A stretch of 64,000 bases of DNA from an uncultured Planctomycetota bacterium. GTDB taxonomy: Bacteria > Planctomycetota > Planctomycetia > Isosphaerales > Isosphaeraceae. The notes under the pieces are model-generated. The model worked only from the letters and a program-made list of their open reading frames with translations, was not told the origin of the DNA and ran no database searches. The stretch is from NCBI GenBank assembly GCA_963845755.1, contig CAWJTV010000013.1, positions 192,001 through 256,000 on the forward strand. The letters are read 5' to 3'. Shown in pieces: positions 1 to 64,000 of the stretch. The translations under genes were made by a program, and so were the position numbers. Positions within the stretch are counted from its first letter, which is position 1. Each line of letters starts with the position of its first letter.

Positions 1-300
1 GAGGAGATAAAAGGCAAACGGCGCGACGAGATAACCGTGAGAGTACCGTGGATCCTGCGACCATCGTCGCGCCATCGCGCCTAGCGTTGGCCAGTAAGAC
101 CAGAGCCAGCTCAGGGCGATCAAGCACGTGAGTATTCCCGCAGGATCGCGCGAAAGGGAGGACAAGATCGGCCGCAGGCCGTCACATGATGAAGGGCGGT
201 TCGATCCGGGCGGCGACTGTCCGGGTCGGTGCGGAACCGGTTCCCCCCCTGGGCCGTGAGGTGGGGGGCTCGGAGAGGAAGTATCGCCATCAAGGTCCAT
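1..300 (-). CDS. Exosortase family protein, 5' part (runs off the window edge)
   Basis: Not in the ORF track. Manual translation from ATG at 300 (overlaps the TPR stop) gives ...LSWLWSYWPTLGAMARRWSQDPRYSHGYLVAPFAFYLL, the W..DP.YSHG.LV exosortase N-terminal motif. Confidence 0.85.
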   Translation of the reverse strand, partial: MDLDGDTSSPSPPPHGPGGEPVPHRPGQSPPGSNRPSSCDGLRPILSSLSRDPAGILTCLIALSWLWSYWPTLGAMARRWSQDPRYSHGYLVAPFAFYLL

Positions 301-3300
301 CAGTCTCGGCTCACCTGTCTGAACAACCGTTCGTAGTTCTCTCGCTCCAATGGCGAGAGCTTGGCTGGGCTGAGGCCCGTGGCCTGGGCGGTTTGAAGGG
401 CCGTCTGTGCGTCCTTTCGCCGATCGGCCATCAAGTAAGCTTGGGCCAGGTGGACATACTTCAGCGGCGTGGCACTTTCGTTGATCGCGTCCTCGAGATC
501 CCGGATCGCCAGGTCGCTGCGGCCGGCCGCCAGATAGCTGATGGCCCGAGAGTCGAGCAGGTCGGGGACCGGCCCATCGAGTCTCATGGCCCTTGTGACC
601 AGTTCGAGGGCTTCACTTCCCTTGCCGTCGCGCCGTGCCAGCAGCCACGCCAGATTTGCGAGTGGGCCGCTGTTCGCCGGATCGCTCGCAAGTGATCGCC
701 GATACAACTGCTCGGCCTCCTGGTAGCGTCCCTCGAGGCTCCGAATGTTGCCGAGGTGGAACAGCAGCCCGGCACTCTGGGGCGTCTGCTTCAGCTCGCG
801 TTCGATCAACTCCGCCGCGCGACGGCATTGCCCCGCATCGACCGGTGCCGAGTAGAGCAAGGCGACCGTCGTTGCGGCGACGACCTCGGGAGGACCCATT
901 GATGAGGCCTTCTCACAGACGTCGATCGCCTCGGCCAATCGACCCCTACGGCCGAGGAATCCGGCCAAGGCTAGGATCGATTGCGCTTGACCGGACCGAG
1001 CTCCGAACTGGCGGTAGAATTCTTCAGCCACGGTCAAGAGGCCCAGGTCCTCAAGTACGACAGCAACATTGCCGACCTGATCGGGCCTATCTCGGACAAA
1101 CGATTTCAGCAGTTCGACTGCCTCATCAGGTTAACCTGTTTGTTTCAGTAACCGCGCCTTTAATTCCGCCGTCGCGAGACTCCCAGGGGCCTGCTTCTCC
1201 AGCGTGTCCACGAAGGGCGTTGCTCGGTCGATCAGACCTCGGCGGAGCAGGATGCGGGCAGCGTAAGCCAGGTAGAGTGGGTTTGTTGAATCGGTGGCCA
1301 GTAGGCTGCGGATCTGAATCTGGGCCTTGGACCAATCCCCCCCAGCCTCGTAAAGCTGGGCTAGTCGGAATCGGTCTTCCGAAGTCGTGAATTCCCGATC
1401 GGCGAGGTATTCAAGGATACGGATTGCCGCCTGCCTCGCGACCCGGTTGTTCCGAAGGGCCAGAACCGTCGCCCGGGCACGAAGTTCCTCAGCGGGCTCG
1501 TCAGGACCGGGCCAATAGGATGCACCGTCTTCCGCCAAGCCGACCAACTCCAGGGCTCGGTGGTGAGCGCCGGCGGCAGCGAGCACTGTCGCCAGGAGAC
1601 GGCGAGCCCAGTCCGCATCGTCCGGCGCCTTCTCCCTGAGGTCGATGACCTTCGTCAAATAAGTCTCGGCCTCCCCAATCTTGCCGGCTGACAACGCGCA
1701 GGTTGCGGCCCCACGGAGCGTGGGAATATCATCGGGTTTCTTGGCTAGGGCCGCCCGAAACTCAGCCCTGGCCCGATCCATCTCGCCGAGCTCAGCGTAG
1801 CATCGAGCCAAGGCCGGCGCGACCTGATCGCCGGCAAGGTGGCGGCGAGCTTGCTCGATCGCGGCTCGGGCCTTTTCCCGTGCTCCGGTCCGGGCGAGGA
1901 ATCGAACCATCGTCACCCAGGTCTCCGGGGCGCTACCGGCGAGCTCCAACGCATGTTGGAGTTCGGGCTCGGCCTTCGCAGGGTCTCCAGCGGCCCAGTA
2001 GAACTGGCCGAGCCACAGGTGATCGCGGTAGTCTTTCGACCCCGGCGGGATGGATTGACTCGCCAGTTCCAGCGCTCGTGCCTGGTCGCGTATCCGGAGC
2101 GAAACTTCGGCTGCCAGGCGTTGGAACTGGAAATCGGCCGAGCCCAGACCCTGCTCCTGCCACTTCCGGATCAACCCATCGGCCTGCTCAAATCGTCGGA
2201 GCTCGAACAGAAGTTGGACGGTCCGACGCACAACGAGATGGTCGGTCATCCCCAATTCGATCGCCCTGAGGTAGTTGCGAACCGCATCCTCCGGATTTCG
2301 GAGCAAATCCTCGGTCTCGGCTCGGATGTACGGAATCAAGGGCCAGGAAGGACGCTGCTCCTCAACCTCGGCCAAGAGCAAGCGAATCTCCTCGATCACG
2401 TTCGGCTCAATCGTGCCGCGAGCCCGATTTCGAGACAACCAGAGCAAGTATCGAGCCCGGCCGCAGCGCCAGAGGGTCCCCTCCGTTCTATCGGAAGTTT
2501 GCGGGTCGTCCTCGATGACCCGGATTTGATTCAGAATCTGCCCCATGGCCGCGTCATCGCCGGCACGCAGCGCCTGCTCGAACTGGGTGAAGCGGAGGCC
2601 CAGATCCCCCGGATTTCGTTCGACCAACCGGCTCAAGATACGATCTGCTGAGCCAGCGTCGCCGATCCGAAGATACGCGCCGGCTAGCACTCGGAGGAGC
2701 GGCTCTTGGTCGCCCTCGGTCCGGCTCGCGATATCTCGCTCCAGGAGGGCTAGTTCCCGGGACGCAGGCGCGCCGCCACGAGTCGCCCAGTGCTGGATCC
2801 GAGCGAGCTGCACCTCGACACGATGGCCCAGGCGGTTCTCGGCTTCTTGCAGGATGGCCAGGGCAGCCTCGGCCGTCTCGTATCGATCGGCCAGTTCCGA
2901 CAGGGCAGTCCAGAGTTCGACCCGGTCCGGATGTGCGTCCCTGGCTGCTTTGAGCAGGACCCGGGCGCGCCCGGGCTGCCCCTGAGCCACGAGGGCCTCG
3001 GCCTGCCAGATCGTCACCGGGGTCGAATTGGGCATCGACCGGGCCGTCTGTTGGAGGACTTGTTCAACCTCCGCCCAGTCGCGTTGTGCCGCGGGGCGGC
3101 GCAGGTTGTGGAGGATCAGGAGTCGGGCCAGTGCAATGCCCACGGCCGGTGCCCGATCGAACACTCGCCGATATTCATCGATGGCCTCGCCGAGCTTCCC
3201 CATGGCCTCCCGCGTTGAGGCCAGCCCGATGCGCCCTTCCACGCGCCCCGGGTCCAGGCTGATCGCCCGCCGGAAGGCGGCTTCGCGCCGGTCGTTGTCC

Positions 3301-4549
3301 CCGGATCGTTCGTAACAAAGACCGAGGAGCAGATTCGACTGATAGGCCAGTTCCGGTTCGGCTCCGAGGAGGGGGTAGATTGACTCCAGTTCTCGCCTCG
3401 CTTCGATCCATCTCAGCTCACCGACGCCGATTCGCGCATCAAGATACTTGTGGAGCTCGAGACGGACCGGATTCTGTCTCAGTTCTTCGATGACTCTCTT
3501 CGCTTCTGCCCACTTTCGGTCGTCGATCAAGGTGTCGGCGAGCAGCCAGAGGAGCTGACTGCGTCCCTCGCGATCAACCGTGATATCGACGCTGCGGCGC
3601 AGACACATCTCGGCTTTGTCGAGTTGCCCAGTCTTTTTCTCGACCAGGGCCAATGCACTCGAGATCCGCCAGTTCTTAGGATCTAGCTCCTGGCAGCGCG
3701 TGAGGTCGCGACGGGCTACCTCGAAATCGCCACGTTCCGCGGCAAATGCCGCGGCGGTCAGCAGCACCTCGGGATCCTCCGGCGCTATTTTGAGAGCGCT
3801 GGCCACGTCTGCATCCGATCCCTCGATCTGGTTTGTCTTCCGGTAAAGCCCGCGCTCGAGGAACGCCCGGCATGATCCTCCATTGGCGGCGATCAAACCG
3901 TCCTTGACTTCGCGGGCGTCCATGACGCGATCAGCCCCATTCGGATCATTGAGCCGCCCGCGGAGCAAGTGGGCGAGCCGTACGTAGCCTTCGATCCGCT
4001 GGGCGCCAGAGCGATCGCCTTCTTGAAGTGGAGAGCAGCCTCGCCATCTTCGTGAACGCCTTCTGAGCATGCTCCCAGGAGGAATTCCAGCTCACCCTCT
4101 TGGGCAGTCGTTCGTCCTACACCCTGATCGCCAACGGATCTTTCGGGATCAAGCAGGAGTTTGAGATGGGTCCGAGCCAAGGGATACCAACCCAGCCCCA
4201 TGGCCAGGTGGACGACCTGGCGCCGTACCTCGTAGCGATTCGGATCGACGCGGAGCGCCTGCTCGAGGGTCTGGATGGCGCGGATTCGATCATCCACAGT
4301 CCGAGCCAGAGAAGCGAGGATCACGCCATACTTCGCGAGCGCCGCGGGATGGTTTGGTTCGTAACCCAGGAAAAGGCGCAGGCATTCCTCAGCTTGGACG
4401 AGGTCGCCGTCCTCTTCCGCTCGGGTTGCACGCTGCATCAATACGCCAGCATTGCGCCTCACTTGGACGCGATGTAACCCGGCGATCCCCGCCCCGATCG
4501 CGATTGTGGCGAGCAGAATGGAAATCAGCAATCGCCAGTTCAACCGCAC
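300..4549 (-). CDS. Large TPR-repeat protein (PrsT-like context), split by two frameshifts
   Basis: ORFs 3893-4549, 1131-4070 and 300-1037 are collinear TPR-rich pieces with an N-terminal TM helix; the gene abuts the exosortase. Confidence 0.8.
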
Positions 4550-5157
4550 TTTTCATCACTTCGATCCAACCTGAACCGGATCGAACGCCTCCAGAAGTCC
4601 GTCAAACGCCATGCTCTCCAGGCCGCTATCACCAACGTTCACCCGTTTTCCAGCCGCGATCAGCCAAACCCTTCATGGCCCTCCGAGAACCGACGCTGAA
4701 GAACCGAAAACGCGGATAAAACTCAACATCCAGCAATGCCAAGGGGTCTCACTCCTTGCCGAAGAAAGCATAAGTATGCTCATCCCAGCATAAACCCACT
4801 ATGAACGACCGACGTTAACGTTCGCATCTACTTCAACAACGCTCGATCAACTCCGGGGTCAAGAGTTAGACGAGAGCTTTTGCGGTTGGAGGCCCAATCG
4901 CCCGTAAGCAGGGGAAATTCGTTCGAGAGCGTTATTAACGAGTGTCTTGGGGACGGAAGCAGGGTCGAACCAGCTCACCACAGAATGGCGGAAGGCGAAT
5001 CCCTCCGGATGCCTTTCACCGGGTGGTGCAACAGCAACTTGGATCCTCTCGATGGAGAAGTCCTCTTGACCCCTGATTCTCGGCAGATTGCAGCCAATCG
5101 CGGGGAGCAGGTACGGTCGCGACGAAAAGACAATTCAGGATGGAATCTCCGGAGGAC

Positions 5158-6081
5158 TCATCCGGTCCGTCGCTGCCGGAATCGATCCAGACCAGCCTTA
5201 CCAACTAACAAGAGAAGCGCGGAGACTCCGAGAAGGATCGTCGGCATCTCGGGGGCGATGGCGACGGAACTACCTGAGATCGACAGGCTGCCACTCGAAA
5301 TCACGCTACCATCCATTGTCACACTCGAAAGATTGACCGTACCACCAACACCACTGCCGCCATTGAGACTCAGGATGTTGCCGGTGAACGTACCTCCACT
5401 TGCGGTGAGACTGCCGCCGTGGAGGATGTTGAAAAACACGTTGCCCGCACTAACGCCATTGAGAATGATTGAGGTTTGGCTGAAAGTAACGAGGTTCGAT
5501 ATGTTGAAGACAAATTGTTCGCTAGCGGTTCCATTGATCGTGATGCTGCCGCCGCTTATGCTGAGGGAGCTCGTCACAGCTAACACATTTTGGCCGGAAT
5601 GACTCGAACTCCCCGTGAAGATGTAGTTGCTGCCGATACCAGAGTTTTGAAGGAGGTTCGCATTGGGGTGCGCACCAGTTCCTGTCCAACCCGCGGCCGT
5701 CGATGCGACCTGGTCGGCAGCCGAAACGGCACCCGTCAAGTTGGACCCCGTCACCACACTGCCTGTGACGTTAGTGTGCGAAGATGATCCAGTAATACCC
5801 GTACCGATGTATATGTTTCCATTGACAGTATCGTTCGAAGCGGAGTAACTCTGGTCCAGGCCGACGTTGCCCCCAATTGTCGAGGTTAAGACGCTAATGC
5901 CGCCTGAGCCGGGTGTCTCGAGGACGGTGAAAGTTGCGGCTTGGCCGAGGTTTAGCGTCTGCCCAAAGCAGAGTGAGGGACCCGCAAGCGCAAGCCCCAA
6001 CCCGATGACCGCAGCGAATTGACTTGATGAGAGATTCGACCGATTGTTGTGAAAAATCATCGGGCCGGCCCCCAATTGCAA
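5158..6081 (-). CDS. Secreted Ser/Gly/Thr-rich protein, ice-binding-like (DUF3494-type), with PEP-CTERM-like tail
   Basis: Signal-like helix; LNLGQAATFTVL, QFVFNI, NVFFN and GNIL motifs; C-terminal APEMPT + hydrophobic helix + basic tail RFRQRR. Confidence 0.7.
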   Translation of the reverse strand: MQLGAGPMIFHNNRSNLSSSQFAAVIGLGLALAGPSLCFGQTLNLGQAATFTVLETPGSGGISVLTSTIGGNVGLDQSYSASNDTVNGNIYIGTGITGSSSHTNVTGSVVTGSNLTGAVSAADQVASTAAGWTGTGAHPNANLLQNSGIGSNYIFTGSSSHSGQNVLAVTSSLSISGGSITINGTASEQFVFNISNLVTFSQTSIILNGVSAGNVFFNILHGGSLTASGGTFTGNILSLNGGSGVGGTVNLSSVTMDGSVISSGSLSISGSSVAIAPEMPTILLGVSALLLLVGKAGLDRFRQRRTG

Positions 6082-6504
6082 AAAGAGTCAACGTCAAGTT
6101 GGCATCGTCGGCGATGTCACTCAATCCCTTGAGTCCAACATCAATCCGTTCAACCTCACCATGATACCAGGAAGCCACGGGGGAATGCAAGAGGGGAGTC
6201 GCGTTTCTGCGATCAATCCGGTTCATCCGGAATCCGCGCTCCACGCTTCCCCGCCCCGCGGACCAATCCCGTTACCGCTCACCTGCGCAGCACGGCACGA
6301 CACCCGCCACCAATCCGCGCGGCCGGTTCTGGCCGGGATCGTCATCAGGGTGTCCGTCCGGTGAAGTGCATCTACAAAGCGGTTAATGGGTGTGTGATCA
6401 TGTTCGGGGCACGGTTTTGGTTCCAGTGTGGGGCTCGGCGCATGCGATCGCCCCGAACTCACCTGGGGCGAGGCGAACGCGGGGCGGGACATGCCCGAGC
6501 CATA

Positions 6505-7502
6505 GAAACTATCCGAGAACGCCTCTGATGCTCATGTGGGATTTTGGTTTGCGTCAGCCTGACCCAGGCGGTCGAGCCGCCGGTACCAGTACAGCGCGCA
6601 GGCCAGTTGGATCAGCCCCAAGTCGTTGCCGTCCTTCTTGTCGTACCGCACCAAGATCCCGCGGCACTTCGACAGCCAGCCCACCGTCCGCTCCACGACC
6701 CAACGTCGCGGCTTGTGTCCGGGCTTCCTCGCGCCAGGCTTCATCTCCTCGCTGGCTTTATGGATGTTGAGGGATGTAGTTCGCCTCGGTCGCCGCTGCC
6801 CGGCCCGTGGGGTTCTCGTAACCCCCATCCAGGCAGAGGTTCTGCGGCGCCTCGCCGGTCGGTTCGGGGCGCTCGACCACGATGGCCTCGATCGTCCCGC
6901 GCAGGGTCTGCCTCTCCAACACGTTGGCCCCGGAGATCACCACCCCCAACGGCCTGCCCTGACCATCGACCACCACCGACTTCTTGGTCCCGTTTTTCCC
7001 ACGATCCGTGGGATTTGGGCCTACCTTTTTCCCCCCCGAACCGGGCCTTGCCCAGTGCCGCGTCGGCACTCTGCCACTGCCACTCGACGGCACCCAACTC
7101 GTCGCACTCGGCGACCAGCTCCGCCCAGATCCGTTCCATGACCCCGCCGGCACACCAGCGCTGGAACCAATCGTGGACGGTGCTCTTGGGGCCGAACTTG
7201 CGGGGGAGTTGCTCCCATTGGCAGCCGGTCCGCATGCGGAAGATGATCCCAGTGAGGGCGGTGCGCCAATTGGCAGTATGCCGTCCGGTCGGCTTCTTGG
7301 GCCAGAACGCCAAGAGGATGGGAAGGATTCGTTCCCACAGGGCATCCGGGACCTCCCAGATCGGTCCTAACCGCTTGGACTTCGGTTTCCGTCGCGATTT
7401 CCGCTTGGTCTTGGTCATGGCGGGACCCTCCTTCGGTTACGCTCTCGAAGAACATAACTCAAGCAGGATCCGGGCCATATCGTCAATTCTCGGATAGTTT
7501 CC
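6505..7502 (-). mobile_element. IS5-family insertion sequence (two-ORF frameshift type)
   Basis: Inverted ends gaaactatccgagaa (6505-6519) and ttctcggatagtttc (ends 7501); TA(G) on both flanks. Confidence 0.9.
6532..7418 (-). CDS. IS5-family transposase
   Basis: LWERILPIL...RTGCQWEQLP...STVHDWFQRW; GPNPTDRGKNGTK; RWVVERTVGWL. G7A5 slippery run at 7026-7037, plus a second shift near 6765. Confidence 0.9.
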
Positions 7503-7564
7503 TAGCGGTGATGTGCCACGCCGAAGGCGTGGGAGACTCCGGTCACTCCGTGATTCCCGCGACT

Positions 7565-9633
7565 TCACCGAACGAGGGCGGATGGCCGGTAGACGATGTG
7601 AAACCTCCGGGACACCGGCTCGAGAGGATCGGCTTGAACTTCGATGGTGCCCTGGTATTCCCCGGGTTTTTCGAAATCGCGCTCCACCTCGAAGAGGCCG
7701 TCCGGATCGATCCAGAGTCGCCGGCTCCAACCGTCGTTGAACCGCACCGTGCCGGTCACGATCGGCACGTCCCGATCGTAGACGCGCAGATCGAAGACAT
7801 AAAGCGACTTCAGCCCGATATGCCCATCGGGAATCGTCGAAGTCCGCAGGAACTGGGCCATGGCACTGTCATCGTGGTCATCTCGCCCCTTCATCCGGCG
7901 CGGACAAGAATCGTCCGAGCGCCCCGGACCCATTCCGAGATGTTAACCGGTGCAGCGTAGGGCCAGATCGTACTTCCGTGAATCACTGCTTTCCAGGCGC
8001 GATCGCGATCGGTCGAAACTTCGAGGACTCCGCTCGCATCCGCGGCGTCGAGAGAAAGACTCGCATAAAGCGATGCCGAGCGGACGGGAAAAGCCAGCGC
8101 GAACTTATAGACCACTTCGAAGTCTTTGCGGTCGTCGATCGGTCCCCAGTAACGGATGCCGTGGCGCTTTTCGCTCCAGATCCGGGCGTTCCTCGTCAAT
8201 GAGCCGTCGAGGTAGGACTTGTGCCGATCGTCGTTCAGGTCGAACTGGATCACTTCCCTCGGGGCGCGAACGGTACTCACCGCCGGTGAGATGGCGACGC
8301 GGCCCACGCCCATGTAGTGCTTCTGATCCACGTGCAGATCGTTTGCTGGGGTTGTCAACTCCAGGTGTCGGTGGGCGAGAGGTGTCGCACCCCGACCCTT
8401 CTGCGGGCGATCGACCAAGGACAGTCCGAGAACCGCGAGCAGCATCAACACGATGGCGGCCGCGCCGATCGTGATGACCCGCCCGGCTCGCAACCCGGAT
8501 TTCCAGGGTCGTTCCGTGCGGTGCTTCGCTCCATCCGACAAGAATCGATCCAGCTCATCCGCGAGGTCACGGGCCGTCAGATATCGTCGCTTTGGGTCTT
8601 TTTCCAGGCATTTGAGGCAAATGGCATCCAGCGACCCGGGAACGCGGTGATCGACGTGTGATGGCGGGTCCGGACGCTGGCCGACGACCTGGAAGACCGT
8701 CTCGATCGGCGAGTCGCCGCGGAACGGTGGCCGGCCGGTCAACAGTTCGTAGAAGATCGCGCCCAGTCCATAGACGTCGATGGCCGGGCCGACCGTCATG
8801 GCTCGATTCCTGGCCTGTTCGGGTGCCATGTACGACGGCGTGCCCAGGACCATGCCGGAGAGGGAGGCATGGGCCGGGCTATCCTGATCCAGGCGCCTGG
8901 CCAGGCCGAAGTCGGTGAGCTTGAGCCGGGCGGGGTCGAGAGGCTCATCGCGGGGGCCGGCCACCAGGACGTTCGCGGGCTTCAAGTCGCGGTGGATAAT
9001 CCCGCGATCGTGCGCCTCCTGGACCACCCGGGCGAGCGCGGACGTGATCCGGGCCGCCTCCGGCGGCGGTACGGGCTGGCCGCCAAGGCGTTGGGCGAGG
9101 CTGCCCCCTTCGACCAGCTCCAGGCACAGGTAAGGGACGCCCTGGTGTTCGCCGAGGTCGTAGAGCGCGACGACCTGGGGATGACGGAGCCGGGCGATCG
9201 TCATCGACTCCTCGCGAAACCGCTTGATGGCCCTGCGCGAGGCGTGCGCACCGGCCGTCAGCATCTTCAGCGCGACCAGTCGATCGAGCTTGACCTGCCG
9301 GGCCTTGTAGACGACTCCGGATCCGCCTCGACCCATCACGCCGAGGACCTCGAAGCCCTCGACCTGGATGGAAGCCGGCAGTCGCGGTTCCGAGTCGAGG
9401 GGACCGTCCTCGTCGCGGGGATCGTTGCTCTCGCTGGACGAAAGCGGATTGCGAAGGCCCCACAGCTCCCGCCAGCGGACCTGGTCCGCGTGCTCGGTCG
9501 GGTCCTCCAGCAGCGCTCGGCAACGGGGACATGCGGCGAAGTGAGCGGCGATCGGGTCCCCAGGTTGAGGATCAAACGAATCGTCGAGGTATTGGCGCAG
9601 CACGCTCGGATCCGGACAGCCGTCGCACTCCAT
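7565..9633 (-). CDS. Ser/Thr protein kinase with N-terminal zinc-finger-like motif, TM helix and extracytoplasmic domain (probable frameshift near 7900)
   Basis: GRGGSGVVY, VALK, HRDLKPAN, DFG and GTPSYMAPE motifs; HxxxCxxC at the N-terminus; ORF 7565-7933 is the likely continuation. Confidence 0.9.
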
Positions 9634-10240
9634 CGGTTGACGACTCCTCGTGTTCCGCCTCCATGCGATCGATCTGACGTTTCAACATCTTACGGATCTT
9701 GCACCGCGCGACGTAGACGGTCAACGTCTCCAGCTCAAGCCACGCCGCGGCCTCCGGGATCGAACTCCCCTCGAGATCGGTCAGCACGAACGCCTGCCAG
9801 TTGTGCGGAGCGACCCGGGCCTGTACGTTCGACATCGCGCGATCGAAGAGGTCGAGGTCGAAGGCTTGATCGAGCCGCGAGAGCAGGTCGTCGCGTGCTT
9901 CCTGGTTGACGAGCAGCTCGAGCACCTGGGTATCGCCCGAACCGCGAGTGGGTTCCTGGAGTCGCTGGCGTTGATAATCGCTCAGGGCGTGATTGACGAC
10001 GATCTGCAGCCAGCCCCGGAATCGTTTCGAAGAATCGTACGAAAACGTCCGGAGTGCCGTGACCAGCTTCGTGAGGACGTCCTGGCAGACATCCTGAGCG
10101 TCGCCTGGAGCCAGGCCGCGCTTCTTGCACCACAATTGAATCAGGGGTTCGTAAGACGTGACGAACCGATCCCACGCGTCCTCATCAGCCGGCTGGCGTC
10201 GCAGGCGAAACAGGAGGCTCTCCTGGGTTGTATACGCCAT
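9572..10240 (-). CDS. ECF sigma-70 factor paired with the kinase
   Basis: TTQESLLFRLR...AWDRFV..Y.PLI...DAQDVCQDV...FRGWL; overlaps the kinase start. Confidence 0.9.
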   Translation of the reverse strand: MAYTTQESLLFRLRRQPADEDAWDRFVTSYEPLIQLWCKKRGLAPGDAQDVCQDVLTKLVTALRTFSYDSSKRFRGWLQIVVNHALSDYQRQRLQEPTRGSGDTQVLELLVNQEARDDLLSRLDQAFDLDLFDRAMSNVQARVAPHNWQAFVLTDLEGSSIPEAAAWLELETLTVYVARCKIRKMLKRQIDRMEAEHEESSTDGVRRLSGSERAAPIPRRFV

Positions 10241-10439
10241 GCTTCGCCTCGAATCGATCGGTTTGCGATACGGACGAACAGCAAATGATGGATGTTAGCG
10301 GGCGGACAAGCCCGATGCAAGCGAAATTCAGAAAAATCTATGAACGAGGCGCAAGATTTCGAGCGATGGCGGGGTAGTTCTCCTCTTCGGGGTGATCGAT
10401 GGAAGGTGGATTGGTTCAGGGCAAACGGGACAAGCAGTA

Positions 10440-11493
10440 GGGTTGTTCTGAAATAACGGTCCTGTACACTATGTGGAGCACCAGGAGGCTCCTCGATGAT
10501 CCGCTATGCGACGCTCCGAGTTACCCCCAAGATCTTCCCCGCCTTGACCGGGCTGACTCTCGGGGAATTCGAGCGGCTCGCCGCGGAATTCGCGGCGGCG
10601 CACGCCCGAACCCGGGCCGCCTCGACTCGCACCAAGAAGGGCACGCCCCGCCGCCGCGCCCGGGCGCCGGCGCCCCGCCGTCGCTGGACCTGACCGACCG
10701 GCTGTTGATGGCGCTGGTCTGGCTGCGGATCTATCCCACCTACGAGCTGCTCGGCTGGCTCTTCGGGTTGGAGAAGTCCAACGCCTGGGAGAACGTCCAG
10801 GACGCCTTGGCGGTGCTCGAGACCCTGGCCGACTTCCCGTTCGAGCGGCCCGCCGCCGGCCGCACCCCGCTGGCCACCCCGGCGGCGGTCTTCGCCGCGT
10901 TCCCGGAGGTCAAGATCGTCATCGACGGCAAGGAGCAGCCGTTCCGACGCCCGCAGGGATGGGATCAGCAGAAGCCGTTCTACTCCGGGAAGAAGAAGCG
11001 GCACACGGTCAAGAACCAGGTCGTTTGCACGCCGGAAGGACGGATCGGTGGGGTTTCCGAGACGGTCCCTGGCTCGACCCACGACCTGACGATGATGCGG
11101 GGTGACGGCACGCTGGACCGGCTGGAGGAGGGGGAATCGGCGATGGCCGACAAGGCCTACACCGGAGGCCAGAAGGACCGCCCCGGGACGTCCCTGGTGG
11201 TGCCGACGAGGGCGACGCGAGGCCACCCGCTGACGGCGGAGCAACAGGCGGCGAACCGGGTGATCAGCGGGTACCGGGTGGTGATCGAACCTGTGATGGC
11301 CCAACTGAACCGATTTCAGGTGCTCAAGCAGGTCTTCCGCAGCGCGTTCCAGCGGCACACCGGGGTGATCCGGGTGGTGGCCGCGTTGGTTGACCGGCGG
11401 ATCGCGGCGGTGCCCCTGAAGACCTACGCAGTGAACTGATCCCGAAGGGGGTCAGGGGGACAGAGACGACTGTCGGCTATTCCAGAACAACCC
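10440..11493 (+). mobile_element. IS element (IS5/ISL2-like, DDE_Tnp_4 type)
   Basis: Inverted ends gggttgttctgaaata and tattccagaacaaccc; TA duplicated on both sides. Confidence 0.9.
10496..11439 (+). CDS. Transposase (HTH + DDE), frameshift near 10670
   Basis: FPALTGL N-terminus; IVIDGKEQPFRRP, YSGKKKRHTVKNQ, PGSTHD, ADKAY, RVVIE motifs. Confidence 0.88.
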
Positions 11494-11509
11494 TAGTGTC
11501 TCTCGGCTT

Positions 11510-11557
11510 TGCACAACGAATGCCCCCTGCACAACGATTCACCGGGCTGCACAACGA
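11510..11557 (+). repeat. Three direct repeats of tgcacaacga
   Basis: Copies at 11510, 11528 and 11548. Confidence 0.75.
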
Positions 11558-11903
11558 ATCGAGAATGAAGGAATTCAGAGACGCGCGATTTGGATGCGAA
11601 ACTTGATTGCATGCAAATCGTTGCGATCCACGCCCAATTACAAATGGGGAATACTTCGAGATTTTCAAATTGGGATAAATGGGCAATACTTGATGAAAAT
11701 ACGTGCTACGAATCTCTGTCGAAATCTGTTTCGGTGCAGGAACCTTGTAAGGTGATCCGGCGTTCATTAAGCTATCAAGAAGATCTAGCCGATAGCCACC
11801 GAGGTCACCTCTGGTGGCTATCGGCGCGCGCATGATGCATGCACGCAACTGATCCGAGCCATCACTATTAGTGATGCAGACTGTGGCCACAGGAGAAGAA
11901 GCT

Positions 11904-14482
11904 GTGAACACCCTGGACTTCACTGGCGCACAGCGACGACTCGTGGAATCGGTGCTCACCGCCTTGAGGACGCTTGGATATCGCGATGAACTCGTCGCCG
12001 AAGATTATAAATATCTTGATCGATTCGTAAGTCGCCATCCCCAAAGGCAGATTCGGGCAGCCCTCTTCGGTAGGACTCCTGTATCATATGGGACAGCACT
12101 TATCGGCGTAGCAGAGGCCAATGGGTCACACGGCGCGTACTTTGGTTAACGAGCATCGTTCGCTAGGAGCCCCGGTGGTCTTGGAAATCCAAGATGAAAC
12201 CATCGGGATTTGGGCGGTCAGCAGGGAGGAAGGATCTGCCTATCTTGAGCACAGCGTTGATGAAGTTGGATTTCGGCGGTGGATAACAGACAACGAGAAA
12301 GCTCTCCAGCCGAATGAGTTCTTGCGGACGAAGGAAGGCGTCGGACGCGTCCCTACTTTTTTCCAACCTAGCCTTTTTGCGGGACTCATCCCCGAGTTGG
12401 AATTGAAAATCAGGAAGTCTCTTGATCCGATCTTGCTCCGCGAAATCAAGGCCGGAGTTGATGCGTATAGGGGGGCTAAAGGCTGCGACCCACCAGAACG
12501 AGAGTTATTCAAGCTCGCGTTCTGGATACTGACGGGCAAGGTCTTCGCCGATCGGAATCACAAGGACTTCGCCGATCTCGATTCTCCAGGTAGTCCCGAA
12601 ATCGTTCTCAATCGGGTCGCCAAGCATTACAACCAAACCGAATACAAGTTGTTGAATCATGAGGCCAGAGAAGCCGTGTTCAGCCACGTTTGGGGTCGCA
12701 CGGATTTCCGCAACCTTTCTGTGGAGGTACTCTCTCAGATCTGGTCAAGAACCCTTGTTAGCGAGGAAACTCGGAAGAAGCTAGGTATCCACCGGACGAG
12801 AAGGAGCATCGTTCGTTATATCGTCGATCGCATCCCTTTCGAATCCTTTAATCTGGAGCACAGACGAGTATTAGAGCCGTGTTCGGGCAGTGCGACATTT
12901 CTTGTTGCTGCGCTTGATCGCATGCGCGACATTCCCCCTGAGATCTCCGACCCGGTGGCCCGACATGTTTACTTCCAGCGAATGTTGACCGGATTTGAAC
13001 GAGATCCGTTTGGGGTTGAGATTGGGAGCCTATGTCTCGCGTTGGCCGACTATCCTAATCCAAATGGATGGAACATAAGGCCAAGCAATGTATTCAAATC
13101 GCCAGAATTCGGCCCTGCTTGCCAGGTTGCCAGGATCGTGTTATGCAATCCTCCTTTTGAAGATTTTGATGACGAGGAATACGAAGAAGTGAGGGCGACC
13201 ACAAGACATAAACCTGCGGAGTTGCTTGGCCGCATTCTCGACTCGCTCCATCCGCAAGGGGTGCTTGGCTTCGTTTTGCCACGGTCTTTCCTTGACCACC
13301 GTGGCTACGCGCCGATTCGCAGAAGGATTGTCGAGCGATACGGTAGCATCGACCTCTTGTCCCTCCCCGGGAAAGGATGGGAGCATGCCGACAAGGAGAC
13401 GGTACTCTTGATCGCGACAGATCCTGCCACGCACACGCAAGCAATCGTATCATTTGCGAAGGTGAAAGAGAAGCACTGGCGCGAATTCGAGCGGCTCCAT
13501 GAGGTCGATTTTCGTGCCGAAGAGAGCAAGTCAAGCGAAGACGCTGACAAATCGCTCGCGGTCCTCGAATTGAAAGAGGTTTGGGATTATCTCGCCTACT
13601 GCCCGCAGCTTGGCGAGATGGCAGAGGTTCGAAAGGGGATTGAATGGAGCTTAGACCAAGAAGAGCATCGCGACCTGCTTGTTCGATCAGAACCTCGGGA
13701 TGGCCATGATGATCGTGTTGGTATTGCGCCTCAAGCGTCACCGTTCTTAGCCTTCGAGTGCACCGCCCATTGCTTATCTCAACTTCGATACAGAGTATCA
13801 ACGACGGCCCAACTCATTTGAGCGGTCTTGGGACCAGCCGAAGATTATCCTGAATAGAAACCGCAAATCTCGGCCGGGACCGTGGAAACTCGCAGCATTT
13901 GCTGACTTCGAGGGGCTAGCGTGTTATGAAGCTTTCATCGCCGTATGGCCCAAAGACAACGGAATGATCGTGCCGATCGTCGCTGTCCTCAACGGGCCGG
14001 TCGCTAGCGCATTCGCGGCGGTAAAGGAGACGGGAGCCCATGTCATGGTAAAGACGATTCGCCAAATCCCCGTCCCATTCTTCACGACTCAACAAGCGGA
14101 AGAGATCGGGACGCTCGTGGCGGAGTATCGCAAGGCTATTGGAGCTGCTCATCCGCTTGCTGTCCAGCAAGCTTACGGGGAGGCCGATAGGCTGCTTCGT
14201 CAGATTGACGCAATTGTATTAGAGGCGTATGGCTTGCCGCCGAGGCTTGAACGCGTGCTTTTAGATTACTTCAACGGTTTCAACAACCGGCCGATTCCAT
14301 TTCGCTTCGCCGACTACTTTCCGCATGACTTCAAGCCGTTCTTTTCTCTGAGGGATTGGTTGACTCGGCGCCACGCTCAGGCAACGATCGAACGATTTCG
14401 GGGACAACCCCTGGAATTGCCCAGTCACATCCGCCGAGCGCTGGAATTGGCGACCAATGATGACGACGGGGGCGAAGAATGA
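11904..14482 (+). CDS. Amino (N6-adenine type) DNA methyltransferase, type IIG-like layout with TaqI_C-like TRD, two frameshifts
   Basis: Motif I VLEPCSGSATFL, motif IV NPPF, GVLGFVLP; C-terminal PKIILN...GPWKLAAF...AVLNGPVASAF. Joined from ORFs 11871-12149, 12121-13821 and the frame ending 14482. Confidence 0.85.
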
Positions 14483-14958
14483 ACGGCTATCTATTCGACA
14501 CGAACATCGTGAGTTTTTGGTTTCAGCAGAAGCCCGCGATAACCTCGCGCGTAGCAGCAATACCGAACGGGAATTTTTTATATATATCTGCTGTCACGAT
14601 AGGTGAAATTGAATTTGGCCATCTAAACATAAACGCCAAGGATCCTGCCAAACAAGCTGCTTTCAGGCGCTGGATTGCCGAGACCTTCCACTCGCACCGT
14701 CTAGAAATTACAAATGCCACCGCCGGGGAATACGCCAAACTCAAGCGAGCAGTTTGTGACACTTATTTCAAAAAAAATAAATATATAGAACTTCACGAAA
14801 ATGCCCAGGCTCATGTTCTGGGCGTGGACGAAAACGACCTTTGGATCGTATCCCAAGCGTACGAGCACGGCTTGAAGTTCGTTACATGCGACAAGATGAC
14901 TAGGATCAAAGAGGTCCTAGGACATATGGTCGATGTAAGCACTTGGCCTCAGGTATGA
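14479..14958 (+). CDS. PIN-domain (VapC-like) ribonuclease
   Basis: YLFDTNIVS, SAVTIGEI, DENDLWI, FVTCD; ATGA overlap with the MTase stop. Confidence 0.9.
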   Translation: MNGYLFDTNIVSFWFQQKPAITSRVAAIPNGNFLYISAVTIGEIEFGHLNINAKDPAKQAAFRRWIAETFHSHRLEITNATAGEYAKLKRAVCDTYFKKNKYIELHENAQAHVLGVDENDLWIVSQAYEHGLKFVTCDKMTRIKEVLGHMVDVSTWPQV

Positions 14959-14964
14959 CCAAGA

Positions 14965-15204
14965 CTATCCTTCTCCGGCTTTCGCCCCTGACGATCGAAG
15001 GAAAGCAACCGACTGCCCAGCCTTCTCCAATTCCCGCCTTGCTACGATCCGTAACCGCTCCCGCAGCCATGCCGAGAGCGAAAGACCTGAGAGCGTAGCG
15101 GCTTCATCGAAAGCCTGCTTCTCGGCGGCTTCCAATCGCACCTGCAACAGCACTCCCTTGGCCCGGTCCAGGTCCTTGGGAGGTCTCCCGCGTTGTTTCT
15201 TCAT
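14965..15204 (-). CDS. Small ribbon-helix-helix (DUF1778-like) DNA-binding protein
   Basis: RGRPPK followed by LQVRLEAAEKQAFDEAA..SGLSLSAWLRERL. Confidence 0.75.
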   Translation of the reverse strand: MKKQRGRPPKDLDRAKGVLLQVRLEAAEKQAFDEAATLSGLSLSAWLRERLRIVARRELEKAGQSVAFLRSSGAKAGEG

Positions 15205-15210
15205 GCCAGA

Positions 15211-15278
15211 ATTGTAATGACAAAAAACTTACGGGTCAAGCAGTCAGGTCTTGACTGTAAGTTTTTTGTCATTACAAT
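15211..15278. promoter_or_regulatory. Symmetric divergent promoter/operator
   Basis: Perfect 22-bp inverted repeat (15211-15232 and 15257-15278); TTGACN-N16/17-TACAAT on each strand. Confidence 0.75.
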
Positions 15279-15335
15279 AAATGTGTCATGAACGATGCCA
15301 ACGCGAACCCGACCTTCCTTGGAGGGGTCTGACCC

Positions 15336-15833
15336 ATGTCCGCGGTTGCAACGATCAAGGAGACACTCGATCCAACTGAAACCCGCCGACAGCGCGGGCT
15401 CGCTATTGCGGCCATGACTCGGATCGAACAGAAGAAATCTGGTCTCTGGGCAGTCCCAAGCCAGACCGGTAACGGCGCCTATTGGGTGCGGCTCGACTTG
15501 GAACAACCGACGTGCACCTGCAAGGATTTCGAGGAACGCAGTCAACCGTGCAAGCACGTCTTTGCAGTCCAATTCGTCAAGCAACGGGAATCCCATCCGG
15601 ATGGCACCGAGATCACCACCGAAGTCATGACGGTGGTCAGGCAGACCACAGTCAAGAAGCCGACCTACAAGCAGAACTGGCCTGCCTACAACAAAGCCCA
15701 GACGACCGAGAAGCACCGTTTCCAGGTCTTGCTTGCTGAGTTGTGTCGCGGCATCGTGGAACCTGTGCGCAAGACGACTCGGGGTCAACAGCCTCTCTCG
15801 CTGGCCGATATGGTCTTCTCTGTTGCGTTCAAG
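15336..15833 (+). pseudogene. SWIM zinc-finger protein, probably the N-terminus of a truncated transposase
   Basis: VPSQTG..Y.V...CTCKDF....CKHVFAV (SWIM), then TYKQNWPAYNKAQTTEK; the coding sequence breaks at the repeat at 15833. Confidence 0.7.
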
Positions 15834-16024
15834 GGGCCGAAAAGGGGGGCCGAAAAGGGGACGGAACGAATTAACGACCTTTAACAAAACAATTCGCTCC
15901 GTCCGTTTCGCGGGCCCCGACCCCTTTAGCGCAGGGGCCGAAAAAGGGGACGGAACGAATTAACGACCTTTAACAAAACAATTCGCTCCGTCCGTTTCGC
16001 GGGCCCCGACCCCTTTAGCGCAGG
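15833..16024. repeat. Tandem pair of 88-89 bp GGGGAC-tagged palindromic units plus a partial copy
   Basis: Units 15846-15933 and 15934-16022; each holds the inverted arms ggacggaacgaatt / aattcgctccgtcc. Confidence 0.9.
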
Positions 16025-16084
16025 CGGAGAACGGAAGGCGTGAGTCATCGGACATGACCGGCCAACCCAACACAGGAGAACCGG

Positions 16085-16315
16085 ATGGACTGGCAAGATC
16101 GAATCAGCGTGGACCCGAAGGTGCTCGTCGGCAAACCCGTCATCAAGGGGACGCGCATTGCTGTCGAGTTTGTCGTGGACCTTCTGGGCCGAGGGTGGAC
16201 GACGGAGCAGATTCTCCGTGAATACGATCACCTGACCGCCGAAGACATCCAGGCGTGTTTGGCCTACGCGAGCGAAGTCCTCAAGTCGGAGCGGGTGTAC
16301 CTCTTGCCGACATGA
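16085..16315 (+). CDS. DUF433 antitoxin-like protein
   Basis: RISVDPKVLVGKPVIKGTRIAV...ILREYDHLTAEDIQACLAYA. Confidence 0.92.
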   Translation: MDWQDRISVDPKVLVGKPVIKGTRIAVEFVVDLLGRGWTTEQILREYDHLTAEDIQACLAYASEVLKSERVYLLPT

Positions 16316-16326
16316 AGGATCTGGCG

Positions 16327-16725
16327 ATGCGCTTTCTCGCCGATGAGAACGTCACCGGGACCGTGCTTCAGGAATTGCGGCAACGGGGGCATGATGTGCT
16401 CTCGGTCAAGGAGTCGATGCGCTCCGAGCGGGATGATGTGATCTTGGCCCGTGCCCAGGCGGAACAGCGAATCGTCATCACTCACGATAAGGACTTCGGT
16501 GAGTTGGCCTTCCGGTCGCAACTGCCTGCTTCCTGCGGCGTCATCTTGATTCGGTTGGCAGGGAGCGAATCCGATACGGACAACCAACGGATTCTCGAAG
16601 CCTTGGAGAGCCGGACGGATTGGACCGGGCATTTTTCGGTCATCACCGACAACAGGATCAGAATGCGAGCGTTGCCCGTAGTTCCGCCGCCCAGAGGTGC
16701 AAGACCGAGAAAGCGCAAGAAATGA
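16327..16725 (+). CDS. DUF5615 PIN-like toxin
   Basis: MRFLADENV...GHDV...ITHDKDFGEL...GVILIRL. Confidence 0.9.
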   Translation: MRFLADENVTGTVLQELRQRGHDVLSVKESMRSERDDVILARAQAEQRIVITHDKDFGELAFRSQLPASCGVILIRLAGSESDTDNQRILEALESRTDWTGHFSVITDNRIRMRALPVVPPPRGARPRKRKK

Positions 16726-16900
16726 CCGACGCCAGACACAACCTAATATATAAGTAATATCATATTCTGGGAAAACCGGGGACATAGGGAAAACCGGGAA
16801 GGGATGGGACCCGGGATCAAACTTTGTTATTTGTTTCCGGGCGGCTCGCTCATCGGCGAGTCAAACGGCTTTCGACCCTTCTCGAACAGACATTCACCCC

Positions 16901-17797
16901 AGCGCGGAATTGCGCGGAATTGGTGTCAGCGCGGAATTGGTGTCAGTGTGCGCCGTGAAAAGGTTTCGGATTTCCAGGGGTAACCATGCCCCCCGGCAAC
17001 TGGGTCGCTCCAGCCGGAAGCTATCGGAGCGGCGGTGGAGGTAACGAAACCGTCGGAGCCTTCGAGACAACGGGCCACAAGGTGGTCCGGCGATCAGGCA
17101 GGCCGTAACGCGAGTGAACGTTGAGCAGGCCTCGAAACATTTAATGTGGGCGCCGACCCGGCACTGACACGGGGAAGGCTGACATCGCTGACGATCAAGG
17201 CGAGGCTGGAATACGCCGGACCACGAGCGAACCGTCCCAGCGAGCCCGCCGGGGTAATGACGACGGCATGCCTGGATGGGGAAACCGAAGCAACACGGGA
17301 AACCCGCGCGGTGAGTCGCGTGGACTCAACCGGACGCCCGTGAGGGACAGGCCGGGCCGCCTGGGGTGGCGGAGAGCCTCGTAGTACCGTGGACGCCGGG
17401 TAACTCCGGTCGAGGGAAGGGGACTCAGTTCAAGGCCCGTGTCGGAAGGGGCCGACAGCCGGGAGATTGGCGCAAGCCTGCAAACTCCACCCACGGCTGG
17501 GACGTTCCGGAAGGCATGACATCTCATCGGCTCACCAGCCTACGTGGGTCGGTGAATGGGGCGCCTTGTCCGAGAGCCGGGTGCGGGAAATCCGCCTGCC
17601 CGGTTCGATGAGCGGGGTGTGGAAACGGGGCATGGTCGAGATGGTGGGACACCCGCAGACGAAAGGGCGGGCTAACAGGGGAAAACAAACTTCGACCTAA
17701 ACTACCGCGCCACACCTCGACTCTACTCATTTTTCCGCCGGAAAAATGAACTGACACCAGACACGACCGGAAAAATGAACTGACACCAGACACGACC
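16901..17797. repeat. GGTGTC-tagged palindrome split by the intron, with stuttered half-sites on both sides
   Basis: Joined exons give ggtgtcagttcatttttcc-gcc-ggaaaaatgaactgacacc; gcgcggaatt(ggtgtca) is repeated on the left and ccggaaaaatgaactgacaccagacacga occurs twice on the right. Confidence 0.85.
16948..17726 (+). ncRNA. ORF-less group II intron (779 nt)
   Basis: 5' GTGCG; domain V gagccgggtgcgggaaatccgcctgcccggttc (17574-17606); domain VI ending cgactctAC; EBS1 actgac(ac) at 17163 complementary to the 5' exon; no RT ORF. Confidence 0.9.
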
Positions 17798-17988
17798 AAA
17801 AGACTGATCGCCCCGAGCGGCGGCCGACGCGCCGACGGAGGGTCGGTGACGATCCGGCACCACCAGCCGGGCTCGGTTAGAGCCCCTCACCAATCCCAGG
17901 GGCGCGCTTCACACTTTTCGCGCGCAGAAGCGGAGCGATCGCGCCCGGAATTGTGGATCGCCCCGATCGCCGGCGTTCCGAGGGAGGT

Positions 17989-18501
17989 TCAGCGATTCGC
18001 CAGCTCCTTCCACGCCCACAGGCACGCCAGGAAGAAGCGTTTCTCATCGGAAGACGCCAGTTCCGTGAAGGACCGGACTCGACGCTCGACCAGATTGATC
18101 AGCAGGAGCACGTTCGACCGCTTGAATCGGTCCGTCAGGTCGTAGTCGGCGACGTGTCGTCGCTCCTGGAGTTCGACGAAGGTCTCCGCCAGTTCGCGGA
18201 TCTCCGCGGGGATCGCGAAGCTCCCCGGCAGTCCCTTCGCGACGCCTTTCTTGAGCGTCCCTCCGCCGAACGACTTGCAAGCCTCCTTCATGGCTCCGTG
18301 GACAAAGGCCCGCCCCAGGACCTGCCGGTACGGGGCCTGGTTGTGGTGCGACCCGATCTGGATGCGACAGGCCTCATCCACGAGCATATGGAAGAGGGCG
18401 TAATACGCCGAGGAGATCGCACGACGTAGGTTGGCCTGCTTCGGTTTCTTGGCATCGAGCTTCGCCAGCCGGACCGCTTGTTCCAGAAGGTCCTTGTACA
18501 C
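17989..18501 (-). CDS. HEPN-domain protein (putative toxin)
   Basis: LRRAISSAYYALFH and LQERRHVADYD motifs. Confidence 0.8.
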   Translation of the reverse strand: MYKDLLEQAVRLAKLDAKKPKQANLRRAISSAYYALFHMLVDEACRIQIGSHHNQAPYRQVLGRAFVHGAMKEACKSFGGGTLKKGVAKGLPGSFAIPAEIRELAETFVELQERRHVADYDLTDRFKRSNVLLLINLVERRVRSFTELASSDEKRFFLACLWAWKELANR

Positions 18502-18504
18502 GGC

Positions 18505-18816
18505 TCATTCCTCGTCGTCGTCCTCTTCGAGCTCGCTCGGCTTCGCGAACCCGATGTAAGCCCACCGCTCAACGTCCAGCTCACGGATGCGGCTGCGAAT
18601 GGCGTTCACCAGATCGGAGAGGTCTTGACCACTCACGTTCTCGACGTCCACATCCTCGTCGATGACGATCGTCACCCGCAGCGCATCCTCCCCGTCCGAG
18701 TCGACGTAGTCCTCGACGCGGATGTTGACGACCTTGGGATTCCGCGGCAGCTTCGATTTCACCTTGCCGAGCTTCAAGGCGTCCTGGACCTTCTGGATCA
18801 TCTGATCGACCGCCAT
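18505..18816 (-). CDS. Small acidic partner of the HEPN protein (MNT-like antitoxin candidate)
   Basis: EDYVDSDGEDALRVTIVID; ends 3 nt before the HEPN start; GGAGG RBS. Confidence 0.7.
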   Translation of the reverse strand: MAVDQMIQKVQDALKLGKVKSKLPRNPKVVNIRVEDYVDSDGEDALRVTIVIDEDVDVENVSGQDLSDLVNAIRSRIRELDVERWAYIGFAKPSELEEDDDEE

Positions 18817-19009
18817 GGTGTCACCTCCTGGGAAAGCCGGGCTGCTGGGAACGCGACCGGTTCTCCCCACAGCCATCCTACCAGATTCCTGGCCCCGCTC
18901 GCTCGTTGGGTGTCGCCGGGGGTATCCGTCTTCATGTCGCCTGACACCTCCCACACGCCCTCTCAGGGGCCCCGATCTCTCGTTCGACTCACGCGCTCAC
19001 CCCGGCGGG

Positions 19010-19114
19010 GCAGGCCAACGGGGACGGAGCTGAGCAGGCCAACGGGGACGGAGCTGAGCAGGCCAACGGGGACGGGGCAGGCCAACGGGGACGGGAGCAG
19101 GCCAACGGGGACGG
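19010..19114 (+). repeat. Five stuttered copies of gcaggccaacggggacgg
   Basis: Copies at 19010, 19034, 19058, 19077 and 19097 with 1-6 nt linkers. Confidence 0.9.
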
Positions 19115-19118
19115 AGGT

Positions 19119-19695
19119 GAATGGCATTAAGGTCACTAAACCGAAGGGGCATCAGGTCTTGAGATGACAGGGGCTTCCGCGCACCATGGTATTTTTCCCC
19201 GGCACCCTGGCACAGGAGGCCCCCGCGATGCATCGACGGATTTCTACCCTCCTTCACCGGCTCCGGCAAGACCTCGCCGCCACCCTCGGCACCGACTTCA
19301 TTCTCGCCGCCTGTCTGGCCGCCGGCCACACGTGGAGCGACGCCGCTCTCTTGACCCCGCCGGCCATCATCCACTGGTTCCTCATCCAGATCCTCCACGG
19401 CAACACCTCCTTGACCCATGTCTCCCTCCTGGCCGGCCGGGCCTTCAGCGACGCCGCCTTCTGCATGGCCCGCGCCCGGCTCCCGCTGGCCGTCTTTCAG
19501 GCCGTCCTTCGCCACATGGTCCGGGCCGTGATACCGGACACCGAGGCCATCGGCCGCTGGCGCGGCCATCGTACCTTCCTGGTCGACGGCTCGTCCTTCT
19601 CCATGCCCGACACCCCGGTCTTGCAAGACCACTTCGGTCAGCCCGGCAATCAGGCCAAGGGGTGTGGCTTCCCGGCGGCCCACCGGCTGGCGCTG
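19119..19695 (+). mobile_element. Truncated IS4-family element (transposase start 19228)
   Basis: LLTPPAIIHWFLIQILHGNT...FCMARARLP...WRGHRTFLVDGSSFSMPDTP..GCGFP; breaks at about 19695; probable left end gaatggcattaa. Confidence 0.8.
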
Positions 19696-19830
19696 GGGGG
19701 AAGTAATGGGGACATCGCTAAATCACCCTGCGGGTTAGGCAATCTGGAAAGGCGTTCGTCTCTCCCGACGGAGCGACCCCCGCCCCCGATCGACTCTACG
19801 ATCACCGTCAGCACTGATACAGTGGGCGCG

Positions 19831-19921
19831 GAAATGAAGAAAGTTGTATCCGGCAGGCCGAGTCTGCCTGGGATCCGGCGAGGCTCTGCCCCGGCCCGCC
19901 GGATACAACTTTCTTCATTTC
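19831..19921. repeat. 91-bp MITE-like inverted repeat
   Basis: 30-bp arms gaaatgaagaaagttgtatccggc(a/g)ggccg with 1 mismatch. Confidence 0.85.
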
Positions 19922-20042
19922 TCGTCCTAGCTGCGTCCCCGTTTCTCGTCCCCAACGGTACATCTCATCCGACCTTCGGGCACCTTCTCCCGGGGGGAGA
20001 CCGTGGGAACGAGGGACGGATTCGAGTCACGGTGTGAACCAT

Positions 20043-20107
20043 GTCGGGTGCTCTGTGAGCACCGGCACGGCCACGGCCTGCGCCTCGGTGCTCGCAGAGT
20101 ACCCTAC
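20043..20107. repeat. GTAG-type REP doublet
   Basis: gtcgggtgctctgtgagcaccg ... cggtgctcgcagagtaccctac; a related single copy lies at 34540. Confidence 0.7.
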
Positions 20108-20138
20108 GAACCGCCTTCCAGGCTTCTTGTACACCCTT

Positions 20139-21269
20139 TCAATTCTTCGTCCGCGCGTTGGCCAGGGCGAGCAGGGCGAAGGAGGTCACGATGTGGGGGT
20201 CTCCCTCCATGAAGCGGTCATCCGGGTTGGCCCAACTGCCGTTGGCATTCTGCCGCTTGGCCAGGGCGGCGACGAGCTCGGTTCGCCAGGTGTGCTCGGT
20301 GCCCTGGGCATCCACGAGCGTGGGTTTCCCCAGGAGGGCCATCGCCTTGGCGAACGTCTGGTAGTAGTAATAGAGCCCGCGCTGACCCTGGCCGGGGTTC
20401 TCGTCCAGCGTGTAGTTCTTCCTGATGTATTCGATGGCCGCCTTCACGCGCGGATCGTCCTGGGTGAGCCCCGCGTAGATCATGCTCTTGAGTCCCGCGT
20501 AGGTCATCCCGGCGTAGGAGCGGAGGCCGCTATCGCCCTGTTTCTTGGCCGTTTTGCCGCGTCCGCCCTCACTTCCGGCGGACGGGTTGTAGACGAAGCC
20601 TCCGTCGTTGACCTTCCCGGCCCGCGGCAGGTCGTTGAACTCGCTCTGGAGATTCTGGCACCGCGAGACGAAGATCAGCGCCTTCTGGAGCGCGGGGTCA
20701 TCGGGAGGCAGGCCGGTGTCGCGTAGGGCCTCCACGAAAAACGACGTGTTGGAGAGGTCCGGCCGGCTGTTACCGCCGCCGTAGCCCAGCCCGCCATAAC
20801 TGGGATCATCCCGCCCCTTGCCTTCGCCCTCGTCGAACTGGGTCGACTTGAGGAAATCCTGGGAGCCCTTGATGATTCGATCGTAACGCCCGCCGCGATT
20901 GGCCTCATGGAAGGCCATGAGGGCGACCGAGGTCGTGTAGACGGAGTGCGGCGCCTCCGATAGCCCGCCCTTCGGGCCGATGTACCGCTCGAGGAAGGCC
21001 AGGCCCTTGGTGATGGCCGGGTCGTCGGGTGCAACTTGTCCGGTCCGGAGCATCGCCGTCACCACCAGCGCCGTGATCCCCGGTTCCCGGTCGCCCGACC
21101 AGTTCCCATCGCTCCCCTGGCGAGACCTGAGGAAGGCGACCGCCTTGCCCGCCATCGCGGCGGCATCCGGCGCTTCACGAGCAGCGGCCGGCCACGTTGC
21201 CAGTCCGATCAGGCCCGCGCCCTGAATGCCTCGGGCCAGAAACGTCCGTCGCGAATAGATCCTCGTCAT
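20139..21269 (-). CDS. Tat-exported prenyltransferase/squalene oxidase-repeat protein
   Basis: SRRTFL twin-arginine signal; RQGSDGNW and RQNANGSW repeats; DLSNT motif. Confidence 0.85.
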   Translation of the reverse strand: MTRIYSRRTFLARGIQGAGLIGLATWPAAAREAPDAAAMAGKAVAFLRSRQGSDGNWSGDREPGITALVVTAMLRTGQVAPDDPAITKGLAFLERYIGPKGGLSEAPHSVYTTSVALMAFHEANRGGRYDRIIKGSQDFLKSTQFDEGEGKGRDDPSYGGLGYGGGNSRPDLSNTSFFVEALRDTGLPPDDPALQKALIFVSRCQNLQSEFNDLPRAGKVNDGGFVYNPSAGSEGGRGKTAKKQGDSGLRSYAGMTYAGLKSMIYAGLTQDDPRVKAAIEYIRKNYTLDENPGQGQRGLYYYYQTFAKAMALLGKPTLVDAQGTEHTWRTELVAALAKRQNANGSWANPDDRFMEGDPHIVTSFALLALANARTKN

Positions 21270-21581
21270 CCGTCAAGCTCCTCGATCGATGAACATGGTC
21301 GTTGTGCGCACGTTGACCGCGGTATCCGGGCCTCCAGCACGCAATTGCCGCGCCGGCGTCAAGGGGATGCACAAGTCTCAGCGAGGTAACGGGTTGAACG
21401 ATTCCTGCCCATGAACGCCCTGGGCTCCTGGCGGAACTTTCACCGGCGCTGGACAAATCCTGGCCGGGGATTTCTGATCGAGAAAGAACCGGTGAGTTTC
21501 AGCCTGCGCGACTCCGCTCTCGGATCGTCCGCAAGAATCTCGTCAAACTGGCCGGTATCCCCCGATCGGTTGTGGCTCGGT

Positions 21582-22382
21582 TCAATGCCATGGCACCGGC
21601 GGCGCCAGGTGGGACGCCAGGATATGGCCCAGAATCTGCTCGCCCCGGATGTTCGCATGGATCGGGTCGCGTTTGAACTCGTCGAGCGGCTTGCCGGAGT
21701 CGCGAATGTAGCGCCCCCAGGCGCCCGTCATATCGAGGAAGCCGATTTTCTCCTCGGTCGCCAGCCGTTTCAGCCGCGAGCGGTAATCCGTCCCCTTCGG
21801 GTCGATGTCGGGCCGCCATTGCGCATCGTCGCGCGGATCCATCGTGCCGAACGCACCGGTCATCAAGAGGATGTCGCACTTACGCGACTTGCGCACTGCG
21901 CGGATCACCTCACGGATCGAGTCGATGTCGTCCTTGTGACTGATGCCACCGATGATCAGCAGGTCCGGGTTGAGGTCCAGCACGTACCGCTTCAACCTTG
22001 ACGGCTCCTTGAACCACCAGCATCCGGTCCCACCGCGCACGCAAGTCGTCCGTTCGATCCGACACTTCGGATAGGTCTTGCGCAGCAGGTCGTCCCATCG
22101 CGAACGGCTGGTGTCGTTGACGATGCTGTCGCCGAGCATCACGATCCGCAGGGTTCCTTCGCCGTGGCCCAGCACTGCGGCCGTGATCGGCAGATTCGCC
22201 CAGCGATCCTCGGGGGGCCGATACGTGACCGGCGACATTCCGGCGTAGGCCTTCGCGATCTCCTCCAGCGTGTGCTCGGGATCTCTCAGGACGTAGACCT
22301 CGTTCTCATCCGGCCCGGCGGGCGCCGAACTGACGAGGATCAGCCCGGTGATGGCCCCGATAAGCGTGTGAATGCGACGCAT
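21582..22382 (-). CDS. SGNH/GDSL hydrolase, secreted
   Basis: IVMLGDSI and DPIH catalytic motifs; signal peptide. Confidence 0.85.
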   Translation of the reverse strand: MRRIHTLIGAITGLILVSSAPAGPDENEVYVLRDPEHTLEEIAKAYAGMSPVTYRPPEDRWANLPITAAVLGHGEGTLRIVMLGDSIVNDTSRSRWDDLLRKTYPKCRIERTTCVRGGTGCWWFKEPSRLKRYVLDLNPDLLIIGGISHKDDIDSIREVIRAVRKSRKCDILLMTGAFGTMDPRDDAQWRPDIDPKGTDYRSRLKRLATEEKIGFLDMTGAWGRYIRDSGKPLDEFKRDPIHANIRGEQILGHILASHLAPPVPWH

Positions 22383-22413
22383 GACGCGTTCTCCCGCTCC
22401 CGATCTGTCTCGA

Positions 22414-23665
22414 TTAATGAGACGCCGCCTGCAAGATGGGCGCGGACCGCCTGGCGATGGCGACCGGTAACGCCTTTAGCCCGTGCAGGATCAGACCTGG
22501 CCGCCATGCCAGCGACTTGACCGGGACCGCCGGACGGATATCGTGAATCCGACGCAACAGGGTGTTGATGGCGATCTGGCCCTCGAGTCGGGCCAACGGC
22601 GCCCCCAGGCAATAATGCATGCCCAACCCGAAGGCGACGTGCCGGTTCGGCTCGCGGGCCAGGTCGAGCTTATCCGGTTCGTCGAACTGGCGATCATCCC
22701 GGTTGGCGGACGCCAGCACGGCAAAGACCATCTCACCGCGCGGGATCGTGACGCCTGCCATCGGCACGTCTTCGCGCGCAAACCGCTCGGTGGCCGTCAA
22801 GAGCGGTCCGTCGTAGCGGAGCAGTTCCTCGACGGCCGACTTGATGAGGTTCGGATCGTTCCGCAATTGCTCCATCGACTCGGGATGTTCCATCAGGGCG
22901 AGCATCCCATTACCGATCAGGTTCACAGTCGTCTCATGTCCGGCGATGAGCAAGAGCACGATCATCGCCGCCAGCTCGTCCTCGCTCAACTGGTCGCCGG
23001 CCTCGTGCGCCTCCACCAGGGCGCTGATCAGGTCATCCCGGGGATTCGCGCCGGGACTGGATGAGTTTGCGAACGTAGCTCATGAACGCCCACAAGGCCG
23101 GGATCGCCTTGAACAGCTCCCAGGTCGTGTTGATCTTCGACACGAGAGTATTGGACCAGCGCTGGAACCGATGCCGGTCCTTGACCGGCACGCCGAGCAT
23201 CTCCGCGATGATCGTCGTGGGCAACGGCTGGGCATAATCGCGGATCACGTCCATCCGGCCTCGAGGTTCCACGGCATCGATCAGCTCGTCGGTCAGCTCC
23301 TGGATGCGCCCGCGGAGGTCCTCGATCAGTCGCGGCGTGAACGCCTTGTGCACCAGGCCCCTCAACCGGGTGTGATCGGGCGGGTCGAGGTCGAGCATGT
23401 TGCGCTCGAGCGGCCGGACGAATTTCGGGACCCAGGGTTGCCGGGCCGCCTGTTCGGAGGACACGACGCTCCACCGGTTCTTGACAAACCGGTCGTCTTT
23501 CAGCATCGCCGTGACATCGTCGTGGCGCGTCACAAGCCAGGCGGACTGCTTGCCGGCCAGCGGCACGCGATGGACCGGGGCCTCCGCGCGGAGGCGGGCG
23601 TAATACGGATACGGATTGGCCTTGAACGCCGGACTGGCGATGTCCACAGTTTCGATGCGGCTCAT
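22414..23665 (-). CDS. Cytochrome P450 (frameshift near 23040)
   Basis: LDPPDHTRLR, AGHETT, EELLRY, FGLGMHYCLG. Confidence 0.93.
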
Positions 23666-23804
23666 GAAAGATCACCGGAATCGGGGTTGGCTCGTTCACC
23701 AAACGCTTGCTCCATTATAAAATGAGAGGAGTTCTTCCGCGCCGGGTCTGATCCTTTCGAAATCCCGCGCTCCGGAGGCCGATCGAGAACGAGGAGGTCC
23801 CAAG

Positions 23805-24077
23805 ATGCCGCGCTGGAGCGACTCAAACGATTCCGACGACGATCCGGGGATCGTGTATGATCCGGAGGACATCGATTGGCCGAATGACGAGGACGAGGAT
23901 CCCACGTTCCCCTGCCCGTACTGTCATCGCGAGATCCTCGAAGAGGCAGAACGGTGTCCTTATTGCGAGAGCTATATCTCGAAGGAAGATGCGCCGGCGG
24001 CACGCAAACCCTGGTGGATCGTCCTCGGGGTCATCGTGTGCCTCTATGTCGTCTACCGATGGAATGTCTGGTGGTGA
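23805..24077 (+). CDS. Small zinc-ribbon membrane protein
   Basis: CPYC..CPYC and a C-terminal TM helix. Confidence 0.75.
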   Translation: MPRWSDSNDSDDDPGIVYDPEDIDWPNDEDEDPTFPCPYCHREILEEAERCPYCESYISKEDAPAARKPWWIVLGVIVCLYVVYRWNVWW

Positions 24078-24589
24078 ATCCTTCGGAAGGCTCAAGGAAG
24101 AAGGCTGAGTCAGCAACCGAGAAAGGATGACGGCTGCTTACGAACCGTGCCAGCCTTGATTCGCCATTTCCCCTGGCGCCGCGAATACCCCACCCCGCTA
24201 AACCACAGGCCGAAAAATTTTTGGGATTTTTTATCCCCCGCTGGGACAGAGAGTTGGGGCGACTTTCGGCCGAAATCCGCGCTAGGTGCATTAACGTTTT
24301 CCCAAGGTTGCGGCATCCTGAGAGTATGGCCCACGTGCAATCACTCCCGAGACCGATGCCCGGACCGCGCCTCCCGATTCGCTTTGGCGTCGCAACCGGC
24401 TTTCTGCAAAAGAGATCGGGGATGGCGGCATTGGAAAAAGATGTCCCATTGTGCCACTTCGTGGCACGCCCATCGGCCGCTGATGTCCCGGAGGGGGCCT
24501 GCGGTCCCAGAGCACAGGCCGCGTGCCACCCAAGCGTGAGGCGCTCTATCAGCCCCCAACTCGCCCTCGCATAGGAAGGGAGAATCGAG

Positions 24590-25111
24590 GTGATCATGCT
24601 TCCGACGCTGGTTGAACAATACAGGCGATGGTTCGAATATGAGAAGGACAGCCATCGCCAGGTCCTGGCTTCGCTGGAAAGTGTACCGGAGGAAGGGCGA
24701 GGCTCGGAGCCGTTCCAGAAGGCCCAGAGCCTCATGGGCCACATCATCGCAGCGCGGCGGATGTGGCTGCATCGCTTCGAGCCGTCGTCGTTCGAACGGC
24801 CCGCGGAGCTGTTCCCGACGAGTGCCACCCGAGAGAGCCTCGAGGCCGGCCTCGCGACGATGGAGCGCGACTGGTCGGCCTATTTCGGGCGCCTTAATGA
24901 ACATGAATTGGCGCGAGCCTTCGATTACGTGACGTCCGAAGGAACGAACTTCCGGAGCGTCGTGGTGGACGTCCTGACCCAGGTCTACGGCCATTCGTTG
25001 TACCATCGCGGTCAGATCGCCTCGCTCGTCCGCGCGGCCGGAGGTGAGCCGGCACGGACGGACTTCATCTTCTGGACCCGCGAATCGATCGCGCCGCCGA
25101 GTTCCTCGTAG
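24590..25111 (+). CDS. DinB family protein
   Basis: HIIAARRMW and HSLYHRGQI motifs. Confidence 0.85.
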   Translation: MIMLPTLVEQYRRWFEYEKDSHRQVLASLESVPEEGRGSEPFQKAQSLMGHIIAARRMWLHRFEPSSFERPAELFPTSATRESLEAGLATMERDWSAYFGRLNEHELARAFDYVTSEGTNFRSVVVDVLTQVYGHSLYHRGQIASLVRAAGGEPARTDFIFWTRESIAPPSSS

Positions 25112-25136
25112 GCGCTGTCCGTTGGTCTTCATGGCG

Positions 25137-27457
25137 TCATCGCCCCCCTTGACGTGAGAGCTCGGCCACAACCATCGCATGAACGTCGAGCCGGGGGACC
25201 ACGACGCTCGGCCCGCGCGGCGTGGTTTCGACCTTCAGATCGCGTCCATCCGGCTCGAGGTGTACCCGGCCCAGGGGATAGCCCGTCGCGAACGTGATCC
25301 GGATGTCGTGGATCGGTACGACCTCCTCGCGGAGCGGCACGTCCTCGTCGGGCCGCGCGTGGAACGCGGTGGTATTCAGGTCGCTGTAGAGGTGGACGAT
25401 GAGCCGCTCCGAGCCGACTTGCGATTGGCGCATCAGGGTCGAATGCACGCACATGGGTGCCTCGACAACCATCGGCGCGGGGCCGGGGGCTACCCAGTCG
25501 ATCGCATTGGCGATCAATAGGCGCTGATAGGGATATGCATAAAGATAATAAGCGGCGTCGAATCCACCGGCGAAGTAGACCACCCGGCCACGACCGAACG
25601 TGTGGGCGACCACGCCGGGGAATTCCCGATCGTCGGCGCCCTCACCCGATTTCACTCGGAGCGTGCCGACGATCCGGGCCGCCGGGCTCGTCGTCACGAC
25701 CCGCACGGCTGGCCCCTTGAAGGTGACACGGGTATTGCCCACGTAGGTCGGCATCCGGCCTCGGTTGAGGAACGAGCCGACGTCCTGCTGGAAGTCGAAG
25801 ACGTCCTTGCGCTTCTCCCAGTAGTCGGGTCCGATGGACTTCGCGAAGTTCTCGTCGAGTGGCTCCCGCTCGGCCGAAGTGGTGATCGTCCCGCGATGCT
25901 CGACGCCGAAGACGCGTGCCAGCGTGAAGTTCGGGCGCGGGTTGCCGTACTCGTCGAACAATGAGGCATCGAGGCTGGCCACCAGGCCCCCGCCGCGCTC
26001 GACGAATTGCGCGATCGCGGCGGCCTGGGCATCGTCGAGGCAGGCCGTGTTGGCCAGGATGAGGACCTTGTACGGGGCGAGGTCCGCGGCGTTCAGGTTC
26101 CAGTCGTTGATCACGGTTAACGGCTGGTGATCCTCGACCGCGGCGCGGAAGGTGCCGAGGACGTTCGCCATGTAGCGCTCTTCGACTCGTCCCGCGTCTC
26201 GGCCGTAGAAGTTGCGGGTGTTGTCGCTCATGACTAGCGCCGCGTAGGGCTCGGGCTTCTTGTGCGTGAGCCAGGGCTTGCGCCGCTGGACCTCGTCGAG
26301 GCAGGCGTAGAGCTCGGCTTGAAGGTGGGGCGGCTGGCCCACGGCGATACTCGGCGCGCCGCGCCATAGGTTAGCGTCAGCAGCATCCGGCGGAGGATCT
26401 CCTGCGGCGGGAAACTATCCTTGCCGTAGGGATTGCCGTGGCTGAGGATGTAGGGCTCGCTGAAGGCCGTGCGATGGTTGGTGCACGCCCAGATATACGC
26501 GTTGGCGAACGCCGGGAGAATCGTGGTGCCGCGATTGGTCTCGTCGAGCCAGAACTCCTGATCGGGGGCGTCGAGCAGGAGGTTCATCCGCGCGGGCATG
26601 TTGCGCGGGATCGAGAGGAAATGGCCGAACCGGCCGGCGTTGGTCGTCCAGGTGACGAGCGCGACATCGGGCTTGATCCGCTTCAGTCGCTCCTGCATCC
26701 GGCGGACCAGGTCTTCCATCCGACGGTCGGCCCAGTGCTGATAGCGGCGGAACGCGGGATCGTTCATGTCGGTCCTGGGGATCTCGGCGCCGGCGGCCTC
26801 GTGGTAACTGGCCCGGCAGTGCTGGCAGTAGCAAACTCCGCCGTAATGCAGCCCGTCGAAGCTGAAGGCGTTGACCGCGGGATACTTCGTGAGAATCTCC
26901 GCCAGGACGTCGATGAAAAAATCGCCATACGGGCCGAGCAGACAGAGCATCCCGCCGTGCGGATATTTCTTCATGTCGGTCTGGGGGATCTCGGTCGTAT
27001 CCGATGCGATCCGCCGCCAGTCGGGATGGTTCTCATAAACCTCGCCCTGAAGGCACGGTGGATACACGCCCAGGATGCGGACGCCCAGCTTCCGGTATTC
27101 GGCGATATCCCTCTCGACCCGGCCGAGCGGGACATGCGGACTGCGCTTCTTGAGAAGCTTGCTATCATAATAGGGGTAGAATGGGTTGACGAAACCCAGC
27201 TCGCTGATCGTCACGCCGTGCGCGGCGGCCGCGGTCCGTGCCTTCGTGTCCATCCCCGAGAGGGTGTAGCCGCAACCGATCGTCTCTTGCACCCAGGCCG
27301 GGACTCGCACCTGACGAAACGGCCCCGCGTCGAACGGCTGACTCATGATGGCCTCGCCCCAGATCGCCGGCTCGTCACCTCGGGTGAGACCCGGCGACGC
27401 CAGGACCATCACGAGCCAGGCCATCGCCGTCGATGTGGGGTGCAGGGGTCGTCTCAT
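25137..27457 (-). CDS. Glycoside hydrolase-like protein with beta-galactosidase trimerisation domain (frameshift near 26350)
   Basis: FSFDG..CYCQHC TIM-barrel motif; LAPYKVLILAN..FVERGGGLVA; TFGRGRVVY. Confidence 0.75.
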
Positions 27458-27587
27458 GGTTGGGACCTCCGGGCAGAAACGGAAATGCGGCTCAGCAGGG
27501 ACTTTTTCCAGAATCGTGTATCAATTTACCCGGATCGCCCCTTTAGTAAGAGGTGGAGATGACTCTCTGACCTCCTGAGTGTGCTTT

Positions 27588-30300
27588 ATGTCGAGTGTGA
27601 CGCGCAGTGCGGTCGTTCGGCCGATTTATCGACTCTTTGACGAGGGTACCCTGGTCGGCTCAAGTGATGCGGAACTCCTGGAACGGTTCGTGGCCCGGCG
27701 CGACGAGCGGGCATTCGAGGCCCTGATCATCCGGCACGGGCGCTCGGTTCAGGCGGTCTGCCGTGATGTGTTGCGCGACGCCCATGATGCCGAGGACGCC
27801 TTCCAGGCCACGTTCCTGATCCTGGCCCGAAAGGCGGGATCCCTCTGGGTGGGGAATTCGCTGGCGGCGTGGTTGCATCGCGTGGCGCGCCGGGTCGCCG
27901 TCGAGGCGAACCAGCAGAAGGCCCGGCGGCGGGCCGTCGAAACGACGGGGCTGGACGTTAACTCGGCGCGAACGAAGATTTCACCATCCCCGTCGTGGGG
28001 AACCTTACCGCAGGCGCTGCACGACGAGATCGACCGACTGCCGGAGAAATATCGAGTCCCGATCATCCTCTGCGACCTGGAAGAGCTGACGCGCGACGAG
28101 GCGGCCCAACGGCTGGGCTGGCCGCCCGGCACGGTCGCCGGTCGAACTGGCGCGGGCCCGCGCCTTGCTGAGGGATCGACTCGTCCGCCGCGGGCATGCC
28201 GAATGGAGTGGACTCATGGCGATTTCCTGGACACGAGGTGCGGCGTGTGGTGACGTTCTCACCTCCTGGATCAAGACGACCGCCGCAGCCATCACGACGT
28301 CTCCGGTCGACCCGTTGAAGATGCCAGGAGCAGCCTCCGTGGGGAGTGCGGTCCTGGCGCGAGGAGTGATTCGAACCATGATGTGGACCAAGTTGAAGAC
28401 GATCGCGTTCGTGTTCTTCACGGTGGGACTCGCGCCGGCGATCCTGGCCCTGGCCGTGGCGAAGACGCGGTTCGAGACGACGCCCGACGAGGCCAGGCTC
28501 GCCTTCCAGGAAGGTCCAGCCGTCCCGGCGGCGAAGGAACACTCCGCGACGAAGCCGGGCAAAGGGCCCATTGCGGGCACGATCGTGCTCCTGGATGGAA
28601 CGCCGGCCAGGGACGCACGGGTGTTCGTCTCCGTGGTCGAAGCTGTCTTCAGTCAAGGCCATCTCCGGGCCGAGACGCGGGCCGACGCCCAGGGCCGGTT
28701 CTCCCTGGACATCGCCCCCGTGGAGGTTGCGACGGCCTCATGGATTGGAGGCGGAACGCTCTGGGCCTATCGGCCGGGATCGCGCGCGGCATTCACTCCG
28801 TTTTATCGCGGAGCCCTTGCACCGGGATTGCCCCAGCGGTTCGTTCTGGGGCCGCCGGCCCATACGGTTTTCGAGGTACGTGGTCCCGACGGCCAGCCGG
28901 TCGCCGGCGCACGGGTCGAGCCGCGCCGGCTCAACAGTCACGACGCGAGCGTACCGGAAGACCTTGCGTCGCACATCGGGGCCAGCACAGTCACCGACGC
29001 CCACGGCCGCGCCGTGATGACCGCGTTCACTCCCGAGGAGATCGAGTCGGTTCGCGTCGTGTCCGAGAACTACGGGCCGCAGGATTTTCGCTTCAAATTC
29101 CAGGAGCTGATCCCGGAACCCCGCGTCCTGTCGCTCCACCCCGCGGGACGCCTCAAAGGGCGCCTGGTCGGGGACCCCGATGCCGTCCGCCGCCGTCCCC
29201 TCCGAGTGGTCAGTTTCCAGGAGTCGAACGAACAGGAAACGTCGGTCCTCCAGCAGGAGATCACGACCGATGTCGACGGACGGTTTGACATTCCCGCGAC
29301 CGCCGCCGGTCGTCATTTCGTCAGTACCATTCCACGGTCCGATTTCCGCTGGTACGCGAGTACAGGGGCGAGTGAGATCGACGTCAAGCCAGGCCAAACG
29401 ACCGAGGTGGGAATCCCCTTAAAGCGGGCGATCCGGGTGCGGGGATTCGTTCGCGAGAAAGGGACCGGGAAGCCTATTGAAGGCGCGCGGGTCGGCGTCA
29501 CGATCGCCGAGACGACGCCGATGACCACCGATCCCAACGGCCGCTACGAGGGCTATGTCCCACCCGAGATCACCATGGTGAGACCCTGGTCGGTCCCCCC
29601 AGGTTACGCGATGCCGGCTTACGGCGGCCCTCGCCAGCAGAGGGTTCCCGAGAATGTCGAGGACTTCGAGGTGGAAACTCTGGAGTTGATGCGGGCGGGC
29701 GAGCTGCTTGGGCTCGTGGTGGACGATAACGCCCGGCCGGTCGCCGGAGCCGAGGTCGAGGCATCCTGGAATCTGGACGAGTCGGGACCTGGCACGGGTC
29801 ACCATCGCCTCACGGCCCGGACCGGCCCGGATGGCCGATTCGTCGTCGATCGCGTGCCAGTGGACGCCGAGGTTGCCTTGTCCGCGCATCACCGTGGGGT
29901 TCGTACGGCAGAGTCCCGAACGTCGCGCGTCGGCGAGGCGACGATCCTCCGGCTCACGGTCGAGAGCGGGGTGAGCATAGAAGGCCGCGTCCTCGATCCC
30001 ACGGGCCGGCCGGTCGCCGGCGCCTTGGTGCATCTCCGCTCCTCGAGACGCGACGTTCCTCATGGCCCGATCAAGGGGAGCGAGCAGGTTGCGTTCGAGG
30101 GCGGAACGATCCTGGTCGCGGACGCCGAGGGCCGGTTCCGGACCCCTCCGGGGCTCGACTCCGATGGCGAGTACGCCGCCTACGCCTCGGCCGTGGGTTA
30201 TCGATCGAGTCGCACCTACTGGACCCGGGGCGGGCTCAAGGTCTTCACGGGCCTGACGCTTCAGCCCGAGGCTGAAGCTCCAGCGAAGTCGTCGGAATGA
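27588..30300 (+). CDS. ECF sigma factor fused to TM and carboxypeptidase-regulatory-like repeats (frameshift near 28150)
   Basis: SDAELLERF..AFEALIIRHG..DAEDAFQATFLILARKA; repeated G.VLD..GRPVAGA.V..TD..GRF units. Confidence 0.85.
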
Positions 30301-30312
30301 AAGACGACTCGA

Positions 30313-31365
30313 TCACACACCACCCCACGGGCCTTCGATCACCTGATGCTCGTTCGACGACCGTGTCGCGGCCTCGAGCACGCGGACGACTTCACGAGCT
30401 TCTTCAGCCCTGACCGCCAGGGGTGTCCCGGCACTCAGATGATCGGCGATGTTGCGATAGAAGCCATCCCAGTGATCGTGGACGGTCGCCACGCGGTTCT
30501 CGACAACCGCGTCCGAATCATCCGATCGGCGGAGAATCCCCTCGTGCTGGGGCGGTTCGGTGGCGCGGTCGATGTCGCCGGCGCGGAGGGCGTTCTCCTG
30601 CGGGTCGATCCCGTACTTGACGAATCCGCCGTCGGTGCCGACGATCCACCAGCGGGGCCGGTCGATCCGGCAGACCCGGCTGTTCTCGATCTGGAAGAGC
30701 GTGTCGTCGAACTCCATGACGATCCGGCCATGCCCGCCGGTGTCGACGCCCTCCCAGGGGCTGGGGCTCAGCCATGCGTAGAGACGCCGGCAAGGTCCGA
30801 GGCCGAGCTGGAGGGCCTGGTCGACGAGGTGCGCGCCCCAGTCGTACAGGATCGTGCCGGCTGCCGAGGCATCGCGACGCCAGCCGCGCGGCGACGCGAA
30901 TCGACAGACCGCGCTCTCGAAGAGTAACGGCTGGCCGATCGCACCCCGGGCGAGGACATCCTTGACCGTTGCAAAGTCCCAATCCCATCGCCGGTTGTGA
31001 AAGACCGAGAGCATGCATCCCGAACGATCGCGCGCGGCGATCATGCGGTCGGCGTCGGCGGTCGAGAGCGCCATGACCTTGTCTACCACGCAGTGACGCG
31101 ACGCGTCGAGCGTCCGGACGGCCAGCTCAGCGTGCGAGTCGTGCGGCGTCGCGATCACCACCAGCGCCACGGCGGGATCGGCCAGGGCCTCGTCCAGGCT
31201 GGCATAGCCGCGGACGCCCTCACCCCAGAGCGCCAGGGCCTCGGCCCGGACGGCGGGATCGCGGGCGACGATCCCGTGGAGAGTCAATCCCGGCTGGCGA
31301 CGGATCAAGGGACAGTGGAAGGACCGGCCCGCCAGGCCATGGCCGACGACGACGGTGGGGATCAT
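30313..31365 (-). CDS. Gfo/Idh/MocA oxidoreductase
   Basis: VVGHGLAG, IATPHDSH, VVDK, FHNRRWD, DWGAHLVDQ. Confidence 0.9.
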   Translation of the reverse strand: MIPTVVVGHGLAGRSFHCPLIRRQPGLTLHGIVARDPAVRAEALALWGEGVRGYASLDEALADPAVALVVIATPHDSHAELAVRTLDASRHCVVDKVMALSTADADRMIAARDRSGCMLSVFHNRRWDWDFATVKDVLARGAIGQPLLFESAVCRFASPRGWRRDASAAGTILYDWGAHLVDQALQLGLGPCRRLYAWLSPSPWEGVDTGGHGRIVMEFDDTLFQIENSRVCRIDRPRWWIVGTDGGFVKYGIDPQENALRAGDIDRATEPPQHEGILRRSDDSDAVVENRVATVHDHWDGFYRNIADHLSAGTPLAVRAEEAREVVRVLEAATRSSNEHQVIEGPWGGV

Positions 31366-31681
31366 GCTGGGACTCCTCCTCACGCTTTCATCCGCAACCC
31401 AAGAGGGATTCACGATTCAAGACTCGAGATTCAAGAATGGGAATCGCCTTCGTCTCGAATCGGGAACGCGATCGCCCGGCCGTTGATACGATCGGAACGA
31501 TTTGACCGCGAACACGCGATTCCTAATAATACAGAGAATAGCCCCGGGGCTCGATTCCTCGGGCCGATTGGATTCAATTCGATCGGAACATCGGGAGACT
31601 ACTTATAAATTAATGATTTGCGAAGATCCAGCCCGAGCCTGATCCGGGTTGATGGCGCAATCAGGAAGGAAGGGTGCAGGA

Positions 31682-33027
31682 ATGATTCCTCTGGGCCGTG
31701 CTGAACCTCGGATCAACGGGCCGTTGCCTGGACCCAAGGCCGCCGCGTGGCTGGAGCGCGACCACCGGGTGATGTCGCCGTCGTACACGCGGACGTATCC
31801 GCTGGTGGTGCGCCGGGCGTCGGCGCGATGGTCGAGGACGTCGACGGCAACCGGTTCCTCGATTTCACGGCGGGGATCGCCGTGACCAACGTCGGGCACT
31901 CACATCCCAAGGTGGTGGCGGCGATCCGGCAGCAATCGCAACGCCTGATCCACATGTCGGGGACGGATTTCTATTATGCTCCGCAGGTCCGATTGGGTGA
32001 GCGGCTGGCCGCGCTGGCGCCGGGGCCGGAGCCGAAGCGGGTCTTCTTCACCAATAGCGGTGCGGAGGCGATCGAGGCCGCCTTGAAGCTGGCGCGGCAT
32101 CACACCGGTCGCAACCGGGCGCTGGCGTTCATGAACGCCTTCCACGGGCGGACCTACGGCGCACTGTCCCTGAGCGGGTCGAAGCCCCTGCAACGCCGCG
32201 GGTTCTCGCCGCTGGTCCCCGACATCCATCACGCGCGGTACGGCGACCTCGACAGCGTCAAGGCCCTGCTGAAAACCATCTGCCCGGCGGAGGAGCTCGC
32301 GGCCATCTTCGTCGAGCCCATCCAGGGGGAGGGGGGATACATCGTCCCGCCGCCCGAGTTCCTGCCGGGCCTGCGCCGGCTCTGCGACGAGCATGGCGTC
32401 CTGCTTGTGCTCGACGAGATCCAGAGCGGTATCGGGCGGACCGGCAAGATGTTCGCCTCCGAGCATTGGGACGTGGCCGGGGACATCGTCTGCCTGGCCA
32501 AGGGGATCGCCAACGGCCTTCCGCTGGGTGCCATCGTCGCCCGGGCCTCGGTGATGGACTGGCCCAGCGGGAGCCACGCCTCGACGTTCGGTGGTAATCC
32601 GGTCGCCTGTGCGGCGTCCCTGGCGACGTTGCGCCTGGTCGAGCGCCGCTATCGGGCTAATGCCGTCCGGCGCGGCCGTGAGGTGCGCGCGGGCCTGGAA
32701 AACCTGGCCCGTCGCTTTCCGATCGTTCGCGACGTCCGGGGACTTGGCTTGATGATCGGCATGGAGATCCAGGGTTTCGATGGCAATCCCCATCCCGGTC
32801 TTCGCGATTCGATCATCAACACGGCTTTTTATCGCGGTCTGCTCCTGCTCCCGTGCGGGCCGAGCACCGTCCGGTTCTGCCCGCCCTTGTGCTTGACAAA
32901 GCGTCAGGTCGAGATCGGGCTCGATCGGGTCGAAGCCGCGATGACGGCGGTCATCGAAGAGGCCGGCGAGACGACAACGAAAGAAGCAGGCCGGGAGCTG
33001 GAGGAAATCACTCCGGACTCGATCTGA
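31682..33027 (+). CDS. Class III PLP aminotransferase (frameshift near 31815)
   Basis: DFTAGIAV, FTNSGAEA, FHGRT, EPIQGEGG, DEIQSG.GRTG, LAKGI, STFGGNP. Confidence 0.92.
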
Positions 33028-33102
33028 TCACGGATCTCACATAGGTCGGGCTGGAAAGCCCGACCCACGTCCGACTTCAAGGCGGAGAACGGGAGAATCA
33101 CC

Positions 33103-34537
33103 ATGGCGCTGATGACGGCGACGGCCGAGCCCCCCTCGTTGGAATGGGAATGGAAGCGATGGCCACAGACCGAGACATTCGTCGACGAGCTGATCGCGAT
33201 AGCCCTGGAGGGGAATGGCTTCGCGCGCGTGCTGGCCGACCGCCTGCCGCGCGAGACCGGGACGCGGTTCGCGATCTGGATCGATCACCTGGTGGTCACC
33301 GGCGGGCCGGGCCTGTCGGCTCGGCTCGGGGCCCTGGGTTATGAACGCCAGCCGAATCCCTATGGGGTCGGCGTGCCGGTCTTCGCCCATCCTGGCGGGA
33401 TCTTCCCCCGGATCGCGCTGGCCATCGGCGGCTCGGGCAACTCGGACGGAATACCATCCGGCGTGCGAGAAGTCGCGATCAAGGTGGATTCGGTGGCGGC
33501 GTTCTCCCGCGCCCACGACCTGGGGCTGGAGATCGTCGGGTATCCGATGGGTCCCTACCGAATCGCTCGGGTTCCGGGCGAACGGACGACGCTGGCGGTC
33601 GTCGAGCGGCGCGGTTATCTGGGATTCGAACCGTTCCCCGGCGAGCTGGCCCGGGACGGCCGGATGAAGCCGCACGCCGCCCGCGACGCCCTGGCGGCGC
33701 TCGACCTCTGGCGGGCGCGCCGGCGTCGCTTCGATGACGACGCCGAAGGGCTCACCGCGACCGAGAACACTCTGGAGCGAGTCATCGAGCTCGCGGGTTC
33801 GACCGACCTGGCCTGCCATCTCGTCTTCGAGGCCGAGCGCGAGTACTGGCAATCGCGCAACGCCACCGCGCGCGTCCAGAAGGACCGGCAGGACCGGTTC
33901 GGCCTGGGCTGGGCCAACCACGACCACCATACCTTCCGATGCTCGCGACGGTCCTTCCCGCGGCTCATGGGCCTCTTCACCCGGCTGGGCTTCCAGCTCC
34001 GCGAGCGGTTCCATGCGGGCGCAGCACGCAGGCTGGGGCGCCCAGATCCTGGAGCATCCGGTCACGGGCATCGTGATCTTCGCCGACCTCGACCTCGCCC
34101 CGGAGGAAGCGACCGAGGACTTCGCCCATCAAGTACTCCCCGACCTGCCCCGGCCCGGGACGGTCGGCCTCTGGGTTGCACTCCACGGCGAGTCGATCCT
34201 CGAATCCGGGATGCATCACCTGGAAGCCCAGTTCGACTTCGACTCTTTGCGCGATGGGCTCAAGGCCGAGTCCGGCATCGAGACCATGGCCCCCTTCTCG
34301 AACTTCCCGTTCCTCCGGCAAGCCTTCACGGCCGGCGAGCGGTGGTCTGTTTCCCAGCACCGCGCCGACCGGGCACTCCACCTCGGTTGGATCGACGCCG
34401 ATCAACATCAGAAGTTCCTCCGGGAAGGGACGATCGGAAGCCATCTCGAGAACCTGGAGCGGCGCGAAGGTTACAAGGGCTTCAACCAGCAGGCCGTCAG
34501 CGCGATCATCGCCGCGACCGATCCGCGCCTGCATTAA
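33103..34537 (+). CDS. Conserved hypothetical protein, probable VOC-fold (HPPD/HglS-like) dioxygenase (frameshift near 34020)
   Basis: NHDHHTFR, GMHHLE and C-terminal ENLERREGYKGFNQQAVSAII. Confidence 0.6.
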
Positions 34538-34604
34538 TCGTAGGGTGCTCTGCAAGCACCGATTGATCGTCGAAGCCGATGTCGGGGACTCACCGAGGAA
34601 CCGC

Positions 34605-36254
34605 ATGACCGTGATACCTGCCGATGCCCGCGTCGTTGCCCGCCACCAGACCGAACGCGACCTGCGGGCGCTGACGGCCGAGCTTCTGGAAGACGAGGAA
34701 CGCCTCCGCCTCGGGGGCGGACTGGAGGCGGTCGAGCGTCAACATGCCAAAGGGAGGAAGACGGCGCGCGAGCGGATCAATGGGCTGCTGGATCCCGGCG
34801 CGCCACCCTCGAGCTGGGTCTGTGGGCCGGATACCAGATCTATGATGAGTGGGGCGGCGCCCGGCGCGGGGGTCGTCACGGTGATCGGATCGGTCCATGG
34901 CCGCCGCGTGATGATCGTGGCCAACGACGCCACGGTCAAGGCGGGCGCATGCTTCCCGTTGACGATCAAGAAGATCTTGCGGGCCCAGACGATCGCCGGT
35001 CAGAATCGGCTGCCGCTGGTCTATCTCGTCAACTCCTCGGGCGTCTTCCTGCCGATGCAGGACGAGGTCTTCCCCGACGAGGACGACTTCGGACGGATCT
35101 TTCGCAACAATGCGGTCCTCTCGGCGCGGGGGATCCCGCAGCTCGCCGCGATCATGGGGAACTGTGTCGCGGGCGGCGCCTATCTGCCGGTCCTGTGCGA
35201 CACCGTGCTGATGACCGAGGGATCCGGTCTCTACCTGGCCGGCCCGGCGCTGGTGAAAGCCGCGATTGGCCAGGAGATCGCGCATGAGGACCTGGGAGGC
35301 GCCCACGTCCACGCGGCAATCAGCGGGACGGTCGATTACCGCGAGCCGGACGACGATGCCTGCCTGGCGCGCTTGCGACGGCTGATCGCCCTGTTGCCCC
35401 CCGACCCCGAGTCGATCTCCGGCCGGATCGCCATCGAGCCGCCATCGCGACCCTCGGATGACGTGTATTCGATCGTCCAATCCGACCCCTCGCTCCAGTA
35501 CGATGTACGAGACCTGCTCGCAGCGATCCTCGACGGCGGCCGGCTCGATGAATACCGCGCCGAGTTCGGCCGGACGCTGGTCTGCGGATTCGGCCGGATG
35601 GGCGGGATCGCGCTCGGGATCGTGGCGTCGCAACGGCTCCGGTTCCGGCCCGAGGGCGGCGGCCCGTTCCAGTTCGGAGGCGTGATCTATGGCGACAGCG
35701 CGGACAAGGCCGCGCGGTTCGTGCTCGAGTGCAATCAGAGCCGGCTGCCGATCCTCTTCATTCAGGACGTCAATGGCTTCGACGTGGGCCGCGATGCCGA
35801 GCGTAGCGGGATCATTCGCCGCGGGGCCAAGCTGGTCAACGCGGTGAGCAACAGCACGGTCCCGAAGTTGACGCTGATCGTGGGTCACTCCTTCGGAGCG
35901 GGCCACTATGCCCTCTGCGGCCGTGCCTTCGACCCTCGTTTCCTCTTCGCCTGGCCGTCGGCACGATACGCCGTCATGGGCGCGCAGCAAGCGGCGAAGA
36001 CCATGCTGGATGTCAACGTCGCCACGCTCAAACGCCAGGGCAAGAAGGTCGACGATGCCGAGCTCGCCGCCATGGCCGAGGAGTTACGCGGTCGTTACGA
36101 CCACGAGACCGACATCCGCTACGCCGCCGCCCGATTGTGGCTCGACGCGATCATCGCCCCGGACAATACGCGCGAGGTCTTGACGATGGCCCTGGACGTC
36201 GCGGTCCGGAACCGCGAGGCAGTGCCTGTGGGCACGGGGGTGTTTCAAGTCTAG
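34605..36254 (+). CDS. Acyl-CoA carboxylase carboxyltransferase subunit (MccB/AtuC-like)
   Basis: ANDATVKAG, GNCVAGGAY, LAGPALVKAA, AWPSARYAVMG. Confidence 0.92.
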   Translation: MTVIPADARVVARHQTERDLRALTAELLEDEERLRLGGGLEAVERQHAKGRKTARERINGLLDPGAPPSSWVCGPDTRSMMSGAAPGAGVVTVIGSVHGRRVMIVANDATVKAGACFPLTIKKILRAQTIAGQNRLPLVYLVNSSGVFLPMQDEVFPDEDDFGRIFRNNAVLSARGIPQLAAIMGNCVAGGAYLPVLCDTVLMTEGSGLYLAGPALVKAAIGQEIAHEDLGGAHVHAAISGTVDYREPDDDACLARLRRLIALLPPDPESISGRIAIEPPSRPSDDVYSIVQSDPSLQYDVRDLLAAILDGGRLDEYRAEFGRTLVCGFGRMGGIALGIVASQRLRFRPEGGGPFQFGGVIYGDSADKAARFVLECNQSRLPILFIQDVNGFDVGRDAERSGIIRRGAKLVNAVSNSTVPKLTLIVGHSFGAGHYALCGRAFDPRFLFAWPSARYAVMGAQQAAKTMLDVNVATLKRQGKKVDDAELAAMAEELRGRYDHETDIRYAAARLWLDAIIAPDNTREVLTMALDVAVRNREAVPVGTGVFQV

Positions 36255-36490
36255 ATCGGCGGCGTTCAGGAAGTCGATGACGAACCCCGTGCGCACGATC
36301 CGCCCTTCTTCGTAATGATCCCATACCTTCTTGGATGCCGGTTTCATTTGCCTCGCCTCCGCATCCGCCTGACAATGGAGACGCGAGAGGAACCTCAATC
36401 AGAGGGCCCCGAGTCACAAATTGCGACTTTCTTGATTCTCAGATAACATGCAACTTGCGTCAATCCGACCCGTGGTCAAGGTTGATAACG

Positions 36491-37907
36491 ATGGAACGCC
36501 GTGTCGCCACTCCTCTTCCGAGAACTCTACGTGTCGGCAACGGCGCCGGCTTCTGGGGCGATAATCTCGATGCGCCCTACCTGTTGGCCCGCGACGGACA
36601 TCTCGAGGTGCTCACGCTCGAATACCTCGCCGAGCTGACCATGGCCATCCTGAGCCATCTGCGGAGCAAGAGTCCGGCGGCGGGTTATGTGACCGACGTC
36701 CCCGAGCTGGTCGAGCGGCTGGTGCCGATCCTCCGCGATCAGCCGGGACTGCGGATCGTCACCAACGGCGGGGGTCTGAATCCGAGATCGTGCGCGACGC
36801 GCTGCGGAGAGATCCTGTCGCGGGCCGGGGCCGGAGAGACGGTCATCGGGGTGATCACGGGGGATGACGTGCTGGACCGCATCCCCGGATGGATCGGCGA
36901 GGGGATCGACCTGGCCCATCTCGAGACCGGCGAGCCGATCACTAGTGTTGCCGGGCGGCTGGTGGCGGCCAACGTCTACCTCGGGGCGCGGCCGATCGCG
37001 GCGGCGCTGCAAGGCGGATCGCGCGTGGTGCTGACCGGACGGGTCGCCGATGCCTCGTTGACCCTCGGTCCGGCGGCGGCCCATTTCGGCTGGTCGTGGG
37101 ACGACTGGAACCGGCTGGCCGGGGCCTCGACCGCCGGTCACCTGATCGAGTGCGGCGCCCAGGCGACGGGCGGGTTGTGGAACGACTGGGCCGAGATCCC
37201 GGACCTCGCGGGGATCGGCTACCCGATCGCCGAGATCGCCGAGGATGGCTCGTTCGCGATCACCAAGCCGGTGGGGACCGGCGGGAAAATCAGCGTCGGG
37301 ACCGTTACCGAACAGCTCCTCTACGAGATCGATGACCCGTCGCGGTATCGAACTCCCGATGTGGACGTGGATTTCACGCGGCTGTCGATGACCGAGCCGG
37401 AGACGGATCGCGTGGTCGTGACCGGTGCGGCCGGGAACTCGCCATCGGACCGGCTCAAGTTGGTGGGCGTCTACCGGGACGGCTGGACCGCCAGCGGCAT
37501 GCTGGCCGTGGTGGGCCGTGATGCCGAGGCCAAGGCGCGCGGGCCGGCGCGGTGATCCTCGAGCGCGTCCGCGCGCGGGACTTGAGCTGGCGGATACGCT
37601 GGTCGAATGCCTCGGAGCGGGAGACGTGGCACCTGGGGTGATCCGCCCGACGGCTCCCTCGTTCGAGGTCGTCCTGCGCGTGACGGTCCGCGATCCCAAT
37701 CGGCACGCGGTTGAGCGATTCTGCCGGGAGCTGGCGCCCCTGGTCACCGCCGGACCGCCCGGGATCGCCGGCTATGCCTCCGGACGGCCCACACCGCGAC
37801 CTGCCTTCGGATACTGGCCGGCCCTGGTGCCCCGTTCGCTGGGCGAGGACCGGGTCGGCCTCGACGCCCGGCCTGCCTCGGCCTGGATGGGGGCGTCGGC
37901 AATGTGA
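36491..37907 (+). CDS. Acyclic terpene utilisation AtuA family protein (frameshift near 37550)
   Basis: GNGAGFWGD, EYLAELTM, ANVYLGA, GHLIECGAQATGG, EQLLYEI. Confidence 0.88.
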
Positions 37908-37955
37908 TGCGAATCGGAGACGAGTCCTTGACGACACGGTGAGTGAATCCCGACT

Positions 37956-38325
37956 ATGCTTGAACACTCGCGATCGATACGGCTGGGGGAGTTGGCGCAG
38001 CACGCGCAGCGGCGACAAGGGAGATCGCTCCAACATCGGCGTCGTCGCGCGCGATGACTCGGCCTACGCCTGGCTCGAAACGAATATGACGGAAGCAGTC
38101 GTCTCCGAGTTCCTGCGGCCGTTGGGGATCGCGTCCGTCCGACGTTACGAGCTGCCTCGGCTCCACGCATTCAACTTCGTCATCGACCATGCCCTGGCGG
38201 GCGGGGCCAGTCGGTCCTTGCGCCTGGACACGCAGGGCAAGGCGCTTGGGGTCGTGCTCCTGGAACTTCCCCTACCGGCACCGGACGATCGACCCATCAC
38301 GGAATCGGAGGTCTCGAAATCATGA
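37956..38325 (+). CDS. AtuA-related small protein (frameshift near start)
   Basis: RSGDKGDRSNIGV...VRRYELP...SLRLDTQGK. Confidence 0.8.
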
Positions 38326-39117
38326 GCACACGTCCGCTGATCCGCGAGAATCGTGGAGCTGTCGCGGTTTTCACGCTCAACCGCCCCGAGCGTCGCAATG
38401 CCTTGTCGCGTGCGCTGCTGGCCCAGCTCCGCGACGCGGTCGACGATGTCGGCGTCGATCTGGGGGTCCGGGTTGTCGTATTGACGGGGGCCGGAGCCGC
38501 GTTCTCCACGGGCATGGACCTCAAGGAGGCCGCGGACATGCACGCCGCGCCCGACGGCGAACACGCGATGGTCGCCGTCTCGAAGGAATTCGCCGATTTG
38601 CTCCAGTGTATCCACACCCTCTCCAAACCGGTGATCGCCGCGGTCAACGGCGACGCGATGGCCGGCGGTGCCGGCCTGATGGCCGCCTGCGACCTGGCCG
38701 TCGCCGCCGAGACTGCCCGCATCGGCTATCCGGAAGTCCGGCGCGGGCTGGTTGCCGCGATCGTGATGCACGACCTGATCCGGCAGGTCGGCGACCGTCT
38801 GCGCGCGCCAACTGCTCCTGACCGGCGACTTGATCTCCAGCAAGGTGGCTCATGACTGGGGCCTCGTCAATACCGTCACGCCGCCCGAGCGTTGTCTCGA
38901 GGAGGCGATCCGGATGGCCGAGGGCCTCATCGCGAATGGGCCGATCGCCCTGGCGACGACCAAGCGGATCCTCGATGAGGCCGAGGGCCGCCCGCCGAAC
39001 CTCCGGGGAGCCGCGGCGATCAGTGCCGTCGTCCGGGCCTCCGAGGAGGCCCATGAAGGCATCAGCGCGTTCGTCGAGAAGCGAACGCCGCGATGGGCCG
39101 CCTCGAAACCGGGTTAG
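38322..39117 (+). CDS. Enoyl-CoA hydratase/isomerase (frameshift near 38800)
   Basis: LNRPERRNAL, FSTGMDL, KPVIAAVNG.AMAGG, EGISAFVEKR. Confidence 0.92.
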
Positions 39118-39328
39118 CCAGAAGTCGAAGGGCATTCCAGATTCCGGATTCGAGATTCCGGATTCTCGGGCCCTGGTGTCGAAGGTATGATTCGAATCCC
39201 ATCGATCGAGGTCCTTGAAACCGGGTTGGCCAGAAGTCGAAGGGCATTCCAGATTCCGGATTCGAGATTCCGGATTCTCGGGCCCTGGTGTCGAAGGTAT
39301 GATTCGAATCCCATCGATCGAGGTCCTT
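39105..39328 (+). repeat. Tandem duplication, 2 x 112 bp, containing gattccg-type heptamers
   Basis: Units start at 39105 and 39217; one mismatch seen (ttagcc vs ttggcc). Confidence 0.9.
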
Positions 39329-39361
39329 TTGAGGATCTGGAATTGACGAGGAGGACCCATC

Positions 39362-41047
39362 ATGACCCGGGATACTGCGAAGATGCTCCCCTGGGTGGCC
39401 GGTGAGACAGTCGGGGACGTGCTGGGACGCACGGCTGGGCTGTATCCCGACCGCGATGCCCTGGTCTTCCCGGGCCTGGGACTTCGCTGGTCGTGGCGCG
39501 AGCTGGACGAGCGCGTGGACCGGATCGCCGCGTCCTTGATCGGCCGGGGAGTCGCGCGGCGAGCATGTCGGCATCTGGTCGATGAACGTCCCGGAGTGGG
39601 TGATCACGCAGTTCGCCGCCGGCCGGATCGGCGCGGTGCTCGTGAATGTGAACCCCGCCTATCGACTCCAGGACCTGAAGGACGCCCTGGCGATGGCCGA
39701 CGTGGCGACGCTGATCGTCGGCGCCCGTTCAAGGGGTCGGACTTCGTGGCGATGGTCGAGTCGCTCTGCCCCGAGGTGGCCGCCGCGACGTCGCGCGACT
39801 GGTCGTCCGCGCGGTTCCCCCGGTTGAAGCGGCTGATCGCACTGGGCGACCGGCCCGGTCCGGGCTGGTCGACCTGGTCCGAGCTGGAGGAGGGCGATGA
39901 GGCATCGCGGGCCGAGCTTGCGGATCGTGCCCGGTCCGCCCGCGCGGGCGACATCTACAACATCCAGTTCACCTCGGGCACGACCGGCCTGCCCAAGGGC
40001 GCGATGCTTACACACCGAAATGTGCTCATGAATGCGTTTTACACGGGCGAGCGGCTGCGCTACTCGGCCGACGATCGCGTCTGCGTGCCGGTGCCGTTCT
40101 ACCATTGTTTCGGCTGCGTGCTGGGCACCCTGGTCTGCGCGGTGTATGGGTCGGCGATCGTGGTGCCGGCCCCGTCGTTCGACGCGGGCGCGACCCTCTC
40201 GGCCATCGCCGTCGAGCGCTGCACGTCGGTCTACGGCGTGCCGACGATGTACGTGGCCCAGCTCGAACATCCCGAGTTCAGCCGGTTCGACCTGGCAAGC
40301 CTGCGGACCGGGATCATGTCGGGGGCGCCGTGTCCCTTGCCCCTGATGGAGAAGGTCGTGAGCTCGATGGGGATTCGCGAGATCTGCATCGGTTACGGCC
40401 AGACCGAAGCCTCGCCGATCATCACGTTCACCGACGTGGACGATCCGATCGAGGTCCGGGTCGGGACGGTGGGCCACCCGATCCCGGGGCTGGAGGTCAA
40501 GCTGGTCGACCCCGCGACCGGGCAAGAGCTGGGCATCGATCGGCCGGGCGAGCTCTGCGTGCGCGGACATTGCGTGATGGCCGGCTATTACAACAGCGCC
40601 GAAGCGACGGCGCGCGCCATCGACGGCGACGGCTGGCTCCATACCGGTGACCTGGCTCGCCGCCGCGCGGACGGCAACTACCGGATCGTCGGCCGGAGCA
40701 AGGAGATGATCATCCGGGGCGGCGAGAACATCTATCCCGCCGAAGTCGAGGAGTTCCTGCACCATCATCCGGCGGTGGCCGAGGTCGCCGTGGCCGGGCT
40801 CCCCGACGCCCGGTACGGCGAGGTGGTCGCGGCCTGGGTCGTGACCAGATCCGGCGCCGGCGTCACTCCGGACGACCTGAAATGTTACTGTCACGGCCAG
40901 ATTGCTCACTTCAAGATCCCGAAACACATCATGATCGTCGAGAGCCTTCCGCGGACGGTCACCGGGAAGATCCGCAAACACGTGCTCAGGGAAAACGCGA
41001 TCGGCGCGTTGGAACTCGGGGAAGCTGCGCGGATCGAGACGGCTTAG
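39362..41047 (+). CDS. AMP-binding acyl-CoA synthetase (compensating frameshifts at about 39560-39725)
   Basis: FTSGTTGLPKG, YGQTE, HTGD, IIRGGENIYP, TGKIRK. Confidence 0.93.
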   Translation: MTRDTAKMLPWVAGETVGDVLGRTAGLYPDRDALVFPGLGLRWSWRELDERVDRIAASLIGRGVARRACRHLVDERPGVGDHAVRRRPDRRGARECEPRLSTPGPEGRPGDGRRGDADRRRPFKGSDFVAMVESLCPEVAAATSRDWSSARFPRLKRLIALGDRPGPGWSTWSELEEGDEASRAELADRARSARAGDIYNIQFTSGTTGLPKGAMLTHRNVLMNAFYTGERLRYSADDRVCVPVPFYHCFGCVLGTLVCAVYGSAIVVPAPSFDAGATLSAIAVERCTSVYGVPTMYVAQLEHPEFSRFDLASLRTGIMSGAPCPLPLMEKVVSSMGIREICIGYGQTEASPIITFTDVDDPIEVRVGTVGHPIPGLEVKLVDPATGQELGIDRPGELCVRGHCVMAGYYNSAEATARAIDGDGWLHTGDLARRRADGNYRIVGRSKEMIIRGGENIYPAEVEEFLHHHPAVAEVAVAGLPDARYGEVVAAWVVTRSGAGVTPDDLKCYCHGQIAHFKIPKHIMIVESLPRTVTGKIRKHVLRENAIGALELGEAARIETA

Positions 41048-41089
41048 AGTCTACCTTCGTAGGATTCCTGCGCTGTGCGCTTCTGGGGA

Positions 41090-41172
41090 ATTCTGGATTC
41101 GAGATTCGAGATTCCCGATGGAACGATTTCGGGATCGGGAATCGGGAATCTCGAATCGGGAATCTCGAATCC
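41090..41172. repeat. Heptamer stutter (gattcga/gaatcgg type) forming an imperfect hairpin
   Basis: Visible 7-mer periodicity; similar tracts at 31413-31460 and 60857-60922. Confidence 0.6.
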
Positions 41173-41277
41173 CTCTTGGGTTGCGGCCGAAGGCCGCGTT
41201 AGTCGTCGCGGGCGGGCCGGGCACGATGCGGAAGCACAGTGCCCGCGCCGCCGGGGCTCCACGGGCCGGTCGCAGCA

Positions 41278-42210
41278 TCAGCTCGGGGGAGAGGAGAGCA
41301 TGACGCCGGAAACGGTGTCCTTGTTGAGTTGGTGCGAGCCGTCGGGCCATCTGGTCGTCACGGTCGCGCTCGATTGCCACGCGCCCTGACTGATATCCAC
41401 TTCATGCACTGTATAGGTAATTCCATTCGATTCATAATACGACCTGTTGATGACGGTTCGATTCCCGTGGTTGACGGAATTGACCGTGAACGTAACGGTG
41501 ACGCCATCGGGCCGCTCGAAAGACCCGCTATAAAGGATCTTGTGAGGAGGCACGAACGTGTCCGTACGGGTCTCGGTCTCGATCTGGCCGTTTGGTTCGG
41601 TGACGGTGTTCTGGTAGAAAACGCCGCCCGGGATCGCGGTGTAGTGATCCACCACGGTCTCCGTTCCCTCCGTACCCGGCAGGGTAATCTTCTCAGTAAC
41701 TGTCACGGTCTGGTTGTTGAGTACAAACGTCTCGTCGTCCGTCTGGCTAAGGCCGTCGTAGTAAGTGGTCGTCCACTGCTCGTAAACGGGAAGGCCGGCA
41801 GCGAGGCCCGCCGCCTCCCGCGGAAAAACGTCCAAGATGGGCGGGAGGGGCGCCGCCCGAGCGACGATGGCGTGCTCAGCCTTCATGGCGTGGCCGAAGG
41901 AGCTCAAGGCGATGCGCCCCTCCAACGACAACATCGCGCCAGGGTGGAAGCGTTGAGACGGTCGCACGCCCGAACGCCCCTCAGCCACGAGTACGCCGAA
42001 GGCCCCTCCAATACAGGTCCCGAGGGACATGCTGAACAAAAGGATCGGCACAGCCATACCGGTCTCCGAACTGATCCTTGACCGACCTCCCTGGTCGAGC
42101 CACCAACCGATGGCGACCCCGACGATTCCACCGATCGCCGCACCGATCACGATGCGACGGACAACGGACAACGCGCCGTGGACTTCCTGAGCGGGTTTCA
42201 TGGAAAGCAC
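41278..42210 (-). CDS. Hypothetical Thr-rich exported/membrane protein
   Basis: Two N-terminal hydrophobic helices, then RFHPGAMLSLEGRIALS, then a beta-rich Thr domain; start uncertain. Confidence 0.6.
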   Translation of the reverse strand: MLSMKPAQEVHGALSVVRRIVIGAAIGGIVGVAIGWWLDQGGRSRISSETGMAVPILLFSMSLGTCIGGAFGVLVAEGRSGVRPSQRFHPGAMLSLEGRIALSSFGHAMKAEHAIVARAAPLPPILDVFPREAAGLAAGLPVYEQWTTTYYDGLSQTDDETFVLNNQTVTVTEKITLPGTEGTETVVDHYTAIPGGVFYQNTVTEPNGQIETETRTDTFVPPHKILYSGSFERPDGVTVTFTVNSVNHGNRTVINRSYYESNGITYTVHEVDISQGAWQSSATVTTRWPDGSHQLNKDTVSGVMLSSPPS

Positions 42211-42429
42211 TCCTCGATGTTGCAGACACGTGCAGGATCGTTGATCTCTAGAAGCAGCATGACGAATTGGGCCGGGTTAGAGCGCCTCGCACTTGGGTTG
42301 CGCACGCGATGACGGTCGATCAGGGGCGGCCTGAAAGGCCGCAGGAGCCTCTCCGGCACCCCTACAGGGTGCACGAATAGAGTGCCGGGCCCGAGTCCTG
42401 GGGTTTCACCCCAGGCTATGCTCCTATGA

Positions 42430-44430
42430 CCCCAACAGAGTGGCATATAGCCCGTTGATACCTGATACTGTCATCCCTCTGAGCCGCCTCAGAGGGCGTT
42501 GAACCCGACCCTGACGCCGGATTGCTGCTTGCATGGAGGTGATCGTCCTCGCGACGTCCTACCACGGAGAGCGGACATGACACGACGATCGGCCTTGGGA
42601 CGGCACAGCCTCCGCATCCACCGGGAGTTCGTCCCCTCCCGCTGCCAGCTCCGCGCCCTGGCCTTGGCCTTCGAGCAGGCCCTCCCCATCATCCGGAGGC
42701 CGCTGACGACGCCGGCACGACCACAAATGTTCGTTGATTCTGATTTGAATTCGTTCACACAACCAGGCCGTTCGGGGGCCCTCCGATGACCGAACCCATC
42801 GACCGCCGCGCCGCCTTGTACGCCAGGGTCTCCACCGAACAGCAGGCCCAAGAGGACACGATCGCCAGTCAACTCGATCTGTTGCGCCGGCGGATCCAGG
42901 CCGATGGCCTGACCGTCGCCCAGGAACTCCAATTCGCCGACGACGGTTATTCGGGCGAGACCTTCCGGCGCCCCGCCCTGGAACGGTTGCGCGACACGGC
43001 CGCCGCCGGGGCGATCGACCGGATCTACATCGAGTGTCCCGACCGATTGGCACGGGATTACCCGTATCAGATGGTCGTGGTTGACGAGCTGCGCCGCCAG
43101 GGCGTCGAGGTCGTCTTCCTCAATCACGACCTCGATGAGAGCCCCGAGGGTCAACTGCTGTTGCAAGTCCAGGGGATCATCGCCGAATACGAGCGGGTCA
43201 AGGCCCGTGAGAAGTGTCGCCGCGGCCGGCTCTACGCGGCGCGGTCGGGCCAGGTCAGCGTCCTGGGCGGTGCCGCCTTACGGATACCATTACCACACCA
43301 AGCAGGAGGGAGGTGGCGCAGGCCCGGTATGTCGTCCAGTTCGCCGAGGCCCAGGTGGTCCGAGAGATCTTCACCTGGGTGGGGATCGAAGGATGTTCGC
43401 TCAGTCAGGTGTGCCGACGATTGCGAGAACGCGGGCTCCTTACCCGCACGGGCAAGGCGCATTGGGATCGGGCCACGGTCCTGGGCATGCTGCGCAACCC
43501 GGCTTACATGGGGACAGCCCACTTCAACAAGGTCCATTGCGTCCCGGCCCGTCCCCGGTTGCGCCCGCGTCGGGGAGTCCCCGAGTTTCCACGGCGACAC
43601 ACCGCCAAAGCGGCGACGCCCCCCGAGGACCAGATCCCGATCCCGGTGCCGGCGATCGTGGAGCCGGCCCTGTTCGAGGCCGTGCAGGAGCGGCTGGCGG
43701 AGCACCGCCGACATCCCGGCCAGGCGGCCCCCCGGCCGCGCCATCTGCTGGCGGGCTTGGTGGTGTGCCAGCGGTGTGGTTACGCGTATCGCGGTCGGGC
43801 CATGAAGAAGAAGGGAGGGAGTCGCTATGGCTATTACCGCTGTTATGGGGCGGAGGCCGAGTCCTTCGCCGGCCGGGCCCGGATCTGCGACAATCCGGCG
43901 ATCCGGATCGAACGTCTGGACGAGGCGGTGTGGTCCGATGTGCGCGGGTTGTTGCTGGAGCCGGAGCGGTTGGCTGAGGAATTCGAGCGGCGGTTGAGTC
44001 GGGCGAACCGAGGCGAGGGGACGACTCAGTCGAGTCGGAGCCTGGACAAGTTGATCGGTCAGGTCCGCCGCAGGCTGGCGCGGCTGGTGGAGATGTACGC
44101 CGACGGATACATCGAGAAGGAGAAATTCCAGAGAGATATGGATATTTCTCGAACACGAATGTCAGAATTGGAGTTGGAGCGTCGGGCGATGGACCAGGAG
44201 GAACAGCAACGGGAGGAGTTACGGTTGGTGATGGGTCGGATCGAGGAATTCGGGGCGCAGGTACGCGCCGGTTTGGATACCAGCGACGTGGCGACGCGTC
44301 GTCGGATCATTTGTGCACTGGTCAAGAAGGTCGAGATCGATGCGGAGGCGGTTCATATTGTGTATCGTGTGAGCCCTCGCCCTTTTGCCCAAACGGCCCC
44401 GACAGACGGTAACATGCCACACTGTTGGGG
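42430..44430 (+). mobile_element. Minimal large-serine-recombinase element (about 2.0 kb)
   Basis: 17-bp inverted ends ccccaacag(a/t)gtggcat at 42430-42446 and 44414-44430 enclose only two ORFs. Confidence 0.8.
42577..42789 (+). CDS. Small ORF coupled to the recombinase
   Basis: GGAG RBS; ATGA overlap with the recombinase start. Confidence 0.6.
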   Translation: MTRRSALGRHSLRIHREFVPSRCQLRALALAFEQALPIIRRPLTTPARPQMFVDSDLNSFTQPGRSGALR

Positions 44431-44503
44431 CCGTTCTACGGCCCTTCAGGCCGCCGGAAATCGGCTGTCCTTATGTGCGCAACCCACGCGTAAAGCGCTC
44501 TAG
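42786..44503 (+). CDS. Large serine recombinase (frameshift near 43270-43320)
   Basis: ALYARVSTEQQ, DDGYSG...RPALERL, PDRLAR, LRNPAYMG, LLAGLVVCQRCG..YYRC, coiled coil. Confidence 0.93.
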
Positions 44504-44699
44504 TGCCAGGTCTCGTTTCAGGCCGGTTCCTCCTCGCTTCGAGGAAAGGATCTCCCGTCCAGTCTCGCGACCGGGCGGGAGCAACCGCCTCCTTCACTTT
44601 CAATCGCGACCGGGCCACCCTCCAGACCAAGGATGACTTCCGAGAGCGGGTCTCCCCAGCGTACCTCGGGGGATCGGACGCTGGTCCGACCGGCGAAGA

Positions 44700-45320
44700 T
44701 CACGGCATCCGACCCGCGAGGGTCCCCCGGGAATGACCCGAGGCATCGGACGGAAGTCGGCGCGGAGCATCGCCTAGCCGAATCGGGGACGAATCAACCG
44801 GAGTCTGGTTCGGGGACCGGCTCGACTGTTCGCCGGGCGTTTCCGACGAGGATGGGGCCGGTGCGGTCTCCGGGACATCGCCCCGATAGAACTGACCGGC
44901 CGGCAAGACGGAGGATCGATCCCCGGACGGCCGGCCGATGCGGGGAGCTGAATTCAGGGCGTCGTTGGCAACTGTGTTGTGAGTGACGAGAGGGATGCTC
45001 GCGGCGTTGGGATCATTGGCTCCCGAGCCGACGGTGATCGTCGCGCCGGCACTCCCGCTCGATCCGGCCGTCCCCGTCGCGGCGAGGCTGGGGATGCCGG
45101 TGATGTTACCCGGCTGGATACTGGAGATCCCGCCGGAGCCCGTCATCGTGAACGACGTGGGGACGGGGGTCCCGCCCAGCGAGGCGCCGGGGAAGGGAAT
45201 GATCAGGACGTAACCACCGGTCGTCAGCACAATCACACCCAGGTCGGCTATGACCGGCAGGAGACGATCCTCCAGTTCGCAGGCTTGCAAATCGGGATGG
45301 AACTTTCGAAGCAGATTCAT
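44700..45320 (-). CDS. Hypothetical protein with planctomycete extracellular N-terminal motif
   Basis: MNLLRKFHPDLQACELEDRLLP followed by a Ser/Thr/Gly/Pro-rich region. Confidence 0.65.
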   Translation of the reverse strand: MNLLRKFHPDLQACELEDRLLPVIADLGVIVLTTGGYVLIIPFPGASLGGTPVPTSFTMTGSGGISSIQPGNITGIPSLAATGTAGSSGSAGATITVGSGANDPNAASIPLVTHNTVANDALNSAPRIGRPSGDRSSVLPAGQFYRGDVPETAPAPSSSETPGEQSSRSPNQTPVDSSPIRLGDAPRRLPSDASGHSRGTLAGRMP

Positions 45321-45751
45321 TGAAGTATCTCCTCGTGACGGACTCCCCGGTGCGGTCACCGGCGAGACCGAACTGAGGTCCTCGGCGGAGACTCACCTGG
45401 AGGGAGATGTCCGTTTCGCGTGCGATTGTGCCATCGCATTCGCGACTCGAGAGTTCGGGGGTCCTCAGCAGTTCGTCGCTTTCCCGTAGGACTTCGAACC
45501 TTGAATTGATCGGACCATTGCACTTCGCCGGCCAGGCCCATCATCCGGTCATCTGCCGAAGCGAAGATGACATCGGAGCTGGCCGAACCCAACCTCGGCC
45601 TCGCCGACCCCGGAGGCAGCACGCCGGCCGTTGACGAGGATGACGTTGTGATCGGCTGAACCCTGGGTCGAATGCGAGTCCCCTCTTTAACATCATCCGT
45701 ACGCGGCTGTCCGACGCGCAACCGCCCGCGCATTTTCCCCCTCTCGCCGTG

Positions 45752-48700
45752 TCATGGATACAATCCGACAGGCGCGAAGACGTCGTCAGGTAGCTCACCC
45801 TCGTGTCCGGCCAGGACGCTCTCAGCCTCGGCGCGGAAGCCGGCCAGGTCCTGGGCGCTCCGGGCATCGAGGTTGTGCGGCTGCTGCATCCAGCGCACGG
45901 CCCGGTTGTAGCAATCGCGCGCCTGGTCCTGGTGTCCCAGCCGATGGTGCGCCTTGGCCAGGAAGAAGAGGTCGAAGGCGTCAGACTGGCCACGGCCGGC
46001 GACCAGGCTGCGCTCGAGGGTGGCGATGGCTTCGGCGTACCGGCCTGTTCGGTACAGGACGACGCCCATGGTGTTGAGGGAGGTGTCTTCGCCGGGAACC
46101 AATTCCACGGCCCGCTGGGCGAGCGTCAGCGCGCAGTTCGAGGTCGTGCCGGGGCCCGGGACCGCGGGCCAGCTCCCAGGCGCGGTTGTTGCAGCACGAG
46201 GCCAGCTTTTGCTGGAGCTGGGGTTCGTCTGATTTCATGGCCAGCGCGGCCTCCAGGTCGGCGATCGCGGGCTCGTACTGGTTCAGGATCTGATGAATCC
46301 GTCCCCGGAAATCTCGAAGGTGGGCATCGTCGGGACGCAGGCGGATGGCCTGATCGAGGTCGGCGATTGCCTCCGGAAAGCGCCTCAGGCTGGCCCGGGC
46401 ATGAGCGCGATGGTGGTAGGCGTCGGCATCGTTGGCATCGTTCTTGAGTCGGGCGGTGTAGAGCTGGACCAGCGATTCGGCGTTCTCGCTGTAGTGCTGG
46501 AGGTGCTCAGTCAGCGGGCCGTAGTTGACCTGGAGCGGAGGCAGGGGCGGCGCCGCGGGATCGGCCGGGTCGTCTTCGGAATAGGCGGGTGCGTCCCAGT
46601 CGAGGTCCATGCCGGCCAGGTGCTTGCGGATGGCGCGCAGGTCCCAGACGTGCGTAGCCGGGCTATCATTGGTGGTCACCACGAGCCGCGACCCGTCGGG
46701 GCTGAAGGTCGGCCAAACGCTGCACATGTCGGGGCTTTCGAGCCGCACCAGCGTGCGGTTGGTCTCTGTCTCCACCAGGCGGATCACCTTGCTCGCATCC
46801 TGGACCACCACCAGCCGGCCGTCCGGGGAGAAGCAGCCAGCCCTGTCGCGGATCTGCCTCACCTCGCGCCAGGTGCCGACCTCCCAGATCCGGCAGGGAG
46901 GCTCCGCTGTCATCAGCCATTTTCCATCGGGGCTGAAGACAACCTCGGTTCCCCCATCGTTGGGCAGCTCGGCGACTTTCGTGACATCACTGATGCGCCA
47001 GACCTGGGAACCGCGAACATGGCTGCCGGTCGCCAGCCATTGGCCGTCCGGGCTGATAGCGACGCCCCGGCAATCGTCCAGGGGGCCCACGCGGATCGTC
47101 CGCTCTGGAGTCGAAACATAAACATATGTAGACGCTTCACCGGCCACGATCCGGCCCGATCGATCCTCGGCGATCGCGCCATGAGACGCCGGCAAGGGGA
47201 GGCGATGCGGCGGGCCGATGCGGAATTCGCCGCGGGCGGCGTCGAGCTGGATCGGCCATCGCTGTACGCCGATGTCCCCGCTGGTGATCAGGTCGCCCGA
47301 TGGTTCGAACATCAGGTTCCAGGCGTTGCCGATCGGCAGGAAGGCGAGCTCGGTGCCGTGGGCCAGGTCCCACAGCGCCGTGCCCCGGCTCGTGCCCACG
47401 ACCAGCATCCGGCCGTCATGCCGGACCGATGGACGTCCATAACTGATCGGCTCGCGGGAAACATGGGCAAGAGACCGGTATTCCAGGGCCGGATAGACCT
47501 GGTAGGTTGTCAGTTTGTCCTCGAGCGAAACGACGATTCGTCCGTCTTGGCTGAATTCCGGGTATGAGCCGTCGGCCAAGCTCAGCACGGGCCGGCCCAA
47601 GACTGGGTCCCAGAGCCGTAGCTGCCCTTCCCAGCCGTTGCTGGCCAGCAACGTGCCCTCGGGATGAAAGGCCGTAGCGATGCCGCCATTGATATGGCCT
47701 TCGAGTGTCGCCCGCCGGATGCCGGTAATGGCGTCCCAGAGGTCGATCTTCCGATCGTTTCCCAGTATGGCCAGAGTGGCACCATCGGGGCCCCAAGCGA
47801 CGCTTCCTTCAAGAGCAACGGGGCTCGACTCGAGCTTGGTGCCGTCAGGGCCTAAGGTGACCTTTGTGCTGATGGCGAGTGGAAACGACCGAACAAGCCG
47901 GCCTGAATCTGTGTCGAGAAGCCGACATGTGGGGAGTTGCTCTTCGCGAGAGATCACGGCGATCTGAGCCCCGTCCCGACGGAATGCCAGATCGAGCGCC
48001 GGTGCTTGTCCGCCCGAGCGCCAACTGGGCTGACCAGTCGCAAGGTCGTATACCAGTAGCTCCCCATCCTCATGGACAAAGGCGATCCGCCGGCTGTCCG
48101 GGCTGAATTTGGCCGCCCTCCCCGATACGGGGCCCGGGTGGTTCAGGGAGACCGAGCGCTGGTCGATGTCCCAGACCGTCAGGGCACCGTCGGGATGATG
48201 TCGGGTCGCCAAGTAGCGGCCGTCGGGGCTGAAGCCGAAGACGGCGACGCTGCGATCACCGCGGGCTGAGAAACGGGCAACCTCCTGGTCATCGGCGACG
48301 CGGCGGACTGAGATCTTCCCATCGCGGAACCGCAGCGCGTAGCGGGTCATAGTGGAGTCGAAGGCGGCCAGGATCACATTCGGGGGCCGGTGGATGACGC
48401 GGCCAGTGGGCTTGAGGTCGGGGAGGGCCAGGGCGGCGATCGCTTCATCGCGGAGCCGGTCGAGCTGCGCGGGAGGCAATTCTAGGTCGCGGCCGATTCG
48501 CGAGGCGCGTTCCAGGGAGTCGAGGCTGTTGAACCGCTGACCGGCGCGGTGGCTGAGCCGAACGGCGCGGGCCTGGGCTGTCAACGAGTTGAAGAGGTTT
48601 TCGCGCGTCTCAGACTCGGCGCGCCGGACCCGGTCCCGCTGGTCACGGTAGGTCAAAGCCGCCACCGACGATACGACGGCCAGAGTCACCACGACGGCCA

Positions 48701-50327
48701 GAGTCACGGTGGCCACTGCAGCGGTGATGCACGCCCCGGCCAGTCCCGGGTTCCGCTTGCACCACCGCCAGAACTGCTGATAGACCGGGATCGGCCGCGA
48801 GCGGATCGGCCGGCCCTCCACGAACCGTCTCAGCTCGTCGGCCATCTCTTCGGCGCTCGCGAACCGGTCGCCCGGGCTCTTGGCGAGCGCCTTGAGGACG
48901 ATCGTCTCCAGATCCTGGGGAATCCCGCGTTCGAGCTGGCGCGGCGGCGCCGGGTCGTTCTCGATCCGGTGAATCAACTGGAGCTGGTCCTTACCCTCGA
49001 ACGGCGGGCGGAGGGTCAACATCTCGTAGAGGGTCGCTCCCAGGGCATAGACGTCGCACTGGGGATTCGATTCGCCGCGGAACCGCTCGGGGGCCATGTA
49101 CCGCAAGGTGCCGGCGATGTCCTGCGATTGCGAGAGGTCGTCTCCGTCCTCGGACTTGGCCAGGCCGAAGTCGGTGATCCAGAGGTTGCCCATCGCGTCG
49201 AGGATCAGGTTCGGCGGCTTGATGTCGCGATGCAGGACGTTCCGCTTGTGGGCGTAGGCCAGGGCTCCGGCGACCTGCCCGCCGAGGCGGGCGACCTCGC
49301 GATAGTAGCGCGCGTCAATCTTGCCGGTGAGAGTGCTGGTCGAGCCCCCGGGCTCCGGAAGCTCGCAGCCCGGGGTGTCCTTCCCGTTGGGAGGCGGCTC
49401 GTCGGCCGGAACGCTCACGGCCTGGGTGTGGGCCAGCTTGAAGCCGACCTTGTAGGCCGCGGCGCCTGCCGGATTGATCCCGTTCCCCTCCGTGCTGGCC
49501 ATTCGCAGGGCGAGCTTCTCGGCCCAATCCTCCATCCGGCATGCGTCCGCAATCTCGGCCGACGCGGTTGGTCGCGGCGTGGGATCCTCGGTCTGAGATC
49601 CGTCGGACGGAGGCGCCAGGGACCACTGGCCGGTCATGAGTCCCAGGGTCGCGCTCCGTTTCAAGCCATCCGTCTCGGGGCGGCGGGCCAGGCGGCTATT
49701 CTCCTCGTCTGGTCCGGGCCGATCCTCCCGGCCGGAGGTCAGGGGGATCGTCTCGGCGTCGGGCGATGCCTCCTTCTCCTGGCGGAGCTGACGGACGTCG
49801 GCCAGGACCTTGTCCAGGCTCTGGCCGGCGATGTATTGCATCGCGTAGTAGCAGACGCCGTCGTGCACGCCGTAGTCGAAGACGCTGACGATGTTCGTGT
49901 GGTGTAGCCGCGCCGCCGATCGGGCCTCGGTGCGAAAGCGGCGCAGGTATTTCTCGCGGTTGCGGAACTGCTCGTGCATCACCTTGAGCGCGACGTGGCT
50001 GCGGAGCAATTCGCGAACCGCCTCATACACCACGCCCATGCCGCCTTCGCCGAGATAGCGGAGGATCCGGTAGTCGCCCAGCGACTCGGGCAGCTCTCCG
50101 CGGGCCGGCGACGTCGGCACGGGGGACGAGATCCCGAGGCCCGACTGCGCCGGCTTGTAGCACTCGACGAGGGCGATCTCCGGGAACAGGTCGCGGATGT
50201 CCTCGGCATGTTCGGGATAACGCGCAACGTAATCGGAGATTGACGGGTGCTCGCCGCGCCGGAGTCGTTCGGCGAACTCCTCGGCCAACCGCTCGAACGG
50301 ATTGCGATCCGCCGTCGATTCGCTCAT
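45752..50327 (-). CDS. Ser/Thr kinase with WD40 repeats and C-terminal TPRs (frameshift near 46130)
   Basis: LGEGGMGVVY, HRDIKPPN, DFGLAK, GTLRYMAPE; many FSPDG repeats; TPR tail continues in ORF 45752-46108. Confidence 0.92.
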
Positions 50328-50428
50328 GGTTCGTTCCTTGCCGTAAATGAAGACCTTCGTTCGGCCGTCCGGCGGGGTCAGGAGACCCGCGCCGAGCGCG
50401 CCGGAGACCCGCGCCGAGCGCATTCGAG

Positions 50429-51088
50429 CTAGGTTCTTGCCGGGTTGGTGCCGGGGTCATCGAGGAGTCCGAGCGCGGGCGAAAGGACCACCTTGAGCCG
50501 GCGCAGGGCACGGACGTAGCGATTGCTGGCCGCGGCCTTGTGAAGGCCCAGGACGGCGGCGGTCTCTCCGTTATTCAGTTCCTCGAAATGGCGGAGGGCC
50601 AGGACTTCGCGGTCGATCGGATCCATGGCGTTGAGCGCCTCCTGGATCTTGATCTGGATCTCGGCCCGGATGGCGGCCCGGCTGGGGGTCGTCAGTCGGC
50701 CGAGGAGCTGGGCGGCCAGCGATCGGGAGTCGGCCGCCGGCAGCGACCCGTTGTAGAGCGAAACCTCGCGCCCCGCCTCGCGACTCTTCACCCCGAGGTG
50801 GAGGCGGTGCAGCGTCTGGAGCCGCTGGATGGTCAAGAATCGCAGCCAGAGAAATGGCGGCATTTTCCGATCGGCGGCGTACTCGGCCAGCCGCCGCGCG
50901 GCATCCAGGAACGCCTCCTGGAGCACATCCTCCGGGTCGATCCGCCCTTGCAGGCGCCGGTCGAGCCGAAGCCGCACCATCCGGCGGAGTCGTTCGCGGT
51001 GCCGGGCAAAGTAGTCACCGAGCGCAGATTGATCCCCTGCATGAATGCGTTGTGTCAAGGCTTCTTCGACATCGGTCGTGTCCGACAT
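50429..51088 (-). CDS. ECF sigma-70 factor upstream of the kinase
   Basis: RERLRRMVRLRLDRRLQGRIDPEDVLQE...DREVLALRHFEEL. Confidence 0.92.
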   Translation of the reverse strand: MSDTTDVEEALTQRIHAGDQSALGDYFARHRERLRRMVRLRLDRRLQGRIDPEDVLQEAFLDAARRLAEYAADRKMPPFLWLRFLTIQRLQTLHRLHLGVKSREAGREVSLYNGSLPAADSRSLAAQLLGRLTTPSRAAIRAEIQIKIQEALNAMDPIDREVLALRHFEELNNGETAAVLGLHKAAASNRYVRALRRLKVVLSPALGLLDDPGTNPART

Positions 51089-51277
51089 GCTCGGCCCCCT
51101 ATGTGGATAACCGTCGGAACGCGACGATTGTCAACAGGTCGACCTTAAAAAATGGTCGGATCGAGATTGCTCGATCAGCGCGGTCGTCGCGCCTCAACCC
51201 AAGGTCTGTCTGTTTGCACCACAATTCAACGTTTTTCGGGTTTCCGTGGACCTGTCGAGAACGATATACTGGCTACT

Positions 51278-51502
51278 ATGATCCGTATTCGCTTTACAGA
51301 CCTGGACGCCAAGAAACGGGCGTTGGGCCGTCTGGCCGGGCGCTTCTCCTTCAAGAGCTGGGCAACGGGCGAAATGCTCGTTCCAGAACCGGCACTGGCC
51401 TACCTGGCCACTGAGGGGATCCCCTTTCAGGTGGAAGGACCCGCCACGTATGAGCAGAGCACTCCGGCGCTACGAGGTGCTGCTCCCGCTACGGTTCAAT
51501 GA
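51278..51502 (+). CDS. Small hypothetical protein
   Basis: 74 aa ORF with TATACT 7 nt upstream; overlaps the next ORF. Confidence 0.65.
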   Translation: MIRIRFTDLDAKKRALGRLAGRFSFKSWATGEMLVPEPALAYLATEGIPFQVEGPATYEQSTPALRGAAPATVQ

Positions 51503-51770
51503 CGGTCAGTCCGTCCCGGACGACGTTGTGGCCGAGACGTTGCTCGAGTTGGAGCAGCGGTTCGGTGCGGTATCCTCTGAGACGCAGACGATACGCGGCT
51601 TCTGGCGGCACGAAGGGGAACCCTACCGGGACGACCTGATTCGGGTCTTCGTGGACGTTGCCGACGATCCCGATCATCGTCAGTTCTTCCTCGAATTCAA
51701 GGACCGGTTGAAGGTCCGGTTCGGCCAATTGGACGTCTGGATGACGACCTACCCCATCGAGGTCTTATGA
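51450..51770 (+). CDS. Small hypothetical protein (PII/ferredoxin-like pattern)
   Basis: RRYEVLLPLRFNDG...G.W...YRD...RFGQLDVW. Confidence 0.75.
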   Translation: MSRALRRYEVLLPLRFNDGQSVPDDVVAETLLELEQRFGAVSSETQTIRGFWRHEGEPYRDDLIRVFVDVADDPDHRQFFLEFKDRLKVRFGQLDVWMTTYPIEVL

Positions 51771-51864
51771 TCCTGCGGTTTGAGTAACGCCGTCGCATTC
51801 AGTGGGTCTTCACGCCTCACTCGGCGATTGACACCACCCTACAAAGGACTTTTCATAAATCCTT

Positions 51865-52612
51865 TCAGTCTCGGCGATCCAGGACGTCGCGATAGCGGCG
51901 CGGGACACCGCGCCAGGCGGCTTGATAGGTCGCTTCCAGAGGGACGGACACGTACCACCCCGGGGCGAGGAACAGTGGCATGTCGATGAGAACGTCGCCG
52001 ACCGCGACTGGCTCCTCGTAGTACGTCTTCGGCGGGCCGGCGTCGTAGGCGACGAGCGTCAGGGGTTTATCGGCCGGCGTCGGCTTCGACTTACCACCGA
52101 GCTCGGTCCAGATGACCGGATGAATGCCGGCGGGATCGCGGTCCGTTCGGGGATGGAGGTCGACCAGGAGCAAGTGATGCCCCCGGTCCAAGGCGTTCAC
52201 GGCCTTGGTCACGAACGTGCGGAACTCCTTGTTGCTCGACTTGTTGCCCGCGGACAGGATTTCGATCAGGGCGATGATCCGGTCATCGCTAGCGTGGCGA
52301 ATCACGATGCTCCGCTGGCGGCGACGTGTAGGTCTCCTCCTCGAGGCTTTCGTAGAGACGCACTCGGGGCGGGGCGGTGGCCACGGCGATCGCACCGGCG
52401 ACGGGACCGCCCGGCCAGCCGTTGTCAGCTCCATTGGTCGTTTGCAGGGTCAACACGTCGGGCACGATGGGTCGGGTGACCTGTTCGGCCATGGCGTAAT
52501 AGTCAGGGGGCAGGATGCCGCTGTTGAGAGCGGTCCGTAGTTCCGCGATCCAACTATGATGGAAATCGTGGAAAGCGCCGTCGAACACGCGCGACCAATC
52601 GTGAATGGGCAT
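51865..52612 (-). CDS. DUF4058 family protein (frameshift near 52320)
   Basis: MPIHDWSRV..FHDFHHSWI; IEILSAGNK; VPLEATYQAAW. Confidence 0.85.
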
Positions 52613-52727
52613 GGCGATGGTCCCGGAAACCGACTCGGGATCGCTGGAAGACGGGGCAGTCTTCCAGCGATTCAGGTTACCAGAGATCTGACCGGAATTC
52701 TATCAATGGACGCCGAGGATCGATTCA

Positions 52728-55099
52728 TCACGACCCAGGATTGGCCGTGGACGCCAGCCCGCCGTTCGACTTTCCGAACTGCTTCTTCTCGACCGCGAGG
52801 GCCTCGGCCTCGGCCTTGAGGGCCTGAGCCTTCGCGACCGCGGCGTCGACCAGGGCTCGCTTCTCGGCGAGAGCCTTGTCGGCGGCGGCCTTGGCCGCCG
52901 TGGCCTGTTCCAGCTCCTTCTTGACGGCGGCGAGCTGGTTGGTGGCCGACTGGAGGGAGGTCCGGGCATCGGTGAGGGTCTTGTCGGCGGCGGTCTTGTC
53001 CTGGTCGGCGCGGGTAATGGCCTCGCGCGCCGAGGGCACGGACAACGCGGCCGCCCTGGCAAGGACGCGGGTCTTGGCGGCAGCCTGGGGCGCCGCGGCT
53101 TTGGCGGCCGAAGCCCGGGTGAGGCCCTGTCGGGCCGTCGAGAGGCGATCGGCCGAACTTGCGAGCGCCTGGATCAATTCGCTCGCCTTCTGGGCCTGCT
53201 TCTTCAACTCGGCGACGGCCTTGGCGTCGGCCTCGGGGGTTGTCGCGGCCTTGAGTGCCGTCGCGGCGGCGGCCAGCGCCGAGTCATGTGTCGTCTTGTC
53301 AGTCAGCGCCTTCTCCGCCGCGGTCCTGGCGGCGTTCAGGGTGTCAGTCGCGGCTTTCTCGGCCTGGGTGGTCTGACCCACGGCCTCGTCGGCCGCTTTC
53401 TGGGCCGCGGAGGTCTGTGCGGCAAGTTGTTCGGCGCCCTGGAGCGTGGCCCGCGCAGTCCTGGGCTGCGGTTGCTCTCGTCTTCACCGCCTGGTCGAGC
53501 TGCTGGACCGCGGCATTCTGCTTACCCGCCGCTTGCTCCGCCACCGCCACTTTCCCCTGCACTTGCGCCAGCGCGGCCTGCGCGGGGCCGATCGCATTCT
53601 GGAAGGGGATCAACTGTTTCGACAACGAATCGGCCTCGGCCTGTGCGGCGACCAGAGCCTGGTTCGTCTGCTGGAGCCGGGCCGCCAGCGGGGCGGGGTT
53701 GACCGTCAGGTTCGCCAGCCGGCGCCCGTCCTTCGGGTCCCAGACCCTGACTTCGCCCGACCAGTCGGCGGCGATGACCTTGGAATCATCGTGGGTCATG
53801 ACGGCCTCCAGCGCGAGGTCGCCGAACGCTTCGAAGTCGCGCTGCTTGTTCCCATTCTGATCCCAGAGCCGGACCACACGATCGCGGCCGGTCGAGACCA
53901 GCCTCCCGTCCCTGGCGAAATGGACCGACAAGGCGCCGCCGCCGTGCGCGCCGATGTTCTTGATGTTGCCGCCGTTCTCCATCTCCCAGAGTTTGATCGT
54001 CCCGTCCTCGCTGGAGGAGGCCAGGACGTTCGGAATCGAGCCGCCAGCTCACGTCGGTGATGAAGGCGGCGTGGCCCCGCAGGTCGTGGAACTCGCGGCC
54101 GGTCTGGGACTCCCAGACGATCAGGCCGTTGTTCCGGTCGCCGGTCGCGAGCAGGACGCCATCGGGGCTGAACTCGGCGGCCGTGATCCACTCGGTATGC
54201 TTACGCATCTCGAAGGCGAGCGAGCCGTCGGCCGTGTTGTAAACGCGGACGACCTTGCTGGGACCGCCGAGGGCCACCTGGCTGTGATCCGGGCTGATAT
54301 CCGCCGCGAGCACGACGTCGTACTCCTTGCCCACCTCGAAGACCCGGGTGCCTTTCTTCACGTCCCAGGCCACCGCCAGCCCGGACTGGCCGCCGCGACC
54401 GCCACCGGCCAGGAGTAGGTCGCCGTTGCGGCTGAACTTCAGGACGTAGATCAACCCTTCCGGAAATGGTAGCACGCCGACCAGGTGATTGTCGGTCGTC
54501 CGGTACAGGAGCACCTGCTTGTGACCGGCGACGGCGATCAACGGTGCCCAGGGACTCGCCGCCATCGCCACCACGGCGCTCGGCTTGGCCTCGGGCACGT
54601 ACGGTTCGGTCGTGACTCCCTCCGGCATCGCCGGCGTACCCGACGGCTTGCCCACCGACTTCGGATCCAGCTTGAACTCGAACTTCGGCTTGGCCTTGAC
54701 CGCCGCGACGCTCCCGGAGTTCTCCAGCGCACCGCCCGCGATCCAGTTCCGGATCAGGTCGATCTCGGCATCGGGGATCTTCGCCGACATCGGCGGCATC
54801 TTGGGCTCTTCCTTGTGGGTGACGACCAGCAGCAGCGTGCTGTTATCCGGGTCGCCCGGCTCGACGACCTTGCCCGAGCCCCCTCCCTGCATCGCCGAGC
54901 CGTAATTATCGAGGTTCAAGCCCCCCTTTTGCTTGTCGGGGTTGTGGCAGGAACCGCAACGGCTGCGAAACACCTGCGCCACGTGGTCCTGGAAGGTCAC
55001 CTTCGCCTTGGGCGGGTCGGCGGCCCGGCCGACCGAGACAATGCCCAGAAGGGAAAACAACACACCGCATAGTACGGCAGCCGCTAGCTTGGATCGCAT
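52728..55099 (-). CDS. Planctomycete cytochrome c domain + WD40 + Ala-rich coiled-coil protein (at least two frameshifts)
   Basis: CGSCH..MPP heme motif, WD40 repeats and helical tail across ORFs 53786-55201, 53344-53982 and 52728-53381. Confidence 0.85.
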
Positions 55100-55117
55100 G
55101 GTTGCTGGTCTCTTATC

Positions 55118-55180
55118 GTAGGGTGGGTGCAACCCACCAGTTCTCCCAAGATTTAGATTGGTGGGCTGCACCCACCCTAC
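55118..55180. repeat. GTAG-type REP doublet
   Basis: gtagggtgggtgcaacccacc ... ggtgggctgcacccaccctac. Confidence 0.8.
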
Positions 55181-55197
55181 GAAATGCATCGAATTGA

Positions 55198-57699
55198 TCA
55201 ATGATTAAACAAGAATTCTCGACTATTGAGCAACGCCCAGAACAGGTCATCGAGGGCCTGGGTCTGGTCCTTGCTCTGGTTCAAGGCCGGGACGAGCTTG
55301 GCCAGCTCGTCCTTGGTCGGCGTGCGCGAGAAGCAGCGCAGGTAAAGCTCGGTGATCCGCTCGTCGGGGGTCTTCTTGGATTTCATGAGCTTGGGGATCA
55401 AGCCGCCCTGCTGGATCTTGGCATTGCTGGTGTCGCCGTTGAGCAGATGGAGGGCCTGGGAGAGCGTCGGCTCCATCTTGACCTCGCAGGAGCAAGGGGT
55501 CTCTCGGGTGGCGCGGCCGAAGGTCCGGAGGAAGTAGGTGGACCGGCCGCCGTCGGCGATCTGGGTGGCTCGCGCGCCTAAGGGCAGGCCGTCGAACTTG
55601 TCCTTGGTGTCGGTCACGAAGCTGATGGTGTCGAGCAGGCTCTCGGCCTTGATCCGGCGCACCAGAGCATGGGCGAAGTTCCGGTCGTCGCTGGCGTTGC
55701 TCTCGTTGCGCTGGGTCGAGCGCTGATAGGTCCGCGAGTTGCAGATGTCGCGGACCAACTGCTTGAGGTTGTACTTCGTGTCCGTGAAGTGCTTGCCCAG
55801 GGCCTCGAGCAGCTCCGCGTTCGTCGCCGGGTTGCTGACCCGGAAGTCATCGATCGGCTCGACGATCCCGACGCCCATGAAGTGCGCCCAGACGCGATTG
55901 GCGAACGAGGTGGCGAACCAGGGATTCTGCGGCGAGGCCAGCCACTTGGCGAGCACCACGCGGCGGTCCTTGCCGGCGACGTTGGGGACTTCGCCACCCA
56001 GGAACTTGGGCGGCATGGCGCGACCACCCACGGGATGGGCCACCTCGCCGCCGCCCGAGTTGAAGATGATCGTCTCGCGATAGTCCTCGCCCTGCTTGCG
56101 GCCGATCTGGGCGAAGAACGCCGCGAAGCTGTAATAGTCGTTCTGGGTCCAGCGGTCGAAGGGGTGGTTGTGACACTGGGCGCACTGGACCCGGATCCCC
56201 ATGAAGACCTGGGCGACGTTCTCGCTTAGCGGCAGCGTCTCGTTCGTGAGCTGGTAGAAGTTGGTCGCCGCGTTCTTGAACGTGCCACCGCTGGCACCCA
56301 GGAGCTCCTGGACCATCTCATCCATCGGCATGTTCTTGGAGAGCTTGTCAACCAGCCAGTTGTAATAGAGGAACATGGCCTTCTGGCTGACGTTCCGGTT
56401 CGGGTCGGTGCGGATCTGCAACAGCTCGGCCCACTTCGAGACCCAGATCTCGGAGAACTCCTTGCGCTCGAGCAGCTCGTCGACCCACTTCGCGCGCTTC
56501 TTCGGGTCGCTCGAGGCCATGAACCGTTGGTATTCCTCGACGCTCGGCGGCAGGCCCACGATGTCGATCGCGGCGCGGCGGAGGAACGTCGCGTCGTCAC
56601 ACTGCCCGGAGGGGCCGATCCGGAGCTTCTTGAGTTTGTCGTTGACCAGCTTGTCGACGTAGTTGAACTCGGGCTCATTGGGGAACGTGAAGGTCAGGCC
56701 CTTGGGGAGCACGATGAACTGCGAGCCGACCGTGTGGGTCTCGAACCGGGCCATGACGAACGCCTCGCCGCGGTCGCCCGCGGTGATCAGACCGTCGGGG
56801 CTGACGGGCGCGGAGACGTCATTGTTGGTCAGGAAGACGGCCAGGCTGGTGACGTCGCGGTCGGTGCCGTCGGAATAGCGGGCCCGGGCGGTGAGCTGCT
56901 GGGTCGCTCCCTTGCCGTCGAGGACCCCCTGTTTGGGATAGATGTCCACGCCGACGACCGTCGGGAGCTTGTTGACGTCGTCATTCAGGGCGCCGGCCTC
57001 GATCCAGCCATGGAGGGTCTGGTACAGTTCGCTCGACGACTCGAACCGCTTGCCGCCGGTGTGGTTCACGGCACCAATGGCCTTCTCCAACATGGTGCTG
57101 TCCGAAGGGACGGCGCGATTGATCCGGCGGCCGACCATCTCGCGGGTGAGCCGGTAGTGATCGCCCTCGGGGTCGAAGCCGAAGAGTGAGATGCGGAACC
57201 CATCCTTGCCCCGCGCCGCGCCGTGGCAGCTCCCGGTATTGCAGCCGGCCCGCATGAACACGGGCATCACATCGAGCCGGAAGCTGAGCGGGGGCTGCAC
57301 CGTCGCCTGGCTGACCTTCACCGGCACCGGGACCGTCCGGCCCTCGTAACTCACGGTCAATGTCGTGGACCCGTCCGCGACCGGATAGAGGATCGCTCCC
57401 ACGCGCCGGGCCGGTTTCGGATCGGCCAGGCTCAGCGCGGCGTCCTTCGTCACGTCGCGGGTGATCCCGTCGGCGAACGTCGCCTGGACCACGATCGACT
57501 GCCGGTCGCGGGCGGTCGTCAGTTGGATCTCGGGCGGGTAGACCGCCAGGCCGGTCAGCGGCGCCGTGTGGGGTGGCGCGAAGACCTCGGCGGGGAGATC
57601 GGCCTGCGGCCGATCCCCGGCGCGAGCGATCGTGGCCAGGCCGAGTAGCAGGAGACCGACTCCGCTCATCCGTCGGATCGAGGAAAACGTATGGCTCAT
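55198..57699 (-). CDS. DUF1549/DUF1553 protein with Ig-like domains
   Basis: GCNTGSCHG, DDATFLRR, CAQCHNHPFD, ANRVWAHFMG.GIVEP.DD, WALLNSREFLFNH. Confidence 0.92.
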   Translation of the reverse strand: MSHTFSSIRRMSGVGLLLLGLATIARAGDRPQADLPAEVFAPPHTAPLTGLAVYPPEIQLTTARDRQSIVVQATFADGITRDVTKDAALSLADPKPARRVGAILYPVADGSTTLTVSYEGRTVPVPVKVSQATVQPPLSFRLDVMPVFMRAGCNTGSCHGAARGKDGFRISLFGFDPEGDHYRLTREMVGRRINRAVPSDSTMLEKAIGAVNHTGGKRFESSSELYQTLHGWIEAGALNDDVNKLPTVVGVDIYPKQGVLDGKGATQQLTARARYSDGTDRDVTSLAVFLTNNDVSAPVSPDGLITAGDRGEAFVMARFETHTVGSQFIVLPKGLTFTFPNEPEFNYVDKLVNDKLKKLRIGPSGQCDDATFLRRAAIDIVGLPPSVEEYQRFMASSDPKKRAKWVDELLERKEFSEIWVSKWAELLQIRTDPNRNVSQKAMFLYYNWLVDKLSKNMPMDEMVQELLGASGGTFKNAATNFYQLTNETLPLSENVAQVFMGIRVQCAQCHNHPFDRWTQNDYYSFAAFFAQIGRKQGEDYRETIIFNSGGGEVAHPVGGRAMPPKFLGGEVPNVAGKDRRVVLAKWLASPQNPWFATSFANRVWAHFMGVGIVEPIDDFRVSNPATNAELLEALGKHFTDTKYNLKQLVRDICNSRTYQRSTQRNESNASDDRNFAHALVRRIKAESLLDTISFVTDTKDKFDGLPLGARATQIADGGRSTYFLRTFGRATRETPCSCEVKMEPTLSQALHLLNGDTSNAKIQQGGLIPKLMKSKKTPDERITELYLRCFSRTPTKDELAKLVPALNQSKDQTQALDDLFWALLNSREFLFNH

Positions 57700-57725
57700 G
57701 GTGATGGGATCCTTGCTGATTCAAC

Positions 57726-57785
57726 GTAGATCAGGCTTTCCAGCCTGACATGTGATTCGGTGTCAGGCTGGAAAGCCTGACCTAC
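57726..57785. repeat. GTAG-type REP doublet
   Basis: gtagatcaggctttccagcctgaca ... tgtcaggctggaaagcctgacctac; related copy at 33041-33068. Confidence 0.8.
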
Positions 57786-57793
57786 GTGGTTGC

Positions 57794-60224
57794 TCACTTG
57801 CCCGCGGCCTTGGCTTGTGCGCTCTCGAGCCGGAGCTTCTCCAGCCGGGTGAGCGGCCTGGCGGGCGCAGCCGCCGGCTTGGGAGCGGCCGCGACCTTCA
57901 CCGGCGCCGGCGCCGGTGCGTTCGGTTTGGGCGGCAGCGGCACGTCGATGCGGAGGGCGCCGGTGCCGATGTTGTGCAAGATCGGCTCGCCGTTCTGCAT
58001 CACCACCACCTGGCAGAACAGGCTATTATGATTACCGGCCGGCGAGACCTTGTCGGTCTTGATATGGAAGACCAGGTCGGTCGTGTCCTTGGTGATCTTC
58101 TTGACGTCGGTGGTGACCTTGTTGGGCAGTCCGATCAGCGTGACCTGAGCCTCGCCTGGGAAATCGACGGCCTTGGCCACCTTGATCGCCATGTTCAACC
58201 TCCTTCCCCTGATCGACGCTCGCCGCCTGGAACGCGAGGCCGACGAATGGCTGGGAGATCGTCAAGTTGGCCAGTTGCGAGGAGACCATGATCGGCCCGG
58301 ACGCCACGCCCGACGCCCCCTGGACCACGATCTTCCAGGTCCGCAACTCGGCGCCGCCGTCGGCGTTCACGGGGATGATGGCCTCGTCCTTGCCCTCGGG
58401 GATCGCGATCCCACCGCCCGAGCCGACGCCCGGCGGGTTCCACGGGAGATAGACCGCGATCGCCGCCTTGAAGCCCGGCTTGCGGTGTGCCCGGATCTTC
58501 AGCCCCATCGAGCCGCCGCGGACCAGCGGCACCTTGGGCTCGACGATCTCGATCGTGTAGGGGCATTCGTCGGTCACGGCAACCGCCAGGCGATCGACCG
58601 TCCGGGACCAGACGTTGACGTTGTTCTGGCCGAAAACCAGGATCGATGTCGCGGAGAACTCCGAGGGGACCTTGACCTTCTCGTCGACCGGCTTGCCGGT
58701 GACCGTCGCCAGCGACGAGCCCAGCGGTGCATCGGGCTTGGCCGAGAAGAGTACGGGCACGACCGGCTGGCTGGCGGCCATGATCGGCGCCTCGAAGGTC
58801 ACGCCCGGCGGCAAGTTTCCGACTCCGACATTCAGCTCGCCGCCGAAGTCCGCTCGCGAACCGTAGATCAAGAGCGCCTGCCGGTTCCCCTTGGGCACCG
58901 CGGCGGCGATGATGCCGGTGCCGAGCGGGATCTGCTCGGTGACCGTGGACATCGCCAGCTTCGCCACGACCGGGGTGGCTTCGATGCGATAGGCGTAGTC
59001 GGGCCCGCCCTTGCCGAGCTGGTCGACCAGCCAGATCACATACTCGGCGTTCTCCGGCGCCTGGAATCGGAAATAGCTATCCGGTCCGATCGCGTCGTCG
59101 GCACCGAGCATCGCCCCGCCGCCCTTTTTGCCCAGGTACATGACCGGATCGAGCGGCGAACGAATCCGCCGCGCGTAGCAATGGATATCGAAGACCTGGC
59201 CCTTGGTCGCCTTGAAGACGAAGTGATCGACGTCACCGGGCTTGCCGATGATCCCGTTGACGGCCATCGTCGTCTCGAACGGCGTGGCGTGGGCCTGGTC
59301 GTCGTTGGGTTCCTTCTCGATCACGTTGCCCAGCGACGTGAGCCGGAAGACGTTGGGATACGGCGAGACCCCCTTATCGTCCTGACGCATCAGACCGAAC
59401 TCGTTCGAGGCGGAGCTCGGCAGCGTCACCTTCGTGGTCGTCTCGCCGGCTGCGTCCCCGATCCAACGCACCTCCAGGGTCTCACCGGGCTTGCCACCGG
59501 CGGGCATCAGCGCCGTCGCGCGGGGGAAATTGCCCACGTGGAGCCGATAGAGGCACGCGCCGTTGCCCGAGTAGGAACTCTCGCGCACCTGGATGATGTA
59601 CTTCCCATCCTCCGGCGCGATGATCGACGTGAACCCGTCGCGAAGGATCAACGCCGCGTCGTCGCTGACGCCCAGCTCGAACCGCTTCGCGTTCAGGATC
59701 GCCACGTACGGATCGAACTCGAAGATGCCCAGCCGGTGCCCCTCGACCTCGACCGAGATCCGCTCTCCCTTCTTGGCCGCGACGACGAAGTAATCCACGT
59801 CCTCGTTCTCGGCGACGCCGTTGACCGTCACGTTCATGGCGATCGGCTGCGGAGCCGCGAAGTCGTTATTGGGCTCCTTCTCCTGCGTCTCCTTGAGCGC
59901 GCCGACGCTGAATGTCCGATGCTCGCTGATCCCGGTCGCCGTCCGCACCCGCAGGTCGTGGAGTCCCAGGGAGCATTCCGGCGCGATCTTCATCCGGACG
60001 GTAACGGCGTTATCGTTCACTTTCTTGATCGAGATCGTCGCGATCCCGGGCTGGTAATACATGATCTCGACGGCATCGCCCAGCCGCTCGCCGGAGAAGG
60101 TCACGTCCAGCTCGGTACCGCGCTGGCCGCCCACGGGACGGATCGCGGTCAGGCTGGGCGAGGCCGCTTGGGCTGTTGACAGGAGCAGGAACGTGAGGGC
60201 TGTTGCAAAGAGGCTGAAACGCAT
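57794..60224 (-). CDS. Pre-peptidase C-terminal (PPC) domain exported protein (frameshift near 58195)
   Basis: P.GGQRGT, two EKEPND repeats, DVDYF/DVDHF, YRLHVG. Confidence 0.88.
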
Positions 60225-60243
60225 CGTCGCTTCGCTCCGGTTT

Positions 60244-60840
60244 TCAAGGATTCGCCCGGCCGACCGCGATCTTGGGTCGGGTCGGACCGGAAATCAGTCG
60301 GAAGGTCAGCGGCAAGACCTGACTGGAAAGGACGAGGGCATCGTCCAGGCGGGCACGCCCGACCAGTTCCCACCGATCGCCTTCTCTTCGATGAAGCTCC
60401 AGTTGCCAGGGGTTGCGGTCCACCAGGTGCAATTCGCGGACGCCAACCTTCGCATAGAAGCCGAATTTCTCGCGCGAACGATCGAACCGGCTCGTGATCT
60501 CGACCGCGTAATCTGGCCCGCCGAACCAATGCGATCCCCGATCCTCAGCCGGGTTCCCCGGGAGGAACACGGCGACATCGGGGCATCGATAATTGCGTCT
60601 CCAACGCTTGGGCTGATCGCTGATATTGCAACCGGCGAAGAGCTGAATCGGTTCATCAGGCCCCAGGACGTTCCGGATGTCGATCGCGAATTCGAGTCCG
60701 AGCCGCTGATGCTCGTTGTCGGCCAGCGGCGGCATGACGTAGACCCCGTTCCAGACCTCGTCCCGGAGATCGCCGCCGGAGGCGCGGCGCTTCCGGATCA
60801 GGCGCTTCAATTCACCGGGATCGAGGCTCACGATGGCCAT
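60244..60840 (-). CDS. Uma2 family (PD-(D/E)xK) endonuclease
   Basis: EVWNG..MPP..EHQ, RCPDVAV, PDYAVEITS, K..FYAKVGVRE. Confidence 0.9.
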   Translation of the reverse strand: MAIVSLDPGELKRLIRKRRASGGDLRDEVWNGVYVMPPLADNEHQRLGLEFAIDIRNVLGPDEPIQLFAGCNISDQPKRWRRNYRCPDVAVFLPGNPAEDRGSHWFGGPDYAVEITSRFDRSREKFGFYAKVGVRELHLVDRNPWQLELHRREGDRWELVGRARLDDALVLSSQVLPLTFRLISGPTRPKIAVGRANP

Positions 60841-60927
60841 GGGCTTTCCTCGAATCAGTTTTCAGTGTTCGGATTTCATCAGGCAAACGTTTTATCAACT
60901 GAACACTGACTACTGACCACTGCTGGC

Positions 60928-62238
60928 TCAGGCCAACAACTCCTTGACCACATTGCCACCGTTGACGATCTCGATGGGCCGGTTGCCCGGCGCCATCAGT
61001 TCCTTGTCGGCGACGATGCCGAGTTGATGGTAGACGGTGGTGGCGAAGTCCTCGGGCCCAATCGGATCGCGTTCGGGCTCGGAGGCCGTGGAGTTCGAGG
61101 AGCCATAGATGACTCCGCGCTTGACGCCGCCGCCGGCCAGCACGACGCTGAAGACCTTGGGCCAGTGGTCGCGGCCGGCCTGCGGATTGATCTTCGGGGT
61201 GCGGCCGAACTCGCTGGAGACCATGACGAGGGTCCGGTTGAGCAGCCCGTTGCGGTCGAGGTCCCGGATCAAGGTCGCGAACGCCTGGTCGAACGGCGGC
61301 ATCTGGCTCCTCATGCCGGAGACGATCTGGTAGTGGAAGTCCCAGCCGCCGTAATCGACCGTGACGAACCGGACGCCCGCGGCCACCAGCCGGCGGGCCA
61401 GCAGCATGCGCTGACCGGCGGCGTGCCGCCCGTACTCGTCCCGGATCTTGGCCGGCTCGGCGTTGATGTTGAACGCCTCCCGGGCCTTCTGCGAGCTGAT
61501 CAGGCTGTAGGCCCGCTGGTAGAAGGTATCCATCGCCTCGATGTTGTCGCTCTTCTCGCGCTCGGCGAAATAGGCATTCACGGTGTCGAGCATATTGCGC
61601 CGAGAGGCGAACCGCGGCTCCTTGACCGAACCGGGCAGGTTCAGGTCCTGGACCTGGAATCCCGGATCCGCCGGGTCGCGACCCAGACTGAACGGCGAGA
61701 ACGAAGAGCTAAGATAGCCCGTGCCCGCATACGTGTTCGGCTGGTTCGGGATGCAGACGTATGGCGGCAGGTTGTTCCGGGGGCCGTACTCGTGGGAGAC
61801 CACGCTGCCCATGCTGGGAAACTGGAGTGCGGGGCTGGGGCGGTAGCCCGTGAACATGTTGTGCGTGCCCCGCTCGTGGGCCGCCTCGCCATGCGTCATC
61901 GAGCGGATCACCAGCAGTTTGTCGGCGATCTGAGCGGTCTGGGGGAGCGTCTCGCTGAACTTCTCGCCCTCGATCTTGGTGTTGATCGAGCCCATGTCGC
62001 CCCGGTACTCGATCGGGGCGAACGGCTTGGGGTCGAACGTCTCCTGGTGCGCGATCCCACCGGGGAGGAAAATATGGATCACCGAGTCGGCTTTCGGCGC
62101 GATTGCGGCGTAGTTCTTCAGATCGGCCCGCGCCTCGATTCGCAGGACGTCGGCCAGGGTCAAGCCCCCGAGCCCAATCGTCCCGACCGTGAGGAACCCT
62201 CGGCGACTGACCGGGTTGCGGAAACTGGCGGATGCCAT
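60928..62238 (-). CDS. DUF1501 protein with Tat signal
   Basis: SRRGFL, FLPGGIAHQETFDPKP, GWDFH, SEFGRTP, GRDHWP. Confidence 0.93.
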   Translation of the reverse strand: MASASFRNPVSRRGFLTVGTIGLGGLTLADVLRIEARADLKNYAAIAPKADSVIHIFLPGGIAHQETFDPKPFAPIEYRGDMGSINTKIEGEKFSETLPQTAQIADKLLVIRSMTHGEAAHERGTHNMFTGYRPSPALQFPSMGSVVSHEYGPRNNLPPYVCIPNQPNTYAGTGYLSSSFSPFSLGRDPADPGFQVQDLNLPGSVKEPRFASRRNMLDTVNAYFAEREKSDNIEAMDTFYQRAYSLISSQKAREAFNINAEPAKIRDEYGRHAAGQRMLLARRLVAAGVRFVTVDYGGWDFHYQIVSGMRSQMPPFDQAFATLIRDLDRNGLLNRTLVMVSSEFGRTPKINPQAGRDHWPKVFSVVLAGGGVKRGVIYGSSNSTASEPERDPIGPEDFATTVYHQLGIVADKELMAPGNRPIEIVNGGNVVKELLA

Positions 62239-62602
62239 CGAATCGTCTCCTCTGCTCGGTGATCTCGGGAATCGACGCTGCAAAACCGAGGCCGGCTCGC
62301 GGCACTCGTCGCCGCCCCGCGGAATCACCACACTGGGTAAAATAGGATAGGTGCGTTCGATACAGGATGGTCAATTGACGGCGAGAAAACCTTCGTGGTC
62401 GGGTGTGGATAATCCTTGCAAGGATGTATGCGTATCAGGAACCCACTTCGCGTCGCTCCCTCGACTTGATGTTCCGCCATCGAGGGGCCGCGTTACTCCA
62501 TAGGCATAAGTGCTTGGCGTCTCTGAATTTAGGAGGGATGGTTGGGTCCGAAAGCGAGTCGAGTAGCGTCCTGGGATGTCCAACAGCATCGCACAGCACT
62601 TG

Positions 62603-63427
62603 TTAAATAAATACGGAGTGGTTGCAACCTGCCTGGCGCGGTTTCTCCTGAAAACGTCCAGGTGGGCCCTTTTTCCGAATGCGGAACGCGTGATTGTCGT
62701 CCCGCGCCCTCCAAGTTCCGTAGACTGAATCCGGTGATCGATCCCAATGTCGGAACGACCGCCGCAATCGACCTGATCGGCAAAGTTTGCGTAGACCTCT
62801 CAGATTTGGCTTCGTTCGCGCATTTTGCCTCGGATTGGTTGAGCGGGCCTGGGTTCGTTCGCGCGATTCTGGCTGGATCGGACAGTGATCCTGGGTTCGT
62901 TCGCGCGATTTTGCTCGCGAGCTTCGTCCCGAGGCCCGAAGCCTCCTGGCTGCCGCCCCATCGCGTCGCATCCCCCATTTCAGCCGATACCCCCGTTTTT
63001 CGTTTTCTTCTCGTTGCGCACCCCGAACGCTGCCGGGACGACCCTTATCCTTATTATAGAAACTCGTACGGGGTTTGTGACGCCAGGGCTCGGGAAAAAC
63101 CGGAACCACCCGCCTGGTGCCGCCTCCCCGGCGACCGCATTGACGCCGGCGTACGCCGTCTGCCGACGACTTCAGAACCGAGCCCCGGTCGGTCCGCCGT
63201 GCAAGCGCCGCAAGGTGGTCGTTCTTCTGGGACACCGATTGCACCAACTCAATGAACTGCCGACCGAACTCGGCAGCCTGCGCCCAACCACGGGTCTGAT
63301 CCTTGATCGTTTGAGGCTGACTCGTTCGCCGAGCTCCGCGCCGCCACGAGGGTCCGCAATGCGATCCCGGCCAATGATCGATCCATCGTGCGCTCCTCAA
63401 AGGCGTCCTGTTCTGTATGGACACCAT
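62603..63427 (-). CDS. Hypothetical protein, possibly frameshifted, with RERTQ/ARTNP-type repeats
   Basis: ttcgttcgcgc-type repeats at about 62810, 62853 and 62895; reading frame uncertain. Confidence 0.3.
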   Translation of the reverse strand: MVSIQNRTPLRSARWIDHWPGSHCGPSWRRGARRTSQPQTIKDQTRGWAQAAEFGRQFIELVQSVSQKNDHLAALARRTDRGSVLKSSADGVRRRQCGRRGGGTRRVVPVFPEPWRHKPRTSFYNKDKGRPGSVRGAQREENEKRGYRLKWGMRRDGAAARRLRASGRSSRAKSRERTQDHCPIQPESRERTQARSTNPRQNARTKPNLRGLRKLCRSGRLRRSFRHWDRSPDSVYGTWRARDDNHAFRIRKKGPPGRFQEKPRQAGCNHSVFI

Positions 63428-63601
63428 GCCACTTACTCCAAACCGGGTGAGGGTTGGGTAGGGTCGAGCCAGCCGAAAAGAGGCGCCGGCGCGAATGTGC
63501 GTCGCGCCGCTTCCGGCCCGGGTGGGTAGCGACTACACTGGTCATGAAGACGGTCCAAACCTGCATAACGGTCAATGATCGACCTATTGGTCTGGCGGGT
63601 C

Positions 63602-64000
63602 ATGGTGGCCGGGGCTCAAGAGGGAAAGCCGGACTACCTGGAAGTTCTGGTGGTCGCGGCGGCGCCGGTGGATCTCCGGCCGGCGCTGAACCTGGCGGTC
63701 GAGGTTGCGAAGCTCGAGGACATGGTGCGACGGTCGGCGATCCCGATCCGTATGCGCCGACTGTTCCCGCCGACGTACGCGCAATTGGAGAAGGAGCTCT
63801 CGGCACCGGCTCTGGAACGGAGGAGGCGCGAGCCGCGGGTGCTCCATTTCCTGGACCACGGGGTGAACAGGCTGCACTGTGAACGCTTGACAATGCCTAG
63901 GTTTGCGTTCATTATTACCGTCATGACAGGCCAGGATCATGAGTATCGTGATCCTCCCTTGTATCCGTGGAGAGGCACCGTCGAGAAGAGTAACTTGGCT
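63602..64000 (+). pseudogene. CHAT-domain N-terminal fragment (frame open to the window end)
   Basis: Not in the ORF track. Manual translation: LEVLVVAAAPVDLRPALNLAVEVAKLE...PPTYAQLEKEL...RVLHFLDHG, after which similarity appears lost. Confidence 0.6.

Follow-up and report, generated by a model that had tools for sequence, protein, structure and literature searches.

Short hairpin repeats as probable landing sites of a group II intron and an IS4-family insertion sequence in a planctomycete mobile-element and defence island

Within the 64-kb stretch of planctomycete DNA that was analysed (the window), a 4-kb stretch is probably a decayed island of mobile elements and defence genes in a planctomycete chromosome, in which words carried by intergenic hairpin repeats act as landing sites. 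The GGGGAC/GGTGTC tags to which an earlier note on this DNA had drawn attention are real short hairpin repeats that were hit by an ORF-less group II intron and by an insertion sequence; they are not integron-like joints. The short intergenic repeats that set the genes of the region apart would fold into hairpins and belong to a family spread across the lineage, with GG(G/T)G(A/T)C words in their arms that would serve mobile elements as landing sites. A group II intron without a protein gene would have retrohomed into the left arm of one hairpin, an IS4-family insertion sequence would then have entered the last unit of an array at 19.0 kb, and later deletions ending at such repeats would have removed the distal two thirds of the IS4-family element and of a SWIM-DDE element. 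The data below directly show what the parts are and where they end, how they pair, which targets are preferred, the polarity of the stutters and the recurrence across genomes; we infer this order of events, as we do the origin of the stutters.

Every motif site listed in the earlier note is present in the sequence. A stuttered hairpin repeat at 15833-16024 (TRF; no strand assigned) begins with a 13-nt partial copy, followed by two 89-nt units that are 98% alike and each contain AAGGGGACGGAAC; each unit is an imperfect hairpin, the arms of which carry AAAAGGGGACGGAACGAATT and its imperfect complement, and the repeat folds as DNA with -21.6 kcal/mol (z = -3.05). A related sequence is the insertion site of an IS4-type element in one of the comparison loci from other genomes (L016; these loci are given by L numbers). 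The short stutter at 16769-16800 (plus strand) consists of GGGAAAACCGGGGACATA and a second GGGAAAACCGGG start; the first of the two starts of GGGAAAACCGGG runs on into the word GGGGACATA, and GGGACAT-type words are the target duplications of the IS4-type element in L015, L017, L021 and L026. The stutter at 16902-16946/16947 (TRF; plus strand), formed by GCGCGGAATT and two copies of GCGCGGAATTGGTGTCA (10 + 17 + 17 nt, with a fixed start point), is the 5′ exon of the intron. The 3′ exon (17727-17797, plus strand) comprises the inner left arm, loop and right arm of a hairpin (17727-17758) and a 29-nt unit containing CTGACACC, which is present twice at 17738-17795 (within 17738-17797) and the bottom strand of which again reads prefix and then GGTGTCAGTTC. 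At 19007-19118 (TRF; plus strand) there is an array of five units with AACGGGGACGG, each beginning GCAGGCCAAC-GGGGACGG and with an end point that differs from unit to unit; DNA folding detected no secondary structure of the array's own (z = +1.3). The word ATGGGGACAT lies at 19705-19714 and a doubled CGTCCCC at 19934-19953.

Inside the region, GGGGAC/GTCCCC occurs 13 times, against 3.4 expected from the region's share of the window's 53 occurrences; after collapsing tandem copies 7-8 separate places remain, and the window alone is therefore weak evidence of enrichment. The cross-genome evidence that the words are non-random is strong: in 0.96 Mb of other loci, exact ACGGGGACGCAGCT was found 51 times at 16 places (0.02 expected) and exact GGTGTCAGTTC eight times at five places (0.41 expected). 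Both words recur in other planctomycete assemblies with the same polar stutter, and they again adjoin broken mobile elements, toxin-antitoxin genes and restriction genes, an apparent mobile-element link that is inflated since the comparison loci were all selected for carrying the IS4-type insertion sequence. The majority of these loci are long-contig MAGs with one common record-name prefix. The 42.6 kb covered from Singulisphaera acidiphila (L023, L024) showed no arrays, nor did L004 or L039, and no array matches were found in 72,556 plasmids. The proposal that the tags are related, non-random elements is borne out, mobile elements ending at them reproducibly.

An ORF-less group II intron of 779 nt, overlooked in the earlier note, lies at 16948-17726 (plus strand; Rfam RF02003 and RF00029, and homologous introns) and interrupts a perfect 20-bp hairpin in its left arm, which is why the 'ggtgtcagttc palindrome' appears split. 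Joined without the intron, the flanks pair perfectly over a 20-bp stem closed by a 3-nt loop (-22 kcal/mol, z = -8.7). The intron starts with GTGCGCC (GTGCG at 16948) and finishes with CGACTCTAC (CTAC at 17726), ends that fit the group II rule (5′ GUGYG, 3′ AY). Its D1-D4 core (16974-17113) matches the full RF02003 model (1-138) with 81.7 bits, against a gathering score of 49; the RF00029 match, with domain V at about 17574-17607, reaches 37.5 bits, just below the gathering score of 40 (E = 6.2e-5), and its alignment has a good domain V helix and a long insert in domain VI. The 5′ exon ends in GGTGTCAGT, the outer left arm of the hairpin. EBS1 is ACTGACAC at 17163-17170 and IBS1 corresponds to 16940-16947, the EBS1 loop ACUGACAC pairing at 8 of 8 positions with the exon sequence GUGUCAGU. 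EBS1 covaries with its own 5′ exon in the window (8/8), L001 (7/7), L006 (8/8, two of them G-U) and L036 (6/8), and the pairing is poor in L016 and L002. Both intron ends are common to L001, L002, L016 and L036, the 3′ end only to L003 and the 5′ end only to L006. The 5′ junction ends in a word in four of the seven introns of this family; the other three lie outside words, as do three introns of the D1D4-6 family.

The homologous intron of L001 carries a gene for a reverse transcriptase/maturase (RVT_1+GIIM) without an endonuclease domain. The window intron has no counterpart of L001 3565-4862 and is therefore an ORF-less derivative; neither a homologue of the intron protein nor any other reverse transcriptase gene was found in the 64-kb window. 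The intron may thus have been mobilised by an RNP with a protein encoded elsewhere. The trans-acting enzyme that had been postulated to work at the tags would survive in this form, as trans machinery made up of such an RNP and a DDE transposase, but its supposed HUH/RAYT identity does not.

The DDE transposase belongs to an IS4-family insertion sequence, of which the left 577 bp are found at 19119-19695 (plus strand; NF033592, homologue and end motif). The left end is GAATGGCATTAAG at 19119, an end motif that occurs nowhere else in the window, and the right end is absent from the window. The transposase ORF (19228-19695) represents residues 1-156 of 451, the first third of a protein of ~450 aa; it matches NCBIfam NF033592 at model positions 31-136 (E = 7.6e-11) and is 91% identical to residues 1-156 of a 451-aa PF01609 protein, and the 5′ untranslated part of the element matches L004-L011. 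The AACGGGGACGG array lies just outside the left end, and its last 11 nt (19108-19118, GGGACGGAGGT) are the insertion target. A reading of the motifs at 19.0 and 19.94 kb as the ends of one element finds no support; the true end of the insertion sequence is at 19119, and both motifs are outside it. At least 12 related IS4-type copies have identical 10-11-bp flanks on both sides, and in 34 of the 75 end flanks the outer margin of the duplicated target reads GGGAC, a sequence with a background frequency of 0.14% per orientation. The IS4-type element thus makes 10-11-bp target duplications and has a strong GGGAC-N6 preference.

That transposase ORFs break at the motifs, as the earlier note had stated, was confirmed for both elements. 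Homology of the IS4 ORF stops at 19695, 13 nt before GGGGAC. The other element, a SWIM + DDE_Tnp_1 insertion-sequence remnant (15205-15833, plus strand; Pfam SWIM), contains an ORF (15336-15833) that corresponds to residues 1-169 of about 450, again the first third, and its homology stops at 15833, where the repeat starts. This ORF has 333 longer homologues, mostly of 430-490 aa, with PF01609 and PF04434; tblastn found no other pieces of the transposase in the window, and an AT-rich 22-nt perfect inverted repeat is present upstream of the ORF, at 15211-15278. A SWIM fragment in L010 also breaks at a repeat (13837), and in L006 an intron fragment adjoins an array at 4010-4610. Past the IS4 break, the filler stretch 19696-19830 (sequence comparison; no strand assigned), which includes ATGGGGACAT, contains 31 nt (19718-19748) that are 93.5% identical to L005 7072-7102 and 22 nt (19778-19799) that are 77% like the intron 3′ end; no domain V was found in it at E up to 1. 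It is followed by a long hairpin (19831-19921; inverted-repeat search, no strand assigned) with 30-nt arms that are 97% complementary (-39.1 kcal/mol, z = -8.5), a homologue of which occurs in L021 (16233-16325). Adjoining the hairpin, at 19923-19958 (minus strand; sequence comparison), the word ACGGGGACGCAGCTA is enclosed by 9-nt direct repeats, GGACGAGAA, with a 96.8% match over 31 nt to L006 9623-9653.

The gene pairs of the region had been described as DUF433/DUF5615 and HEPN/MNT-like. The first description is correct: DUF433 (16085-16315; Pfam E = 3.2e-25) and DUF5615/PIN_10 (16327-16725; E = 1.2e-23), on the plus strand at 16085-16725, form a predicted toxin-antitoxin module. The second is plausible for one of its halves. 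On the minus strand (17989-18819), a 170-aa protein (17989-18501) is paired with a 104-aa acidic partner (18505-18819), as recognised from homologues and from Atlas clusters with scores of 0.94-0.98. Pfam, NCBIfam, PADLOC and PDB gave no hit for either protein; many of the 120 listed among the 505 homologues of the 170-aa protein are named 'UPF0332 family' by one source, and HEPN is found on 14% of members in one distant Atlas cluster, a weak lead, and on these two observations 'HEPN-like' is plausible. For the MNT half, no nucleotidyltransferase signal was found in the 104-aa partner. The window has just one recombinase, of the serine type and split, about 23 kb from the array.

The stutter amplifies the outer edge of the repeat locally and in a polar manner. 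In 15 arrays (107 units), every unit restarts with the array's own prefix, at one fixed point 8-13 nt upstream of the word, and the ends vary: the stop points of 92 internal units fall within GGGGACGCA in 19 cases, 0-8 nt past it in 54 and farther in 19. We found no published description of locus-specific prefixes with polar truncated stutters of words, and the way in which the stutter arises may be new. Tentatively, and with somewhat less than even confidence, we suggest that DNA synthesis runs into the hairpin, breaks off within the arm and begins again at the same upstream point. Such abort-restart synthesis would be a form of template switching, in replication or in repair at a stalled fork, and the same process could also produce the deletions; the proposal is weak because simple slippage alone predicts no fixed restart with truncated units. 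It is rather doubtful, though conceivable, that Isosphaeraceae-type planctomycetes have an undescribed polar, hairpin-anchored micro-amplification that repeatedly copies the outermost 20-25 nt of GG(G/T)G(A/T)C hairpin repeats and is driven by a dedicated trans-acting activity, for example site-specific nicking or priming, or an intron reverse transcriptase that jumps between templates. If so, it would build homing-site arrays for group II introns and the IS4-type element, and would also generate truncating deletions of mobile elements within defence islands.

We consider it unlikely that the word hairpins are instead small non-autonomous mobile elements (MITE/REPIN-like) with a 9-12-bp target duplication, the arrays resulting from repeated self-insertion or from insertion/excision footprints left by some transposase. 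The conservation of the words across genomes next to 8-13-nt prefixes specific to each locus is consistent with this, as are the single prefix used twice with different continuations at 16769-16800, the word arrays that abut the interior of the SWIM-DDE gene in two genomes, and the AAC in which most prefixes end, a hint of a preferred target. The 15-nt word between identical 9-nt repeats at 19923-19958 also looks like an insertion, but a complete element is impossible in 15 nt. Moreover, 19 of the 92 internal units keep no more than 1-8 nt of the word, which is unlike an insertion, a candidate enzyme was absent among the 311 ORFs tested, and the broken genes have lost their remaining parts from the window, as expected of deletion and not of simple insertion.

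Group II intron reverse transcriptases are known to template-switch, and an endonuclease-less enzyme of this kind could jump among short templates that all begin at one 5′ end and have ragged 3′ ends; the resulting concatemer would then be recombined into the locus. End-to-end template jumping is expected to give a fixed start and variable ends; stuttering is seen in the 5′ exon of the window intron and in that of the L035 intron, array units start 18-20 nt (24 nt in L035) upstream of the place where an intron is or could be inserted, and the related intron protein lacks an endonuclease domain. However, many sites have arrays but no intron close by, the empty counterpart in L014 of the occupied L016 site is itself stuttered, across the insertion point, the window has no reverse transcriptase gene, and a transcript start at the prefix is without support; we therefore regard this origin as improbable. 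Assembly or base-calling artefacts at hairpins are very unlikely: most arrays come from the long-contig MAGs sharing a record-name prefix, and the finished S. acidiphila loci and two short-read-style contigs showed none, but arrays can be as long as 26 units and about 700 nt, some of them (L007, L031) enclose insertion sequences with clean 11-bp duplications, the same words recur across assemblies and the window, and the complete chromosome of Singulisphaera sp. Ch08 (L048) has a 100%-identical two-unit stutter.

Least credible of all is the model of the earlier note, that an HUH (RAYT-like) enzyme acts at the tags, cutting and joining there to build an integron-like array of toxin-antitoxin cassettes: tag repeats do bracket both small-gene pairs, arrays in other genomes have PIN+PhdYeFM (L005), an Eco29kI restriction-methylase-Vsr set (L046) and further nuclease genes as neighbours, and REPs are hairpins acted on by RAYTs (PMC3733652), but no HUH/RAYT gene, and hence no Y1 HUH gene flanked by tags, was found by Pfam among 202 window ORFs of at least 100 aa or among 109 ORFs near arrays in other genomes, no integrase gene adjoins the array, the two pairs are in opposite orientation, an intron, an insertion-sequence end and hairpin repeats account for the three largest 'joints', a tblastn search of all loci with the window's small proteins gave no match that would place the same gene pair in a different tag context, and the repeats lack the layout of REPs, a GTAG/CGTC tag with an 8-13-bp stem (PMC3733652).

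A REP is a 20-40-nt palindrome with a GTAG or CGTC tag and an 8-13-bp stem; the words also form hairpins, but their layouts differ from the published REP families (PMC3733652), CGTC occurring within the word's reverse complement. REP/BIME elements are targets of particular insertion sequences (Tobes and Pareja 2006, PMC1525189), and ISPpu9 inserts in REPs (PMC12288879). Like REP/BIME elements, the window repeats are short, intergenic, hairpin-forming, often paired or clustered and preferred sites of insertion sequences; unlike them, the words come without a RAYT gene in the ORFs screened and have locus-specific prefixes and polar truncated stutters. The region resembles integron cassette arrays in that small defence-type modules are parted by hairpin-forming repeats. 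It differs from them in that no intI tyrosine recombinase was found among the 202 window ORFs sent to Pfam (nor any HUH transposase or integrase gene in the 64-kb window), in that the DUF433/DUF5615 pair is on the plus and the UPF0332-like pair on the minus strand, and in that mobility of the modules is without support; the elements between modules are accounted for otherwise than as attC sites.

The insertion sequence is typical of the IS4 family in the 451-aa DDE_Tnp_1 transposase, short terminal inverted repeats and 10-11-bp target duplication of its relatives, and unlike it in the marked GGGAC preference at the target edge, the window copy being a 577-bp left-end remnant. Bacterial class C group II introns home to DNA stem-loops such as terminators and attC sites. 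The window intron likewise is of an endonuclease-less lineage and occupies a hairpin-forming target outside coding sequence; unlike class C introns, it lies inside the left arm and not after the stem, uses a long 8-bp EBS1-IBS1 pairing and has the Rfam core D1D4-4. ORF-less group II introns mobilised in trans are a known class, and the window intron would fit it, with its ribozyme domains apparently kept, the protein gene deleted from domain IV and a gene-bearing relative in L001.

The junction motifs that the earlier note had picked out between small genes were recovered at all six places, most of them tandemly stuttered. Within 15833-19955 there are 13 copies of GGGGAC/GTCCCC, where a proportional share of the 53 in the window would be 3.4, and only 7-8 separate places are left when tandem copies are collapsed; the enrichment within the window is modest. 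Across 0.96 Mb of comparison loci (numbered with an L; mostly long-contig MAGs, records sharing one name prefix), exact ACGGGGACGCAGCT was found 51 times at 16 places (0.02 expected) and exact GGTGTCAGTTC eight times at five places (0.41 expected); a third family carries GGGGTCAG(AC). These GG(G/T)G(A/T)C-type words are a repeat family conserved across loci. They usually form the arms of hairpins, as they do in an 89-nt unit of the window (z -3.05), in a long hairpin at 19831-19921 (z -8.5; homologue in L021) and in the GGTGTCAGTTC hairpin as present in L034 and L008. The arrays and the 89-nt unit found no match in the plasmid collection, and none of the arrays was seen in 42.6 kb of S. acidiphila (L023, L024), in L004 or in L039.

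What had been described as a palindrome with duplicated halves is one of these hairpins, interrupted by a group II intron. Rfam models recovered a complete D1-D4 core at 16974-17113 (81.7 bits; gathering threshold 49) and domains V/VI at 17572-17702 (37.5 bits against a gathering threshold of 40; E 6e-5), and a blastn search of plasmids returned 80 records. Among these are L001, a plasmid intron of Planctomyces sp. SH-PL62 with an annotated ltrA gene, and L002, a 725-nt gene-less intron of a Bradyrhizobium plasmid that aligns over window 16946-17731. The ends common to these introns, 5' GTGCG(C/A)CGTGAAAAGG and 3' ...CTCGACTCTAC, set the bounds of the window intron at 16948-17726 (779 nt). It has no counterpart of L001 3565-4862, which is almost exactly the protein gene; the L001 protein carries RVT_1 and GIIM domains but lacks one for an endonuclease, and no homologue of it was found in the window. 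The loop just 5' of a conserved GGGGAAGG reads ACTGACAC and is complementary to the last eight exon bases, GTGTCAGT; EBS1 of the window intron is ACUGACAC. The EBS1 loop covaries with its own exon in L001 (7/7), L006 (8/8, two of them G-U pairs) and L036 (6/8), and pairs poorly in L016 and L002. When the intron is removed, its flanks pair without a mismatch over 20 bp around a 3-nt loop (-22 kcal/mol, z -8.7), giving the GGTGTCAGT hairpin. Seven 5' junctions of this intron family are visible, and four of them (the window, L006, L016 and L035) end in a word; those of L001, L002 and L036 are without one. An intron-free copy of the L016 site is present in L014. Introns of the D1D4-6 and D1D4-2 types (L025, L032, L045) do not lie in word hairpins.

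A second intron stump was considered at 19778-19799, a stretch 77% like the intron 3' end, but no domain V was found there at E up to 1. The record of L016 is titled Bacteroidales, yet it carries a planctomycete-type insertion sequence, intron and word repeats, and the bin label may be wrong. Mobile elements are also nested in one another: at L036 4399-8156 a group II intron of the same family as the window's contains the IS4-type element, and at L025 10001-14185 a D1D4-6 intron, itself with a D1D4-2 intron core inside, splits the gene for the IS4-type transposase.

A second kind of element has entered the repeats. The 46 loci with a gene related to that of the IS4-type transposase, from Singulisphaera and from MAGs of Isosphaeraceae and other Planctomycetota, share the true termini GAATGGCATTAAG/CTTAATGCCATTC, of which the window holds only the left, GAATGGCATTAAG, at 19119. 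The 19.0-kb array and the motif at 19929-19958 lie outside these termini, which rules the two out as inverted ends of the IS4 remnant and excludes the array as an insertion-sequence repeat. In at least 12 copies, the two ends are flanked by the same 10-11 bp. Among 75 end-motif matches, a few of which are chance matches left in the count, GGGAC starts 16 flanks and GTCCC ends 18 (background 0.14% each). The duplicated target is GGGACGCAGCT in L006, L007, L008 and L031, and its 11-nt counterpart in the window, GGGACGGAGGT, is the end of the 19.0-kb array. This match indicates that the insertion sequence went into the array, and that the array is not part of the insertion sequence. Beyond the remnant, a 31-nt stretch at 19718-19748 is 93.5% conserved with L005 7072-7102, downstream of which lies a small, presumably HigB-like ORF; the window stretch may be a leftover toxin-antitoxin promoter.

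Both broken ORFs are, by alignment to their homologues, transposase stumps. The SWIM ORF (333 matches; among the 120 listed, most are 430-490 aa) covers residues 1-169 of SWIM plus DDE_Tnp_1 transposases about 450 aa long, with homology ending at 15833; the IS4 ORF (4497 matches among 8000 candidates scored) aligns, with identities reaching 91%, to residues 1-156 of IS4-family transposases of 451 aa, and here homology ends at 19695. No other piece of either transposase was detected by tblastn elsewhere in the window, and in the plasmid collection the IS4 protein had only matches below 60% identity. Breaks of mobile elements at arrays recur across loci: in L010 a second SWIM-DDE fragment (residues 5-113) runs directly into a three-unit array, joined at a shared AACG, and in L006 an intron stump with protein residues 1-113 only adjoins a 21-unit array.

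The window (63.7% G+C) encodes the planctomycete hallmark domains PSCyt1, PSCyt2, PSD1 and DUF1501, and its mobile-element and defence genes occupy about 10.4-20.0 kb. This stretch includes an apparently intact DDE_Tnp_4 insertion sequence at 10439-11497 with inverted ends TAGGGTTGTTCTG, an N6 DNA methylase at 12121-14482 that looks broken or split (the ORF at 13964-14482 has a weak match to type II methyltransferase models at their C-terminal end), a PIN gene and a NikA/RelB-like gene. Just after the insertion sequence, GCACAACGA(A/T)T is present three times at 11505-11560, possibly as a further small stutter. The space between the NikA/RelB-like gene and the SWIM ORF contains an AT-rich inverted repeat (15211-15278; 22 nt, perfect), possibly an operator or else the left terminus of the insertion sequence; AT-rich palindromes occupy the equivalent place in L010. 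Elsewhere in the window, a large serine recombinase at 42786-44503 seems to be divided between two frames (Resolvase N-terminal domain in 42786-43805, Recombinase and zinc ribbon in 43214-44503), and a 112-nt unit is present twice (98% alike) at 39101-39328 with internal ATTCCAG/ATTCCGG heptad runs, similar to a AGATTCCGGATTCC run at L006 15894-15924. A DUF4096 (IS4/5-family) transposase fragment at 6741-7418 and a Uma2 nuclease gene at 60244-60840 are each overlapped by a longer opposite-strand ORF.

The earlier note had read the region as an integron-like array of toxin-antitoxin cassettes, cut and joined at the tags by a trans-acting enzyme. Its DUF433 and DUF5615/PIN_10 genes were both confirmed with Pfam. 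The second pair (170 and 104 aa), taken for HEPN/MNT-like, had no profile match and drew blanks in PADLOC, PDB and NCBIfam. Its HEPN-like half has some basis, one source naming homologues of the 170-aa protein 'UPF0332 family', which we take to be linked to HEPN, and a distant Atlas cluster bearing HEPN on 14% of its members, a weak lead; nothing resembling a nucleotidyltransferase was seen in the 104-aa partner. Pfam screening of the 202 window ORFs of at least 100 aa turned up no HUH/Y1 transposase, integron integrase or reverse transcriptase, and 109 ORFs close to arrays elsewhere likewise gave none. In tblastn searches against all comparison loci the small proteins of the window had no matches, the sole exception being the SWIM-DDE query against the L010 fragment, which leaves cassette mobility unsupported. 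A link between tags and small defence modules has some basis because of the array neighbours in other loci (PIN with PhdYeFM; an Eco29kI restriction, methylase and Vsr set; AHJR-like and Uma2 nucleases; several transposase fragments), but every locus was selected for carrying the insertion sequence.

The stutter is polar and reproducible. In 15 arrays parsed, all of the GGGGACG family and chosen by eye, each of the 107 units begins again at the 8-13-nt prefix of its own array, and the 92 internal units stop inside GGGGACGCA (19), 0-8 nt beyond it (54) or further on (19). The window arrays at 15833, 16769, 16902 and 19007, and on the bottom strand at 17738-17797, follow the same pattern. Units start 18-20 nt upstream of an actual or potential intron insertion point (24 nt in L035), a distance close to the length of an intron DNA target, a likeness that may be coincidence. 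A start that is fixed and an end that varies, seen in several genomes, make a clear and testable mark of DNA synthesis or repair at work; we could not find a prior description of such a process in the literature, nor of stutter arrays in planctomycetes at the targets of introns or insertion sequences.

In planctomycete genomes, insertions of mobile elements of two unrelated kinds are concentrated at one family of intergenic hairpin repeats, which explains the pile-up of broken mobile genes and small defence modules between the repeats. The integron-like model, appealing but unsupported, is replaced by concrete annotations: a group II intron lacking its ORF, remnants of two transposases, and an insertion-sequence end with its target.

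Follow-up and report, generated by a model that had tools for sequence, protein, structure and literature searches.

The segment at positions 16948-17726 of the window (the whole analysed stretch of 64,000 nucleotides, from an uncultured bacterium of the Isosphaeraceae) is a genuine group II intron of the self-splicing type, which has lost the gene for its own enzyme. Very probably, it descends by deletion of the ORF from a IIB-like family characterized by an RT/maturase without the En (endonuclease) domain, is no longer autonomous, and arrived at its present site by EBS/IBS-guided retrohoming. It is a good example of known behaviour and not a new kind of element, and in terms of annotation the window copy is ordinary. 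The family, which is abundant in the relatives of this genome, offers at least three independent losses of the ORF and a clear match between guide and repeat, and with them a natural system for the persistence of stripped ribozymes on borrowed RTs and for the drift of intron guides along a repeated target. There is also a practical interest in compact IIB-like ribozymes whose EBS1 is long and programmable, namely as protein-light tools for DNA targeting (PMC11754743). The features of the locus are as follows (+, plus strand; the basis of each assignment in brackets):

16778..16786, +, empty GGGGACATA site, a motif targeted by the related C22-type intron (sequence)
16902..16947, +, 5' exon, in which the outer left arm is repeated in tandem: gcgcggaatt, gcgcggaattggtgtca, gcgcggaattggtgtcagt (sequence, arm census)
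16934..16937, +, candidate IBS2, GAAU, exon positions -14 to -11 (inferred pairing with AUUU of the candidate EBS2)
16940..16947, +, IBS1, core GUCAGU at 16942-16947, 8 nt with the extension (complementarity to EBS1)
16948..17726, +, ORF-less group II intron, 779 nt (Rfam models; ends from other copies; no RT ORF)
17138..17145, +, candidate EBS2, strand CAUUUAAU between conserved CGAAA and GUGGG (variable internal loop, unpaired in the consensus)
17163..17170, +, EBS1 in a terminal hairpin loop, core ACUGAC at 17163-17168 (consensus fold, covariation across copies)
17440..17565, +, domain IV stub, in which a DIVa-like hairpin, part of the IEP N-terminus and a short piece of the C-terminus are left (homology to relatives)
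17574..17606, +, domain V, AGC triad at 17575-17577 and CU bulge at 17596-17597 (expected fold)
17610..17726, +, domain VI, distally enlarged by an insertion of ~60 nt, with bulged branch A at 17720 and 3' end UAC (centroid fold)
17727..17758, +, 3' exon: remainder of the left arm tcatttttcc, loop gcc, right arm (sequence)
17740..17797, +, right arm plus 10 nt, twice in tandem, as a 29-nt unit (sequence, arm census)

Ribozyme fold, loss of the ORF and related copies

Both ends of the intron were set independently by copies from the same genome, whose similarity to it ends precisely at these points. The 5' end is GTGCGCC at 16948 and the 3' end is CTCGACTCTAC at 17726; accordingly placed are the terminal GUGCG (16948), UAC (17724-17726) and, in the centroid fold, a bulged A at 17720, which is the branch-point candidate, 7 nt before the intron 3' end. 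The D1-D4 model RF02003 (group-II-D1D4-4) scores 81.7 bits at 16974-17113, well above its gathering score of 49, while the DV/DVI model RF00029 scores 37.5 bits, slightly below its gathering score of 40, owing to the ~60 nt inserted into DVI, which were recognised by aligning relatives with a short DVI; the DV portion aligns in full. The longest ORFs within the 779 nt give no Pfam match, and none of them is an RT gene. The proposal of an ORF-less group II intron, made in the initial annotation from the letters alone together with the suggestion of a covariance-model check, is thus upheld by the D1-D4 score, the DV/DVI fold and the absence of the RT gene. The same annotation had remarked that the DV bulge is CU rather than AY, which is correct, but it is no signal of a defect: AC, CU and CC are all found as the 2-nt bulge within the family, a copy with an intact RT included.

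The consensus D1 fold, calculated with RNAalifold from 20 copies, comprises 85 pairs, of which 33 exhibit compensatory changes. In the window copy 81 of the 85 pairs are canonical (95%, the level of ORF-containing copies), and where its D1 pairs depart from the majority, 15 of 19 remain canonical, several of them by double compensatory changes. With ~680 nt of ribozyme outside the stub and a full D1 of this kind, the intron is IIB-like by size and D1 architecture; planctomycete names occur at no place in the intron classification of Toro and Martinez-Abarca 2013.

The domain IV stub, suspected earlier to be the beginning of an IEP, is indeed homologous to the first 15-25 IEP codons of ORF-containing relatives, with the start codon altered to GCA. 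Homology with these relatives ends at about intron position 568-595 and restarts at about 615, and the stub has retained a DIVa-like three-helix motif. The RNA has retained domains I-III, DV, DVI including the branch A, and a DIVa-like stub for protein binding, and it may be capable of splicing and reverse splicing if its cognate RT/maturase were given in trans.

Such RT-encoding parents, which the initial annotation suggested looking for in the genome, were found in metagenome contigs, but the genome's own cognates are broken. L164 (1956 nt) and L169 (1963 nt) are full-length introns with intact RT genes (453-codon open frames) and matching guide loops, EBS1 being AUUGAC in the former and ACUGAC in the latter. 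In this genome, the C22 and C6 genes are the only RT genes at least 60% identical to the IEP of an intact relative, and both are interrupted; the remaining RT matches are at most 35% identical to it. An intact cognate helper RT was not found in this assembly, which is 88% complete. Because both cognate genes are interrupted, the window copy is probably stranded now, barring a helper in the unassembled part of the genome. As a separate observation, a serine-recombinase element of 2,020 bp inserts at one conserved motif of the RT genes of these introns.

The junction between GGTGTCAGT and the intron is found again at one further locus of this genome and on at least nine other public contigs, among them L164 and L169, in keeping with the expectation that other copies occupy the same target. 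The 3' exon of L164 is TCAGTTTTTCC, L169 shows TCATT at the contig end, and L172 is a further, independent copy that also lacks the ORF and has the same guide sequences. Most copies at this junction are truncated fragments, and among the 19-nt junction matches those belonging to this intron family number 4/9 in the genome collection and 6/14 in the metagenome set. The second copy in this genome (C5:506690) is 99.5% identical to the window copy over 198 nt and has the same IBS1, with a different upstream flank; a 98%-identical 3' piece is also present in the genome, and both are fragments. No high-copy repeat was found either after the break of the C5 copy or before the C6 3' fragment, and the ORFs there are uninformative. 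A scan of the genome collection for the 3' junction gave 0 matches. No public sequencing run contained over 19% of the words sampled from the locus, and for RNA runs the share was at most 12%. In five related genomes a syntenic empty site was sought; the upstream flank gave no long match, the downstream gene matched elsewhere, and a syntenic locus did not emerge. The window copy itself looks chimeric from its sequence similarities: its 5' part is 79% identical to C22 vs 83-85% to L164 and L169, and its last 160 nt are 94% identical to C22, as if D1-D3 came from the GGTGTCAGT-targeting lineage and DV-DVI from a resident C22-type intron.

The retrohoming interpretation has to be weighed against the one in which the copy is a dead relic that no longer splices, with the exon match as the record of a past insertion. 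Of the 148 D1 columns in which 19 relatives are all alike, the window copy is altered at 10, the highest number of all copies, and its terminal branch is long (0.18); the cognate helper is absent from the assembly; and the copy is intergenic, so nothing selects for splicing. Bacterial intron copies are, moreover, mostly truncated or inactive, according to the part of PMC4424553 concerned with them. Against this, D1 pairing is kept at the above-mentioned level with double compensatory changes, DV, the catalytic domain, and the branch site of DVI have been preserved, 4 of the 10 unusual positions belong to a single hairpin, caggggtaacca, and are lineage traits common to the RT-encoding L164 and L169, and the high identity of the C5 copy indicates recent movement. 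We therefore consider a dead relic rather unlikely, while the window copy may have undergone some decay.

Guide pairing and the target repeat

The loop actgacac (17163-17170) and the exon bases gtgtcagt (16940-16947) are reverse complements of each other in all 8 positions, for which the chance at one fixed loop position is ~1.5e-5. The initial annotation had taken this loop for EBS1, and the RNAalifold model of 20 copies does place it at the EBS1 position. Across copies the loop covaries with the exon: compared with their own exons, 14/29 copies match in 6/6 core positions and 8/29 in 5/6, i.e. 22/29 match in at least 5/6. The second guide, of which no clear trace had been reported, now has a candidate, the strand at 17138-17145, which covaries with the exon. 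Its loop positions 2-5 match exon positions -13 to -10 in 4/4 in 11 of the 29 cognate pairs (the other 18 being below 4/4) vs 6% of 776 non-cognate pairs. Within the lineage, L172 and L169 have AUUU opposite AAAU, and L164 has GUUU opposite AAAC; the candidate loop is identical in the window copy and in the independent ORF-less L172. The pairing is short (3-4 bp) and A/U-rich, its register moves by 1-2 nt among copies, and in the C5 copy the IBS2 match is absent. As far as can be read from these sequences, targeting looks like ordinary EBS/IBS homing, in which EBS1 ACUGAC, extendable to 8 nt, would pair with GUCAGU during retrohoming, and the candidate EBS2 AUUU with GAAU at -14 to -11. The exon bases predicted to be paired would be those of the conserved left end of a dispersed repeat unit.

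That end, roughly GAAATT-GGTGTCAGTTCATTTTTCC, belongs to a unit of 26-30 nt that supplies the IBS bases and is dispersed in the genus both in inverted doublets, which form REPIN-like hairpins, and in tandem arrays. At the window locus the occupied unit is a palindrome: excision of 16948-17726 rejoins ggtgtcagt (16939-16947) with tcatttttcc-gcc-ggaaaaatgaactgacacc (17727-17758) into a perfect hairpin with 19-bp arms, exactly as the initial annotation described. The minus strand of 17740-17797 corresponds to two empty targets, GGTGTCAGT followed by TCATTTTTCC. Intron-free iterated arm pieces ending in GGTGTCAG were found at C22:54440 and in the sister genome. The claim that the palindrome is a member of a dispersed family holds, for the sister genome especially, but in this genome the exact 19-nt arm was found nowhere outside this locus with its two tandem copies of the right arm. 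Nhmmer detected ~12 arms at ~8-9 diverged loci of this genome, a small family with an empty paralogue at C36:189828-189884. In the sister species there are ~12 empty loci with the exact target, and in its genome 25 matches to the hairpin part (first 62 nt); among the 15 stretches fetched from it the 16-mer is present in 14, of which 11 contain inverted pairs, two pairs of stretches looking like one sequence on two contigs. The conclusion that the family is not dispersed, drawn from the exact-arm census, was dropped after the mismatch, nhmmer and sister-genome searches. Small proteins are encoded downstream of the repeat islands at C17 and C42.

The palindromic target raises the question of whether the intron reads the DNA hairpin as a structure, in the manner of IIC introns at terminators and attC sites, with the hairpin replacing the IBS2 pairing, as was originally supposed. 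IIC introns insert after terminator or attC motifs with little EBS2-type pairing (according to the relevant sections of PMC4424553), and ORF-less IIC 'HYER' ribozymes have been reported (PMC11754743); the association with a DNA stem-loop, the existence of ORF-less forms and the affinity for single-stranded DNA are common to them and to the present case, to the extent covered by the cited sections. The occupied site is a perfect inverted doublet, 11 of the 15 sister-genome stretches are inverted pairs, the proposed EBS2 pairing is short, and En-less introns are described, in the same part of PMC4424553, as using single-stranded DNA at replication forks, where hairpins can extrude. Judged by its position, architecture and guides, the present intron differs, however, from those IIC introns: it is inserted inside the 5' arm, 9 nt from the arm start and not 3' of the stem, its ribozyme and D1 are IIB-like in size and architecture, and it has an 8-nt EBS1 together with a candidate EBS2. 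The target is used also without a visible inverted partner: around L164 the units form a direct tandem array, and C5, L156 and L172 have no matching partner arm in the available sequence. Because the candidate EBS2 covaries with the exon (AUUU:AAAU vs GUUU:AAAC), IIC-like reliance on the hairpin is not needed, and we regard it as very unlikely.

Y1 transposase genes and known intron systems

Some of the repeat units lie near genes of Y1 (HUH) transposases. Among 13 Y1 loci fetched from the sister genome, 2 contain the 16-mer. At L203 a GGTGTCAG array lies ~45 nt upstream of the start of the Y1 gene, at L207 the 16-mer is ~0.85 kb from the Y1 gene, and at L051 an intron fragment is located between a GGTGTCAG-type array and the Y1 gene. 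The link of this hairpin family to Y1 genes concerns a few loci of the sister genome. Of 9 Y1 genes inspected in the genome analysed here, 5 have arrays of units of other types, GGGGACATA and GGGGTCAGACC, at their sides, and there is no Y1 gene near the window locus. Members of the intron family use junctions after GGGGACATA, after GGGGTCAGA-CCTAGT, after GGTGTCAGTTCATTTT and after GGTGTCAGT. It is conceivable, if doubtful, that the whole En-less family is specialised on hairpin-forming units of Y1/HUH systems (REPIN/RAYT- or IS200-like) and retargets itself by EBS1/EBS2 shifts along the unit. If so, a retroelement would parasitise the single-stranded DNA substrates of a DNA transposase, two kinds of mobile elements that both need single-stranded DNA at replication forks would be joined, the intron 5' stubs found within tandem arrays would represent scars left when the transposase processed occupied units, and the serine-recombinase element in the intron RT genes would add a third layer. 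That the intron was instead carried as a passenger in a REPIN-like doublet moved by a Y1 transposase is extremely unlikely: it does lie between two inverted arms, related units adjoin Y1 genes and the tandem arm iterations suggest strand-specific processing at GGTGTCAG, but other copies share the 9-nt GGTGTCAGT and the A/U-rich IBS2 region only, and not the wider arm or flank, which fits guide-RNA homing and not DNA transposition of a whole doublet.

REP/REPIN-RAYT systems, as outlined in the parts of PMC3116915 and PMC3337134 that deal with them, likewise comprise short palindromic units and dispersed inverted doublets, with adjoining Y1 transposase genes, as at some of the loci above. REPs are known hot spots of IS insertion (sections of PMC3116915, PMC3337134 and PMC1525189), and in P. 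putida KT2440 2 of 9 group II intron copies are listed as REP-associated (Tobes and Pareja 2006, PMC1525189); this table entry was the sole case of introns targeting REP, REPIN or RAYT found in the portions of the open-access literature covered. In contrast to what these sections describe, the guide of the present intron itself matches the repeat by complementarity, and the transposase genes, which are known as Y1 only, may be of the RAYT or the IS200 type.

The closest known analogue, within the passages of the literature considered, is the group of ORF-less TeI3 introns of Thermosynechococcus elongatus (Mohr, Ghanem and Lambowitz 2010, PMC2882425). As portrayed in the sections cited, the RT gene has been largely removed by a deletion in DIV, which spared N- and C-terminal remnants as well as DIVa, EBS/IBS pairing with the flanks is good, RT-encoding relatives exist, and guides have diverged to new sites with a preference for other mobile or repeated DNA, all of which resembles the present case. 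There are also differences: the IEP here is without En, whereas TeI4h has D and En domains; the ORF was lost at least three times in the present family vs once; the cognate RT genes are broken in this genome; and a short palindromic repeat unit serves as the target, instead of other introns or IS elements. Mobilisation in trans, as for TeI3-like introns, would be a candidate trait of the window intron.

RmInt1 of Sinorhizobium meliloti and its relatives, which are En-less, IIB-like and home into IS elements (as given in parts of PMC5894124 and PMC4615759), share with the present family the RT/maturase without an endonuclease domain, the target in a repeated mobile element and homing guided by EBS1, EBS2 and EBS3, as far as those parts describe it. 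They differ in the target, which is here a repeat unit of 26-30 nt and not an IS transposase region, and in the protein: in a tblastn search of plasmids with the relative's IEP, the best Sinorhizobium match, an intron RT, was 37.5% identical to it, others were 30-36% identical and one Planctomyces match reached 67%.

The intron and its ribozyme

The element described here is a genuine ORF-less group II intron that used base pairing to home into one unit of a family of palindromic repeats. The initial annotation had proposed this on the basis of the same observations, and the core of its interpretation stands, but its IIC-like twist, in which the hairpin replaces IBS2, is not supported. The intron comprises the following features:

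16948-17726, plus strand: group II intron, starting with GTGCGCC and ending with CTCGACTCTAC
16974-17113: group-II-D1D4-4 (RF02003), 81.7 bits against a cut-off of 49
17138-17145: candidate EBS2, CAUUUAAU, unpaired in the consensus fold, just 5' of the EBS1 hairpin
17163-17170: EBS1 loop, actgacac
17572-17702: RF00029 (DV/DVI), 37.5 bits, slightly below the cut-off of 40, from a permissive scan of 16700-18000
17574-17606: DV, with a textbook fold, an AGC triad and a 2-nt CU bulge (folding of 17563-17726)
17720: bulged A of a long DVI, 7 nt before the 3' end (centroid structure)

RF02003 was the sole match when the whole window was scanned with Rfam at gathering thresholds, and RF00029 scores below its cut-off because the model must skip about 60 nt within DVI. 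The boundaries are not a guess, since other copies in the same genome (G000) share its sequence right up to both ends and diverge outside them. The basal helix of DVI in the centroid fold of 17563-17726 is GAG-CGGGGUGUGG / CCACACCUCG-A-CUC, with the A bulged. The CU bulge of DV is shared with the related copies L027, L049 and L054, while AC is present in the intron on contig C22 of G000, L164 and L172, and CC in L169, an intron with an open RT frame. The DVI insertion of about 60 nt (distal DVI, 17623-17709) is common to the C22 intron, a 3' fragment on contig C6, the copies in the related genome G007 and L172, and is missing in L164, L169 and the copies in genomes G021 and G003.

D1 was modelled with RNAalifold from 20 related copies, yielding 85 pairs, 33 of them with compensatory changes. 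The window copy keeps 81 of the 85 consensus pairs (77-85 in other copies), and 15 of its 19 non-majority pairs are still canonical. Of the 148 columns without variation in the other 19 copies, it deviates at 10, the highest count among the copies, and four of these columns fall within one hairpin (caggggtaaccatgcccccc). The same variant is carried by two RT-encoding metagenome introns (L164 and L169) and by the fragments L160, L165 and L170; it is a trait of the lineage and not decay.

Guide sequences and occupied target sites

Joining the flanks by eye restores a perfect hairpin with 19-bp arms, ggtgtcagt|tcatttttcc-gcc-ggaaaaatgaactgacacc, and the loop actgacac is exactly complementary to the last eight exon bases. 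The D1 model has these bases as the terminal loop capping a small CCCG/CGGG-closed hairpin. Of the 32 copies attempted, 29 allowed the loop to be parsed, and when compared with the last six bases of its own exon (G-U allowed), it forms 6/6 pairs in 14 copies, 5/6 in eight, 4/6 in six and 3/6 in one; L031, one of the 4/6 rows, is off register by 2 nt and should be disregarded. The loop is EBS1, and both the complementarity and the restored hairpin of the initial annotation are confirmed.

The candidate EBS2 lies in the context CGAAA-NNNNNNNN-GUGGG of the consensus fold. Among 29 copies, 11 cognate pairs (38%) show 4/4 pairing between its positions 2-5 and exon positions -13 to -10, as opposed to 6% of 776 non-cognate combinations; the copies being related, this excess is suggestive and falls short of a formal test. 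Clear cases are GACC with GGUC, GUCC with GGAC, GUUU with AAAC, UUUU with AAAA and AACCC with GGGUU, and within the GGTGTCAGT lineage AUUU faces AAAU in L172 and L169, and GUUU faces AAAC in L164. In the window copy, AUUU is opposite GAAU (exon positions -14 to -11), and one of the pairs is G-U. With few base pairs and a register that shifts by 1-2 nt, the strand is a candidate; if it is EBS2, the hairpin is not needed as a substitute for IBS2. The earlier suggestion of such a substitution is not supported.

A scan of two public collections with the 19-nt junction returned nine matches among genomes, four of them with further intron similarity (L156, L157, L160, L161), and 14 among metagenomes, six with further similarity (L164, L165, L169, L170, L172, L175); L164 and L175 have identical flanks and are counted as one, and L168 resembles the family on visual inspection only. 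Searching for the 3' junction yielded no additional copies. L164 measures 1956 nt, has an open frame of 453 codons and is located between ...GGTGTCAGT and TCAGTTTTTCC...; its EBS1 AUUGAC pairs 6/6 with one G-U. L169 (1963 nt) also has an open frame, its EBS1 is ACUGAC, and the intron is followed by TCATT, where the contig ends. L172, an ORF-less intron of 755 nt with 72% overall identity, has EBS1 and loop CATTTAAT as in the window copy and a different DIV stub. These three copies establish that the site ggtgtcagt|tc is occupied elsewhere and that the RT-encoding parent sought by the initial annotation exists. Within G000, a 5' fragment of the window intron (C5:506492-506689) is 99.5% identical over 198 nt and is preceded by ...caacgggtgtcagt, i.e. 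the same nine bases with another upstream flank. This copy, on the minus strand, breaks off at position 198, and the sequence past the break (C5:506292-506491) opens with a 19-bp-stem hairpin, actttctaaatccacggcc-tct-ggccgtggatttagaaagt, and is not a high-copy repeat in G000.

Loss of the reading frame and candidate helpers

The intron can be aligned with its ORF-containing relatives up to intron position ~568-595 and again from ~615, just ahead of DV, with weak similarity to the last IEP codons in between. The aligned 5' part spans the ribosome-binding region and about 15-25 IEP codons, the start codon now being GCA; the N-terminal stub noted initially is real. The longest ORFs inside the intron have no Pfam match. 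Copies with and without the ORF alike conserve a three-helix motif where the start codon used to be; comparison with the DIVa region of other group II introns (PMC2882425) makes this the predicted maturase-binding site. The intact IEP of the relative L057 (432 aa) comprises RVT_1 and GIIM only, with no endonuclease domain.

Intron DNA matches were found in 28 of the 61 genomes searched (G000 included), and in 24 of 36 within its own family; in the named genome collection, most IEP relatives come from Planctomycetota MAGs. G021, G003 and G007 also have ORF-less forms, the last two genomes with two copies each. Since the D1-D3 tree (30 rows) needs at least three changes of the ORF-less label, with three forced by well-supported branches, ORF loss is recurrent. 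The window copy stands alone on a branch of length 0.18, beside a clade of 13 ORF-containing copies.

A tblastn search of G000 (an assembly 88% complete) with the intact IEP of a relative detected just one lineage member on C22 and another on C6, each an interrupted gene; the remaining RT matches are at most 35% identical. Positions 1-549 of the window copy are 79% identical to C22, versus 83-85% to L164 and L169, and its last 160 nt, with the DVI insertion missing from L164 and L169, are 94% identical to C22. This pattern would fit a chimera of two resident introns, formed by recombination or by template switching of the RT, which could also have yielded the ORF deletion.

Inside the C22 intron, at C22:805-2824, a large serine recombinase is encoded by an element of 2,020 bp whose ends are inverted repeats (ACGCCCCCAACAATGTTGC...). 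This element is one of six copies with 95-100% identity, the others being located as follows:

C24:276-2291, serine-recombinase element
C16:2839-4853, serine-recombinase element
C3:156926-158944, serine-recombinase element
C47:14626-16639, serine-recombinase element
C6:31937-33952, serine-recombinase element

Every copy sits at the same conserved motif of a group II intron RT gene, between ..GSP and ISP.., in hosts from two intron families only 25-35% identical to each other; many IEP matches in other MAGs likewise end at residue 235-239. A 66%-similar recombinase segment is present in the window at ~42819-43531.

The closest known analogue is that of Mohr et al. 2010, which (PMC2882425) combines ORF deletion leaving terminal remnants, guide divergence, trans-mobilisation by driver IEPs and insertion into other mobile DNA. 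HYERs (PMC11754743) are ORF-less IIC introns and of a different class. The review PMC4424553 describes ORF-less introns as rare in bacteria and nearly always found alongside related IEP-encoding introns, En-less introns as relying on replication-fork primers, and the known targets as homing sites, terminators and attC sites.

The target repeat and Y1 transposase genes

The dispersal of the repeat, as initially claimed, holds for the sister species G001 but not for the exact arm in G000, where the 19-nt sequence occurs at this locus only, and mismatch and profile searches gave about 12 arms at 8-9 loci, including an intact empty hairpin (C36:189828-189884) with a different IBS1 (GTGAGT). In G001, the initial 62 nt of the 3' flank have at least 25 matches (40 of 142 candidates scored). 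Of 15 fetched G001 stretches, 14 contain GGTGTCAGTTCNTTTT, and in 11 it is found on both strands, forming inverted pairs; as two pairs of stretches each seem to be a single sequence present on two contigs, the distinct loci number about 12. The G001 consensus, agaaattGGTGTCAGTTCATTTTTCC-loop-GGAAAAATGAACTGACACCaatttc, includes the exact unoccupied target, and these loci show tandem iteration of arm pieces like the window locus. Other family introns are inserted 7 nt further along the unit, after GGTGTCAGTTCATTTT (L054, similarly L051 and L060), or in a related unit, after GGGGTCAGA-CCTAGT.

The Y1 domain (PF01797) has 10 matches in G000. Among nine genes inspected, four have inverted GGGGACATAACGAAT-type ends on either side, together with iterated ggaaaaac, and one more is flanked by GGGGTCAGACCAGGTTTCGGGTTTTTTC arrays. 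The C22-type intron inserts directly after GGGGACATA, with which its EBS1 UAUGUC pairs 6/6, and on C34 such an array, upstream of the Y1 gene, contains a 33-nt stub of this intron. In G001, the start codon of one Y1 gene (L203) is preceded at ~45 nt by a GGTGTCAG array, hairpins (L207) lie 0.85 kb from another Y1 gene, and an intron fragment (L051) is located between such an array and a Y1 gene; there is no Y1 gene near the window locus. From these associations we infer that the hairpin may be a REPIN-like non-autonomous partner of Y1 transposases. A possible family-wide habit of hitting transposase-associated repeats is the part worth following; in the literature searched, group II introns and REPs are mentioned together only in a table entry of PMC1525189, with 2 of 9 intron copies in P. 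putida KT2440 REP-associated.

GGGGACATA following iterated ggaaaaac units makes up the arrays and inverted ends around several Y1 genes. Its units, and the genes in the neighbourhood of the intron, are located as follows:

Window 16778-16786: one empty GGGGACATA copy, 160 nt upstream of the intron, an exact C22-type target
C34:636674-636792, C18:2384-3259 and C47:224334-224432: GGGGACATA units
Window 10471-11439: IS5-type DDE transposase
Window 14479-14958: PIN-domain gene
Window 16255-16725: DUF5615/PIN-like gene, same strand as the intron, ending 220 nt upstream of it

The intron could be transcribed by read-through. Intron 5' stubs occur within tandem arrays of target units in L054 (473-600; G012:C35), L160 (~1201-1300) and C34 near 636792, extending 55 nt before the next unit in L160 and 33 nt in C34; of the four repeat units visible ahead of the L054 intron, three close with its first five bases. 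L156 (about 1201-1400, matching strand) contains a mini-intron of ~190 nt, in which the first 14 intron nt are joined to DV-DVI, inserted after ggaaatGGTGTCAGT, which follows iterated gggaggaaat units.
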